From Escherichia coli (GTDB lineage: Bacteria > Pseudomonadota > Gammaproteobacteria > Enterobacterales > Enterobacteriaceae): a DNA stretch of 64,000 bases. Of this stretch, positions 1-64,000 are shown one piece after another. Each line of letters opens with the position of its first letter. Position 1 is the stretch's first letter. The stretch lies in the NCBI RefSeq assembly GCF_030013205.1, contig NZ_CP122648.1, one strand, 5' to 3'. The notes beneath the pieces are model-generated. The model ran no database searches. It saw only the letters and a program-made list of their open reading frames with translations, and had not been told where the DNA came from. The position numbers were made by a program, and so were the translations under genes.

Positions 1-569
1 CTGTCGGTAGCCTGACGCAGGCTGTCATCCGGGCTGGTCACGCTATACAGATATTTTTCCGGATTGGTGACGCGGTACTGCACGTTCATCTCAACGCGCA
101 CTACGTTCTCGTCCGACGTCAGCATCACACCAGAAGCGGCCAGTTCACGCACGGCTTCCACGTTCACCGGTTTGACTTCGTCGATAAACGTCGGTTTCCA
201 GTTCAGACCCGGCTCAACCAGATGGCTGAATTTACCAAAGCGTGTTACCACGCCACGTTCGGCTTCTTTAATGGTATAGAAACCACTGGCCGCCCAGATA
301 ATGACAATCGCTGCCGCTGCGATGGTAACGACACGACCGCCAAGCTGCGGGCGCGGGCCTTGCGATGAACTGCCACCGCCAGATCCGGTGCCTTTACCGC
401 CGCCCAGACCACCGAGCTTTTTGCTCAGTTTGCGGAAGATATCATCTAAATCAGGTGGCCCTTGATCGCGACCGCCTTTGTTTCCATTTCCCTCAGAGTT
501 GCCGCCAGGTTTGCTGCTTCCCCACGGGTCGCGGTCTTGTCCGTTATTACCGGGCTGATTCCACGCCAT
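1..569 (-). CDS. hflK: HflK, FtsH protease modulator (N-terminal part; gene runs off window start)
   Basis: Minus-strand ATG at 569-567; translation begins MAWNQPGNNGQDRDPWGSSKPGG with Gly/Ser-rich linker typical of HflK; sits about 85 bp downstream of hflX as in the hfq-hflX-hflK operon. Confidence 0.9.
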   Translation of the reverse strand, partial: MAWNQPGNNGQDRDPWGSSKPGGNSEGNGNKGGRDQGPPDLDDIFRKLSKKLGGLGGGKGTGSGGGSSSQGPRPQLGGRVVTIAAAAIVIIWAASGFYTIKEAERGVVTRFGKFSHLVEPGLNWKPTFIDEVKPVNVEAVRELAASGVMLTSDENVVRVEMNVQYRVTNPEKYLYSVTSPDDSLRQATD

Positions 570-653
570 GTTTGTGCTCCATATTTGTTATGCGGTGATC
601 CCTGTTGTCTTTCGACGCCAGAGGATAGACTCCACGCTTCAGACGCTACGCCG

Positions 654-1934
654 TTAGATCAAGTAATCGATCAACGCCGGTTCTTGTTTACAGAGGCGAC
701 GCCAGTCAACGATCGGCATACGAACTTGCAGACTTACGCTGCCGTCCTCCTCCATCCACTCTTTTTCTATTGCCTGAAGCTGATAAAAACGACTTCTCAG
801 ACGCCCTTCCTGCGGTGGCAGACGCAATGTATGCTGCGCCACCTCGCCGGAAAGCCGCTCCGTCAAAGCCTGAAAAAGCTGTGGTATCCCCGCTCCGGTC
901 TGTGCGGAAAGCCAGACACGGATCGGTTTGTTCTCTTCGTCCCGATCAATACGCGGTTCGAAATCTTCCAGCATATCGATCTTGTTCATCACCAGCAGGG
1001 TTGGGATCTCGTGAGCGTCGATCTCTTCAAGAACCGTATTTACCGCTTCGATGTTTTCTTGTACACGCACATCCGCCGCATCAATGACGTGCAGCAGCAA
1101 TGTGGCTTGCCGCGTCTCTTGTAACGTGGCTTTAAATGCCGCCACCAGATCGTGCGGCAGGTGGCGAATAAACCCTACGGTATCAGCCAACACGGTTTCA
1201 CCGACATCTGCGACGTCAATACGCCGCAACGTCGGGTCGAGGGTGGCAAACAACTGGTCTGCCGCGTAGACCCGCGCTTCGGTGATGCGATTGAAAAGGG
1301 TAGATTTACCGGCGTTGGTATATCCCACCAGCGAAACAGTAGGAACGTCGGCTTTGATACGCGATTGCCGCCCCTGCTCACGCTGCTTTTCAACTCTTTC
1401 CAGGCGCGACTGTATCTGCACGATGCGATTACGCAACAAACGACGGTCGGTTTCGAGCTGGGTTTCACCCGGACCACGCAAACCTATCCCGCCTTTCTGT
1501 CTTTCAAGGTGGGTCCAGCCACGCACCAGGCGCGTAGCCAGATGGCGCAGCTGCGCCAGCTCAACCTGCAACTTACCCTCATGGGTACGCGCACGTTGGG
1601 CGAAAATATCTAAAATAAGGCCGGTGCGGTCGATGACACGACACTCGCACAAACGCTCCAGGTTACGCTCTTGCGCCGGACTCAGGGCATGGTCAAAAAG
1701 AACGACCGAAGCACCCGTCGCTTTGACAGCTTCCGCAATTTCAACTGCTTTACCTTCACCTACAAAATACTTTGGGTGCGGCGCTTTACGGCTACCGGTA
1801 ATCACCTGCAATGCTTCGACACCGGCGGAAGAGACCAGAGATTCAAACTCCTGGAGGTCTTCCATATCTTTGTCTTGCGTAAAATAGATGTGTACCAGTA
1901 CCGCCTGCTCACCAGCATCATAACGGTCAAACAA
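654..1934 (-). CDS. hflX: GTPase HflX
   Basis: 426-aa ORF; G1 motif [10 protein letters not shown]3 DTVGF, NKID; position between hfq and hflK. Confidence 0.95.
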
Positions 1935-2010
1935 GCGTATAACCCTCTAAATAGATCAGCGGGGAACGCAGGATCGCTGGCTCCCCGTGTAAAAAAAACA
2001 GCCCGAAACC

Positions 2011-2331
<321 letters not shown>

Positions 2332-2404
2332 TTATATGCTTATTTGTACTTTGAACCTTTCGATTCTGAAAAAATTGCGCACGATACGTCTCAATTGTAC
2401 ACAT

Positions 2405-3355
2405 TCAGCCTGCGATAGCACCAACAACCTGTAATACTTCGTCACGCGCTTGTTCTGGTTTTTCACTGTCAAGCCAGTGAACCCCTTCCCAACCACGCAG
2501 CCAGGTTATCTGCCGCTTCGCCAACTGTCTCGTGGCGCAAACACCTCGATAAACCATTTCATCGTATGAGATTTCGCCTTCAAGGTAAGACCACATCTGG
2601 CGATAACCCACGCAACGAATGGAAGGCAAGTCCGTATGCAAATCTCCTCGGGCAAAAAGCGCCCGGACTTCTGCTTCAAAACCTGAAGCCAACATCTGAT
2701 GAAAACGCTGCTCAATTCGTTGATGGAGCAGTTCACGGCTCGCCGGGGCGATGGCGAACTGATGCACCTGATACGGTAGAGCGTCTCCTGACGTTTGCGT
2801 CAGTTCCGTTAAAGTTTTACCCGAAATGAAAAAAACTTCCAGTGCCCGGGAAAGCCTTTGTGGATCATTTGGATGAATCCTTGCTGCCGCAACCGGATCG
2901 ATCTCCTGAAGTTGACGATGCAATGACTCCCAACCTTGCTCTGCCGCCTGTTGCTCAATTCTGGCCCGCACTTCCGGGTCTGCCGACGGTAGCGGCGACA
3001 ACCCTTCCAGCAATGCCTTGAAATACAACATCGTACCGCCCACTAACAGTGGGATCCGCCCCGCCGCGGTGATATCGGCCATTTCCGCCAGCGCATCGCG
3101 GCGAAAATCAGCAGCCGAGTAAGCCTGCGACGGATCGCGAATATCCAGCAATCGGTGCGGCGCGGCGAGTAACTCTTCAGCGTTCGGCTTCGCCGTCCCG
3201 ATATCCATCCCTTTGTAAATAAGGGCAGAATCAACGCTTATCAACTCTACTGGTAAAATTTTACGCAGCTCAATGGCTAACGCCGTTTTACCGGAGGCCG
3301 TCGGCCCCATCAAAAAAATCGCCTTAGGCAGGCTCGCCTTACTGATATCACTCAT
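2405..3355 (-). CDS. miaA: tRNA dimethylallyltransferase MiaA
   Basis: 316-aa ORF with P-loop GPTASGKT; overlaps 3' end of mutL by 8 nt as in the mutL-miaA-hfq operon. Confidence 0.95.
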
Positions 3356-5195
3356 CTTTCAGGGCTTTTATCGCCGGATGTAAATCAACAGATTGTAACA
3401 GACCACCCGGCGGCGTTTTCACAAGTTGCGGACATAACCGTTCCACGTCCGCTAGCAGGGTTATGGCCTGTGCCATTGACCACTGCGCATGTTCGCTCAT
3501 CAGATTTCGTGCAATCCACTGCGCAATATTGCCAGGTTCGAATACGGACTGCTTCGCCAGGTAGCCTATCAGTTCAGGAATCAAGATTTGTAAATTTTGT
3601 TGGCGTAAGGGTAAAGGCACGGCCCTGATGGTCACATGCTGTGCATCTGACTGGAAATCAATACCCAATTCCGCCAGGGCAGACTGCGCTTTTTCTAATG
3701 CCGATTTTTCTTCGCCAGAAACTTTTAGCCGCAACGGAATAAGCAACGGCTGGGCGCAAACTGGCGCTTCACCCGGCGTCAGTTGCGCCTGACGCAGCCA
3801 ACGTTCTGCCACTGGCAAGGCTAAAAGTGAAATGTTGCCGTCGCGCTCCAGCAACGCACAGTCGGAATGAACGATAGTCAGTACCCGACCAAAACTCTGA
3901 CTGTTCGCCGCAAGTGCAGGTTCCTGCGGTTCTGGCGCTTTTGGTTTTTGCATCGGCGCGGGCGTTTGCAAAAGCTGGCGATACACTTCACCTTGCTGTT
4001 TCTGGTAACCTGGCTGCGCATTCGGCCAGGGGGCAGCCGGACGACTGCCTGAGGCGGGCGCAGGAGTGTAACGCGGAGCTACTGGCTCACGAAATGCCGG
4101 TTCAGCAAAATGATTGCGCCCCGCCGCCACGCGGTTTTCCGGGATGGCGCGCGGTGCAGGTTGTGGTTCATCGTCCAGCGGTAGCGGCGTTTCCAGTTGC
4201 TGTTGTAGCACGCTCAGCACGCCCTGATAGATAAAATCATGCACCAGACGCGACTGATGGAAACGCACTTCGTGTTTGGCAGGGTGCACGTTGACGTCCA
4301 CCTGATGTGGGTCGATCTCCAGATACAGCACAAATGCCGGTTGCTGATCGGCCCCCAGTTTGTCTTCACAGGCCTGGCGGATCGCGTGATTGATCAGGCG
4401 ATCGCGCATCATGCGACCATTCACATAGCAATACTGAATTTCCGCCAGTGCGGGCGTGGTGTGATTCGGATCTGCCACCCAGCCGCGCAGCGTAAGATCG
4501 CCGTGTTGCCATTCAATCGCCAGCGCTTGTTCGAGAAAAGCGGTACCGCAAATCGCGCCTAAGCGCCGTTCTTTTTGCCCGCCTTCCGGCACTGCGCGGT
4601 ACTGACGCACAATTTTACCGTTATGCGACAGGTTGATCGTGACGTCGAAACGCGCCAGCGCAATGCGGCGGATGATCTCATCAATGTGGTTAAATTCGGT
4701 TTTCTCGGTGCGCAGGAATTTGCGCCGCGCCGGGGTGTTGTAGAACAGATCCAGCACCTCCAGCGTCGTTCCCACAGGATGCGCCGCCGGTTTTACCGTC
4801 ACGTCCATATCGCGCCCTTCGGCATAGGCCTGCCAGGCTTCCTGCTGTTCTGCGGTACGTGAAGTGAGCGTCAGGCGGGAAACCGAACTGATACTCGCCA
4901 GAGCCTCACCGCGAAAGCCCAGGCTGATAATGGCTTCGAGATCGTCCAGAGAGGCGATTTTACTGGTGGCATGACGAGCCAGCGCCAGCGCCAGCTCATC
5001 TTTTTTGATACCGCAGCCGTTATCACGAATGCGGATAAGTTTCGCCCCACCGCGTTCGATATCAATATCGATACGCGTCGCACCTGCATCGAGGCTGTTT
5101 TCCACCAGTTCTTTGACTACCGACGCAGGTCGCTCGACCACCTCACCTGCGGCAATCTGGTTCGCCAGTTGTGGCGGTAAGACCTGAATTGGCAT
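3348..5195 (-). CDS. mutL: DNA mismatch repair protein MutL
   Basis: 615 aa from second Met ([38 protein letters not shown]), GHKL ATPase motifs. Confidence 0.95.
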
Positions 5196-5204
5196 CAATA
5201 ATCC

Positions 5205-6542
5205 TTAGTTTGGCAGCGTGCGATCTGGCGTCGTCACCGTACTGGCCGTTTGTGCCGCTGTACCCTGCGGCGCAGATTGCATCGGATGCGCAAGGAAATA
5301 ATTACGCAGGCCTTTGTAAATGGCTTCTGCCAGCTGTTGTTGGTAATCGTCGCTCGCCAGCAAACGTTCTTCGCTGTTGTTGCTGATAAAACCGGTTTCG
5401 ACCAGTACTGATGGGATATCCGGCGAGCGCAGAACGCCAAGGCTGGCGTGTTCTGGTCGACGTTTATGAATTTCGCCAATGCGTTGCAACTGACTGATCA
5501 TACTGGTCGCTACATCATACCCTACCCGCTGGGAATGACCGAACTGTAAATCCAGCACCGCCTGGCTTAAATAGGGGTCAGACTGACTGTTCGCCAGCAC
5601 ATCGCCCGCTCCGCCCAATAGCTCCGACTGTTTCTCATGCTGTTCCAGCCAGCTTGCCATCTCGCTGTTTGCACGACGGTTAGAGAGCACCCATACGGAA
5701 GCGCCAGTCGCACTGCGGTTTGGTGCGGCATCAGCGTGAATCGACACGAGGAAATTGGCGTTTTGCTTACGTGCCACATCGCTGCGCCCCATCACCGAAA
5801 TAAAGTAATCCCCATCACGAGTTAAAACGCCTTTAAACATCGGATCGTCATTGAGCAAAGTACGCAATTTACGCGCGATGGCGATGGTGACATTTTTCTC
5901 CCGCGTACCACCGGGGCCGATAGCGCCAGGATCCTGACCGCCGTGTCCGGCATCAATAGCGATGATAATTTTATCGCCTGTGTTAGCCGTCGCACGCGCT
6001 GCCGGACGCGTTACCGTATTACTGCTGATAACACCCGTAGTGCGGTTACTTTCCGTTTTAAACGGATTGCGCGCCGGTTCGCTGACGCGCGGTGCGACAA
6101 CCGCAGGCGTTTCAACGCGTTTCGCAACCACAGGCGGCGGAGGAGGCGGTGGCGGCGCATCGGCGTTAATCGTAAAGACGACAGTGTAATTGCTGCCATT
6201 CTGCCGCTTCACCGCTTCGGTTTTACCATTTTCGGTAAGATCGACCACCAGCCGTAGCGTTTGTGCATCTTTAGGCGTTCCAGAGCGAATCGCCTTCACC
6301 AGATTATTGCCGCTGAACAACAACGGCAGTCCCTGAATCACGCCCGTTTGTTTGATATCGAGCGCCACGGTGCGTTTGCTTTGATGGCTAAACGCATAAT
6401 CAGGATCGCCAATAAAACTCAACGTTATCCGCGCCTGTTGGTTGCCGTTAGAAACCTGAATATCAGAGAGCGTCGCGGCACCCACCGGCGCGCACAGCAG
6501 CAGCAACGTCGCTACCAACCAATTTCTGATGCGATACATCAT
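5205..6542 (-). CDS. amiB: N-acetylmuramoyl-L-alanine amidase AmiB
   Basis: 445 aa from internal Met ([16 protein letters not shown] signal peptide); amidase_3 core; contains an 8-proline run. Confidence 0.93.
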
Positions 6543-6560
6543 CCCGCCACCTTTCAAAGG

Positions 6561-8526
<1,966 letters not shown>

Positions 8527-8539
8527 TGTATGGTCCGTC

Positions 8540-9679
8540 ATGTCAGAGCCCCTCGATCTCAATCAGTTAGCGCAAAAAATTAAACAGTGGGGGCTGGAAC
8601 TGGGCTTTCAGCAGGTAGGTATTACCGATACCGATCTCAGCGCGTCCGAGCCCAAACTGCAAGCATGGCTGGACAAACAATACCACGGCGAAATGGACTG
8701 GATGGCGCGTCACGGTATGCTGCGTGCTCGTCCTCACGAATTATTGCCCGGTACGCTGCGCGTGATCAGCGTGCGGATGAATTACCTTCCTGCTAACGCC
8801 GCATTTGCCAGCACGCTGAAAAATCCCAAACTCGGCTATGTTAGCCGTTATGCGCTGGGCCGTGACTATCACAAGCTTCTGCGCAACCGACTCAAAAAGC
8901 TGGGCGAGATGATTCAGCAACATTGTGTTTCGCTGAATTTTAGACCGTTTGTCGATTCTGCGCCTATTCTCGAGCGCCCGTTAGCTGAAAAAGCAGGACT
9001 TGGCTGGACAGGTAAGCACTCACTTATCCTCAATCGCGAAGCCGGTTCGTTCTTCTTTTTAGGCGAATTGCTGGTCGATATTCCGCTGCCCGTGGATCAA
9101 CCAGTCGAGGAAAGATGCGGTAAATGCGTGGCCTGTATGACGATTTGCCCGACCGGTGCCATCGTCGAGCCATATACCGTAGATGCTCGCCGCTGCATTT
9201 CTTATCTGACGATAGAACTGGAAGGGGCGATCCCGGAAGAGTTACGCCCGTTAATGGGAAACCGTATTTACGGTTGCGATGACTGCCAGCTTATCTGCCC
9301 GTGGAATCGCTATTCACAACTCACTACAGAAGACGATTTCAGCCCGCGTAAGCCGCTACACGCACCGGAACTCATTGAGTTATTCGCCTGGAGCGAAGAG
9401 AAGTTTTTAAAAGTCACGGAAGGATCGGCGATTCGCCGTATAGGTCACCTGCGCTGGCTGCGTAATATCGCCGTGGCATTAGGCAATGCCCCCTGGGATG
9501 AAACGATTCTGGCGGCGCTGGAGAGTCGCAAAGGTGAGCACCCACTTCTTGATGAGCACATAGCGTGGGCGATTGCGCAGCAAATAGAGAGACGAAATGC
9601 GTGCGTGGTCGAAGTGCAATTGCCGAAAAAACAGCGTCTGGTTCGGGTGATTGAAAAAGGGTTACCGCGTGACGCCTGA
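8540..9679 (+). CDS. queG: epoxyqueuosine reductase QueG
   Basis: 379 aa from internal ATG at 8540 (MSEPLDLNQLAQKIKQWGLELGF); two 4Fe-4S cysteine motifs CGKCVACMTICP and CDDCQLICP. Confidence 0.9.
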   Translation: MSEPLDLNQLAQKIKQWGLELGFQQVGITDTDLSASEPKLQAWLDKQYHGEMDWMARHGMLRARPHELLPGTLRVISVRMNYLPANAAFASTLKNPKLGYVSRYALGRDYHKLLRNRLKKLGEMIQQHCVSLNFRPFVDSAPILERPLAEKAGLGWTGKHSLILNREAGSFFFLGELLVDIPLPVDQPVEERCGKCVACMTICPTGAIVEPYTVDARRCISYLTIELEGAIPEELRPLMGNRIYGCDDCQLICPWNRYSQLTTEDDFSPRKPLHAPELIELFAWSEEKFLKVTEGSAIRRIGHLRWLRNIAVALGNAPWDETILAALESRKGEHPLLDEHIAWAIAQQIERRNACVVEVQLPKKQRLVRVIEKGLPRDA

Positions 9680-9948
9680 TTCATCCACAGCTTGTGAATA
9701 AAAATAAAAACGCATTGCAATTCAAGACGAATAAAATCGTCAAGTGATCGACTCAACAAAACGAAATCTTAATTTTTAACTTATCTATCAATAGATTAAA
9801 AAAATACTATTCACCGTGCGAAGTTTCTTTGAAATTAAGATTACGGCCTGAGGCTGTGGATAACTCTGTTTACAAGAGTTTGTCAGAGACAACAAAAACC
9901 AGCAATAACGCATCGCGTCGCTGTGGATATTTTATTGAGAGAAGAATT

Positions 9949-10024
<76 letters not shown>

Positions 10025-10181
10025 TTAATCTTCGTCTTTCGAACCGCTACTGCCTTGGCTGCCTTCACTCACCTTAGTCACTTACTTTTGTAAGCTCCCA
10101 AGGATTCGTTCAGTTGCCGCCTTGTCGCAATTCGAAATACTGCGATTGGGTGGTCTGTGCTTTGCAGCACTTTTCAAATTT

Positions 10182-10257
<76 letters not shown>

Positions 10258-10467
10258 GTACTACTTAATTTTGCTTTCGTAATTTTCGCATTTCTGCGTC
10301 GTTACGGGAGGCGCATTATACGAGAAATCTTTCCCTCTGCAACCCCCCTAAAAAATTTTTTTTGAGTTTTTATCTCAAGTGCTGAAATTATCAGCAAGAC
10401 GTTCAATTTAGCGTCAAAATCACGCCGCCGCAAGTGGATTCCGGCGCTTACGTGACCAGGAAAAATT

Positions 10468-11013
10468 TTACAGCTTGATAAAATGCTCGCGGTAGTAAGC
10501 CAGCTCCGCCACCGACTCACGGATATCATCCATCGCCTGATGCGTCCCCTGCTTGGTAAAACCATCAAGAATTGCCGGCTTCCAGCGGCGCGCCAGCTCT
10601 TTCAGTGTGCTGACATCGAGATAACGGTAGTGAAAGTAGGCTTCCAGCTCCGGCATGTATTTAAACAGGAAGCGACGATCCTGGCCGATGCTGTTACCGC
10701 AAATCGGCGATTTTCCCGCAGGCACCCACTGTTTTAAGAATTCGAGCGTTGCCAGTTCAGCTTCACGATCGCCCATTGTGCTCGCTTTCACGCGCTCCAC
10801 CAGCCCGCTGGCGGTATGGGTGCGCACGTTCCAGTCATCCATCAGCGCCAGCTGTTCATCAGACTGGTGTACTGCAATGGTCGGCCCTTCTGCCAGAATA
10901 TTCAGGTTGGCATCGGTCACCAGCGTGGCAATCTCAATAATGCGATCGCGCTCGGGATCCAGACCGGTCATCTCAAGATCGATCCAAATCAGGTTGTTTT
11001 CATTGGCACTCAT
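10468..11013 (-). CDS. orn: oligoribonuclease Orn
   Basis: 181 aa from internal Met [29 protein letters not shown] (DEDDh exonuclease motif). Confidence 0.93.
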
Positions 11014-11107
11014 GCTATTTTCCACCCATTCACAGTGACTATATTGATCCACAATTGCGTGTATCATAGATGTTTTGCCCATCAGGGGCGACCAGGAGTC
11101 TGTACGA

Positions 11108-12160
11108 TTGAGTAAAAATAAACTCTCCAAAGGCCAGCAGCGCCGCGTGAACGCCAATCACCAGCGTCGTCTTAAAACGTCTAAGGAGAAGCCCGACTAC
11201 GACGACAATCTGTTTGGCGAGCCTGATGAAGGTATCGTCATCAGCCGCTTTGGTATGCACGCTGATGTGGAATCCGCCGATGGCGACGTTCACCGCTGCA
11301 ATATTCGCCGTACCATCCGTTCGCTGGTGACCGGCGACCGCGTAGTCTGGCGTCCGGGTAAACCGGCGGCGGAAGGCGTAAATGTCAAAGGGATCGTGGA
11401 AGCGGTGCATGAGCGCACCTCGGTGTTGACGCGCCCGGACTTCTACGACGGCGTGAAACCTATTGCCGCCAACATCGACCAGATTGTTATTGTCTCCGCC
11501 ATTTTGCCGGAGCTGTCGCTCAATATTATCGACCGTTACCTGGTGGCCTGCGAAACCTTGCTGATTGAGCCGATTATTGTGCTCAACAAGATAGACCTGC
11601 TGGACGACGAAGGCATGGAGTTCGTCAACGAACAGATGGATATCTACCGCAACATTGGTTATCGCGTATTGATGGTTTCCAGTCATACTCAGGATGGGCT
11701 GAAACCGCTGGAAGAGGCGTTGACCGGACGCATCAGCATTTTTGCCGGGCAGTCTGGCGTTGGCAAATCCAGCCTGCTTAACACGTTGCTGGGGCTGCAA
11801 AAAGAGATCCTGACCAACGATGTTTCTGACAACTCGGGTCTCGGTCAGCACACCACGACCGCCGCTCGGCTGTATCACTTCCCGCACGGCGGTGATGTGA
11901 TTGACTCCCCAGGTGTGCGTGAGTTCGGCCTCTGGCACCTGGAGCCGGAACAAATCACTCAGGGCTTTGTCGAATTCCATGACTACTTAGGTCTGTGTAA
12001 ATATCGCGATTGCAAACACGATACCGATCCGGGCTGCGCTATCCGGGAAGCGGTTGAGGAAGGGAAAATCGCGGAAACCCGTTTCGAAAACTATCACCGT
12101 ATTCTGGAAAGCATGGCGCAGGTAAAAACGCGTAAAAACTTTTCTGATACGGATGACTGA
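11108..12160 (+). CDS. rsgA: ribosome small subunit biogenesis GTPase RsgA (YjeQ)
   Basis: 350 aa from TTG at 11108 giving [20 protein letters not shown]; circularly permuted GTPase motifs NKIDLL and [12 protein letters not shown]; C-terminal zinc-finger cysteines. Confidence 0.9.
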
Positions 12161-12202
12161 CAATTAAGCTAACCGTCGTTAGAATCGTCCCCTTTTTTTC
12201 AG

Positions 12203-12224
12203 GATCCGGCATGTAGGCCGGATC
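12203..12224. repeat. REP-like palindromic hairpin in rsgA-psd intergenic region
   Basis: gatccggc-atgtag-gccggatc perfect 8-bp inverted repeat; no downstream T-tract. Confidence 0.3.
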
Positions 12225-12256
12225 AGGAACGACAAAACAATGGCCTGGAGGCTACC

Positions 12257-13225
12257 TTGTTAAATTCATTTAAACTTTCGCTACAGTACATTCTGCCGAA
12301 ACTATGGCTTACTCGCCTGGCGGGTTGGGGCGCAAGCAAGCGGGCAGGATGGTTGACAAAACTGGTTATCGATCTGTTCGTTAAATACTACAAGGTCGAC
12401 ATGAAAGAGGCGCAAAAGCCGGACACCGCCAGCTACCGCACCTTTAACGAATTCTTTGTCCGTCCGCTGCGTGACGAAGTACGCCCAATCGATACCGATC
12501 CGAATGTCCTGGTTATGCCTGCCGATGGCGTTATCAGCCAGTTGGGTAAAATCGAAGAAGATAAAATCCTGCAAGCCAAAGGCCACAACTACAGCCTCGA
12601 AGCCCTGCTGGCAGGCAACTATCTGATGGCGGACCTGTTCCGCAACGGTACGTTTGTGACCACTTACCTCTCCCCGCGTGACTACCACCGCGTACACATG
12701 CCGTGCAACGGTATTCTGCGTGAGATGATCTACGTGCCAGGCGATCTCTTCTCCGTTAACCATCTCACCGCTCAGAACGTGCCGAATCTGTTTGCCCGTA
12801 ACGAACGCGTGATCTGCCTGTTCGATACCGAATTTGGCCCAATGGCGCAGATTCTGGTCGGGGCGACGATTGTTGGCAGCATTGAGACGGTCTGGGCGGG
12901 CACCATTACGCCGCCGCGCGAAGGTATCATCAAGCGCTGGACCTGGCCTGCCGGGGAAAACGACGGTTCTGTGGCACTGCTGAAAGGCCAGGAAATGGGT
13001 CGCTTTAAACTCGGTTCCACCGTTATCAACCTGTTTGCACCGGGTAAAGTGAATCTGGTTGAGCAACTGGAAAGCCTGTCTGTCACGAAAATTGGCCAGC
13101 CGCTGGCAGTATCTACCGAAACCTTTGTTACGCCAGACGCTGAACCCGCCCCGCTTCCTGCTGAAGAGATCGAAGCAGAACACGACGCCAGCCCATTGGT
13201 TGACGATAAAAAAGACCAGGTCTAA
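12257..13225 (+). CDS. psd: phosphatidylserine decarboxylase proenzyme
   Basis: 322-aa [27 protein letters not shown], full-length match to Psd by recall. Confidence 0.95.
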
Positions 13226-13246
13226 TCCATCAAAGGAAACGCTGAC

Positions 13247-16200
13247 GTGCGCCTGATTATCACTTTTCTGATGGCCTGGTGCCTCAGTTGGGGGGCGTAC
13301 GCCGCGACGGCCCCCGATAGCAAACAAATCTCACAAGAACTGGAGCAGGCAAAAGCGGCGAAACCCGCGCAACCGGAAGTCGTAGAGGCGCTCCAGTCTG
13401 CCTTAAATGCGCTTGAGGAACGGAAAGGTTCCCTTGAGCGCATCAAGCAATATCAAGAAGTCATTGATAATTATCCGAAACTCTCCGCTACTCTGCGCGC
13501 GCAATTAAACAACATGCGTGACGAGCCGCGCAGCGTGTCACCGGGAATGTCTACCGACGCGCTGAATCAGGAAATTCTCCAGGTCAGTAGCCAGTTGCTG
13601 GATAAAAGCCGTCAGGCCCAGCAAGAGCAGGAACGCGCCCGCGAGATTGCCGATTCGCTGAATCAACTGCCGCAACAGCAAACCGATGCCCGCCGTCAGT
13701 TAAATGAAATCGAGCGCCGCCTGGGGACGCTTACCGGCAATTCCCCGCTCAATCAGGCACAAAATTTCGCGTTGCAGTCTGACTCCGCACGCCTGAAAGC
13801 GCTCGTCGATGAACTGGAACTCGCGCAGCTGTCCGCCAATAACCGCCAGGAATTAGCGCGCTTACGCTCAGAGCTGGCGGAAAAAGAGAGCCAGCAACTG
13901 GATGCGTATTTGCAGGCCTTACGTAATCAGTTGAACAGCCAACGTCAGCTTGAGGCGGAGCGGGCGCTGGAAAGTACCGAATTACTGGCAGAAAACAGTG
14001 CCGATTTGCCGAAAGATATCGTCGCGCAATTCAAAATTAACCGCGAACTATCGGCAGCGCTGAATCAACAGGCGCAGCGGATGGATCTCGTTGCCTCGCA
14101 ACAGCGTCAGGCTGCCAGCCAGACGTTACAGGTCCGGCAGGCGTTGAATACGCTGCGTGAACAGTCGCAATGGCTGGGCTCGTCCAACCTGCTCGGCGAA
14201 GCGTTGCGGGCGCAGGTGGCACGGCTACCGGAAATGCCAAAACCACAACAGCTTGATACCGAAATGGCGCAGTTACGTGTGCAACGGTTACGTTATGAGG
14301 ATCTGCTTAATAAACAGCCGCTGCTACGGCAAATCCATCAGGCCGACGGTCAGCCGCTGACCGCTGAGCAAAACCGTATTCTGGAAGCACAGCTACGCAC
14401 TCAGCGTGAGTTGCTGAACTCATTGTTGCAGGGTGGCGACACGCTACTGCTGGAGCTGACCAAGCTGAAAGTCTCCAACGGGCAACTGGAGGATGCGCTG
14501 AAAGAGGTGAATGAAGCGACGCACCGCTATCTGTTCTGGACCTCTGACGTGCGCCCGATGACCATCGCCTGGCCGCTGGAAATCGCCCAGGATCTGCGTC
14601 GTCTCATTTCGCTGGACACCTTCAGTCAGTTGGGCAAAGCCAGTGTGATGATGCTGACCAGCAAAGAGACAATTTTGCCGCTGTTTGGCGCGTTGATTCT
14701 GGTCGGTTGCAGTATTTACTCGCGCCGCTATTTCACCCGTTTTCTTGAACGTTCGGCGGCGAAAGTCGGCAAAGTGACTCAGGATCACTTCTGGCTGACG
14801 TTACGCACTCTTTTCTGGTCGATTCTCGTCGCGTCACCGCTCCCGGTGCTGTGGATGACGCTGGGTTACGGCTTGCGCGAGGCGTGGCCTTATCCGCTGG
14901 CGGTCGCGATTGGTGATGGCGTAACAGCCACCGTGCCGCTGCTGTGGGTAGTGATGATTTGCGCCACCTTTGCTCGCCCGAACGGCTTGTTTATCGCTCA
15001 TTTTGGCTGGCCGCGCGAACGGGTTTCCCGTGGGATGCGCTACTACCTGATGAGCATCGGGCTTATTGTGCCGCTGATTATGGCGCTGATGATGTTCGAT
15101 AACCTCGACGACCGTGAATTCTCCGGTTCGCTGGGACGGCTTTGCTTTATCCTCATTTGCGGTGCGCTGGCGGTGGTCACTCTCAGTCTGAAAAAGGCCG
15201 GGATCCCGCTGTATCTCAACAAAGAGGGCAGCGGTGACAACATTACCAACCATATGCTGTGGAACATGATGATTGGCGCACCGTTGGTTGCCATTCTGGC
15301 GTCGGCGGTGGGTTATCTGGCAACGGCACAGGCGCTGTTAGCGAGGCTTGAAACCTCGGTTGCCATCTGGTTTTTGCTACTGGTGGTTTATCACGTTATC
15401 CGCCGCTGGATGCTGATCCAGCGCCGCAGGCTGGCGTTTGACCGGGCGAAGCATCGCCGGGCAGAGATGTTAGCGCAACGTGCGCGTGGCGAAGAGGAAG
15501 CGCATCATCACAGTAGCCCGGAAGGGGCAATTGAAGTCGATGAAAGCGAAGTCGATCTCGATGCCATCAGTGCGCAGTCCTTGCGGCTGGTGCGCTCAAT
15601 TTTGATGTTGATCGCCCTGCTTTCGGTCATTGTGCTGTGGTCAGAAATCCATTCCGCTTTCGGCTTCCTCGAAAATATTTCGCTGTGGGATGTCACTTCC
15701 ACGGTACAGGGCGTAGAAAGCCTGGAGCCAATTACCCTCGGTGCGGTGCTGATTGCCATTCTGGTGTTTATCATCACCACGCAGCTGGTGCGCAACCTGC
15801 CCGCGCTGCTGGAACTGGCGATTTTGCAGCACCTGGATTTAACGCCGGGTACGGGCTACGCCATCACCACCATCACCAAATATCTGCTGATGCTGATTGG
15901 CGGGCTGGTCGGCTTCTCAATGATTGGTATTGAGTGGTCGAAATTGCAGTGGCTGGTTGCCGCGCTCGGTGTTGGTCTCGGTTTTGGTTTGCAGGAAATT
16001 TTCGCCAACTTTATCTCTGGCCTGATCATCCTGTTCGAAAAACCGATTCGCATTGGCGATACGGTAACGATCCGCGATCTTACTGGTAGCGTGACGAAAA
16101 TTAACACCCGTGCCACCACCATCAGCGACTGGGACCGTAAAGAGATAATCGTGCCGAACAAGGCATTTATTACCGAGCAGTTTATCAACTGGTCGCTCTC

Positions 16201-16570
16201 TGACTCGGTCACGCGCGTGGTGTTGACGATTCCGGCCCCTGCCGATGCCAACAGTGAAGAAGTGACGGAAATCCTGCTCACCGCAGCGCGTCGCTGCTCG
16301 CTGGTGATCGACAACCCGGCACCGGAAGTCTTCCTGGTGGATCTGCAACAGGGGATTCAGATTTTCGAGCTGCGTATTTACGCCGCTGAGATGGGTCACC
16401 GTATGCCGCTACGCCATGAGATCCACCAGCTAATTCTGGCAGGCTTCCACGCCCACGGTATCGATATGCCATTCCCGCCCTTCCAGATGCGTCTGGAAAG
16501 CCTCAACGGTAAACAAACGGGGAGAACGCTGACGTCTGCGGGCAAAGGTCGTCAGGCGGGAAGTTTGTAA
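13247..16570 (+). CDS. mscM: miniconductance mechanosensitive channel MscM (YjeP)
   Basis: 1107-aa ORF from GTG; signal peptide, long coiled-coil periplasmic region, multiple TM helices, C-terminal MscS-like domain. Confidence 0.92.
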   Translation: MRLIITFLMAWCLSWGAYAATAPDSKQISQELEQAKAAKPAQPEVVEALQSALNALEERKGSLERIKQYQEVIDNYPKLSATLRAQLNNMRDEPRSVSPGMSTDALNQEILQVSSQLLDKSRQAQQEQERAREIADSLNQLPQQQTDARRQLNEIERRLGTLTGNSPLNQAQNFALQSDSARLKALVDELELAQLSANNRQELARLRSELAEKESQQLDAYLQALRNQLNSQRQLEAERALESTELLAENSADLPKDIVAQFKINRELSAALNQQAQRMDLVASQQRQAASQTLQVRQALNTLREQSQWLGSSNLLGEALRAQVARLPEMPKPQQLDTEMAQLRVQRLRYEDLLNKQPLLRQIHQADGQPLTAEQNRILEAQLRTQRELLNSLLQGGDTLLLELTKLKVSNGQLEDALKEVNEATHRYLFWTSDVRPMTIAWPLEIAQDLRRLISLDTFSQLGKASVMMLTSKETILPLFGALILVGCSIYSRRYFTRFLERSAAKVGKVTQDHFWLTLRTLFWSILVASPLPVLWMTLGYGLREAWPYPLAVAIGDGVTATVPLLWVVMICATFARPNGLFIAHFGWPRERVSRGMRYYLMSIGLIVPLIMALMMFDNLDDREFSGSLGRLCFILICGALAVVTLSLKKAGIPLYLNKEGSGDNITNHMLWNMMIGAPLVAILASAVGYLATAQALLARLETSVAIWFLLLVVYHVIRRWMLIQRRRLAFDRAKHRRAEMLAQRARGEEEAHHHSSPEGAIEVDESEVDLDAISAQSLRLVRSILMLIALLSVIVLWSEIHSAFGFLENISLWDVTSTVQGVESLEPITLGAVLIAILVFIITTQLVRNLPALLELAILQHLDLTPGTGYAITTITKYLLMLIGGLVGFSMIGIEWSKLQWLVAALGVGLGFGLQEIFANFISGLIILFEKPIRIGDTVTIRDLTGSVTKINTRATTISDWDRKEIIVPNKAFITEQFINWSLSDSVTRVVLTIPAPADANSEEVTEILLTAARRCSLVIDNPAPEVFLVDLQQGIQIFELRIYAAEMGHRMPLRHEIHQLILAGFHAHGIDMPFPPFQMRLESLNGKQTGRTLTSAGKGRQAGSL

Positions 16571-16720
16571 TGCATGAAGCTGCCAAATGATGTCAACGTG
16601 GCTCATTTAGCAGCTTAACATCATCTTCAGTTATCACCGGCCCTGGAGAGTATCATCCATACGCATTACTTCCTGACAACTCATCGTCGGAGAGACGATG
16701 AGTTGCAGGATTTCATAGGA

Positions 16721-18223
16721 TCAGTCGAGAGCTAACTCAGGTTTATTCGCCATGCGACTGCAATAGTTCTGGTAAATCGCCATCGCTAACAGCGAGAAGA
16801 AGACAGGGCCGCCAATCATCCACAATGTGCTGTCCCAGTCTCCGGCTTCAACCACAGGCTGAATAATGGTGAAGACGTTCGCAAATGTCACCACCAGAAC
16901 GACAACCACCGTCGCAATCATTGCCGACATACGCGTTTTGAAAATCACAAACGGTCTGTCGAGATCCTGACGTGCTTTAAAGAATGGGAAAGCCAGCGCG
17001 AGGAACAAGTAAGGAAGCGTCATAGACACGTTCGCCATCAGCGTCAGCTTGTTAAAGAACGCCGATGCGGTACCGCCACCAAACGAAACCAGCAGGATGA
17101 AGACAGTAACCAGCCCGCACTGCATCCACATGGCGATAGACGGCATCCCCATCGCATTCAGGCGCGTCATCGGTTCCGGCCACAATGCTTTCGGCGTTCC
17201 CTGGATGATGGCTTTCAGCGGTGAATAGCAAAGCGTAAAGAACGCACCGGTATAAGCGAGGAACATCGAAAGTCCGGTAATACGCGCAAACCATACGCCC
17301 AGCGACAATGACGCTTCTGGTGACAAATGCAGTGCGTTACCCAGCGTCACCCCGAGGCTCTTCATCAGCACATAGGTAATATTGCCGAGGTTAACGGAAC
17401 CATTACTTAATACCTGCTGCCAGTTTGTGCTGACGCCCCATAAAAATATTGCCAGCGAATAACCGATTGAAATAACAATAGCGGCAAAAACAATACCTTT
17501 GGCAAAGTTCTTTTCTGGATTTTCTGTTTTATCGACCAGACCACCAACCGCTTCAATTCCGCCATAGGCAAAAATAGCAAATACCACAAACGATAGCATT
17601 GCCAGACCGGACTGATAACCTGGGTTCGGTGATGCAAGGAAATTAATATCCTGCGCGAAATGCCCACCATTTAATAACAAAATAGTAATGCTTACTAACA
17701 GCAATACTAAATTCAGACACATTACTGCAATACCGCCCACCGCAGTAATGCGGGCAATTTTATTAATCCCCTTTGAAGCAACGACGGTGGCCAGAATCAT
17801 CCATGCCACTGCCAGCAGACCAACCACCTGCGTAGGCTCCAGTCCGGCAATACGCCAGTGCTGGGTCATGTCGCTACCATAGAGGAATGTTGAGAACGGT
17901 ACCCAAACTTTCGCGGAGGTACTCACCATCCAGATGATATAAGAGGAAAACCACATAAATGTGCCAATGAAGGCAAAACGTGGTCCGACACTATTATTCA
18001 TCCAGGAATAGATACCGCCTTCTTCTTTGCGATAAGCAGCTCCCATTTCAGCCATCATTAAGGCGAATGGAATAAAGAATAACAATGCAGAAAATATATA
18101 AAAGGGAATCGCACTATAACCCATTAAGTAATAAGCCGATGGGCTATTGGCAAATCCAAATACGGAAGTAAAGATCATCAATATGAGTCCTATCAGACTC
18201 ATCTTTTTTATCGTGTGAGGCAT
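16721..18223 (-). CDS. yjeM: putative amino-acid/polyamine transporter YjeM
   Basis: Polytopic membrane ORF; start placed at MPHTIKKMSLIGLILMIF for a ~500-aa product; exact start uncertain. Confidence 0.85.
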   Translation of the reverse strand: MPHTIKKMSLIGLILMIFTSVFGFANSPSAYYLMGYSAIPFYIFSALLFFIPFALMMAEMGAAYRKEEGGIYSWMNNSVGPRFAFIGTFMWFSSYIIWMVSTSAKVWVPFSTFLYGSDMTQHWRIAGLEPTQVVGLLAVAWMILATVVASKGINKIARITAVGGIAVMCLNLVLLLVSITILLLNGGHFAQDINFLASPNPGYQSGLAMLSFVVFAIFAYGGIEAVGGLVDKTENPEKNFAKGIVFAAIVISIGYSLAIFLWGVSTNWQQVLSNGSVNLGNITYVLMKSLGVTLGNALHLSPEASLSLGVWFARITGLSMFLAYTGAFFTLCYSPLKAIIQGTPKALWPEPMTRLNAMGMPSIAMWMQCGLVTVFILLVSFGGGTASAFFNKLTLMANVSMTLPYLFLALAFPFFKARQDLDRPFVIFKTRMSAMIATVVVVLVVTFANVFTIIQPVVEAGDWDSTLWMIGGPVFFSLLAMAIYQNYCSRMANKPELALD

Positions 18224-18441
18224 GAAACCATCCTTCATTTCAGCGCGTGTATAAAACGCGCCCACTGAACTGCACTGCCCAACATTGAGCGGGCAGCGTA
18301 AAAACCAATACAGAATTGATACCTGGATGATATCAAATATCCAGTCTTAAATTGTGGCCTTTAGCGGAAAAATGAAAACATATGCTACAGAATGGCGCTT
18401 ATCACGCCATTCTTCGCGGTTAATTCAGTAATTTTTCAGAA

Positions 18442-19419
18442 TTATGCCCGGTCAACGCTAAAGGCGATGACTTCAGCCAGTGTCTCCGCGCCCAGCGCCA
18501 ACATCACCAGACGATCAACACCTAATGCCACGCCGGAACAGTCAGGCATACCGACTTTCAAGGCTTCAATCAGATTCTGGTCAATGGGGTGCTGCGGCAA
18601 ACCGCGCGCCGCGCGCTTACGGTTATCTTGTTCAAAGCGTTGTTGCTGCTCACGGGCATCCGTCAATTCATGGAAACCATTCGCCAGCTCAATACCTTTA
18701 TAATAAACCTCAAAGCGTTCAGCGACCCGATGATCTTCGGTACTGATTTGCGCCAGTGATGCCTGGCTGGCTGGAAAGTGGTACACAAAGGTCGGTTTTT
18801 CTTTGCCAATATTTGGCTCTACGCCAAAGGTAAACAGCAATTGTAGCAACGTGTCGCGGTCTTCTTCGGTATCAGCAACGTTGCTTAAATCCAGTTTCGC
18901 TGCCACTTCCCGCAGTTGCGTTTTGTCGGCAGAGAGCGGGTCAATTTCCAGATAACGCAAGAAAGCTTGTTGATAAGAAAGGCTTTCTGCTGCCGGGCAG
19001 TCCAGCACTTGTTGTAAGAGATCGTCCACCTCGTTCATCAACCGGTACATATCATAGTGCGGTCGATACCACTCAAGCATAGTGAACTCAGGGTTGTGAT
19101 AACGCCCCATCTCTTCATTACGGAAGCTGCGGCACAGCTGGAATACCGGCCCACAACCGGCAACCAGCAGGCGCTTCATATGGTATTCCGGGCTGGTCAT
19201 TAACCAGAGATTCATCCCCTGCGAATGCCCAGGGCCAACGAAACGTGTCTCAAACGGGACCAAATGAATATCGGTTACCGTCGCCTGGCTCATACAAGGC
19301 GTCTCCACCTCCAGCACTCCACGATCGGCAAAGAAACGACGGATCTCCGCCATAATCGCCGCGCGTTTTAATAAGTTAGGAATGGATGCGCTCGGCTGCC
19401 AGGATGCCGTTTCGCTCAT
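18442..19419 (-). CDS. epmA: EF-P lysine-34 beta-lysyltransferase EpmA (PoxA/GenX)
   Basis: 325 aa from [30 protein letters not shown]; class II lysyl-tRNA synthetase-like catalytic core. Confidence 0.92.
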
Positions 19420-19743
19420 AGTTAAATCTCCAGTTTTTGACAAGGGCACGAAGTCTACTCGCAACGCGACGGCGAGACAAATTTTACGCAGGAATCAAAC
19501 AAGGGTGGGCAGTGACTAAAAAAAGCACGATCTGATGGTTTAGTAATTAAATTAATCATCTTCAGTGATAATTTAGCCCTCTTGCGCACTAAAAAAATCG
19601 ATCTCGTCAAATTTCAGACTTATCCATCAGACTATACTGTTGTACCTATAAAGGAGCAGTGGAATAGCGTTCGCAGACCGTAACTTTCAGGCACTTACCC
19701 TGAAGTACGGGGCTGTGGGATAAAAACAATCTGGAGGAATGTC

Positions 19744-21544
19744 GTGCAAACCTTTCAAGCCGATCTTGCCATTGTAGGCGCCGGTGGCGCGGGATTACGT
19801 GCTGCAATTGCTGCCGCGCAGGCAAATCCAAATGCAAAAATCGCACTAATCTCAAAAGTATACCCGATGCGTAGCCATACCGTTGCTGCAGAAGGGGGCT
19901 CCGCCGCTGTCGCGCAGGATCATGACAGCTTCGAATATCACTTTCACGATACAGTAGCGGGTGGCGACTGGTTGTGTGAGCAGGATGTCGTGGATTATTT
20001 CGTCCACCACTGCCCAACCGAAATGACCCAACTGGAACTGTGGGGATGCCCATGGAGCCGTCGCCCGGATGGTAGCGTCAACGTACGTCGCTTCGGCGGC
20101 ATGAAAATCGAGCGTACCTGGTTCGCCGCCGATAAGACCGGCTTCCATATGCTGCACACGCTGTTCCAGACCTCTCTGCAATTCCCGCAGATCCAGCGTT
20201 TTGACGAACATTTCGTGCTGGATATTCTGGTTGATGATGGTCATGTTCGCGGCCTGGTAGCAATGAACATGATGGAAGGCACGCTGGTGCAGATCCGTGC
20301 TAACGCGGTCGTTATGGCTACCGGCGGTGCGGGTCGCGTTTATCGTTACAACACCAACGGCGGCATCGTTACCGGTGACGGTATGGGTATGGCGCTAAGC
20401 CACGGCGTTCCGCTGCGTGACATGGAATTCGTTCAGTATCACCCAACCGGTCTGCCAGGTTCCGGTATCCTGATGACAGAAGGCTGCCGCGGTGAAGGTG
20501 GTATTCTGGTCAACAAAAATGGCTACCGTTATCTGCAAGATTACGGCATGGGCCCGGAAACTCCGCTGGGCGAGCCGAAAAACAAATATATGGAACTGGG
20601 TCCACGCGACAAAGTTTCTCAGGCCTTCTGGCACGAATGGCGTAAAGGCAACACCATCTCCACGCCGCGTGGCGATGTGGTTTATCTCGACCTGCGTCAC
20701 CTCGGCGAGAAAAAACTGCATGAACGTCTGCCGTTCATCTGCGAACTGGCGAAAGCGTACGTTGGCGTCGATCCGGTTAAAGAACCGATTCCGGTACGTC
20801 CGACCGCACACTACACCATGGGCGGTATCGAAACCGATCAGAACTGTGAAACCCGCATTAAAGGTCTGTTCGCCGTGGGTGAATGTTCCTCTGTTGGTCT
20901 GCACGGTGCAAACCGTCTGGGCTCCAACTCCCTGGCGGAACTGGTGGTCTTCGGCCGTCTGGCCGGTGAACAAGCGACAGAGCGTGCAGCAACTGCCGGT
21001 AATGGCAACGAAGCGGCAATTGAAGCGCAGGCAGCTGGCGTTGAACAACGTCTGAAAGATCTGGTTAACCAGGATGGCGGCGAAAACTGGGCGAAGATCC
21101 GCGACGAAATGGGCCTGGCTATGGAAGAAGGTTGCGGTATCTACCGTACGCCGGAACTGATGCAGAAAACCATCGACAAGCTGGCAGAGCTGCAGGAACG
21201 CTTCAAGCGCGTGCGCATCACTGACACTTCCAGCGTGTTCAACACCGACCTGCTCTACACCATTGAACTGGGCCACGGTCTGAACGTTGCTGAATGTATG
21301 GCGCACTCCGCAATGGCACGTAAAGAGTCCCGCGGCGCACACCAGCGTCTGGACGAAGGTTGCACCGAGCGTGACGACGTCAACTTCCTCAAACACACCC
21401 TCGCCTTCCGCGATGCTGATGGCACGACTCGCCTGGAGTACAGCGACGTGAAGATTACTACGCTGCCGCCAGCTAAACGTGTTTACGGTGGCGAAGCGGA
21501 TGCAGCCGATAAGGCGGAAGCAGCCAATAAGAAGGAGAAGGCGA

Positions 21545-21552
<8 letters not shown>
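19744..21552 (+). CDS. frdA: fumarate reductase flavoprotein subunit
   Basis: 602-aa ORF from GTG; FAD-binding [13 protein letters not shown] motif and covalent-flavin His region. Confidence 0.96.
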
Positions 21553-22685
<1,133 letters not shown>

Positions 22686-22695
22686 GGAGCCTGAG

Positions 22696-24251
<1,556 letters not shown>

Positions 24252-24339
24252 AATTTCATCGGGTCCGAATTTTTGGACCTTTTCTCCGCTTTTCCTTGCT
24301 GTCATCTACACTTAGAAAAAAACCAGTAAGGAAACATTT

Positions 24340-24873
24340 ATGCGCCTGCGCCCTCTCGTTGCCGCAGCGACAGCTGCATTTCTGGTCGTTGCCTGCAGTT
24401 CTCCTACGCCGCCCCGTGGCGTGACCGTAGTGAATAATTTCGATGCTAAACGCTATCTCGGTACCTGGTATGAGATTGCCCGTTTTGATCACCGCTTTGA
24501 ACGTGGACTGGAAAAAGTCACCGCAACATACAGCCTGAGGGATGATGGCGGCCTGAATGTCATTAATAAAGGCTATAACCCTGACAGAGAAATGTGGCAG
24601 CAGAGTGAAGGGAAAGCGTACTTTACCGGCGCACCAACTCGCGCTGCGCTGAAAGTGTCATTCTTTGGTCCTTTCTATGGCGGTTATAACGTTATTGCAC
24701 TCGATCGGGAATACCGCCATGCGCTGGTTTGCGGCCCGGACCGCGACTACCTGTGGATACTCTCCCGCACGCCAACCATTTCTGACGAAGTGAAACAGGA
24801 GATGCTGGCAGTCGCGACCCGGGAAGGGTTTGATGTCAGTAAGTTTATTTGGGTACAACAGCCCGGTAGTTAG
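24340..24873 (+). CDS. blc: outer membrane lipocalin Blc
   Basis: 177-aa ORF with lipoprotein signal (LVVACSSP) and lipocalin GTWYEIAR motif. Confidence 0.93.
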
Positions 24874-25187
24874 TGAGTGCTGAGTTTCAGACCAATAATC
24901 CCCAATACGATTAACGCCAGACTCGCCAGGCGCATCGGGTTAGCGGACTCGCCGAGCAGCACAATGCCGGTGATGGCCGCGCCGACTGCGCCAATACCCG
25001 TCCACACGGCATAAGCCGTCCCTACTGGTAACGATTTCATCGCCCAGGCAAGTAGCGCCATACTGACAATCATCGCCGTCACGGTAATAACACTTGGCGT
25101 CAAACGACTAAAGCCGTGGGTATATTTCAGGCCAACGGCCCATACCACTTCCAGCAGACCAGCAATAACTAAGATAATCCAGGACAT
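24870..25187 (-). CDS. gdx: guanidinium exporter Gdx (SugE), SMR family
   Basis: 105 aa from internal Met [26 protein letters not shown]; four-TM SMR fold; SD GGAG upstream. Confidence 0.92.
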
Positions 25188-25199
25188 ATCAGGCTCCGG

Positions 25200-25255
25200 A
25201 GAATTGGGGCCGTCCCCGGTGAAAAGAGGCGTTTGCAGGTCGTCCTGCAAAGCTG
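25200..25255 (-). ncRNA. guanidine-II riboswitch (mini-ykkC) in gdx 5' leader
   Basis: On the gdx strand: UGCAGG-ACGA-CCUGCA and GGGG-ACGG-CCCC hairpins (both ACGR tetraloops) separated by a short linker, the second hairpin about 10 nt upstream of the SD. Confidence 0.78.
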
Positions 25256-25361
25256 ATGGTTGAACGGATATTTTGCCAGGTGGCAGGGGAATTTCAACTA
25301 TTACCTTTGTGACTATCGCAAAAAAACAAACGGCACGACATAACTGTCGTACCGTTATTGC

Positions 25362-25508
25362 TTACTGCTGCGCTTTCGTTGCTGCGCCAGAAATCGCGTT
25401 ACCGCCATCAGAAATGTCTTCACCAACGCCACGCGTGGTGTTGCAGGCAGTTAATACTGTTGAAAGCACCAGAACAGAAAAGATCGCTGCAATTGTCTTC
25501 TTCACCAT
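25362..25508 (-). CDS. ecnB: entericidin B lipoprotein
   Basis: 48-codon ORF translated by hand: [48 protein letters not shown]; below the ORF-track size cutoff. Confidence 0.85.
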
Positions 25509-25618
25509 AACGTCTTCCTTTTAGGTAATGTTATTTATGTTTGCCTATAGCAAATTAATAATAGACAACATCACCAAAAATGATGGAAATCTGATGATTT
25601 TTCGGAGGAGAAGAAAAA

Positions 25619-25744
25619 TTAGCTGGCAGCGCGGGAGATGGAATTACCGAGATGTTTAATGTCTTCACCAAAACCGCGAGCGGTGTTACAGCCCGTGAGC
25701 AGCGCACTGGCAAGCAAAACAAGAACGATAAGGCGTTTCATCAT
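25619..25744 (-). CDS. ecnA: entericidin A lipoprotein
   Basis: 41-codon ORF translated by hand: MMKRLIVLVLLASALLTGCNTARGFGEDIKHLGNSISRAAS. Confidence 0.85.
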   Translation of the reverse strand: MMKRLIVLVLLASALLTGCNTARGFGEDIKHLGNSISRAAS

Positions 25745-25795
25745 CTCTGACCTGAATAAGTGATGGTGCAGCCTGCAGGCCGCACCACAACCGCA

Positions 25796-26362
25796 TTACT
25801 TCACGCGAGAGACGTATTCACCAGAGCGGGTATCCACTTTGATGACTTCGCCGATTTGTACAAACAGCGGAACTTTAACCACAGCGCCAGTAGACAGGGT
25901 AGCTGGTTTGCCGCCAGTACCTGCGGTATCACCTTTCAGGCCCGGATCGGTATCAACGATTTCCAGTTCAACGAAGTTCGGCGGAGTAACGGAGATCGGC
26001 TGACCATTCCACAGAGTTACGATACACTCTGCCTGATCAAGCAGCCATTTCGCGTTGTCGCCAATTGCTTTTGCGTCAGCAGACAGCTGCTCGAAAGTTT
26101 CGTTGTTCATGAAGTGCCAGAACTCACCGTCGTTGTACAGGTAAGTCAGGTTCATATCGACAACATCAGCGCCTTCAGCGGAATCAGTAGATTTGAAGGT
26201 TTTTTCTACGCGAGTACCGGTCAGCAGACGACGCAGTTTAACGCGAGCAAATGCCTGGCCTTTACCCGGTTTTACGAATTCACTCGCTTCAACCGCGTAA
26301 GGTTCGCCGTCTAACATGATTTTAAGACCAGCACGAAAATCGTTGCTATAGTACGTTGCCAT
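25796..26362 (-). CDS. efp: translation elongation factor P
   Basis: 188-aa [27 protein letters not shown] with the modified Lys34 loop KPGKGQA. Confidence 0.97.
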
Positions 26363-26403
26363 AAGGCCCTCTGAAATTTGTTAATTGGTAGCTAAGCCAC
26401 AAA

Positions 26404-27432
26404 ATGGCGCATATTGTAACCCTAAATACCCCATCCAGAGAAGATTGGTTAACGCAACTTGCCGATGTTGTGACCGATCCTGATGAACTTCTGCGTCTTT
26501 TGAATATAGACGCGGACGAAAAACTGTTGGCCGGACGCAGCGCCAAAAAGCTTTTTGCCCTGCGTGTGCCCCGCTCATTTATCGATCGCATGGAGAAAGG
26601 CAATCCGAACGATCCGCTTTTGCGTCAGGTAATTACCTCGCAAGATGAGTTTGTCGTCGCGCCCGGATTCTCCACCGACCCGCTGGAAGAACAGCACAGC
26701 GTAGTGCCAGGTTTGTTGCATAAATACCACAACCGGGCGCTTTTGCTGGTCAAAGGCGGCTGCGCGGTAAATTGCCGCTATTGCTTCCGTCGTCACTTCC
26801 CCTATGCCGAAAATCAGGGCAACAAGCGTAACTGGCAGACTGCACTTGAGTATGTTGCTGCGCATCCGGAACTGGACGAGATGATTTTCTCCGGCGGCGA
26901 TCCGCTGATGGCGAAAGATCACGAGCTGGACTGGTTGCTCACACAACTGGAAGCCATCCCGCATATCAAACGTCTGCGGATTCACAGCCGTCTGCCGATT
27001 GTGATCCCGGCACGCATCACAGATGCGCTGGTTGAACGCTTTTCACATTCTACGCTGCAAATCTTGCTGGTGAATCACATCAACCATGCCAATGAGGTAG
27101 ATGAAACATTCCGTCAGGCGATGGCTAAGTTGCGCCGGGTAGGCGTTACTTTGCTCAACCAGAGCGTTCTGTTACGTGGCGTGAACGATAACGCACAAAC
27201 GCTGGCAAACCTGAGTAATGCGTTGTTCGATGCCGGCGTGATGCCGTATTACCTGCATGTGCTCGATAAGGTACAGGGCGCGGCGCATTTTATGGTGAGT
27301 GATGACGAAGCACGGCAGATTATGCGTGAGTTGCTGACACTAGTGTCGGGATATCTGGTGCCTAAACTGGCGCGAGAAATTGGCGGCGAACCCAGCAAAA
27401 CGCCGCTGGATCTCCAGTTACGCCAGCAGTAA
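26404..27432 (+). CDS. epmB: EF-P beta-lysylation protein EpmB (lysine 2,3-aminomutase, YjeK)
   Basis: 342-aa ORF with radical-SAM CxxxCxxC motif (CAVNCRYC); divergent from efp. Confidence 0.93.
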   Translation: MAHIVTLNTPSREDWLTQLADVVTDPDELLRLLNIDADEKLLAGRSAKKLFALRVPRSFIDRMEKGNPNDPLLRQVITSQDEFVVAPGFSTDPLEEQHSVVPGLLHKYHNRALLLVKGGCAVNCRYCFRRHFPYAENQGNKRNWQTALEYVAAHPELDEMIFSGGDPLMAKDHELDWLLTQLEAIPHIKRLRIHSRLPIVIPARITDALVERFSHSTLQILLVNHINHANEVDETFRQAMAKLRRVGVTLLNQSVLLRGVNDNAQTLANLSNALFDAGVMPYYLHVLDKVQGAAHFMVSDDEARQIMRELLTLVSGYLVPKLAREIGGEPSKTPLDLQLRQQ

Positions 27433-27666
27433 CTGATTAAACAGGGAAGTTTAATCTTTGCACGTTGCATAACCTTTAATTATTCATATACATTGCTGTT
27501 ATTACTTTTTATATAACCAACACCAATAATTAACCTTTCTTTTCTGTTTATATAGAGTGAGCACGACTATTTATGTTATTTTAACAACTATTACTACCAA
27601 GCCCATTTATCTGGCTTATAAATTAAAATTAATTATTTAATTGAGAAATGGTTAGGGAGAACCTAC

Positions 27667-28536
27667 ATGGCCATAAGCATCAAGGGTGTTAATACCGGTG
27701 TTATTCGCAAGAGCAATAATTTCATTGCACTGGCGCTGAAAATTAAAGAGCCTCGCAATAAAGAATCGTTGTTCTTTCTGTCTGTCATGGAACTGCGCGA
27801 CCTTCTGATTGCGCTGGAAAGCCGTTTGCATCAAAAGCATAAACTGGATGCTGCTGCACGCCTTCAGTATGAGCAAGCTCGCGATAAAGTCATTAAGAAA
27901 ATGGCAGAAAATATCCCAGAAATTCTGGTTGATGAGCTTAAAAATGCCGATATTAATCGTCGGGTTAACACGCTGGAACTTACCGATAATCAGGGTGAAA
28001 ATCTTACCTTCGTATTAACGCTACATGACGGTAGCAAATGTGAGTTAGTCATCAATGAATTGCAGATTGAAATGCTGGCGCGAGCAATCATTCATGCAAT
28101 TAATAATGCGGAAATGCGTGAACTGGCATTACGTATTACCTCACTGTTAGATTTCCTGCCGTTATACGACGTTGACTGCCAGGACAATGGCAATCTGGAA
28201 TATGACACCTATTCCCAACCGGAATGGAAACATAACTTGTTCAACCATTATCTGGCGGTGCTTTACCGCTTTAAAGATGAAAGTGGCAAAGAACAATTTA
28301 GCGGCGCAGTGGTGAAAACGCGTGAAGCAACGCCGGGTAAAGAAGTGGAGGCGATCACTCGCCGAATGCTTGATTTCAGCCCACGACTGAAAAAACTCGC
28401 GGGTGTACCATGTCAGGTCTATGTTCGCACCGTAGCGGCAAATAACGCCCAACCGCTAACCCAGGATCAATGCTTACGCGCGCTACATCACTTACGTGTT
28501 CAATCCACCAGCAAAACTGCACCACAGGCGAAATAA
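27667..28536 (+). CDS. yjeJ: uncharacterised protein YjeJ
   Basis: 289-aa ORF at the conserved position between epmB and yjeI; AT-rich upstream region. Confidence 0.8.
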   Translation: MAISIKGVNTGVIRKSNNFIALALKIKEPRNKESLFFLSVMELRDLLIALESRLHQKHKLDAAARLQYEQARDKVIKKMAENIPEILVDELKNADINRRVNTLELTDNQGENLTFVLTLHDGSKCELVINELQIEMLARAIIHAINNAEMRELALRITSLLDFLPLYDVDCQDNGNLEYDTYSQPEWKHNLFNHYLAVLYRFKDESGKEQFSGAVVKTREATPGKEVEAITRRMLDFSPRLKKLAGVPCQVYVRTVAANNAQPLTQDQCLRALHHLRVQSTSKTAPQAK

Positions 28537-28585
28537 TCCCATCTGTTTTACTACGAGGCTGGAAGTATCCAGCCTCTGGATCCCA

Positions 28586-28939
28586 TCAGTTCGGGCACTT
28601 ATAAACCTGACCGATAATCTGGCTATCCGTCGGGACAAAACTGGACAACATTCCCTGCGACGGGCTGCTGATGCCATAAATCACGTTACCGCCCATTGCA
28701 GCCGCCTGGTTGCGCAGATCGTTTGCTGCGCCGCGCATAGAACCGCCCTCTTCACCGTGTTGCCCGGAAAGCCAGTTGCTTTGCTTACCTGTCGCAGTAC
28801 CAATCAGCTGGCACTCTGCGCCTGGCTGCTCGTCCACAATGCGTACACTCTGACCGGCAGCACTCAATTCGTTGCTGGAGCTACAACCCGCCATCAGTAG
28901 CGCGGCACCGACAATCCCTGCTAAGTATTTTACGTGCAT
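28586..28939 (-). CDS. yjeI: putative lipoprotein YjeI
   Basis: 117 aa from MHVKYLAGIVGAALLMAGCSS (lipobox LMAGC). Confidence 0.85.
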   Translation of the reverse strand: MHVKYLAGIVGAALLMAGCSSSNELSAAGQSVRIVDEQPGAECQLIGTATGKQSNWLSGQHGEEGGSMRGAANDLRNQAAAMGGNVIYGISSPSQGMLSSFVPTDSQIIGQVYKCPN

Positions 28940-29013
28940 GTTATTCCCCATAATCAATGAGCTGGACGCCACTCGCGTCGTCCGTGTCTGAATCTTATAC
29001 TAGAAAGATGACC

Positions 29014-29047
29014 AAAAGAAAAACCCCCAGACATTTCTGCCTGAGGG
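29014..29047 (-). terminator. groSL operon intrinsic terminator
   Basis: On minus strand CCCUCAG-loop-CUGGGGG hairpin (one G-U pair) followed by UUUUUCUUUU, just downstream of groL stop. Confidence 0.55.
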
Positions 29048-29076
29048 TTTGTTTATTTCTGCGAGGTGCAGGGCAA

Positions 29077-30735
<1,659 letters not shown>

Positions 30736-30766
30736 TTAAATTCGTATGTTCAGTGTCGTGCGCGGA

Positions 30767-31111
<345 letters not shown>

Positions 31112-31140
31112 TTACGTGGTTTCCCGGCTGGTGACCAGAG

Positions 31141-31170
31141 AAATGGGGATGAGGCTTCGCCCCTTCAAGG
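31141..31170 (-). promoter_or_regulatory. sigma-32 heat-shock promoter of groSL
   Basis: On the groS strand CTTGAAG (-35) and CCCCATTT (-10), matching the sigma-32 consensus CTTGAAA / CCCCATNT with appropriate spacing. Confidence 0.65.
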
Positions 31171-31335
31171 GGGAAAAAGAAAAAAAATTCTGATCAGCAC
31201 AAAATCGGGTGAAAACCCTGATTCACCTCACATTTCATCGCAATTTCTTCATCGCCGTCATAAGCGAATCTGATTGTGCTACCATCGAAAATCTACGCAG
31301 TTGCCCATAATTTGGACGCAATCGGACATCAACCC

Positions 31336-32592
31336 ATGAGTGGACTCAAACAAGAACTGGGACTGGCCCAGGGCATTGGCCTGCTATCGACGTCATTATT
31401 AGGCACCGGCGTGTTTGCCGTTCCTGCGTTAGCTGCACTGGTAGCAGGCAATAACAGCCTGTGGGCGTGGCCCGTTTTGATTATCTTAGTGTTCCCGATT
31501 GCGATTGTGTTTGCGATTCTGGGTCGCCACTATCCCAGCGCAGGCGGTGTCGCGCACTTCGTCGGTATGGCGTTTGGTTCGCGGCTTGAGCGAGTCACCG
31601 GCTGGCTGTTTTTATCAGTCATTCCCGTGGGTTTGCCTGCCGCACTACAAATTGCAGCCGGATTCGGCCAGGCAATGTTTGGCTGGCATAGCTGGCAACT
31701 GTTGTTGGCAGAACTCGGTACGCTGGCGCTGGTGTGGTATATCGGTACTCGCGGTGCTAGTTCCAGTGCTAATCTACAAACAGTTATTGCCGGACTTATC
31801 GTCGCGCTGATTGTCGCTATCTGGTGGGCGGGCGATATCAAACCTGCGAATATCCCCTTCCCTGCACCTGGTAATATCGAACTTACCGGGTTATTTGCTG
31901 CGTTATCAGTGATGTTCTGGTGCTTTGTCGGTCTGGAAGCATTTGCCCATCTTGCCTCGGAATTTAAAAATCCAGAGCGTGATTTTCCTCGTGCTTTGAT
32001 GATTGGTCTGCTGCTGGCAGGATTAGTCTACTGGGGCTGTACGGTAGTCGTCTTACACTTCGACGCCTATGGTGAACAAATGGCGGCAGCAGCATCGCTT
32101 CCAAAAATTGTAGTGCAACTGTTCGGTGTAGGAGCGTTATGGATTGCCTGCGTGATTGGCTATCTGGCCTGCTTTGCCAGTCTCAACATTTATATACAGA
32201 GCTTCGCCCGCCTGGTCTGGTCGCAGGCGCAACATAATCCTGACCACTACCTGGCACGCCTCTCTTCTCGTCATATCCCGAATAATGCCCTCAATGCGGT
32301 GCTCGGCTGCTGCGTGGTGAGCACGTTGGTGATTCATGCTTTAGAGATCAATCTGGACGCACTTATCATCTATGCCAATGGCATCTTTATTATGATTTAT
32401 CTGTTATGCATGCTGGCAGGCTGTAAATTATTGCAAGGACGTTATCGACTACTGGCGGTGGCTGGCGGGCTGTTATGCGTTCTGTTACTGGCAATGGTCG
32501 GCTGGAAAAGTCTCTATGCGCTGATCATGCTGGCGGGGTTATGGCTGTTTCTGCCAAAACGAAAAACGCCGGAAAATGGCATAACCACATAA
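31336..32592 (+). CDS. yjeH: APC-family amino-acid exporter YjeH
   Basis: 418 aa from internal ATG at 31336 (MSGLKQELGLAQGIGLLSTS); polytopic membrane protein. Confidence 0.9.
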   Translation: MSGLKQELGLAQGIGLLSTSLLGTGVFAVPALAALVAGNNSLWAWPVLIILVFPIAIVFAILGRHYPSAGGVAHFVGMAFGSRLERVTGWLFLSVIPVGLPAALQIAAGFGQAMFGWHSWQLLLAELGTLALVWYIGTRGASSSANLQTVIAGLIVALIVAIWWAGDIKPANIPFPAPGNIELTGLFAALSVMFWCFVGLEAFAHLASEFKNPERDFPRALMIGLLLAGLVYWGCTVVVLHFDAYGEQMAAAASLPKIVVQLFGVGALWIACVIGYLACFASLNIYIQSFARLVWSQAQHNPDHYLARLSSRHIPNNALNAVLGCCVVSTLVIHALEINLDALIIYANGIFIMIYLLCMLAGCKLLQGRYRLLAVAGGLLCVLLLAMVGWKSLYALIMLAGLWLFLPKRKTPENGITT

Positions 32593-32607
32593 TCCGGCGT
32601 TTCGGCA

Positions 32608-33084
32608 TTAATCCTGGCGATCGTCTTTATGATCAAGGCGGTCGCGGTCATCATCCTTTCGCTGGTACTCACCATCAAAAGTATTACCGCCACCGGTCCC
32701 GGCGCTAAAACCGCCGCCAGGCATACGGGAAAAACGCAAATGCGGCATCAACTTCACTGTCAGATGCTTTTGCACCGGCGGTAATAAAAGCAGAAGACCG
32801 AGGAAGTCGGTGAAAAAGCCCGGTAATAAAAGCAGCAAACCGGCAATGATCAGCGAAACACTTTTAATCATCTCCGCCGCTGGGTTTTCACCTGCCGCCA
32901 TTTTTTGCTGCATCAGCACGAAATTCTTAAAGCCCTGGTTACGTACCAGTGACATACCGATAACTGACGTGAATATAACCAGCACGAGGGTCAGCAATAC
33001 CCCCAATACATGGGCAACCTGAATAAAGATTGAAATCTCAATATAGACATAAAGGAAAATGGCAATAAAAGGTAACCAGCGCAA
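32608..33084 (-). CDS. fxsA: inner membrane protein FxsA
   Basis: 158-aa ORF with N-terminal TM helices and acidic C-terminal tail; between yjeH and aspA. Confidence 0.9.
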   Translation of the reverse strand: MRWLPFIAIFLYVYIEISIFIQVAHVLGVLLTLVLVIFTSVIGMSLVRNQGFKNFVLMQQKMAAGENPAAEMIKSVSLIIAGLLLLLPGFFTDFLGLLLLLPPVQKHLTVKLMPHLRFSRMPGGGFSAGTGGGNTFDGEYQRKDDDRDRLDHKDDRQD

Positions 33085-33420
33085 AGGTTTCTCCTGTAAT
33101 AGCAGCCGGTTAAACCCGGCTACCTGAATGGGTTGCGAATCGCGTTCAGCTTATATTGTGGTCATTAGCAAAATTTCAAGATGTTTGCGCAACTATTTTT
33201 GGTAGTAATCCCAAAGCGGTGATCTATTTCACAAATTAATAATTAAGGGGTAAAAACCGACACTTAAAGTGATCCAGATTACGGTAGAAATCCTCAAGCA
33301 GCATATGATCTCGGGTATTCGGTCGATGCAGGGGATAATCGTCGGTCGAAAAACATTCGAAACCACATATATTCTGTGTGTTTAAAGCAAATCATTGGCA
33401 GCTTGAAAAAGAAGGTTCAC

Positions 33421-34857
33421 ATGTCAAACAACATTCGTATCGAAGAAGATCTGTTGGGTACCAGGGAAGTTCCAGCTGATGCCTACTATGGTGTTCACAC
33501 TCTGAGAGCGATTGAAAACTTCTATATCAGCAACAACAAAATCAGTGATATTCCTGAATTTGTTCGCGGTATGGTAATGGTTAAAAAAGCCGCAGCTATG
33601 GCAAACAAAGAGCTGCAAACCATTCCTAAAAGTGTAGCGAATGCCATCATTGCCGCATGTGATGAAGTCCTGAACAACGGAAAATGCATGGATCAGTTCC
33701 CGGTAGACGTCTACCAGGGCGGCGCAGGTACTTCCGTAAACATGAACACCAACGAAGTGCTGGCCAATATCGGTCTGGAACTGATGGGTCACCAGAAAGG
33801 TGAATATCAGTACCTGAACCCGAACGACCATGTTAACAAATGTCAGTCCACTAACGACGCCTACCCGACCGGTTTCCGTATCGCAGTTTACTCTTCCCTG
33901 ATTAAGCTGGTAGATGCGATTAACCAACTGCGTGAAGGCTTTGAACGTAAAGCTGTCGAATTCCAGGACATCCTGAAAATGGGTCGTACCCAGCTGCAGG
34001 ACGCAGTACCGATGACCCTCGGTCAGGAATTCCGCGCTTTCAGCATCCTGCTGAAAGAAGAAGTGAAAAATATCCAACGTACCGCTGAACTGCTGCTGGA
34101 AGTTAACCTTGGCGCAACAGCAATCGGTACTGGTCTGAACACGCCGAAAGAGTACTCTCCGCTGGCAGTGAAAAAACTGGCTGAAGTCACTGGCTTCCCA
34201 TGCGTACCGGCTGAAGACCTGATCGAAGCGACCTCTGACTGCGGCGCTTATGTAATGGTTCACGGCGCGCTGAAACGCCTGGCTGTGAAGATGTCCAAAA
34301 TCTGTAACGACCTGCGCTTGCTCTCTTCTGGTCCACGTGCCGGCCTGAACGAGATCAACCTGCCGGAACTGCAGGCGGGCTCTTCCATCATGCCAGCTAA
34401 AGTAAACCCGGTTGTTCCGGAAGTGGTTAACCAGGTATGCTTCAAAGTCATCGGTAACGACACCACTGTTACCATGGCAGCAGAAGCAGGTCAGCTGCAG
34501 TTGAACGTTATGGAGCCGGTCATTGGCCAGGCTATGTTCGAATCCGTTCACATTCTGACCAACGCTTGCTACAACCTGCTGGAAAAATGCATTAACGGCA
34601 TCACTGCTAACAAAGAAGTGTGCGAAGGTTACGTTTACAACTCTATCGGTATCGTTACTTACCTGAACCCGTTCATCGGTCACCACAACGGTGACATCGT
34701 GGGTAAAATCTGTGCCGAAACCGGTAAGAGTGTACGTGAAGTCGTTCTGGAACGCGGTCTGTTGACTGAAGCGGAACTTGACGATATTTTCTCCGTACAG
34801 AATCTGATGCACCCGGCTTACAAAGCAAAACGCTATACTGATGAAAGCGAACAGTAA
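33421..34857 (+). CDS. aspA: aspartate ammonia-lyase
   Basis: 478 aa from ATG at 33421 ([24 protein letters not shown]); fumarase/aspartase signature [10 protein letters not shown]. Confidence 0.96.
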
Positions 34858-34883
34858 TCGTACAGGGTAGTACAAATAAAAAA

Positions 34884-34909
34884 GGCACGTCAGATGACGT
34901 GCCTTTTTT
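34884..34909 (+). terminator. aspA intrinsic terminator
   Basis: ggcacgtc-agat-gacgtgcc hairpin followed by TTTTTT. Confidence 0.75.
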
Positions 34910-34974
34910 CTTGTGAGCAGTAACTTAAAAATAACAATCTAATATCAACTTGTTAAAAAACAAGGAAGGCTAAT

Positions 34975-36276
34975 ATGCTAGTTGTAGAACTCATCATAGT
35001 TTTGCTGGCGATCTTCTTGGGCGCCAGATTGGGGGGAATAGGTATTGGTTTTGCAGGCGGATTGGGGGTGCTGGTTCTTGCCGCTATTGGCGTTAAACCC
35101 GGTAACATCCCGTTCGATGTCATTTCCATTATCATGGCGGTTATCGCCGCTATTTCTGCCATGCAGGTTGCTGGCGGTCTGGACTATCTGGTTCATCAGA
35201 CAGAAAAGCTGCTGCGCCGTAACCCGAAATACATCACGATCCTCGCACCGATCGTGACCTATTTCCTGACTATCTTTGCTGGTACTGGCAACATCTCTCT
35301 GGCGACACTGCCAGTTATCGCTGAAGTTGCGAAGGAACAAGGCGTTAAACCTTGCCGTCCGCTGTCTACTGCAGTGGTATCCGCGCAGATTGCGATCACC
35401 GCATCGCCAATCTCAGCGGCAGTGGTTTACATGTCTTCCGTAATGGAAGGTCATGGCATCAGCTACCTCCATCTGCTCTCCGTGGTCATCCCGTCCACCC
35501 TGCTGGCGGTTCTGGTGATGTCCTTCCTGGTCACTATGCTGTTCAACTCCAAACTCTCTGACGATCCGATTTATCGCAAGCGTCTGGAAGAAGGCCTGGT
35601 TGAACTGCGCGGTGAAAAGCAGATTGAAATCAAATCCGGTGCAAAAACGTCCGTCTGGCTGTTCCTGCTGGGCGTAGTTGGCGTTGTTATCTATGCAATC
35701 ATCAACAGCCCAAGCATGGGTCTGGTTGAAAAACCGCTGATGAACACCACCAACGCAATCCTGATCATCATGCTCAGCGTTGCAACTCTGACCACCGTTA
35801 TCTGTAAAGTCGATACCGACAACATCCTCAACTCCAGCACCTTCAAAGCAGGTATGAGCGCCTGTATTTGTATCCTGGGTGTTGCATGGCTGGGCGATAC
35901 TTTCGTTTCCAACAACATCGACTGGATCAAAGATACCGCTGGTGAAGTGATTCAGGGTCATCCGTGGCTGCTGGCCGTCATCTTCTTCTTTGCTTCTGCT
36001 CTGCTGTACTCTCAGGCTGCAACCGCAAAAGCACTGATGCCGATGGCTCTGGCACTGAACGTTTCTCCGCTGACCGCTGTTGCTTCTTTCGCTGCGGTGT
36101 CTGGTCTGTTCATTCTGCCGACCTACCCGACGCTGGTTGCTGCGGTACAGATGGATGACACGGGTACTACCCGTATCGGTAAATTCGTCTTCAACCATCC
36201 GTTCTTCATCCCGGGTACTCTGGGTGTTGCCCTTGCCGTTTGCTTCGGCTTCGTGCTGGGTAGCTTCATGCTGTAA
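34975..36276 (+). CDS. dcuA: anaerobic C4-dicarboxylate transporter DcuA
   Basis: 433-aa polytopic ORF MLVVELIIVLLAIFLGARLGGIGIGFAGG directly downstream of aspA. Confidence 0.95.
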   Translation: MLVVELIIVLLAIFLGARLGGIGIGFAGGLGVLVLAAIGVKPGNIPFDVISIIMAVIAAISAMQVAGGLDYLVHQTEKLLRRNPKYITILAPIVTYFLTIFAGTGNISLATLPVIAEVAKEQGVKPCRPLSTAVVSAQIAITASPISAAVVYMSSVMEGHGISYLHLLSVVIPSTLLAVLVMSFLVTMLFNSKLSDDPIYRKRLEEGLVELRGEKQIEIKSGAKTSVWLFLLGVVGVVIYAIINSPSMGLVEKPLMNTTNAILIIMLSVATLTTVICKVDTDNILNSSTFKAGMSACICILGVAWLGDTFVSNNIDWIKDTAGEVIQGHPWLLAVIFFFASALLYSQAATAKALMPMALALNVSPLTAVASFAAVSGLFILPTYPTLVAAVQMDDTGTTRIGKFVFNHPFFIPGTLGVALAVCFGFVLGSFML

Positions 36277-36285
36277 TGACCAATC

Positions 36286-36311
36286 GCGGGGCTTCAGGCC
36301 CCGCTTTCTTT
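36286..36311 (+). terminator. dcuA intrinsic terminator
   Basis: gcggggc-ttcag-gccccgc hairpin followed by TTTCTTT. Confidence 0.65.
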
Positions 36312-36390
36312 CCCGCCGACTAACATCCTTCCCCCGTCCGTTGTATAGTGACCTCTCTCTTGCGGTTCCATCTGTTCTTGCGAGGTGTTT

Positions 36391-36729
36391 ATGCTTGATG
36401 AAAAAAGTTCGAATACCGCGTCTGTCGTGGTGCTATGTACGGCACCGGATGAAGCGACAGCCCAGGATTTAGCCGCCAAAGTGCTGGCGGAAAAACTGGC
36501 GGCCTGCGCGACCTTGATCCCCGGCGCTACCTCTCTCTATTACTGGGAAGGTAAGCTGGAGCAAGAATACGAAGTGCAGATGATTTTAAAAACTACCGTA
36601 TCTCACCAGCAGGCACTGCTGGAATGCCTGAAGTCTCATCATCCATATCAAACCCCGGAACTTCTGGTTTTACCTGTTACACACGGAGACACAGATTACC
36701 TCTCATGGCTCAACGCATCTTTACGCTGA
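36391..36729 (+). CDS. cutA: divalent-cation tolerance protein CutA
   Basis: 112 aa from [28 protein letters not shown]; overlaps dsbD start. Confidence 0.9.
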
Positions 36730-38402
36730 TCCTGCTACTTTGCAGCACTTCCGTTTTTGCCGGATTATTCGACGCGCCGGGACGTTCACAATTTGTCCCC
36801 GCGGATCAAGCCTTTGCTTTTGATTTTCAGCAAAACCAACATGACCTGAATCTGACCTGGCAGATCAAAGACGGTTACTACCTCTACCGTAAACAGATCC
36901 GCATTACGCCGGAACACGCGAAAATTGCCGACGTGCAGCTGCCGCAAGGCGTCTGGCATGAAGATGAGTTTTACGGCAAAAGCGAGATTTACCGCGATCG
37001 GCTGACGCTTCCCGTCACCATCAACCAGGCGAGTGCGGGAGCGACGTTAACTATCACCTACCAGGGCTGTGCTGATGCCGGTTTCTGTTATCCGCCAGAA
37101 ACCAAAACCGTTCCGTTAAGCGAAGTGGTCGCCAACAACGCAGCGTCACAGCCTGTGTCTGTTCCGCAGCAAGAGCAGCCCACCGCGCAATTGCCCTTTT
37201 CCGCGCTCTGGGCGTTGTTGATCGGTATTGGTATCGCCTTTACGCCATGCGTGCTGCCAATGTACCCACTGATTTCTGGTATCGTGCTGGGCGGTAAACA
37301 GCGGCTCTCCACTGCCAGAGCATTGTTGCTGACCTTTATTTATGTGCAGGGGATGGCGCTGACTTACACGGCACTGGGTCTGGTGGTTGCCGCCGCAGGG
37401 TTACAGTTCCAGGCGGCGCTACAGCACCCATACGTGCTCATTGGCCTCGCTATCGTCTTTACCTTGCTGGCGATGTCAATGTTTGGCTTGTTTACTCTGC
37501 AACTCCCCTCTTCGCTGCAAACACGTCTCACGCTGATGAGCAATCGCCAACAGGGCGGCTCACCTGGCGGTGTGTTTGTTATGGGGGCGATTGCCGGACT
37601 GATCTGTTCACCATGCACCACCGCACCGCTTAGCGCGATTCTGCTGTATATCGCCCAAAGCGGGAACATGTGGCTGGGGGGCGGCACGCTTTATCTCTAT
37701 GCGTTGGGCATGGGCCTGCCGCTGATGCTAATTACCGTCTTTGGTAACCGCTTGCTGCCGAAAAGCGGCCCGTGGATGGAACAAGTCAAAACCGCGTTTG
37801 GTTTTGTGATCCTCGCACTGCCGGTCTTCCTGCTGGAGCGAGTGATTGGTGATATATGGGGATTACGCTTGTGGTCGGCGCTTGGTGTCGCATTCTTTGG
37901 CTGGGCCTTTATCACCAGCCTACAGGCCAAACGCGGCTGGATGCGCGTGGTGCAAATAATCCTGCTGGCAGCGGCATTGGTTAGCGTGCGCCCACTTCAG
38001 GATTGGGCATTTGGTGCGACGCATACCGCGCAAACTCAGACGCATCTCAACTTTACACAAATCAAAACGGTAGATGAGTTAAATCAGGCGCTCGTTGAAG
38101 CCAAAGGCAAACCAGTGATGTTAGATCTCTATGCCGACTGGTGCGTCGCCTGTAAAGAGTTTGAGAAATACACCTTCAGCGACCCGCAGGTGCAAAAAGC
38201 GTTAGCAGACACGGTATTACTTCAGGCCAACGTCACTGCCAACGACGCACAAGATGTGGCGCTGTTAAAGCATCTTAATGTCCTTGGCCTACCGACAATT
38301 CTCTTTTTTGACGGACAAGGCCAGGAGCATCCACAAGCACGCGTCACGGGCTTTATGGATGCTGAAACCTTCAGCGCACATTTGCGCGATCGCCAACCGT
38401 GA
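36705..38402 (+). CDS. dsbD: thiol:disulfide interchange protein DsbD
   Basis: 565 aa from ATG at 36705 ([19 protein letters not shown]); central TM domain, C-terminal thioredoxin-like CVAC motif. Confidence 0.93.
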
Positions 38403-38438
38403 ACGACACTTGCAGTGGGAAAGACGGAGGAAAATAGC

Positions 38439-39014
38439 GTGCAACGTGAAGATGTACTGGGAGAAGCCCTGAAATTATTAGAATTACAAGGGATTGCCAA
38501 CACCACGCTGGAGATGGTTGCTGAACGTGTGGATTATCCACTGGACGAGCTACGCCGCTTCTGGCCAGACAAAGAGGCAATCCTCTACGATGCGCTGCGT
38601 TATCTTAGCCAACAGATAGATGTCTGGCGTCGTCAGCTGATGCTGGACGAAACGCAAACCGCCGAACAAAAGTTGCTGGCACGTTATCAGGCGTTATCGG
38701 AGTGCGTTAAAAACAACCGCTATCCGGGCTGTCTGTTTATCGCTGCCTGTACGTTTTATCCCGATCCTGGCCACCCTATTCATCAACTGGCCGATCAGCA
38801 AAAAAGCGCGGCCTACGATTTCACCCACGAACTGTTAACCACACTGGAAGTTGACGATCCGGCGATGGTAGCAAAGCAGATGGAACTGGTGCTGGAAGGC
38901 TGTTTAAGCCGAATGCTGGTGAATCGTAGCCAGGCGGATGTCGACACCGCACATCGGCTGGCGGAAGATATCCTGCGCTTCGCCCGCTGCCGCCAGGGTG
39001 GTGCTTTGACCTGA
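38439..39014 (+). CDS. yjdC: TetR-family transcriptional regulator YjdC
   Basis: 191 aa from GTG at 38439 ([32 protein letters not shown]-terminal HTH). Confidence 0.85.
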
Positions 39015-39120
39015 CAGAAACACAGAAAAGAAGCGATTTGCCGCAATCTTAAGCAGTTGAATCGCTTTTACTGAAATTAGGTTGACGAGATGTGCAGATT
39101 ACGGTTTAATGCGCCCCGTT

Positions 39121-39196
39121 GCCCGGATAGCTCAGTCGGTAGAGCAGGGGATTGAAAATCCCCGTGTCCTTGGTTCGATTCCGAGTCCGGGCACCA
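39121..39196 (+). tRNA. pheU: tRNA-Phe (GAA)
   Basis: GCCCGGATAGCTCAGTCGGTAGAGCAGGGGATTGAAAATCCCCGTGTCCTTGGTTCGATTCCGAGTCCGGGCACCA, 76 nt with GAA anticodon and CCA end. Confidence 0.97.
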
Positions 39197-39209
39197 AATT
39201 CATATCAAC

Positions 39210-39234
39210 GGACCTCCACGGAGGTCCGTTTTTC
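39210..39234 (+). terminator. pheU intrinsic terminator
   Basis: ggacctcc/ggaggtcc hairpin followed by GTTTTT immediately after the tRNA. Confidence 0.7.
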
Positions 39235-39393
39235 GTTTCAGAACACCATGATTTAAGTGTTCTTCCTCCAAATCAATTCTACCGAACTCAACCAAATTCT
39301 CCCCACATCAACCTCATTGTGTGGGTATAATTGCGGGTATACCCCAGTTCGACAGAATTTATACCCTCTTTAACGCATTCAGAAGGCTGAACT

Positions 39394-40656
39394 ATGGCAC
39401 TGACTGACGCAAAAATCCGGGCTGCAAAGCCCACTGACAAGGCTTATAAACTCACTGACGGGGCCGGCATGTTCCTGCTGGTTCATCCTAATGGTTCCCG
39501 TTACTGGCGTCTCCGCTATCGTATTCTGGGTAAGGAGAAGACTCTGGCACTTGGTGTGTATCCAGAAGTTTCTCTCTCCGAAGCTCGTACAAAACGGGAT
39601 GAGGCCCGAAAACTGATTTCAGAGGGGATTGACCCTTGCGAACAGAAAAGAGCTAAAAAAGTTGTCCCTGATTTACAGCTCTCTTTTGAACATATTGCAC
39701 GACGCTGGCATGCCAGTAATAAACAATGGGCACAATCACACAGCGATAAAGTACTCAAAAGCCTCGAGACACACGTTTTCCCCTTTATCGGCAACCGGGA
39801 TATCACAACACTCAGTACCCCGGACCTGCTTATCCCTGTTCGTGCTGCAGAAGCTAAACAAATTTATGAAATCGCCAGTCGTCTGCAGCAAAGAATATCT
39901 GCTGTAATGCGTTATGCCGTACAGTCTGGCATCATCAGATATAACCCGGCTCTGGATATGGCTGGTGCATTGACCACGGTAAAACGCCAGCATCGCCCTG
40001 CACTGGATCTTTCACGCCTGCCTGAACTTCTGTCGCGTATTGACGGTTATAAAGGCCAGCCTGTCACCCGACTGGCAGTTATGCTGAATTTACTGGTTTT
40101 TATTCGTTCCAGTGAACTCAGATACGCCCGCTGGTCTGAAATTGATATTGACAATGCCATGTGGACTATTCCAGCCGAACGCGAACCTCTGCCTGGCGTA
40201 AAATTCTCACACCGGGGCTCCAAGATGCGAACACCACATCTTGTGCCACTCAGCAAACAGGCTGTAGCCATACTGGCAGAACTACAGACATGGGCTGGTG
40301 AAAATGGTCTGATCTTTACGGGAGCACATGACCCGCATAAACCAATCAGTGAAAATACTGTAAATAAAGCCCTGAGGGTGATGGGGTATGACACAACCCA
40401 GGATGTCTGTGGCCATGGATTCCGTGCGATGGCATGTAGTGCGCTGATCGAATCAGGTTTGTGGTCCCGCGATGCTGTTGAACGTCAGATGAGCCATCAG
40501 GAACGTAACGGTGTACGCGCTGCGTATATCCATAAAGCCGAACATCTGGAAGAACGCCGGCTGATGCTACAGTGGTGGGCAGATTTTCTGAATGCGAACA
40601 GAGAGAAATGTATCAGTCCGTTTGATTATGCAAAGATCAACAATCCATTAAAATAG
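39394..40656 (+). CDS. P4-type tyrosine integrase
   Basis: 420-aa ORF MALTDAKIRAAKPTDKAYKLTDGAGMFLLVHPNGSRYWRLRYR with C-terminal catalytic region (HGFRAMA, Y in RAAYIH); 200 bp downstream of a tRNA gene; SD GAAGG. Confidence 0.92.
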   Translation: MALTDAKIRAAKPTDKAYKLTDGAGMFLLVHPNGSRYWRLRYRILGKEKTLALGVYPEVSLSEARTKRDEARKLISEGIDPCEQKRAKKVVPDLQLSFEHIARRWHASNKQWAQSHSDKVLKSLETHVFPFIGNRDITTLSTPDLLIPVRAAEAKQIYEIASRLQQRISAVMRYAVQSGIIRYNPALDMAGALTTVKRQHRPALDLSRLPELLSRIDGYKGQPVTRLAVMLNLLVFIRSSELRYARWSEIDIDNAMWTIPAEREPLPGVKFSHRGSKMRTPHLVPLSKQAVAILAELQTWAGENGLIFTGAHDPHKPISENTVNKALRVMGYDTTQDVCGHGFRAMACSALIESGLWSRDAVERQMSHQERNGVRAAYIHKAEHLEERRLMLQWWADFLNANREKCISPFDYAKINNPLK

Positions 40657-40819
40657 TAATAATCCCCGGGCAAAATGCCCGGGGTACTTTGAATGACTAT
40701 TTTTCTTTGGGCGTGATGAAGAAGATTGATGGTAAGACAAATTACTCCCGACTCTTACGTATTTTCATGGAAAGAAATCCCCCAATATCATCCATCGGGA
40801 TCGAGTAATAACCTGTAAT

Positions 40820-41005
40820 ATGCTGCAGGTTCCGACAGCGGCGGCAAATATGCAGCACATATTGTGCTCACTGATCGGCACCTGCCGTCTGAACAATGCG
40901 GAGTCAGAAAAATTGCTGCATTACGTCACAGATCATATGCAGGACTGGTCGGCAAACCGGGTACGCGATCTGTTGCCCTGGAAAGTTGATCTGACCTCTC
41001 AGTAA
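40820..41005 (+). pseudogene. IS66-family transposase C-terminal fragment
   Basis: 61-aa ORF LIGTCRLNNAESEKLLHYVTDHMQDWSANRVRDLLPW, paralogous to the C-terminus of the fragment at 41730-42251. Confidence 0.6.
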
Positions 41006-41069
41006 ATATCAATACGGTTCTGGCGAGCCGCTTACAATCGAACTGGGATACAGGGAGATAAAACAGACG

Positions 41070-41429
41070 ATGCAACTGAGCAGGCTGACGCTGAGAAGTA
41101 AAAAGCCGGAGCTTGTGGAGCAAGAGCTGTGGGGTGTCTTACTGGCTTATAATCTGGTGAGATATCAGATGATTAAAATGGCGGAACATCTGAAAGGTTA
41201 CTGGCCGAATCAACTGAGTTTCTCAGAATCATGCGGAATGGTGATGAGAATGCTGATGACATTGCAGGGCGCTTCACCGGGACATATACCGGAGCTGATG
41301 CGCGATCTTGCAAGTATGGGACAACTTGTGAAATTACCGACAATAAGGGAAAGGGCCTTCCCGAGAGTGGTAAAGGAGAGGCCCTGGAAATACCCCACAG
41401 CCCCGAAAAAGAGCCAGTCAGTTGCTTAA
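41070..41429 (+). pseudogene. transposase C-terminal fragment, IS4-like (family uncertain)
   Basis: 119-aa ORF with EQELWGVLLAYNLVRYQM motif recalled from IS4-family transposase C-termini. Confidence 0.45.
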
Positions 41430-41753
41430 CTGACTGGCATTAGGCCGCCGGGGGCGTTTTTTTACCACCGGGACTTCGGACATAACGGTGTTTTCAGTAA
41501 GTACGACAGGTACTGTGGAGGCACTCCCGTAAAGACGGGCATCAAGTTCCCGCTCCGACATACCTGCGGGCAGAGGCCATGAAAGGCCAGCTTTTCGGAA
41601 GCGCACGAACATACCACAAACTGTTGATTTTGGTACGCCCAGGCGACGTCCGGCCACAATCCGTGGTAAATGTTCTTCAAAGTGAAGACGTAAAGCTTCA
41701 GTGATCCAGGTCCGGTATTCCATACGATAGTGTCCATTAAAAATGATGGACAT
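41418..41753 (-). pseudogene. transposase N-terminal HTH fragment (family not assigned)
   Basis: 111-aa ORF with helix-turn-helix-like segment RRLGVPKSTVCGMFVRFRKAG; truncated. Confidence 0.35.
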
Positions 41754-42251
41754 TATTTTTGTGGAGCCGGAGGAAACACACCAGACTGTTTAAATGAGCC
41801 GGTTACCGAAATACGCGGGTTGCCGGTGTCTGAACGCCTGGCGGTCAGGCAAATGCAGAGTAAACCGCTACTGACTTCCCTGTATAAGCTGATGCAGGAG
41901 AAAGAACACACATTATCGAAAAAATGCCGTCTGAGAGATGCGTTCCGGTATATCCGGAAGCACTGGGTTGCGTTGTGCAACTTCTGTGATGATGGTCTGG
42001 CGGAGGCGGATAATAATGCCGCGGAAAGAGCGCTTCGTGCAGTCTGTCTCGGAAAGAAAAACTTTATGTTCTTCGGCAGCGATCACGGCGGCGAGCGAGG
42101 AGCACTGTTGTACGGGCTGATCGGCACCTGCCGACTGAACGGTATCGATCCGGAAGCGTATCTGCGCCATATCCTGAGCGTACTGCCGGAATGGCCTTCC
42201 AACCGAGTTGACGAACTCCTGCCATGGAACGTAGTACTCACCAATAAATAA
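41730..42251 (+). pseudogene. IS66-family transposase (TnpC) C-terminal fragment
   Basis: 173-aa ORF ending NNAAERALRAVCLGKKNFMFFGSDHGGERGALLYGLIGTCRLNGIDPEAYLRHILSVLPEWPSNRVDELLPWN, the conserved IS66 TnpC C-terminal signature; lacks the N-terminal catalytic part. Confidence 0.7.
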
Positions 42252-42385
42252 GCGTCAATACGGCACTCCGTTAACGCTTACGTTTAAGTCATAAAGCCAT
42301 GCAGAACGCTCACCTCCCAAGATCTTGGTTTTTATAAGGTGTAATGATAATGTAAGCTAATGTTTCACATGCCAAAGGAAACACC

Positions 42386-43714
42386 ATGAGCCACAGGGAA
42401 TTGTTCAGCGAATTTCTTGAAAATTTGAATCTTGACCTCAAACAGGCAAAAAAGATCAGCTATCACTATCGAAAAATAACCAAGTCATTAAATCTTGCGT
42501 TCAGAGGAACGAGTTCCCGGGTAGCAAACCGCTTGAAAGTGGGGTCAGTAGGCAGACATACCGCAATAAAAGGCATATCCGATCTGGATATGCTTTATAT
42601 TATGCCCCCCAATCAGTATGAATATTATAACCGTAAGGATAATGGTCAGTCTGCATTGCTTACAGATGTCAGAAACATTCTGGCGGAAGAATATCCTGAC
42701 CAGACTGTGAAAAAGGACAGACTGGTTGTTCAGATCATCTTTAAAAACTTTTATGTCGAGGTTCAACCTGTATTCAGACAGGATGATGACAGCTTTAAAT
42801 TCCCTGAAAGCTATAATGGAGGAGCATGGCGCATTACAAAACCTCTTCACGAAAAGGCGGCCATGACCGCATTTTCGCGAGATAAATCCAATAATCTGCG
42901 CAAGCTGTGTAAAATGATCAGAGCCTGGAAGAACCTGCATGGCGTCAATATGGGTGGCTTACTGATAGACACACTAGCGTATCGCTTTCTTTCATCAACA
43001 TCAGATTATGACAATACCGGAAATGGCAGCCTGGGAGCCCTCGCCAGAGACTTTTTTGAATATCTGTCAAATGAGGAGAGAAAGGAAAGGTATCTCGCGT
43101 TAGGCAGTAATCAGCATGTACGTGTTAAATCTCCCTGGTTTGGCCGGGCAGCGAAACACGCGTATGAATTATGTTGTGATGCCTTAGACGCTGAGGGGGC
43201 TGCCAGTGAAAATGACCGCTGGCGCAAAGTGTTCGGACGAGCCTTCCCCAGACGTAAAGTGGGTATTATGGAAGCCCGTCTTGGTCTGGAATCGCATGCG
43301 GCAGATGCTGTTCCCTGGACCGATACCGAAGAGTTTATAGAGGATAAATATCCGGTGGATATCAGGTACTCACTCAACCTTGACTGTACCGTAACCCAGG
43401 ATGGTTTCCCTCCCAGAAGCCTGAGGGAGATGCTTACCAGAAGATTCCGCCTCTCCGCTCGAAAATCTCTCCTTTTCCGGGCAGACTTGACAGAAATGGA
43501 GGCAGAGGAACCCTACACCGTTATGTGGAAGGTACTGAACGTGGGTGACGAAGCACGCAGAAGAAATATGATCCGGGGACAAATCGTTTCGGACGGCGGC
43601 TACTGTACGAAGAAAGAAACTACCGACTTCCGCGGAGATCACATGGTAGAATGCTATGTGATAAAAAATGAGGTTGTGGTTGCCCGGGCCCAGATTGAAG
43701 TTCCCATAAGCTGA
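42386..43714 (+). CDS. polymerase-beta-superfamily nucleotidyltransferase, SMODS/CD-NTase-like (candidate signalling nucleotide or oligonucleotide synthase)
   Basis: 442-aa ORF with SD AAAGGAA; NTase signature G-S-x10-D-L-D (GSVGRHTAIKGISDLD) near the N-terminus; stop overlaps the SD of the next gene. Confidence 0.6.
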   Translation: MSHRELFSEFLENLNLDLKQAKKISYHYRKITKSLNLAFRGTSSRVANRLKVGSVGRHTAIKGISDLDMLYIMPPNQYEYYNRKDNGQSALLTDVRNILAEEYPDQTVKKDRLVVQIIFKNFYVEVQPVFRQDDDSFKFPESYNGGAWRITKPLHEKAAMTAFSRDKSNNLRKLCKMIRAWKNLHGVNMGGLLIDTLAYRFLSSTSDYDNTGNGSLGALARDFFEYLSNEERKERYLALGSNQHVRVKSPWFGRAAKHAYELCCDALDAEGAASENDRWRKVFGRAFPRRKVGIMEARLGLESHAADAVPWTDTEEFIEDKYPVDIRYSLNLDCTVTQDGFPPRSLREMLTRRFRLSARKSLLFRADLTEMEAEEPYTVMWKVLNVGDEARRRNMIRGQIVSDGGYCTKKETTDFRGDHMVECYVIKNEVVVARAQIEVPIS

Positions 43715-43721
43715 GGTTTTT

Positions 43722-44297
43722 ATGACGCAATCAGAGATGCTGAAATTAATCGCCCGACATGGTTATAACGTTGGATTTGGCGCTAAGAAAAACTTTGCCA
43801 CCTATGATCTGATTTGTAAGGCATCCGGTTGGATTAGCTTTATTTCTCTTGCTGTCGGTGTGTTCGCCCTTTTTATTCCTGAGCTGGCCACAAACGTCAT
43901 TTCCGCGATATTAATTATATTTGGTGTTGCTACAATGTACATTCAGTTTTATGACTCGGAAAAGCAGAGTTATGAAAGTGCGGGGATTGAGCAGACCAAA
44001 ATTTTTAATGAACTTGAAGTCATCTACCGCAACGTAAAAAGCGATGCAAACTTTGACTATCAGCGTACACAACAATCCATCGACGCTATCATGTCCCGGT
44101 TTTACGGCACGGTCATCAGCAAACAGATCTTCGGAAGTAACTGGTACGCACATTATAAATTTTACTGTGAATTTGAAAAAGCATGGGTTGAAGAAGAGCT
44201 GAACCTGACACTGAAGGACAAAATCCCGCTTTCGCTCTGCTTTCTCGCCGGTCTGGCGATCATTTTTACTATAGCTGTCATCTGGAAAACGCCCTGA
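43722..44297 (+). CDS. 2-TM membrane protein, SLATT-like candidate effector
   Basis: 191-aa ORF starting 8 nt after the NTase stop; two adjacent hydrophobic helices (ISFISLAVGVFALFIPELATNVISAILIIFGVATMYI) plus a C-terminal hydrophobic segment. Confidence 0.6.
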   Translation: MTQSEMLKLIARHGYNVGFGAKKNFATYDLICKASGWISFISLAVGVFALFIPELATNVISAILIIFGVATMYIQFYDSEKQSYESAGIEQTKIFNELEVIYRNVKSDANFDYQRTQQSIDAIMSRFYGTVISKQIFGSNWYAHYKFYCEFEKAWVEEELNLTLKDKIPLSLCFLAGLAIIFTIAVIWKTP

Positions 44298-44848
44298 TGC
44301 TGCAGCCAATGAAAAATTCAGCAAGCTGACTGTCAAATATGCGATGTATAGCCGGTATCACCATCCAGTGTACGTTCTATAAGGGGGGCGCTTGGAAAAC
44401 GGGTAGAGTCAAGATGTGGCGCGGTAATTTTACAGGTCAGGCATATCTGTTGCCGCCTCTTTCGATTGGCGGTGCCTTACTGTCCTGACCATAAATCCTG
44501 TTTCCACACCCCGCTCATCGAAGCGGACATGCGCTTCTAACACATCCGGCTCTCGGACAGAATCATGCCTTCGCCCACGGAAACCTCTGCGGGAGCTTCG
44601 GTGCATATTTTCATGGAAGGGGATCACCCAATAACTTCCATCGAGATCGGGTCATAACGGCCAATCCGTGATCGAATAGAGCGGAATACGCACTCTGACG
44701 AACTGCTTACATTTAAACTAATTACAAACTATATAAATCCGCCTTGCTCATTCACAGGGTAGATATATTCTTACTTTTAATTTTATGTGTAATTAACTGA
44801 TGACGAAAAATGAATTGAACTGTAAATGCATATCTAAGTTTTTCATTC

Positions 44849-45574
44849 TTATGATGTACATAATACCTTAAAATTATCAACTAGCTGAGCATTAACCTCC
44901 ATCTGACTAATCCCCCATAATGCGGCTAACTGTTTCTCTGCAATCCCACTATCCCATGGCATTAGTGGGTCATTACGAAACTTAGCAAATGGCCCATCTG
45001 TTTCTGTAAGAATGCGTGATTTGGGTATTTTCAAAACTAAGGCCTTACCCTTTATTGTATCGAGCATAGCAGGCCCCACTGAGAACCAGCATCCTAAATC
45101 AATTGCCCTTTCAAGCTGCTTAGGTGTTCCAGTGAACCAATGCAATATTGCCACCCCATCGATATTTTCAATCTCATCAAGCACCGCTGATGCACTTCCC
45201 CGACTATGGATAGTCATAATCTTGCCACCAGCCCGATTTACACTGTTGAGAATGTGTCGGAACACTTTCAATTGAATATCCCAATGTTCTTTAAATCCCT
45301 GTCCACCATCAAGCCCTATTTCCCCTACATACTTAGTTTCCGAAAGCAATGAATCAAACAGGTCTAACTCATGCGATCTTTGATGCGCGATTTGAGGATG
45401 TAGCCCAAGAGCAGTTCGGATTCGTTGACTTTCTTTAGCCAATAAAGAAGTACCATGCCATGCTTTAGGTGTTGTTGTCACCGACAGAATATAAGTCCCT
45501 CGACGTTTACTTTCTTCAGCCACGAGGTCTGGCCGAGGATATAAGTCTAGATGACAGTGCATATCGATGCTCAT
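44849..45574 (-). CDS. qatD: QatD-like TatD-family metal-dependent hydrolase
   Basis: 241-aa ORF beginning MSIDMHCHLDLYP (TatD HxH motif); ATGA overlap with upstream qatC. Confidence 0.8.
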   Translation of the reverse strand: MSIDMHCHLDLYPRPDLVAEESKRRGTYILSVTTTPKAWHGTSLLAKESQRIRTALGLHPQIAHQRSHELDLFDSLLSETKYVGEIGLDGGQGFKEHWDIQLKVFRHILNSVNRAGGKIMTIHSRGSASAVLDEIENIDGVAILHWFTGTPKQLERAIDLGCWFSVGPAMLDTIKGKALVLKIPKSRILTETDGPFAKFRNDPLMPWDSGIAEKQLAALWGISQMEVNAQLVDNFKVLCTS

Positions 45575-46890
45575 ACTATGTTCTCACTCAGTAAATAGCT
45601 TTCAACCTCATCCAGGCCATCCTTAAATACTTGCTTGAAATTATCAAATTCTGCCGTAGGCAAAGGGCCACTTTTGGCAATCCATGTACCTATTTTCAAA
45701 GTCGATTTCTGCGTGATCGCAATCCTAAGGGCGATCAGGTCGTCCCTGCGATCTATTTCATTCATTACTTTAGCTAAGGACTGGAAAATATATTCAACAT
45801 CTCTACTAATTCCCCCTGCATGAAGTGATGCTCGTCGAATGATACACGGTATACATACCCCACATTGCTGCCCCATTCGTTTCCAATGACTGCAGGATAC
45901 TGTACTTTCCACAATTTTAGATAAGAGCTGCTTATTTGAACATTCGGAGATCATTTTTCCTTTTGTCTTAAACTGATATGGATTGATTATTTGACAAGAA
46001 ATACCGAGCGCATCAAAGATCTTTTGTATGCTCGTAATAAAATGTGGATGTGTTGTTCGTGTGCTCAGCGAACCTATCCGCCGTGGAGTAAGTGGTGCAT
46101 TTAATGAGATAAATCCATTTTCAGGTACGAACAAATCAATCTTTTCTTGTTGAGATATCTCTTGTACGGCACAAGCACCTACGGCCGCAAAGGCAAGAAA
46201 ATTGAGGCTACGAGTTCGCATCGTAATATCAGTCACGCCTTGATAAATGTGTGGGTCAGCATTAATCTCAAAGCGCGAAAATTGGCCACTTAATTTTTCA
46301 GCAATCTGATCTTGACGAGACTTATCCCCCTTATAAGCATGACTAACCAAAAGTGGAGCGCGCCCTGCAGCCAGAAGATCTATTGCACCAATAGCTGAAT
46401 CCAGACCTCCTGAAAATAGGCTGACACAGTCAAGCCCTTTTAGCTTAATCAGACGATGCCTTGAATGCTGGCTATAAGGCTCTGGCGGTGCATAACCATC
46501 GTCACAAAATTCGAAATCCCAGATGTCTCCACTAAGAAAATGCAAAGCACTCTCAAGTTCTTTCTTTAGACTAATCCATCTGGATGGTTCATGAAGGGGG
46601 AGTCGTAACGACAATTGGCGGGTCCAACCATCCTCGGAACTTTCACGCTGAACGAAAGTATCTGCTGCAGTTACTGCTAATGCAACACTCAGAAAATCCA
46701 TGACCTTAGCTGGAAGCTGTACTCCCAAACGTCTGATCCGATCAATCGCAGGATTCCCGATAACAGATATATCTCCGCGCCTCTGACCACTTAATCCATA
46801 TAGCTGAACAGGTAACACTTTCTCACTTGCTGGCGGCAAATGGTGATGTTTATGATGGAAAACTAATTGTGTCACTGGTATGCCTCCCAT
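45571..46890 (-). CDS. qatC: QatC-like QueC-family PP-loop ATPase
   Basis: 439-aa ORF with PP-loop SGGLDS (DCVSLFSGGLDSAIGAIDLL); overlaps qatB by 19 nt. Confidence 0.8.
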   Translation of the reverse strand: MGGIPVTQLVFHHKHHHLPPASEKVLPVQLYGLSGQRRGDISVIGNPAIDRIRRLGVQLPAKVMDFLSVALAVTAADTFVQRESSEDGWTRQLSLRLPLHEPSRWISLKKELESALHFLSGDIWDFEFCDDGYAPPEPYSQHSRHRLIKLKGLDCVSLFSGGLDSAIGAIDLLAAGRAPLLVSHAYKGDKSRQDQIAEKLSGQFSRFEINADPHIYQGVTDITMRTRSLNFLAFAAVGACAVQEISQQEKIDLFVPENGFISLNAPLTPRRIGSLSTRTTHPHFITSIQKIFDALGISCQIINPYQFKTKGKMISECSNKQLLSKIVESTVSCSHWKRMGQQCGVCIPCIIRRASLHAGGISRDVEYIFQSLAKVMNEIDRRDDLIALRIAITQKSTLKIGTWIAKSGPLPTAEFDNFKQVFKDGLDEVESYLLSENIV

Positions 46891-47624
46891 TCTTGCCAGG
46901 CCTCAATAATGGCCTGACGTTCAATTTTTACCATTTGGTTTCGTGTGAACGATCTTATGTTACCGGCAAGTTTTGGTGCCATATGTTTATCAACAACAAC
47001 TTTAATCAATTCCCGGAGTTCAATTTCTGCATGAATTGCCTTTGAAGGTGTATCTGCTTTGTTCCATGCCCTATTAGAATCCATTACCATCTGAAGGAAA
47101 ATACTTTCCGCTAGATAACCAATCATTGTGTCAACAATCACACCATCAGTTATTTTTTGAGGATCGAAAATTTCTACGCCATCAAGAGCCTCCACTAAAG
47201 CATGGTTCATGGCCGCACAGATCTTTTCTGAGTCACCATCCTGTGATGTTAAAGCTTGAGCAATAGTTGATATTGCTATTTCGCATGGAAGGCCTGCCAA
47301 ACTGCCCAAATCGATGCTTGGTTCTCCGGGAGCCGAAGGCATTCCCACTAAAGCCCCAAATAATTCGGCCCCAGCTTGCGTGACACTCCCTAATCGCCGA
47401 GCAGCGTTACTGCTCCCTCCGGAGGCTTTTCGCGCGTAGTGCCCTATGGCTTTTCTGAAATCTGCTCGATTTCCATTTGATACCGCATTTCCCAACGATT
47501 CTCGAAATGGCGCAAACCTCCTTTCTTGCGGCGAGGGTAACGGTTGCTGTGGCTGATCATCAGCCCATGGTGGAACCAGCGGAGAGCCACCTCCTGGACC
47601 TTTACTTGATTGTGATGTTCCCAT
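46872..47624 (-). CDS. qatB: QatB-like protein (no recognisable domain)
   Basis: 250-aa ORF whose ATG overlaps the qatA stop (TAATG); position between KAP NTPase and QueC-like genes. Confidence 0.7.
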   Translation of the reverse strand: MGTSQSSKGPGGGSPLVPPWADDQPQQPLPSPQERRFAPFRESLGNAVSNGNRADFRKAIGHYARKASGGSSNAARRLGSVTQAGAELFGALVGMPSAPGEPSIDLGSLAGLPCEIAISTIAQALTSQDGDSEKICAAMNHALVEALDGVEIFDPQKITDGVIVDTMIGYLAESIFLQMVMDSNRAWNKADTPSKAIHAEIELRELIKVVVDKHMAPKLAGNIRSFTRNQMVKIERQAIIEAWQEWEAYQ

Positions 47625-49408
47625 TAAGCGTCCTTATTCCATTGTTCATCTTTTAATGCTGCAGTCATCCACGCTGGTCGTTTCATCCCCAACTGTAATT
47701 CCTGTAGATAACGAATTAATATGCTGGCTGCATCTGTTGAGTAGCGGGCCAACAGACATGCGCCGGAAAAGCCTCTGGGCTTACGATCCCAATCTGATAC
47801 CTGCCGTAACTGGTTAATTAAACCTTCCATTACAGGTATTTGCTCCTCACGAGGAAGTGCTTTCAAAAGGTTTTCTGCTGTAGGAGAACTAGTGTTTTTC
47901 AATTCAATTAGTGCATTTAGTACTTCCCGTCCAGATGGCGATAAACCAACCACATATGCACCTATTGGCATAGTTTCTCGGGACAGATATATGGCGGCCC
48001 TTAAGTCAATCCCACCAAGACGAGGTTCAAGTTGGGCCCATTGACTGATGAAAGATTTAGTCGTTGGACTATCAGTCCATGTCTTTGGTGCATCAGTAGG
48101 TATTTGACCGCCATTATCGTCAAGCTGTTTAAGTATCTGGGGAACACCTTGTTCAATATCCACGAGATGATATAAATCAGCGGTGCCATCCACTCCAACA
48201 CAGCGTTCAAAAATTACTAGCTTAGTAATAATTGCTTCATCCAAAGGCATTGCTCGTCGCTTCGCAATTTGAGATCGCATTTTCACAACATTCAACAAGC
48301 GTTTAACGATCCTGGGATTACCATGAATAATTGGAGAGTTGGCTAAAATGGGAGCAATACGGTCAGCACGCGCAAACGCCAGCGCGAGGTTGCTATCATC
48401 CGCTTCACCAGTCATTTTTAAGGCCTCCTGACGTGAGATTGGTTCATCTTTCCAGGATTGCTGTAACGCCTTCTCTAAGCCCTCACGGAGCATAGTTATT
48501 TTTTCGCCTTCTAAGCCATGTTCAATGGCATAAAGCATGAACAGATACGAACGGATCTCACGGACCCCAGCCTTAGGCACCCGAATAGGAACCTGGATTA
48601 GCTTATCCAGATAATCTATTTGATGGCGCTGTGATGCCCCTTTGAAGTAATCAGCCACAGAAGAGCGAATCATGTCCTCATCTGCTGCAATAATAAAGGC
48701 TGTATTAGTCAAGAAAAGGAATAGCCTGATAGCTTCAAGTGTATGGATAGCATTGGCAGGGAGACAGCGGTCTAGGTTATCTATTACCACAATGAGTGGC
48801 TTTCCAAGTTCTTCTAGAATTTCCCCATATTCCTTACGAAAGGCATCAATCTGCTGAGGGGGGCTTTTTTTTGTTTGTGGTTTAATCAAACCACAAGCAG
48901 TTTCTTTACCTTCTTTAGCTATATTGCCTAAAGCCTCATACTCTTCCTGACTCTGGATGCCATCGGTGATATTTCTTAATGCACCAATCCCCCTAGAAAG
49001 CAAACCGCCAGTAGGTAATCCTGCCATTAAAGCTGTACCCTCAGCTAGTAATCCCATAGCTCTAAAACCATCAACTCGACTAAGGAGTCTCTTAGTTTTT
49101 GATATAAGGGTAGAATTACCTTCAGCAGCTTTTGTCAATTCTGTAGCGATGACTTCAAGAAGTGCGGCACGGGCGTCGTCGTACCCCTGATAGAGCCAAG
49201 AGTCAAAATTGATAACAATCCAATCTTTGTCGTCTTGCTCAAGTTTTTGCTCTATCAGTTTTAACAGAGAGGATTTACCTGCCCCCCAGTTTCCAAAAAT
49301 TCCGATAGATACTGGTAACATATCTTTCGTGGTAAGTACATCCACGGCTAACTGAGATACTTCACCAAAATTTAGGTAGTCTTCTGATGACTCTTTGTCT
49401 GACCACAT
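47624..49408 (-). CDS. qatA: QatA-like KAP-family P-loop NTPase
   Basis: 594-aa ORF with Walker A GNWGAGKSS near the N-terminus and Walker B-like VVIDNLDRC; SD AAGGA upstream of ATG at 49408. Confidence 0.8.
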   Translation of the reverse strand: MWSDKESSEDYLNFGEVSQLAVDVLTTKDMLPVSIGIFGNWGAGKSSLLKLIEQKLEQDDKDWIVINFDSWLYQGYDDARAALLEVIATELTKAAEGNSTLISKTKRLLSRVDGFRAMGLLAEGTALMAGLPTGGLLSRGIGALRNITDGIQSQEEYEALGNIAKEGKETACGLIKPQTKKSPPQQIDAFRKEYGEILEELGKPLIVVIDNLDRCLPANAIHTLEAIRLFLFLTNTAFIIAADEDMIRSSVADYFKGASQRHQIDYLDKLIQVPIRVPKAGVREIRSYLFMLYAIEHGLEGEKITMLREGLEKALQQSWKDEPISRQEALKMTGEADDSNLALAFARADRIAPILANSPIIHGNPRIVKRLLNVVKMRSQIAKRRAMPLDEAIITKLVIFERCVGVDGTADLYHLVDIEQGVPQILKQLDDNGGQIPTDAPKTWTDSPTTKSFISQWAQLEPRLGGIDLRAAIYLSRETMPIGAYVVGLSPSGREVLNALIELKNTSSPTAENLLKALPREEQIPVMEGLINQLRQVSDWDRKPRGFSGACLLARYSTDAASILIRYLQELQLGMKRPAWMTAALKDEQWNKDA

Positions 49409-49539
49409 TTTTATATCCTTTACATCACCAATTTTTACGTCATTGAGTAAACTACAGGTTTGATAAAACCAACTCTGTTCAGGTGGGCAAATTCAGTGTA
49501 CCACTTCATCAATAATCCAATATGATGACTGCTATAGAT

Positions 49540-50742
49540 CTATTTTTTAAAGAATGAAATAAGCTTTCTTATCCCAGTCCATATTTTCCTATCAGAATCC
49601 GAAGGGTTAAATTCGCTCTTGTCAAAATCAGCAACCTCAGCAACCTCAGCAACCTCAGCAACCTCAGCAACCTCAGCAACCTCAGCAACCTCAGCAACCT
49701 CAGCAACCTCAGCAACCTCAGCAACCTCAGCAACCTCAGCAACCTCAGCAACCTCAGCAAGGTTTATTCTATTTTGATGAGCTGTCAAATGTTCTTTGTT
49801 AATTTCATCTCTAATTAGCTGTTCTTTTTCTATGCTGTAGTTTTTGTCATTATAAGTCACATCAAAATCATCTAAGAAAACGATATAAATCAATTTAAAA
49901 AAACTAGTCTTAAATAAAAAACTATCGCACTCATCAGGAAAACCAAAAAAGAAAACATTAAGATATTTGGTTGCTTTGCGCTTGTCTTTTAGTCCATTAT
50001 AATACTTATTTGCTTCTGCTCTTTGTTTTTCATACTCACTACAGAAAAAACTCTTTTTACTTTCATCCCATTCTGAAGCATCAATTTCAAGTTTATATGC
50101 TTGTTTGGTACCTTTCTTTCTGGCTAAAAAAGTAAGGTAATATCTATTCGAATTTATCTCCAGCCGTATATTAGATTGAATTTTACCAAAATAAATTGCT
50201 GGCTTATTATATCTAATTCCTTCTTTATAGATGATTAGTTGAAAAGTATCTTTATAAGTTCTAACTCCATAAGGGGGAATTGATAATGGTTCATAGAGAT
50301 TATCTCCATTAATGTAGTAGTCTACTACCGGTTTGATGCTTGAAGATGACACAGGGTGTACTTTACCTCCCAAATCTTTTTCATCATCTCGCGTCTGTTT
50401 GATAATTCTTCTGCCAGAAGAGTCGTAATTTCTTTCAGACACATCAAGTTTCAGAAGAGATATAGCTAATGCCGGTGGTGAATTATGCTTTTTATTATTC
50501 TTTGAGTTACACTTATTTTTACTCTTAGGATCATGAATCTTACATCCCGGCCTATGAGTCTCTTTATATCGAAAGTATGATTGATTTAAATTTATTTCTT
50601 TGAAGCTACATGGAGTAGCGGGTATCCTACATTTGTCATACGGGCATTCAAAAGTGGTTGTTCGTATATAAAGATCATCCATTTCCCGAAGATCATGACC
50701 ATGAACAATTTCACCACTAACAGAATCTCTTGCTATTGTCAC
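49540..50742 (-). CDS. uncharacterised cysteine-rich protein with C-terminal (AEV)n repeat
   Basis: 400-aa ORF from GTG at 50742 preceded by a perfect SD (AAGGAG, 5-nt spacer); N-terminal CPYDKC...C...C cysteine cluster; AT-rich; ends 131 bp upstream of qatA on the same strand. Confidence 0.7.
   Translation of the reverse strand: MTIARDSVSGEIVHGHDLREMDDLYIRTTTFECPYDKCRIPATPCSFKEINLNQSYFRYKETHRPGCKIHDPKSKNKCNSKNNKKHNSPPALAISLLKLDVSERNYDSSGRRIIKQTRDDEKDLGGKVHPVSSSSIKPVVDYYINGDNLYEPLSIPPYGVRTYKDTFQLIIYKEGIRYNKPAIYFGKIQSNIRLEINSNRYYLTFLARKKGTKQAYKLEIDASEWDESKKSFFCSEYEKQRAEANKYYNGLKDKRKATKYLNVFFFGFPDECDSFLFKTSFFKLIYIVFLDDFDVTYNDKNYSIEKEQLIRDEINKEHLTAHQNRINLAEVAEVAEVAEVAEVAEVAEVAEVAEVAEVAEVAEVAEVAEVADFDKSEFNPSDSDRKIWTGIRKLISFFKK
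49629..49760. repeat. perfect 9-bp tandem repeat, about 14.7 copies (unit AGCAACCTC on + strand)
   Basis: Uninterrupted identical units read directly; in-frame within the 400-aa ORF, encoding Ala-Glu-Val repeats. Confidence 0.97.
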
Positions 50743-50980
50743 ACAATCTCCTTTGATAAAAATTAATAGATTCTAATTTCATACCAAGGCTAATTTAAAT
50801 AAAGGCTATTTAAGAGAAAAACAAGTCAGCCTGACAGACATATCCCCTCCCATGGCAATATGCCGCTATTTCGCGTTTTTTTTCACGCCATAATGCGTTT
50901 CAAGGTAGCGAATATCTTCGATTGCCCATGGTGTGCGCATTCTTTTGGGTTTATTTTCCATTACCATGTTTTATCAGCCA

Positions 50981-51235
50981 TCATGGCAGCCTCTCCGGTT
51001 TGCCAGCGTGTTCCACCTGATAACGATTAATCAGCTGATTCAGTGCCATTTCAGCCTGTTTTTGCTGCTGTTCACTGCCATTCTGGTTACGGGCTTCATC
51101 ATAGCGACGTAACTGCTCTTCCGCCGGGATATGCCGGTTAAAAGCCTGCATGATGCCAAACACCTCTGTTTTCAGTTCACTGACCGTCATGTATTTTCCC
51201 CGCTGTTCATCCAGACGGTTCAGGCGCTCAGCCAT
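50981..51235 (-). CDS. hypothetical small protein
   Basis: 84-aa ORF, Gln/Glu-rich helical; no family recognised. Confidence 0.4.
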   Translation of the reverse strand: MAERLNRLDEQRGKYMTVSELKTEVFGIMQAFNRHIPAEEQLRRYDEARNQNGSEQQQKQAEMALNQLINRYQVEHAGKPERLP

Positions 51236-51950
51236 CCGCGGCCTGAAGAGATAAAGGCGATAATAAAACAGACATCAGTGTCAGTGACAGCAAGGACGGA
51301 CAGCGCCGGAATAAGCTTTGTTCCTCAGCCCTCACGTTCCTGCAACATAATTTTCCAGCCAAACGAAAAACCTTTTATTCATGCCATACCAATAATCGCC
51401 AGCCTCCTGGCGATGCCTCCCACCATGTTTTGCAGTGGTACGCTACCGCCCTTCCGGTATTTACCCGCATCAACCGGTACCAGAATGCTGAGTAACAAAC
51501 CAGCTCAGAACTGACTGAATTTTGATCATTATAGAATAATGATCTGAACTGCAGCAATATAACAGATTTATCGATCGATATAACGCAAATGAACAGATCT
51601 TTATTCTGTCATATATCGCAAAAACAGCACATTACAAAATTTATAACCATAATTAATGGAAAAGTGCAGAAAATTATTCCACTGAATGCTTTTAATACAG
51701 TTAGTTAGCTAAAAAAATAGCAATTTTTGATTTCAGTCATTGAAAATTGCAATGCGTGACGATTCAACAGCATTTAAGTGAGTTTCAGGATATGGGAAGG
51801 ACATGAAAGGAGGAGCGCAATAAAATATACAGGAAGAAGGGGAAAATGTTTCGTAAAAACAGAAAATTAACAGCGCACATCAGGAAACTCAGTCTCCTGA
51901 TTCAGTGCTACCACATGAAAATTTAGTTAACTGTTACCGTACTAAAATTT

Positions 51951-52142
51951 ATGTCAGAAGATGTTCCATTACCGAAAGTCAATCAGCGATACAAAGACGA
52001 TCATGGTGCGCTTGTCACCGTGACCAGTGTTGAGGAAACCCGGGTGGTGTTTATGCGGGACGGCTATCCGCATCCCTGCATGCGACCGATGTACAACTTT
52101 CTGGGAAAATTCAAACCCGAACCCCGGGAAGAAACAGAATAA
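51951..52142 (+). CDS. hypothetical small protein
   Basis: 63-aa ORF following a roughly 450-bp AT-rich non-coding region. Confidence 0.3.
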   Translation: MSEDVPLPKVNQRYKDDHGALVTVTSVEETRVVFMRDGYPHPCMRPMYNFLGKFKPEPREETE

Positions 52143-52194
52143 AACGAAATCCCTGCCGGCAATCACACTGCCTGATGGCAGCATAATCCACTTA

Positions 52195-52428
52195 TTAATT
52201 CTCATCCCCGGAGACAAGCCCAGAAAACCACTCCGGGTGTTCACTGTATGCCGTGTTCAGCGCATCCCAGGAAACGTTTATATAAAAGCTGTCCTGCAAT
52301 TTCCGGGTAACCACCTCTGCCAGGCGGTTCCGGTTATCCGCCAGTCCGGCATAACCTCTCTCTGTCAGCCACTCATTCAGTTCATGTTTCAGAGACAGAT
52401 TAATAATCTCATAATCGGACCTTGCCAT
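52195..52428 (-). CDS. hypothetical small protein
   Basis: ORF 52195-52503; start placed at internal MARSDYEIINLSLKHELNEWL; start uncertain. Confidence 0.4.
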   Translation of the reverse strand: MARSDYEIINLSLKHELNEWLTERGYAGLADNRNRLAEVVTRKLQDSFYINVSWDALNTAYSEHPEWFSGLVSGDEN

Positions 52429-52523
52429 TCCCGTTTCCTTAGCACATATTTTCAGGCACGGGGATAAAGTATAAAGAATGTCGTACTGCTGCTGCCAGAG
52501 CAATATTCCCCCTGATGGTTGTA

Positions 52524-53183
52524 TCAGAGATGGTATGCCGGTACTTTGCGGGTTGTTCCTGTCAGGTTATCGTGCACCTCCACGGTCGTGGTCACCACCG
52601 GCATTCCGGCCTTTCTCAGCCTCAGAACATCAGCCGCAATACGCTGACTGCCAAACCAGAACAGGCCGTCCAGTGCAGTCACCAGTAAACCCGCCTCCAG
52701 TGCATACTTCAGCCGTTCACGGGGCGCTTTCACTTCCCGGGCAACCTGCTGATATGGCAATGATGTGTTTTCATTCCCAACCACGCGACGAATACGGTGA
52801 GACAGATGATACCGGAATGTATCCGGCACACCAGAAAGGCTGGCCTTCAGGCTGTACACGCAACCAAACCGTTTATCGTTAAACACCACATTTTTCTGGC
52901 TGATGCCCCATTCTTCACGCAGCGCGGCAATCAGTTGTGGTGTCCGGGTAAGCAGCAAGCGAAAAGGCAGTTCAAAACTGGTGACGTAATCCACATTCAG
53001 CAGTGCAATACGCAGCCGTTCTTCTGGCCCGGCCTCTGTCTGCCGGCACTCCTCCAGAACATCCTGCCACTGCTGGCGAAGACGGGGCGATTCGCTCCGT
53101 TCTGTAAAACAGTATTTATCCGCCAGATAGTCAATTTGTGTACGCATACTGAAGAGCATTCCGTATAAAGATTCAGCTGACAA
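52524..53183 (-). CDS. hypothetical protein
   Basis: 219-aa ORF with core-like codon usage; no family recognised by eye. Confidence 0.55.
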   Translation of the reverse strand: MSAESLYGMLFSMRTQIDYLADKYCFTERSESPRLRQQWQDVLEECRQTEAGPEERLRIALLNVDYVTSFELPFRLLLTRTPQLIAALREEWGISQKNVVFNDKRFGCVYSLKASLSGVPDTFRYHLSHRIRRVVGNENTSLPYQQVAREVKAPRERLKYALEAGLLVTALDGLFWFGSQRIAADVLRLRKAGMPVVTTTVEVHDNLTGTTRKVPAYHL

Positions 53184-53456
53184 AACTTTATCAGTCCATA
53201 AGAATCAACGGAAGCACCGATGGTTCACTTGGTCATCGCCAAGTTTTGCCATAACCGGTAGCAATGATCATTCTGTGTAACTATTTGGCCCACAGATGAT
53301 GATGTTTATCGATGTCTCCTCTGTCTGAATGTCGCATAAAGAGGATCATCAGCAGACACAGCCAGTGAACCACCGTCCGCGGAACAAAGCGCCGGACCAC
53401 ATCCGGATCCGGCAGGGACATGACTGGCATGATCAAGTAATTATGTCGCATCTCCC

Positions 53457-53870
53457 TCACTCCTGGTCCCGGAGCAAATCTGGCTGGTATCTGTAAACAT
53501 ACTTCGTACATGCCGCTCTGCAATAAATCCCCGTATCACAGGTTTCACAGAACTTCTTCCCATGAAAAAGCCTCTCGCACATCACGCAATGCCACTCCAG
53601 CACGACAGGTAATGGCGATAAAAACATCGCCATATCATCAATGTAAGGATGGGATTTTTCCGGATTCAGCACCACGCAGGCCGCCTTCTGTTGCGCGCTC
53701 AGGGCATGTAAATCATGCTCAAACCACGCCCCCTGAGCATCTGTCTGCAAAATCAACCGGCCACGACAGGAAAGGCAGAAACACTGCCGGATATTTCTGC
53801 TGAGCGCAGAGTTGGCACTGATAATGTGCTCACCCGGCGTGATCCCCAGCCCCATTTTTATGCCGTTCAT
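53457..53870 (-). CDS. hypothetical cysteine-rich (zinc-ribbon-like) protein
   Basis: 137-aa ORF with CxxC pairs (CFCLSC, CVMCERL, CETCDTGIYCRAAC); ATGA-type 4-nt overlap with upstream gene. Confidence 0.5.
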   Translation of the reverse strand: MNGIKMGLGITPGEHIISANSALSRNIRQCFCLSCRGRLILQTDAQGAWFEHDLHALSAQQKAACVVLNPEKSHPYIDDMAMFLSPLPVVLEWHCVMCERLFHGKKFCETCDTGIYCRAACTKYVYRYQPDLLRDQE

Positions 53871-54256
53871 CCTGCTACCACCTCCTCACTGAAGCGCCCG
53901 GTCTGGCAGTGTGTGCAGTACTGCTCCCCATAATAATCGTGGTGACATTGTCTGCAGTACCAGCTGGCTTTACGTACTACGGGTAAGGCATCCGGTACGA
54001 ATTGCTGCAGACGTTTAATCAAACGTATTTCTCTGCGTTCCGGTCTGACATAAGGGCACTCATGACCGTGCTCAGTCAGCCCATCGTCAGTGTGTTCAAA
54101 CCAGGGACGTTCAGTGTCGTATTGCGGGTGGTATCTGAGTGCACTGCCACAAAGATGACAGGTATAACGATCATATGGCGCAGTCTGTGCGGTACGGGCA
54201 CCGGTCAGACGTCCGTTGCCATCAAATGCGAGAAAAGATTTTGCGTACATAGTCAT
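53867..54256 (-). CDS. hypothetical cysteine/histidine-rich (zinc-ribbon-like) protein
   Basis: 129-aa ORF with CHLCGS, HECPY, CRQCHHDYYGEQYCTHCQTG motifs. Confidence 0.5.
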   Translation of the reverse strand: MTMYAKSFLAFDGNGRLTGARTAQTAPYDRYTCHLCGSALRYHPQYDTERPWFEHTDDGLTEHGHECPYVRPERREIRLIKRLQQFVPDALPVVRKASWYCRQCHHDYYGEQYCTHCQTGRFSEEVVAG

Positions 54257-54509
54257 ATTCCTCAGCCGCCAGACGACACGCAGGCAACAGCCGTCCCGGT
54301 ACGGGCAGCGTGGTCAGGGTGTGAATGGCGGTTCAGTTAAAATCTGGACTGGAGTTTGGGTAAAGCAGGCTGGTTGCTGTTACAGCACTGTGGTTGTCAC
54401 ACAATGGAACACTGACGTAAAAAACAGTCCGTGGGCGAGTGGATACATCGTTGCTGCCAGACAACAACCCATACTTTTGGTTTGCCGGGTATTGGCGCGC
54501 CAGTCGTGC

Positions 54510-55079
54510 TCAACTCCGGCTACAGCCAAAATTACGCTCACCGGTACCGTTGACTTTGGTGTACTCTTTCGCGAGATAGTCAGCACGGTTCAGCATATCC
54601 CGTAAACCAGCATCATCATCGCGTTCCAGCCACACCACCGGCCTGGCCGGAAAATGCACCAGCGTGGCATAGCATCCGGCATCCACCCCCAGGGCACTGC
54701 ACCACGCCTGTTTAATCATCCCGGCCAGTGACCCCGGATCGCGGTAATCGCCCGCACCACACCAGGTATCACGGTTGACCAGCAGTATCAGGTGATAGTG
54801 TTTTTTACCCCTGAGCACCCCGAATTCCCGGGCCCAGACGTAATGCAGCCTTGTGGTATGTACGCGTTTACCTTCACGGCGCTTACGCTTCTGGTAAGCA
54901 TCGATTCGGGCTTTCAGGGCATTGATGAAGCGGGATATCACTGCTGCGTCAGTTGCTGCCGGTACATCCGGGAGACGCAGGTCAACCCGCAATGCCGTCA
55001 GACGGGGATGAACATCAAGTGCGCGCAGCACCGTCTCACGGATACGTTGTTGCCAGAAGGGTTTGTACTCGTGTGTCAT
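54510..55079 (-). CDS. YfjJ/YagK-family (inovirus Gp2-like) protein
   Basis: 189-aa ORF; sequence and length recalled as matching the YagK/YfjJ family of CP4-type cryptic prophages. Confidence 0.7.
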   Translation of the reverse strand: MTHEYKPFWQQRIRETVLRALDVHPRLTALRVDLRLPDVPAATDAAVISRFINALKARIDAYQKRKRREGKRVHTTRLHYVWAREFGVLRGKKHYHLILLVNRDTWCGAGDYRDPGSLAGMIKQAWCSALGVDAGCYATLVHFPARPVVWLERDDDAGLRDMLNRADYLAKEYTKVNGTGERNFGCSRS

Positions 55080-55818
55080 GGTTAAATCTCCGTATGGTTT
55101 CGTTCATACGGAATAACCACGCCGTTAAAAATGCGCAGAGTCCCTGAAGTGATCGCCAACCAGGCAATATCTCAGGCACCCGGTGATAACCCGACAGTCG
55201 TCTCCGGACTGACGGCTGAATTTTCAGCGTTGTTTTTTTAATGCAAAAAGCCGGTTACGGGGAAGGTTGTGAGGAGGACGTGATGGTGATACGCCAAACG
55301 GTGTGCAGGGATTGTGATAACGCCATCCCTCATAATACGGAATGTTGCCCGAGCTGCGCGTCAACAGCTTCCTCAGGCTATTACCGAAATACCGATCGTC
55401 TGCTCTTTCTACTGACGTTACTGTCTGTGCTGATTCTGGCTGTCGTTTCAGGCGTCAGTGTATTTGTACTGTTGCGGTAGGTTACAGGGGAGGAATTATC
55501 CGGAATCAACGGGGCAGAACGCCCCGCCGCCTCTGCGTTTGCTGTGCCAGACAGTAACGCGCCGGATCCCCGGTAAATACGAGAAAACCTCAGCATATAC
55601 AGGCCGGTAATGCCCGAAAATCAGCCCATGACCACCCACACCTCCGGATACCATTCCCTTTTGATTTCGAATTCTTCGCTATACCGCTTAACGTTCCCGG
55701 TATTATCCTGGTTCCCGACAACAGGAACATATTCAGCTTTTAACAACCTGAGAAAACCCAAAAAGAATCACACAGAGCAGATAACACCTGGCGCAATACC
55801 GCTGTGATTGCCAAACGT

Positions 55819-56031
55819 TCAGGTGACATATTTCCAGACGGAAGCCGGCACGCGATCATAAAGTTTGTTCATCGTCAGTTCTGCCAGCCGGTGATCGACC
55901 GCAGAGTTGAAAGCTTCCAGCTCCGCAGGGGTAAGTTTATAACGCGTGTGGGAAATCACTTTTTCCAGTGTCTCCCGGGATGAACAACGACGGAACTGAT
56001 ACAGCCAGTCTTCTTTGGTTTTAACTTCCAT
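55819..56031 (-). CDS. hypothetical small protein
   Basis: 70-aa ORF with SD GAGAGG 3 nt upstream of ATG. Confidence 0.45.
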   Translation of the reverse strand: MEVKTKEDWLYQFRRCSSRETLEKVISHTRYKLTPAELEAFNSAVDHRLAELTMNKLYDRVPASVWKYVT

Positions 56032-56733
56032 TAGCCTCTCATTACTTTATGCTGCAATTAACGTGATACTGTCAGCATGCCGCACCAGACCGGCATTCTG
56101 GTACCCTCCCCAAACTTATTACTCCCGTGCCACCACTTAACCGGTATCTCAGACTGACACTCACCAGGTCGGATACGTTTACCGCTCAAATACACTCTGT
56201 TCACGTGTGTTGCAGGTACGTTTTATATACGCAGGTTATACGCCAGCTATCAGAGATAGCCCTGTGGGTACAACGCAATCTGTTGTTACTGCGTTCTCAT
56301 ACCCACTGATCACACTCACAGTGTTTATTTCACATATATGAACTCATGTATTTGATCTCATGTGTTTGCTCTCTCTTATATATTTAATACCAATCAGACA
56401 GTCTTATCCCATCGGTGATACCTGTCGCCTGCCCGCCGGACACGGGCTGCCCCACCGTAACCGCCCCGTAAATAACTCTGCAATTATCAGAACGACGGCT
56501 CTTCCCCTCATCCTCCCGAAAAGCATCCCTTCTCTGTCGTGCGTACGCGCGGGAAGCATCGTTTCGCGGTAGCCACCGGGTATCTCAGCATCATGCCCCC
56601 TGTTTATCTCTCGGCAGGAATATTCCCCTACTCATTTTTTACGTTTCTCCCCGGTTGTTATGCCGGTGAAGGTGGTGCGTTGTTTTTATCACCAATGCCG
56701 GTTGAGATTAACAACATCCGAAGGAACATTTTC

Positions 56734-56940
56734 ATGAATATCCCAGTTTCACTGATGGATGACCAGATGGTCGACATGGCGTTTATCACTCAACTGACCG
56801 GCTTAACCGATAAGTGGTTTTACAAGCTCATCAAGGATGGTGCCTTTCCAGCCCCCATCAAACTCGGCCGCAGCTCCCGATGGCTGAAAAGTGAAGTGGA
56901 AGCCTGGTTGCAGGCGCGTATTGCTCAGTCCCGTCCGTAA
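56734..56940 (+). CDS. AlpA-family prophage transcriptional regulator
   Basis: 68 aa from internal ATG at 56734 with SD AAGGAA; HTH region FITQLTGLTDKWFYKLIKDGAFPAPIKLGRSSRWLKSEVEAWL typical of AlpA/Xis-like regulators. Confidence 0.75.
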   Translation: MNIPVSLMDDQMVDMAFITQLTGLTDKWFYKLIKDGAFPAPIKLGRSSRWLKSEVEAWLQARIAQSRP

Positions 56941-57025
56941 TTCCTGACCGTTATCCGTTCAACCGCAGCGAATACACTATCCGGCCTCCGGAGGCATTCT
57001 GCTGCGTGCTAAAGGAGAAAATATT

Positions 57026-57598
57026 ATGCAAAAACTTGAAAACCGGTGTGATCTGCTGCTCATCCAGCATCAGAAATGGATGGCAAGTGTAACCCGGTTT
57101 ATTGTCGCTCATGGAATGGGCTCTCCGCATCTTCATGGTTATCACCGCCTGACCCTGGCCCACTTTTTTCTGCCGGAAAAAGGCACCATTATCTCGGTGG
57201 CACCACAGGGACTCTATCAGGTCGTCAACCCGGGAACGCCACCGTTCCTTCCTGCCATTCAGGAAGGGTTAATGACCAGCATTCAGACGCATGAAATCAT
57301 GCTGCTTACACATTTTAACCTGGGTGGTGTTTTACTCAGTGAACTACATCGTCTGGGCGAAAGCCGGCTGGCAAACAGGCTGAACAGTCTGCTCCGGCGT
57401 TTTGACGATCGCGATCTCTACCACACCCTGATATGGCTGTGCTGGTATGATCTGATGTGCGCCCGCTCCATGCAGCCCTGGACTGAAGAGTTAAAGCATA
57501 AATCACACGCAGAACTTGAACGCTGGGCTGTGGCACGCAAACGGGAAAAGCGCGAGCTTGAACTGATGATTGACGAGTATCTGCTATACGCCTGTTGA
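57026..57598 (+). CDS. hypothetical protein
   Basis: 190-aa ORF with strong SD AAGGAG upstream of ATG. Confidence 0.6.
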   Translation: MQKLENRCDLLLIQHQKWMASVTRFIVAHGMGSPHLHGYHRLTLAHFFLPEKGTIISVAPQGLYQVVNPGTPPFLPAIQEGLMTSIQTHEIMLLTHFNLGGVLLSELHRLGESRLANRLNSLLRRFDDRDLYHTLIWLCWYDLMCARSMQPWTEELKHKSHAELERWAVARKREKRELELMIDEYLLYAC

Positions 57599-57712
57599 TT
57601 CATAACATTCCCGGGCCTGCGCGCATTCACTTTTCTTCCGTCACCATCATACAAAAGCTGGTGGTGACGAACATACGGCAATACAGCCTGAATAATCAGT
57701 CTCAGTGAGGCA

Positions 57713-59287
57713 TTATGACCGAAAGAATTGCTCTTTCCATTCTCTCAGTTTCTGGCTGTGATAGCCCTGCTCGTAACACGCCTTCAACTCAGAGAACGTG
57801 ATATTGTTTACTCTGGAAAGCAGGACATAGGTTGTTTTACCTTCTCTCTCAAAGGAAAGCTTTAACTGAGACGCAAGAATGTTCAACAGTGCGTTCAGTT
57901 TTTTTCTGTTTCTGAAACGCCCCGGGCCACACTGGAGAATATAATTTTTCCTGACACGAGGCGGGCATTCTCCGCGGCACTCCTCAATGAGCCAGTCGAG
58001 CAGCTCCTGTGCGTCCTGCAGCTGCAGTTCAGATTCATCAGGTAACGCAAATAATTTTTTATATTCATCTGTGTACCACGAACTTATTACGACAGCAGAC
58101 GTCATGATATCGGCAGTAATTTTCCCTTCCCCCTGACTGAAATACTGCAATAATGCAGCAATTCTCGCAATGTTTTCTGTTTTTTTTGAAACATGTCCCC
58201 GAAACGCACTTAACGGACCGGAAGGAGATAAATCCTGCTCAAGAACATTATAGTGCTCAATAAATATTTTTTGCGCTTCAGGCGAAAAATGCAGACAATA
58301 CCGTTCATCCTTACTGGATTTTTCAATACTGGCTCTGGCCAGTTCCATTAATCGTTCATGAAATGCCGTTAACGATCCTCCCGGGGTCACAGCTCCGTTA
58401 ATAAAGCGTTTCCCCTGCGTGCTTGCAGGTTTACTGATAAGGCAACGGGCAAGAAAACCACTGTCTCTGGCAACAGCACCTTTTCGCTCCATATATCGGT
58501 CAAAAAGACCGGGTTGCACCATGAGGGATAACGTCATTCTGGCATTTTCAATCATCTGTTCGGGTTCATTCTTTCTGTCCACAGACAACACTGAGCCATC
58601 CCACATTTTGTTAATAAAAGGCAACTCAGACAGGGTATATCCATCAAATATAATACCAGCTTCATCTGACATAATACCAACTGAACGCCATTTACCACAA
58701 AGCTGATTCTTAATTGCCGCAGTCGTGGCATCATTAACAATGAATTTATACCTCACAGGTTCTTCCGCACTGTTTTTCTGAAGTACTTCCAGTTGTCTGA
58801 GGGTTTCTGACTCATCCGCGCCTTTGCGGAGTTCTTTATTCAGTTTTGACAACAATGCTTTTTTCTGAGCCTTTAAAAGCTCTTCCTTGTTTTTCCAGAC
58901 AGCCAGTTCACTTTTGTATCTGGAATATAACTGCATCTCCTGCTGGTACAGGGGCTTCATTAATAATTTGTCCACTGCGGTTTTTCGTTCTCCGGACTCG
59001 GCAAGCGTCAGGAAAAAAAGAGAAACCGGCCCCCGCAGTGTATTCAGTCTGCAGACATCAATCAGATTCTGGCAGACAAGTGAAACAGCGCCCAGTGCAG
59101 ATGCTGCCACAAGCCCAAGGGGAGCCTGCGTAATTTGCTGAGCTTCAATAACGGCATCACGAATGAGTGGAGGCAGCGAACTCAGGGGGAACTCATCACA
59201 AGGCTGACCGAATGACATAGTAACCTCACTACATACAGATATAAAAGCACTGCAATTTTGGCTATTAATAGCAAAAATAGCAGTCAA
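57713..59287 (-). CDS. YfjI-like protein of CP4-57-type prophages (DUF3987-like)
   Basis: 524-aa ORF; family assignment from recall, start codon uncertain (alternative Met 23 codons in). Confidence 0.55.
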   Translation of the reverse strand: MTAIFAINSQNCSAFISVCSEVTMSFGQPCDEFPLSSLPPLIRDAVIEAQQITQAPLGLVAASALGAVSLVCQNLIDVCRLNTLRGPVSLFFLTLAESGERKTAVDKLLMKPLYQQEMQLYSRYKSELAVWKNKEELLKAQKKALLSKLNKELRKGADESETLRQLEVLQKNSAEEPVRYKFIVNDATTAAIKNQLCGKWRSVGIMSDEAGIIFDGYTLSELPFINKMWDGSVLSVDRKNEPEQMIENARMTLSLMVQPGLFDRYMERKGAVARDSGFLARCLISKPASTQGKRFINGAVTPGGSLTAFHERLMELARASIEKSSKDERYCLHFSPEAQKIFIEHYNVLEQDLSPSGPLSAFRGHVSKKTENIARIAALLQYFSQGEGKITADIMTSAVVISSWYTDEYKKLFALPDESELQLQDAQELLDWLIEECRGECPPRVRKNYILQCGPGRFRNRKKLNALLNILASQLKLSFEREGKTTYVLLSRVNNITFSELKACYEQGYHSQKLREWKEQFFRS

Positions 59288-60402
59288 ATCAATATGAGGT
59301 AAAAATTTTTGTTGATTTAATGGTTAAATAATAACCACAGTGTGTTTTGCTGCTGAAGAAAGACAAAATGAATCTGTGTGTCCCCTCCTTCCCTTCGGAG
59401 CATATCTACTGTTCAAATTTTACACAATCACGTACAAACAAAAAGCATCATCCCGGGTATTGCAGATACCGGTTTCCTGCCGGGAAGAATCATAAACAGA
59501 AAACCCGGAATAACACCTTCAGAAAGCGACTTCCCTCCTGAAGAATAATAAAGAAGACGATAATTCCTGTCCTGAATTCGATATTTCATGGATATGACGC
59601 CATTTTTATAAATGACAAAAAAGCATTTAATGCTGACACATCAGGAAAAACAAAATAATACCCCCCTGCCGATACAGATAAAACACACCAATTTTCTTTG
59701 AATGCTCCCGCATAATTGTCAGACAGTGATAAAAATGGGTTATGACAATCTTTCTTCAACAAAAACCTGTCTTCTGTTTTTTTACATCAGCATCCTGCTT
59801 AAATTAAACGTAAACGAGCACAGCATTTCTGTACCAGAACTAAAAATCAGCTATTATTCAGCACCCTCAATCAATAAAATCTCAACAATATTATCCGGAA
59901 CAGCATGGTACCTCTATCAAAGGTTTTTAACAGGACAATTAACATTACTGAACAGCCTTCCTGCAGAACCACTGCAAATATAAAACCAGGGCGCAGGATA
60001 AATAATCACACCCTGAAAAATGCTGTCACACAAAAAAAAATTAATCACTGCACATAATCCGGAAGCGAAATACCAAACAACCCGGTATCAACAGGTATCA
60101 TTGCGTGCGCCACTCTTATAAAAAACACACAGCAGAAGTAAGATAATTATAAACGTAATTTTAATATCTCTCTGCCCCCCACAAAAAAACACTGAAAAAA
60201 AAATACTCACATCAGTAAACATGAGCACACCTGATAATCAGGCTGTCAGAGGAATGATATTTCCCTTTTACGGGATAGTCAGCCCGCCATTGAACAATGT
60301 TCAAATCGATTCAAAATAATTTCAGACAGATATTATCGTTGTGAGTCCCCCGCCACCTTTCCGGTACGCGGGATTTTGTCTTTTTTCACCGGGAATACAT
60401 GT

Positions 60403-61275
60403 ATGAATCCGTCTGATGCCATTGAGGCAATTGAAAAACCGCTCTCCTCCCTGCCTTATTCGCTTTCCCGTCACATCCTGGAACATCTGCGTAAACTCAC
60501 CAGCCACGAACCCATGATTGGCATTATGGGGAAAAGCGGGGCCGGTAAATCCTCACTCTGTAATGCGCTGTTTCAGGGGGAGGTCACCCCGGTCAGTGAT
60601 GTTCACGCCGGCACCCGGGAAGTGCGGCGCTTCCGTCTGAGTGGCCACGGTCACAGCATGATTATCACTGACCTGCCCGGGGTGGGCGAGAGCCGGGACA
60701 GGGATGCAGAGTATGAAGCCCTGTACCGTGACATTCTGCCTGAACTTGACCTGGTACTGTGGCTGATTAAAGCCGATGACCGTGCCCTGTCTGTGGATGA
60801 GTATTTCTGGCGACACATCCTGCACCGGGGACATCAGCGGGTACTGTTTGTGGTGACGCAGGCCGATAAAACGGAGCCCTGCCATGAATGGGATATGGCC
60901 GGTATTCAGCCTTCTCCCGCACAGGCACAGAACATTCGCGAAAAAACGGAGGCGGTATTCCGTCTGTTCCGGCCCGTACATCCGGTTGTGGCCGTATCGG
61001 CCCGCACCGGCTGGGAACTGGATACGCTGGTCAGCGCGCTCATGACAGCACTTCCCGACCATGCCGCCAGTCCCCTGATGACCCGCCTGCAGGACGAGCT
61101 GTGCACGGAATCTGTCCGGGGGCAGGCCCGTGAACAGTTTACCGGTGCGGTGGACCGGATATTTGACACGGCGGAGAGCGTCTGTGTTGCCTCTGTTGCA
61201 CGCACGGTTCTGCGTGCCGTCCGTGACACGGTGGTCTCTGTTGCCCGCGCGGTATGGAACTGGATTTTCTTCTGA
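60403..61275 (+). CDS. YeeP/YkfA/YfjP-family GTPase
   Basis: Start at MNPSDAIEAIEKPLSSLPYSLSRHILEHLR; P-loop GIMGKSGAGKSSLCNALF, DLPGVGE G3 motif; immediately upstream of antigen 43 as in CP4-44. Confidence 0.8.
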   Translation: MNPSDAIEAIEKPLSSLPYSLSRHILEHLRKLTSHEPMIGIMGKSGAGKSSLCNALFQGEVTPVSDVHAGTREVRRFRLSGHGHSMIITDLPGVGESRDRDAEYEALYRDILPELDLVLWLIKADDRALSVDEYFWRHILHRGHQRVLFVVTQADKTEPCHEWDMAGIQPSPAQAQNIREKTEAVFRLFRPVHPVVAVSARTGWELDTLVSALMTALPDHAASPLMTRLQDELCTESVRGQAREQFTGAVDRIFDTAESVCVASVARTVLRAVRDTVVSVARAVWNWIFF

Positions 61276-61393
61276 ACAGTCTGCCAGGGAAATGCCTGAT
61301 TACATTACGTTAACCAACTGAAAACATGACACAAACACCTCATACTCCTCCTGTTTCTCTTGCATGACTGCCTCGTCATTAATAGAATAAAAC

Positions 61394-61429
61394 GATCGAT
61401 AAAACAGGTATCGATCGCCATCATCGATC
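61394..61429 (+). promoter_or_regulatory. antigen 43 phase-variation switch (three GATC Dam sites in the OxyR-binding region)
   Basis: GATC at 61394, 61413 and 61426, each within CGATCG, about 220 bp upstream of the flu start codon. Confidence 0.75.
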
Positions 61430-61646
61430 GTTTATAGTGGTTAATGACCTGCGAAAAGGCAGTTGATTCTCTTCATCATGCAGAACGGAATTGCACACAA
61501 CGGACTGATGCTTCTCTGGCGGATGAGAGAGGGGAAGCATTTATGTCCGAGAAAAACCACTTTATCTGACCATGCTGTTTTGTACCTGCCGGTATCCACA
61601 TTTGTGGGTACCGGCTTTTTTATTCACCCTCTGTAAGGAAAAGCTG

Positions 61647-64000
61647 ATGAAACGACATCTGAACACCAGCTACAGGCTGGTATGGAATCACATTACGGGC
61701 ACCCTGGTGGTGGCTTCCGAACTGGCCCGCTCACGGGGGAAACGTACTGGCGTGGCGCTGGCGCTGTCTCTTGCCACCGCCACTTCAGTCCCGGCCCTGG
61801 CTGCTGACAGTGTTGTACAGGCAGGGGAAATCGTGAACGGCGGGACACTGGTAAATCATGACAACCAGATTGTCTTCGGTACGACCAACGGAATGACCAT
61901 CAGTACCGGGCTGGAGTATGGGCCGGATAACGAGGCCAATACCGGCGGGCAATGGGTACAGGATGGCGGCACAGCCAGTAATACCACCATCAGCAACGGC
62001 GGGCTCCAGTTTGTAGGTGCCGGGGGAAAGGCTACAGACACAATAATCAATGAAGGAGGCGGACAAAGTCTGAAGGGACTGGCACTGAACACCACGCTGA
62101 ATGGTGGCGAGCAGTGGATGCATGAAGGTGCGATAGCCACAGGAACCGTCATTAATGATAAGGGCTGGCAGGTCGTCAAACCCGGCGCAGTGGCAACAGA
62201 CACCGTTGTGAATACCGGCGCAGAAGGAGGACCGGATGCAGAAAATGGTGATACCGGGCAGTTTGTTCGCGGAAATGCCGTACGTACCACTATCAATAAA
62301 AATGGTCGTCAGATTGTGGTAGCCACCGGAGTGGCAAACACCACGGTGGTTTATGCCGGCGGCGACCAGACGGTACATGGCCACGCACTGGATACCACGC
62401 TGAATGGCGGTAACCAGTATGTGCACAACGGCGGTACAACGTCTGACACTGTTGTGAACAGTGACGGCTGGCAGATTATCAAGGAAGGTGGTCTGGCGGA
62501 TTTCACCACCGTTAACCAGAAAGGCAAACTGCAGGTGAACGCCGGTGGTACAGCCACGAATGTCACCCTGAAGCAGGGCGGCGCACTGGTCACCAGTACT
62601 GCTGCAACGGTTCTTGGCAGCAACCGTCTGGGGAATTTCACGGTGGAAAACGGTAAGGCTGACGGCGTTGTTCTGGAGTCCGGCGGTCGCCTGGATGTAC
62701 TGGAGGGCCATTCAGCGCAGAATACCCTGGTGGATGACGGCGGTACCCTGGCAGTGTCTGCCGGTGGTAAGGCAACAGATGTCACCATGACATCCGGTGG
62801 TGCCCTGATTGCAGACAGTGGTGCCACTGTTGAGGGGACCAATGCCAGCGGTAAGTTCAGTATTGATGGCATATCCGGTCAGGCCAGCGGCCTGCTGCTG
62901 GAAAATGGCGGCAGCTTTACGGTTAATGCCGGGGGACAGGCCGGTAACACCACTGTCGGATATCGTGGAACACTGACGCTGGCTGCCGGGGGAAGTCTGA
63001 GTGGCAGAACACAGCTCAGTAAAGGTGCCAGCATGGTACTGAATGGCGATGTGGTCAGTACCGGCGATATTGTTAACGCAGGGGAGATTCGCTTTGATAA
63101 TCAGACAACACCGGATGCCGCGCTGAGCCGTGCTGTTGCAAAAAGTAACTCCCCGGTAACGTTCCATAAACTGACCACCAGTAACCTCACCGGCCAGGGC
63201 GGCACCATCAATATGCGTGTCAGCCTTGATGGCAGTAATGCCTCAGACCAGCTGGTAATTAATGGTGGTCAGGCAACCGGCAAAACCTGGCTTGCGTTCA
63301 CAAATGTCGGAAACAGCAATCTCGGGGTGGCAACCTCCGGACAGGGTATCAGGGTTGTGGATGCACAGAATGGCGCCACCACAGAAGAAGGTGCGTTTGC
63401 CCTGAGTCGCCCGCTTCAGGCCGGCGCCTTTAACTACACCCTGAACCGTGACAGCGATGAAGACTGGTACCTGCGCAGTGAAAATACTTATCGTGCTGAA
63501 GTCCCCCTGTATGCCTCCATGCTGACACAGGCAATGGACTATGACCGGATTCTGGCAGGCTCCCGCAGCCATCAGACCGGTGTAAGCGGTGAAAATAACA
63601 GCGTCCGTCTCAGCATTCAGGGCGGTCATCTCGGGCACGATAACAACGGTGGTATTGCCCGTGGGGCCACGCCGGAAAGCAGCGGCAGCTATGGCTTCGT
63701 CCGTCTGGAGGGTGACCTGCTCAGAACAGAGGTTGCCGGTATGTCTCTGACGACAGGGGTGTATGGTGCTGCAGGCCATTCTTCCGTTGAAGTTAAGGAT
63801 GATGACGGCTCCCGCGCCGGCACGGTCCGGGATGATGCCGGCAGCCTGGGCGGATACCTGAATCTGGTACACACATCCTCCGGCCTGTGGGCTGACATTG
63901 TGGCACAGGGAACCCGCCACAGCATGAAAGCGTCATCGGACAATAACGACTTCCGCGCCCGGGGCTGGGGCTGGCTGGGCTCACTGGAAACCGGTCTGCC
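61647..64000 (+). CDS. flu: antigen 43 autotransporter adhesin (N-terminal 784 codons; continues beyond window)
   Basis: ATG at 61647 with SD AAGGAA; MKRHLNTSYRLVWNHITGTLVVASELARSRGKR extended signal peptide, repetitive beta-helical passenger (GG/TxT repeats), autochaperone region RAEVPLYASMLTQAMDYDR; no stop before window end. Confidence 0.92.
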   Translation, partial: MKRHLNTSYRLVWNHITGTLVVASELARSRGKRTGVALALSLATATSVPALAADSVVQAGEIVNGGTLVNHDNQIVFGTTNGMTISTGLEYGPDNEANTGGQWVQDGGTASNTTISNGGLQFVGAGGKATDTIINEGGGQSLKGLALNTTLNGGEQWMHEGAIATGTVINDKGWQVVKPGAVATDTVVNTGAEGGPDAENGDTGQFVRGNAVRTTINKNGRQIVVATGVANTTVVYAGGDQTVHGHALDTTLNGGNQYVHNGGTTSDTVVNSDGWQIIKEGGLADFTTVNQKGKLQVNAGGTATNVTLKQGGALVTSTAATVLGSNRLGNFTVENGKADGVVLESGGRLDVLEGHSAQNTLVDDGGTLAVSAGGKATDVTMTSGGALIADSGATVEGTNASGKFSIDGISGQASGLLLENGGSFTVNAGGQAGNTTVGYRGTLTLAAGGSLSGRTQLSKGASMVLNGDVVSTGDIVNAGEIRFDNQTTPDAALSRAVAKSNSPVTFHKLTTSNLTGQGGTINMRVSLDGSNASDQLVINGGQATGKTWLAFTNVGNSNLGVATSGQGIRVVDAQNGATTEEGAFALSRPLQAGAFNYTLNRDSDEDWYLRSENTYRAEVPLYASMLTQAMDYDRILAGSRSHQTGVSGENNSVRLSIQGGHLGHDNNGGIARGATPESSGSYGFVRLEGDLLRTEVAGMSLTTGVYGAAGHSSVEVKDDDGSRAGTVRDDAGSLGGYLNLVHTSSGLWADIVAQGTRHSMKASSDNNDFRARGWGWLGSLETGL

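Follow-up and report, generated by a model that had tools for sequence, protein, structure and literature searches.

A probable agn43-type Dam/OxyR switch region on a tRNA-Phe island of Escherichia coli

Antigen 43 (Ag43) mediates autoaggregation and biofilm formation, and its on/off switching generates mixed populations. The locus described here, an agn43 (flu) gene carried on a genomic island of E. coli, raises the question of whether the DNA upstream of the gene is the phase switch governed by Dam methylation and OxyR binding that the first-pass annotation had taken it for. To answer this, positions, gene identities, homology, conservation, consensus scores and an Rfam match were computed for the window, by which we mean the whole 64-kb stretch of DNA that was analysed. 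On this evidence we consider it likely, with a probability of roughly 0.8, that the region is a working classical Dam/OxyR phase switch of the complete agn43 type that is commonest in E. coli.

The agn43 locus and the island that carries it

The genes and island elements on which the reading of the locus depends are the following:

39121-39196, + strand: tRNA-Phe (pheU position), the island insertion site (ARAGORN)
39394-40656, + strand: island integrase, a tyrosine recombinase (Pfam Arm-DNA-bind_3, Phage_int_M and Phage_integrase)
60403-61275, + strand: intact YeeP-like GTPase gene, 290 aa (Pfam MMR_HSR1, 9.6e-15)
61647-64000, + strand: agn43/flu, encoding an Ag43/Cah family autotransporter adhesin; first 784 codons, open to the window end

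The intergenic interval under study is exactly 61276-61646, since the stop codon of the GTPase gene ends at 61275 and the flu ATG occupies 61647-61649. The product of the downstream gene scores 1567 bits, above the cutoff of 1200, with the Ag43/Cah equivalog model NCBIfam NF033177, of which it covers positions 1-784 of 948, and contains the Pfam domains ESPR, AIDA and AC_1 (autochaperone), the C-terminal beta-domain lying beyond the window. The interval was thus rightly assigned in the first-pass annotation as the agn43 regulatory region. The end of flu lies outside the window; the gene is probably intact, judging from the near-identical record of strain K_EC180 (2847 bp). Directly upstream lies the MMR_HSR1 GTPase gene, annotated as 'GTPase family protein' in the 100%-identical K_EC180 record; the gene is intact in the window, whereas yeeP at the same position in K-12 is a pseudogene. 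The position of flu directly 3' of a YeeP-like GTPase gene, as in CP4-44, had been remarked before and agrees with the K-12 order yeeP-isrC-flu. On its other side, the GTPase gene borders, together with the gene for a DUF3987 (YfjI-family) protein at 57713-59287 (- strand), a gene-poor and AT-rich stretch of approximately 1.1 kb (59288-60402) that holds short ORFs only.

That this flu copy is island-borne, as previously proposed, is confirmed by the tRNA-Phe gene and the integrase gene next to it, and the yeeP-flu module on this tRNA-linked island has the gene order of K-12 CP4-44. The window island is inserted at tRNA-Phe near cadC, whereas K-12 flu lies at the CP4-44 site (a cryptic prophage). 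The first 25 kb of the window are E. coli core chromosome with approximately 99% identity (mutL, frdA and their neighbours), and positions 41365-64000 are 99.9% identical to strain K_EC180. The K_EC180 annotation gives the order dsbD-dicD-tRNA-Phe-integrase, with cadC beyond the island, and the far end of the island in that strain, beside cadC, carries a 156-bp repeat of the tRNA-proximal sequence at window positions 39174-39329.

The agn43 island is also a defence island because it carries a CBASS-type module and QatABCD. The CBASS-type module consists of two genes at 42386-44297 (+ strand), the first for a SMODS oligonucleotide cyclase bearing an AGS-C sensor domain and the second for a SLATT_6 two-transmembrane effector, and the QatABCD anti-phage system at 44849-49408 (- strand) is complete, with PADLOC scores of 1133 bits for QatA, 433 for QatB, 467 for QatC and 322 for QatD. 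Adjoining the Qat genes is an ORF at 49540-50742 (- strand) whose 400-aa product has no Pfam match. Inside this ORF, a 9-bp unit, TCAGCAACC, is repeated in tandem at 49628-49760 (14.8 copies, 100% identity) and encodes (AEV)x14 near the C-terminus. The repeat is an in-frame copy-number polymorphism, because the window is approximately 90 bp (10 units) longer here than K_EC180.

Promoter, GATC triplet and proposed OxyR half-sites

Between the GTPase gene and flu, we assigned the following elements:

61276-61359: upstream intergenic DNA without an assigned element, unrelated in sequence to K-12 in the in-register comparison
61360-61365, + strand: putative -35 hexamer TTGCAT (3/6), within the conserved TCTCTTG block, read from the sequence
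61382-61396: proposed OxyR half-site 1, ATAGAATAAAACGAT, 8/10, overlapping the -10 hexamer and GATC-I
61383-61388, + strand: -10 hexamer TAGAAT (5/6), separated from the -35 by a 17-bp spacer
61394-61397: GATC-I, Dam target and approximate transcription start (from the K-12 isrC start)
61394-61621, + strand: IsrC/IS102-type leader RNA, approximately 228 nt, the 5' part of the 253-nt flu leader
61413-61416: GATC-II, Dam target
61414-61428: proposed OxyR half-site 2, ATCGCCATCATCGAT, 7/10, bounded by GATC-II and GATC-III
61426-61429: GATC-III, Dam target
61588-61621, + strand: intrinsic terminator (terminator scan) with a 12-bp stem, a 4-nt loop and T6, the hairpin spanning 61588-61615
61635-61639, + strand: Shine-Dalgarno sequence AAGGA, 7 nt before the ATG, read from the sequence and invariant in 10 alleles

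We identified the promoter by its homology with that of K-12. All 10 alleles compared share the TCTCTTG block unchanged, and the window and K-12 have the same -10 block, TAATAGAATAAAACGATC. In the K-12 annotation, isrC begins with the G of GATC-I, 6 bp past the -10, and from this we infer a transcription start at approximately 61394. A generic promoter scan of the region called no promoter; the scan requires at least 4/6 matches per hexamer and missed this one because its -35 has only 3/6.

The first-pass annotation had placed three GATCs within 36 bp upstream of the flu ATG (61647), at 61394, 61413 and 61426, and these positions are exact; no other GATC occurs between 61000 and 62000. GATC occurs 260 times in the whole window, and in three places three sites fall within 36 bp. 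The other two clusters, at 4380-4403 and 10956-10984, lie in the core-chromosome part and have a spacing unlike that of agn43, and their number fits chance. In first-order Markov simulations of 64 kb the mean number of such clusters was 0.96, with at least one in 57% of the simulations, and GATC clustering alone, as a bare statistic, is within chance. The specific feature is the exact 0/+19/+32 geometry and not the cluster as such. This spacing has only one instance in the window, with a chance expectation of approximately 0.004 per window (calculated by hand from the density of 260/64000), and it is the same as that of agn43 in K-12 MG1655 (5318, 5337 and 5350 of record L001). The triplet sits at the homologous position, 6 bp after the -10 block that is identical to that of K-12. 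Among 18 alleles drawn from across the identity range, 16 keep it exactly.

Two natural alleles illustrate how the triplet can be lost. In E. coli PT62, from a pigeon (L022, about 300-350), GATC-I is changed to AATC and the -10 to TAGAGT, which leaves two Dam targets. At the cah locus of E. coli OkiPb01715 (L023, about 403-450), a slipped 13-bp deletion between direct repeats (ATCGATCGTTTAT) has fused GATC-II with GATC-III and destroyed OxyR half-site 2, and this cah promoter is predicted to be locked, probably ON. The window agn43 copy has neither the PT62-type change in GATC-I nor the OkiPb01715-type deletion.

The switch regions of the window and K-12 were compared without gaps and anchored on GATC-I; a MAFFT alignment mis-registered the GATC block, setting K-12 GATC-II against window GATC-III, and was set aside. 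Both sequences have TCTCTTG at the -35, the -10 block through GATC-I, TATCGATCG at GATC-II, ATCGATCG at GATC-III, and the stretch from the terminator through the start codon, whereas everything between these shared blocks differs. Half-site 1 is identical in the two and half-site 2 keeps the same ATCG...ATCGAT frame, and the 17 bp between them are cgataaaacaggtatcg in the window and caatatctattttatcg in K-12. The two also agree in the terminator stem and in the ribosome-binding region, the only differences being one loop base and, between the terminator and the Shine-Dalgarno sequence, an indel of 2 nt. In the middle, the leaders are unrelated, and upstream of the TCTCTTG block the in-register comparison finds no conservation.

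In a megablast search with the 371-bp interval, 6405 places were matched in 4017 of 5426 complete E. coli genomes, mostly with 90-99% identity, K-12-like strains matching over the last 64 bp or so only. We then took a census of the 65-bp cores in the same 5426 genomes. The core type of the window was found at 4626 places in 3230 genomes (approximately 60%) and that of K-12 at 1328 places in 1238 genomes (approximately 23%); the exact core variant of the window occurs in 26 records. By this census, the window copy is the common form of the switch (hereafter the majority type) and the laboratory form is in the minority. Among 100,044 species-representative genomes, the strict core pattern was found in one E. 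coli-like fragment only, in a Collinsella metagenome-assembled genome (MAG). This contig ('Collinsella sp.', JAIJJM010000733.1, 1560 bp; L011) is 92% identical to window positions 61002-61594, carries the end of yeeP and the agn43 switch, its similarity breaking off within the terminator hairpin; it stems almost certainly from E. coli and was assigned to an actinobacterial MAG in error, and an insertion or rearrangement may have occurred at its terminator.

The similarity of the OxyR site to that of K-12, on which the first-pass annotation had made its reading depend, holds for one arrangement of the site and fails for another. Scored in the K-12 register against the classical contiguous (Toledano) consensus, ATAGnTnnnAnCTAT-N7-ATAGnTnnnAnCTAT, in which the half-sites are 7 bp apart, the window reaches 9/20 and K-12 14/20. 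The window score is low because the central CTAT is replaced by AACA and the promoter-proximal half-site is gone, and all sampled majority-type alleles score 9-10/20; with the same contiguous scoring, established OxyR promoters reach 16 (oxyR/oxyS), 16 (ahpC), 14 (katG) and 14 (dps) of 20. The part that is kept is the extended arrangement, in which the half-sites are 17 bp apart and their centres therefore 32 bp apart. In this arrangement the window reaches 15/20, more than at any other position in the 64 kb, and K-12 16/20; the 16 sampled alleles with the complete triplet, K-12 included, all score 15-16/20. K-12 has five OxyR recognition elements in register and thereby offers both arrangements, whereas the majority type, including the window, lacks the central element and offers the extended arrangement only. 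In the extended arrangement every GATC falls on a four-base recognition element, the fourth element being the ATAG that overlaps the -10 hexamer, and half-site 1 is one of only 17 half-sites of at least 8/10 in the window.

The 17-bp spacer was picked after inspection of the data, from spacers of 4-21 bp of which 17 bp was best at the agn43 site. A score of 15/20 with a 17-bp spacer arose somewhere in 9 of 60 random 64-kb sequences, and one of at least 15/20 with any spacer of 4-21 bp in 52 of 60. Because the consensus is this degenerate, the score was not used as proof by itself and stands for compatibility with OxyR binding; the case for the site is made by position, homology and conservation pattern together. 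As to the last, among 12 distinct site sequences the variable columns comprise 2 of the 20 specified by the consensus, 6 of the 10 unspecified half-site columns and 9 of the 17 spacer columns. Substitutions thus appear to avoid the consensus columns (Fisher p=0.007, and p=0.03 without the GATC columns), in tests that overstate independence because the sampled alleles are mutually related. The spacing itself has precedents: 32 bp between centres is canonical for reduced OxyR, as in opvAB with half-sites at -148/-116 and -75/-43 (PMC4856963), and the gtr half-sites likewise have the reduced-OxyR spacing (PMC2909390). Both reduced and oxidised OxyR bind agn43 (PMC2909390), and its control is independent of the OxyR oxidation state (PMC4856963, PMC2909390).

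A different outcome would follow if the switch had degenerated in this allele. OxyR would then bind too weakly, because the central element is missing and half-site 2 departs from the consensus at position 6 (T to C), the GATCs would always be methylated and the promoter would be constitutively ON or switch very rarely. This would agree with the contiguous score (9/20 against 14/20 in K-12), with the half-site 2 of the window allele, which alone among the sampled alleles carries this C and scores 7/10 against 8/10 in every other one, and with PT62 and OkiPb01715 as natural examples of such a change (AATC at GATC-I and the 13-bp deletion, respectively). However, the central element is absent from the whole majority type, that is, from 4626 places in 3230 genomes; in this type the half-sites and the three GATCs are conserved, which is unexpected for decaying DNA; and the extended site, at 15/20, is within the 14-16/20 range of validated sites. 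Degeneration is therefore an improbable account of this region, and a working Dam/OxyR switch is the reading that we prefer.

The leader RNA and its terminator

The interval 61276-61646 also contains an IsrC-type leader and its terminator, which were absent from the first-pass annotation. Rfam family RF00124 (IS102/IsrC) matches at 61392-61628 (+ strand) with 68.2 bits against a gathering score of 46 and over the full model (1-206 of 206). The annotated isrC gene of K-12 begins with the G of GATC-I and extends to the T-run of the terminator hairpin, so that the small RNA would correspond to the flu leader as far as the terminator. This leader has a length of 253 nt in the window and 222 nt in K-12, with predicted terminated products of approximately 228 nt and 195 nt, and the terminator ends 25 nt before the flu ATG. 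The predicted RNA of the window shares with IsrC the 5' end at GATC-I and the terminator and matches it over the full length, whereas the central part aligns poorly. Among 10 alleles the terminator stem is invariant in all, K-12 included, and the sequence from the terminator to the ATG is nearly so, whereas the middle of the leader is variable. The function of IsrC was described as 'totally unknown' in 2011 (PMC3175480), and the RNA has been labelled 'flu gene attenuation' (PMC5811629).

We considered a leader peptide and dropped the idea because the small leader ORFs (41-57 aa) are not conserved, being broken in one allele (L009) and absent in K-12. One of these ORFs, of 52 aa (MQNGIAHNGL...; 61478-61636, + strand), crosses the terminator hairpin, and its TAA (61634-61636) overlaps the flu Shine-Dalgarno sequence. 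Seven majority-type alleles, that of the window among them, keep it intact; in the same two as above it is broken or absent. This ORF has no obvious ribosome-binding site and is probably not translated, and its position is suggestive of attenuation. A search for an RfaH ops element in the leader found none.

A further possibility is that the conserved ATCGAT palindromes exert their main effect in the leader/IsrC transcript, where they would form a 5' hairpin with a role in stability or termination, the GATCs being incidental to this structure. The first hairpin of the Rfam IS102 model falls on the palindromes of GATC-II and GATC-III, the minimum-energy fold pairs the GATC-I and GATC-II regions, and the leader folds better than its shuffled versions (z = -4.05). 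The two folds conflict, however, over which palindromes pair; the stems are invariant, so that no covariation in the 10 alleles speaks for or against them; most of half-site 1 precedes the transcription start and cannot be RNA; and the mechanism established for K-12 acts at the DNA level, with GATC mutants reported to abolish switching. Action mainly through RNA is thus very unlikely. That the GATC cluster is a chance occurrence without regulatory meaning, as could be argued from the frequency of such clusters (about one per 64 kb, and two others in this window), is already refuted by homology and conservation, since the same geometry stands at the corresponding position of the K-12 promoter and 16 of the 18 diverged alleles have kept it.

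The proposed switch and its relation to known systems

In the Dam/OxyR switch that we prefer, a sigma-70 promoter (TTGCAT, 17 bp, TAGAAT) would drive transcription from approximately 61394. In the OFF state, an OxyR tetramer in its reduced-form geometry would occupy the two 15-bp half-sites at 61382-61396 and 61414-61428. Since it would cover the -10, the start site and all three GATCs, RNA polymerase would be blocked and Dam kept off. In the ON state, the three GATCs would be methylated by Dam, OxyR would be unable to bind and transcription would proceed. Both states would be heritable, and a flip would be possible in the hemimethylated period after replication. Transcripts would then cross the 253-nt leader, some ending at the terminator at 61588-61621 to give an IsrC-like RNA of approximately 228 nt, and on those that read through Ag43 would be translated, beginning with the ATG at 61647. 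Of this scheme, we infer the transcription start, the binding of OxyR and how methylation affects it, the switching, and the termination of only a part of the transcripts. Neither oxyR nor dam lies in the window; each was found in 5425 of the 5426 complete E. coli genomes.

The Dam/OxyR mechanism has been established at the DNA level in K-12 (summarised in PMC2909390). The published experiments on the agn43 switch that we found concern K-12-type sequence and none concerns the allele type of the window; a literature search on phase variation of agn43a and agn43b turned up nothing on regulation, another on termination in the leader found no relevant work, and ST131 and O111 methylome papers treat Ag43 generally. 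The genome paper of enteroaggregative E. coli (EAEC) 042 describes promoters with three similarly spaced GATCs in both agn43 allelic groups and infers Dam/OxyR phase variation from them, citing the review of van der Woude and Henderson (2008) (PMC2808357). Because of this published inference, and because sequences identical to the whole interval exist in public genomes, the window switch can be regarded as already known. Altogether, the agn43 switch in the window is of an ordinary, well-known type and is intact on the tRNA-Phe island. With an intact switch on an island-borne copy, experimenters should expect ON and OFF subpopulations and control for them.

The cores of K-12 and the majority type differ exactly at the element that separates the oxidised and reduced modes of OxyR binding, and this may limit generalisation from K-12. 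In the literature that we searched, the loss of this central element (contiguous, oxidised-type) from the majority type was not found stated. With the extended arrangement only, the majority type is predicted to differ from K-12 in the binding of oxidised OxyR, which is a modest lead. A stronger version, which we regard as unlikely, would have the K-12 model allele atypical and oxidised OxyR unable to hold the majority-type site, with the result that oxidative stress biases switching to ON. If this were true, repression would be released by oxidative stress in the post-replication period in most natural E. coli, and Ag43 phase variation would be tied to oxidative stress in a way hidden from K-12 experiments, in which control is independent of the oxidation state.

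Similar use of OxyR and Dam is known from Salmonella gtr (phage P22) and opvAB, where GATCs are overlapped by OxyR half-sites with a centre-to-centre distance of 32 bp, like the proposed pair in the window. In gtr, moreover, pairs of GATCs lie 13 bp apart inside one half-site, as do GATC-II and GATC-III of the window (PMC2909390). The Salmonella systems differ from agn43 in having three or four half-sites upstream of the promoter, whereas the window has one proposed site over the -10 and the start, and in that OxyR activates, or both activates and represses, whereas at agn43 it only represses.
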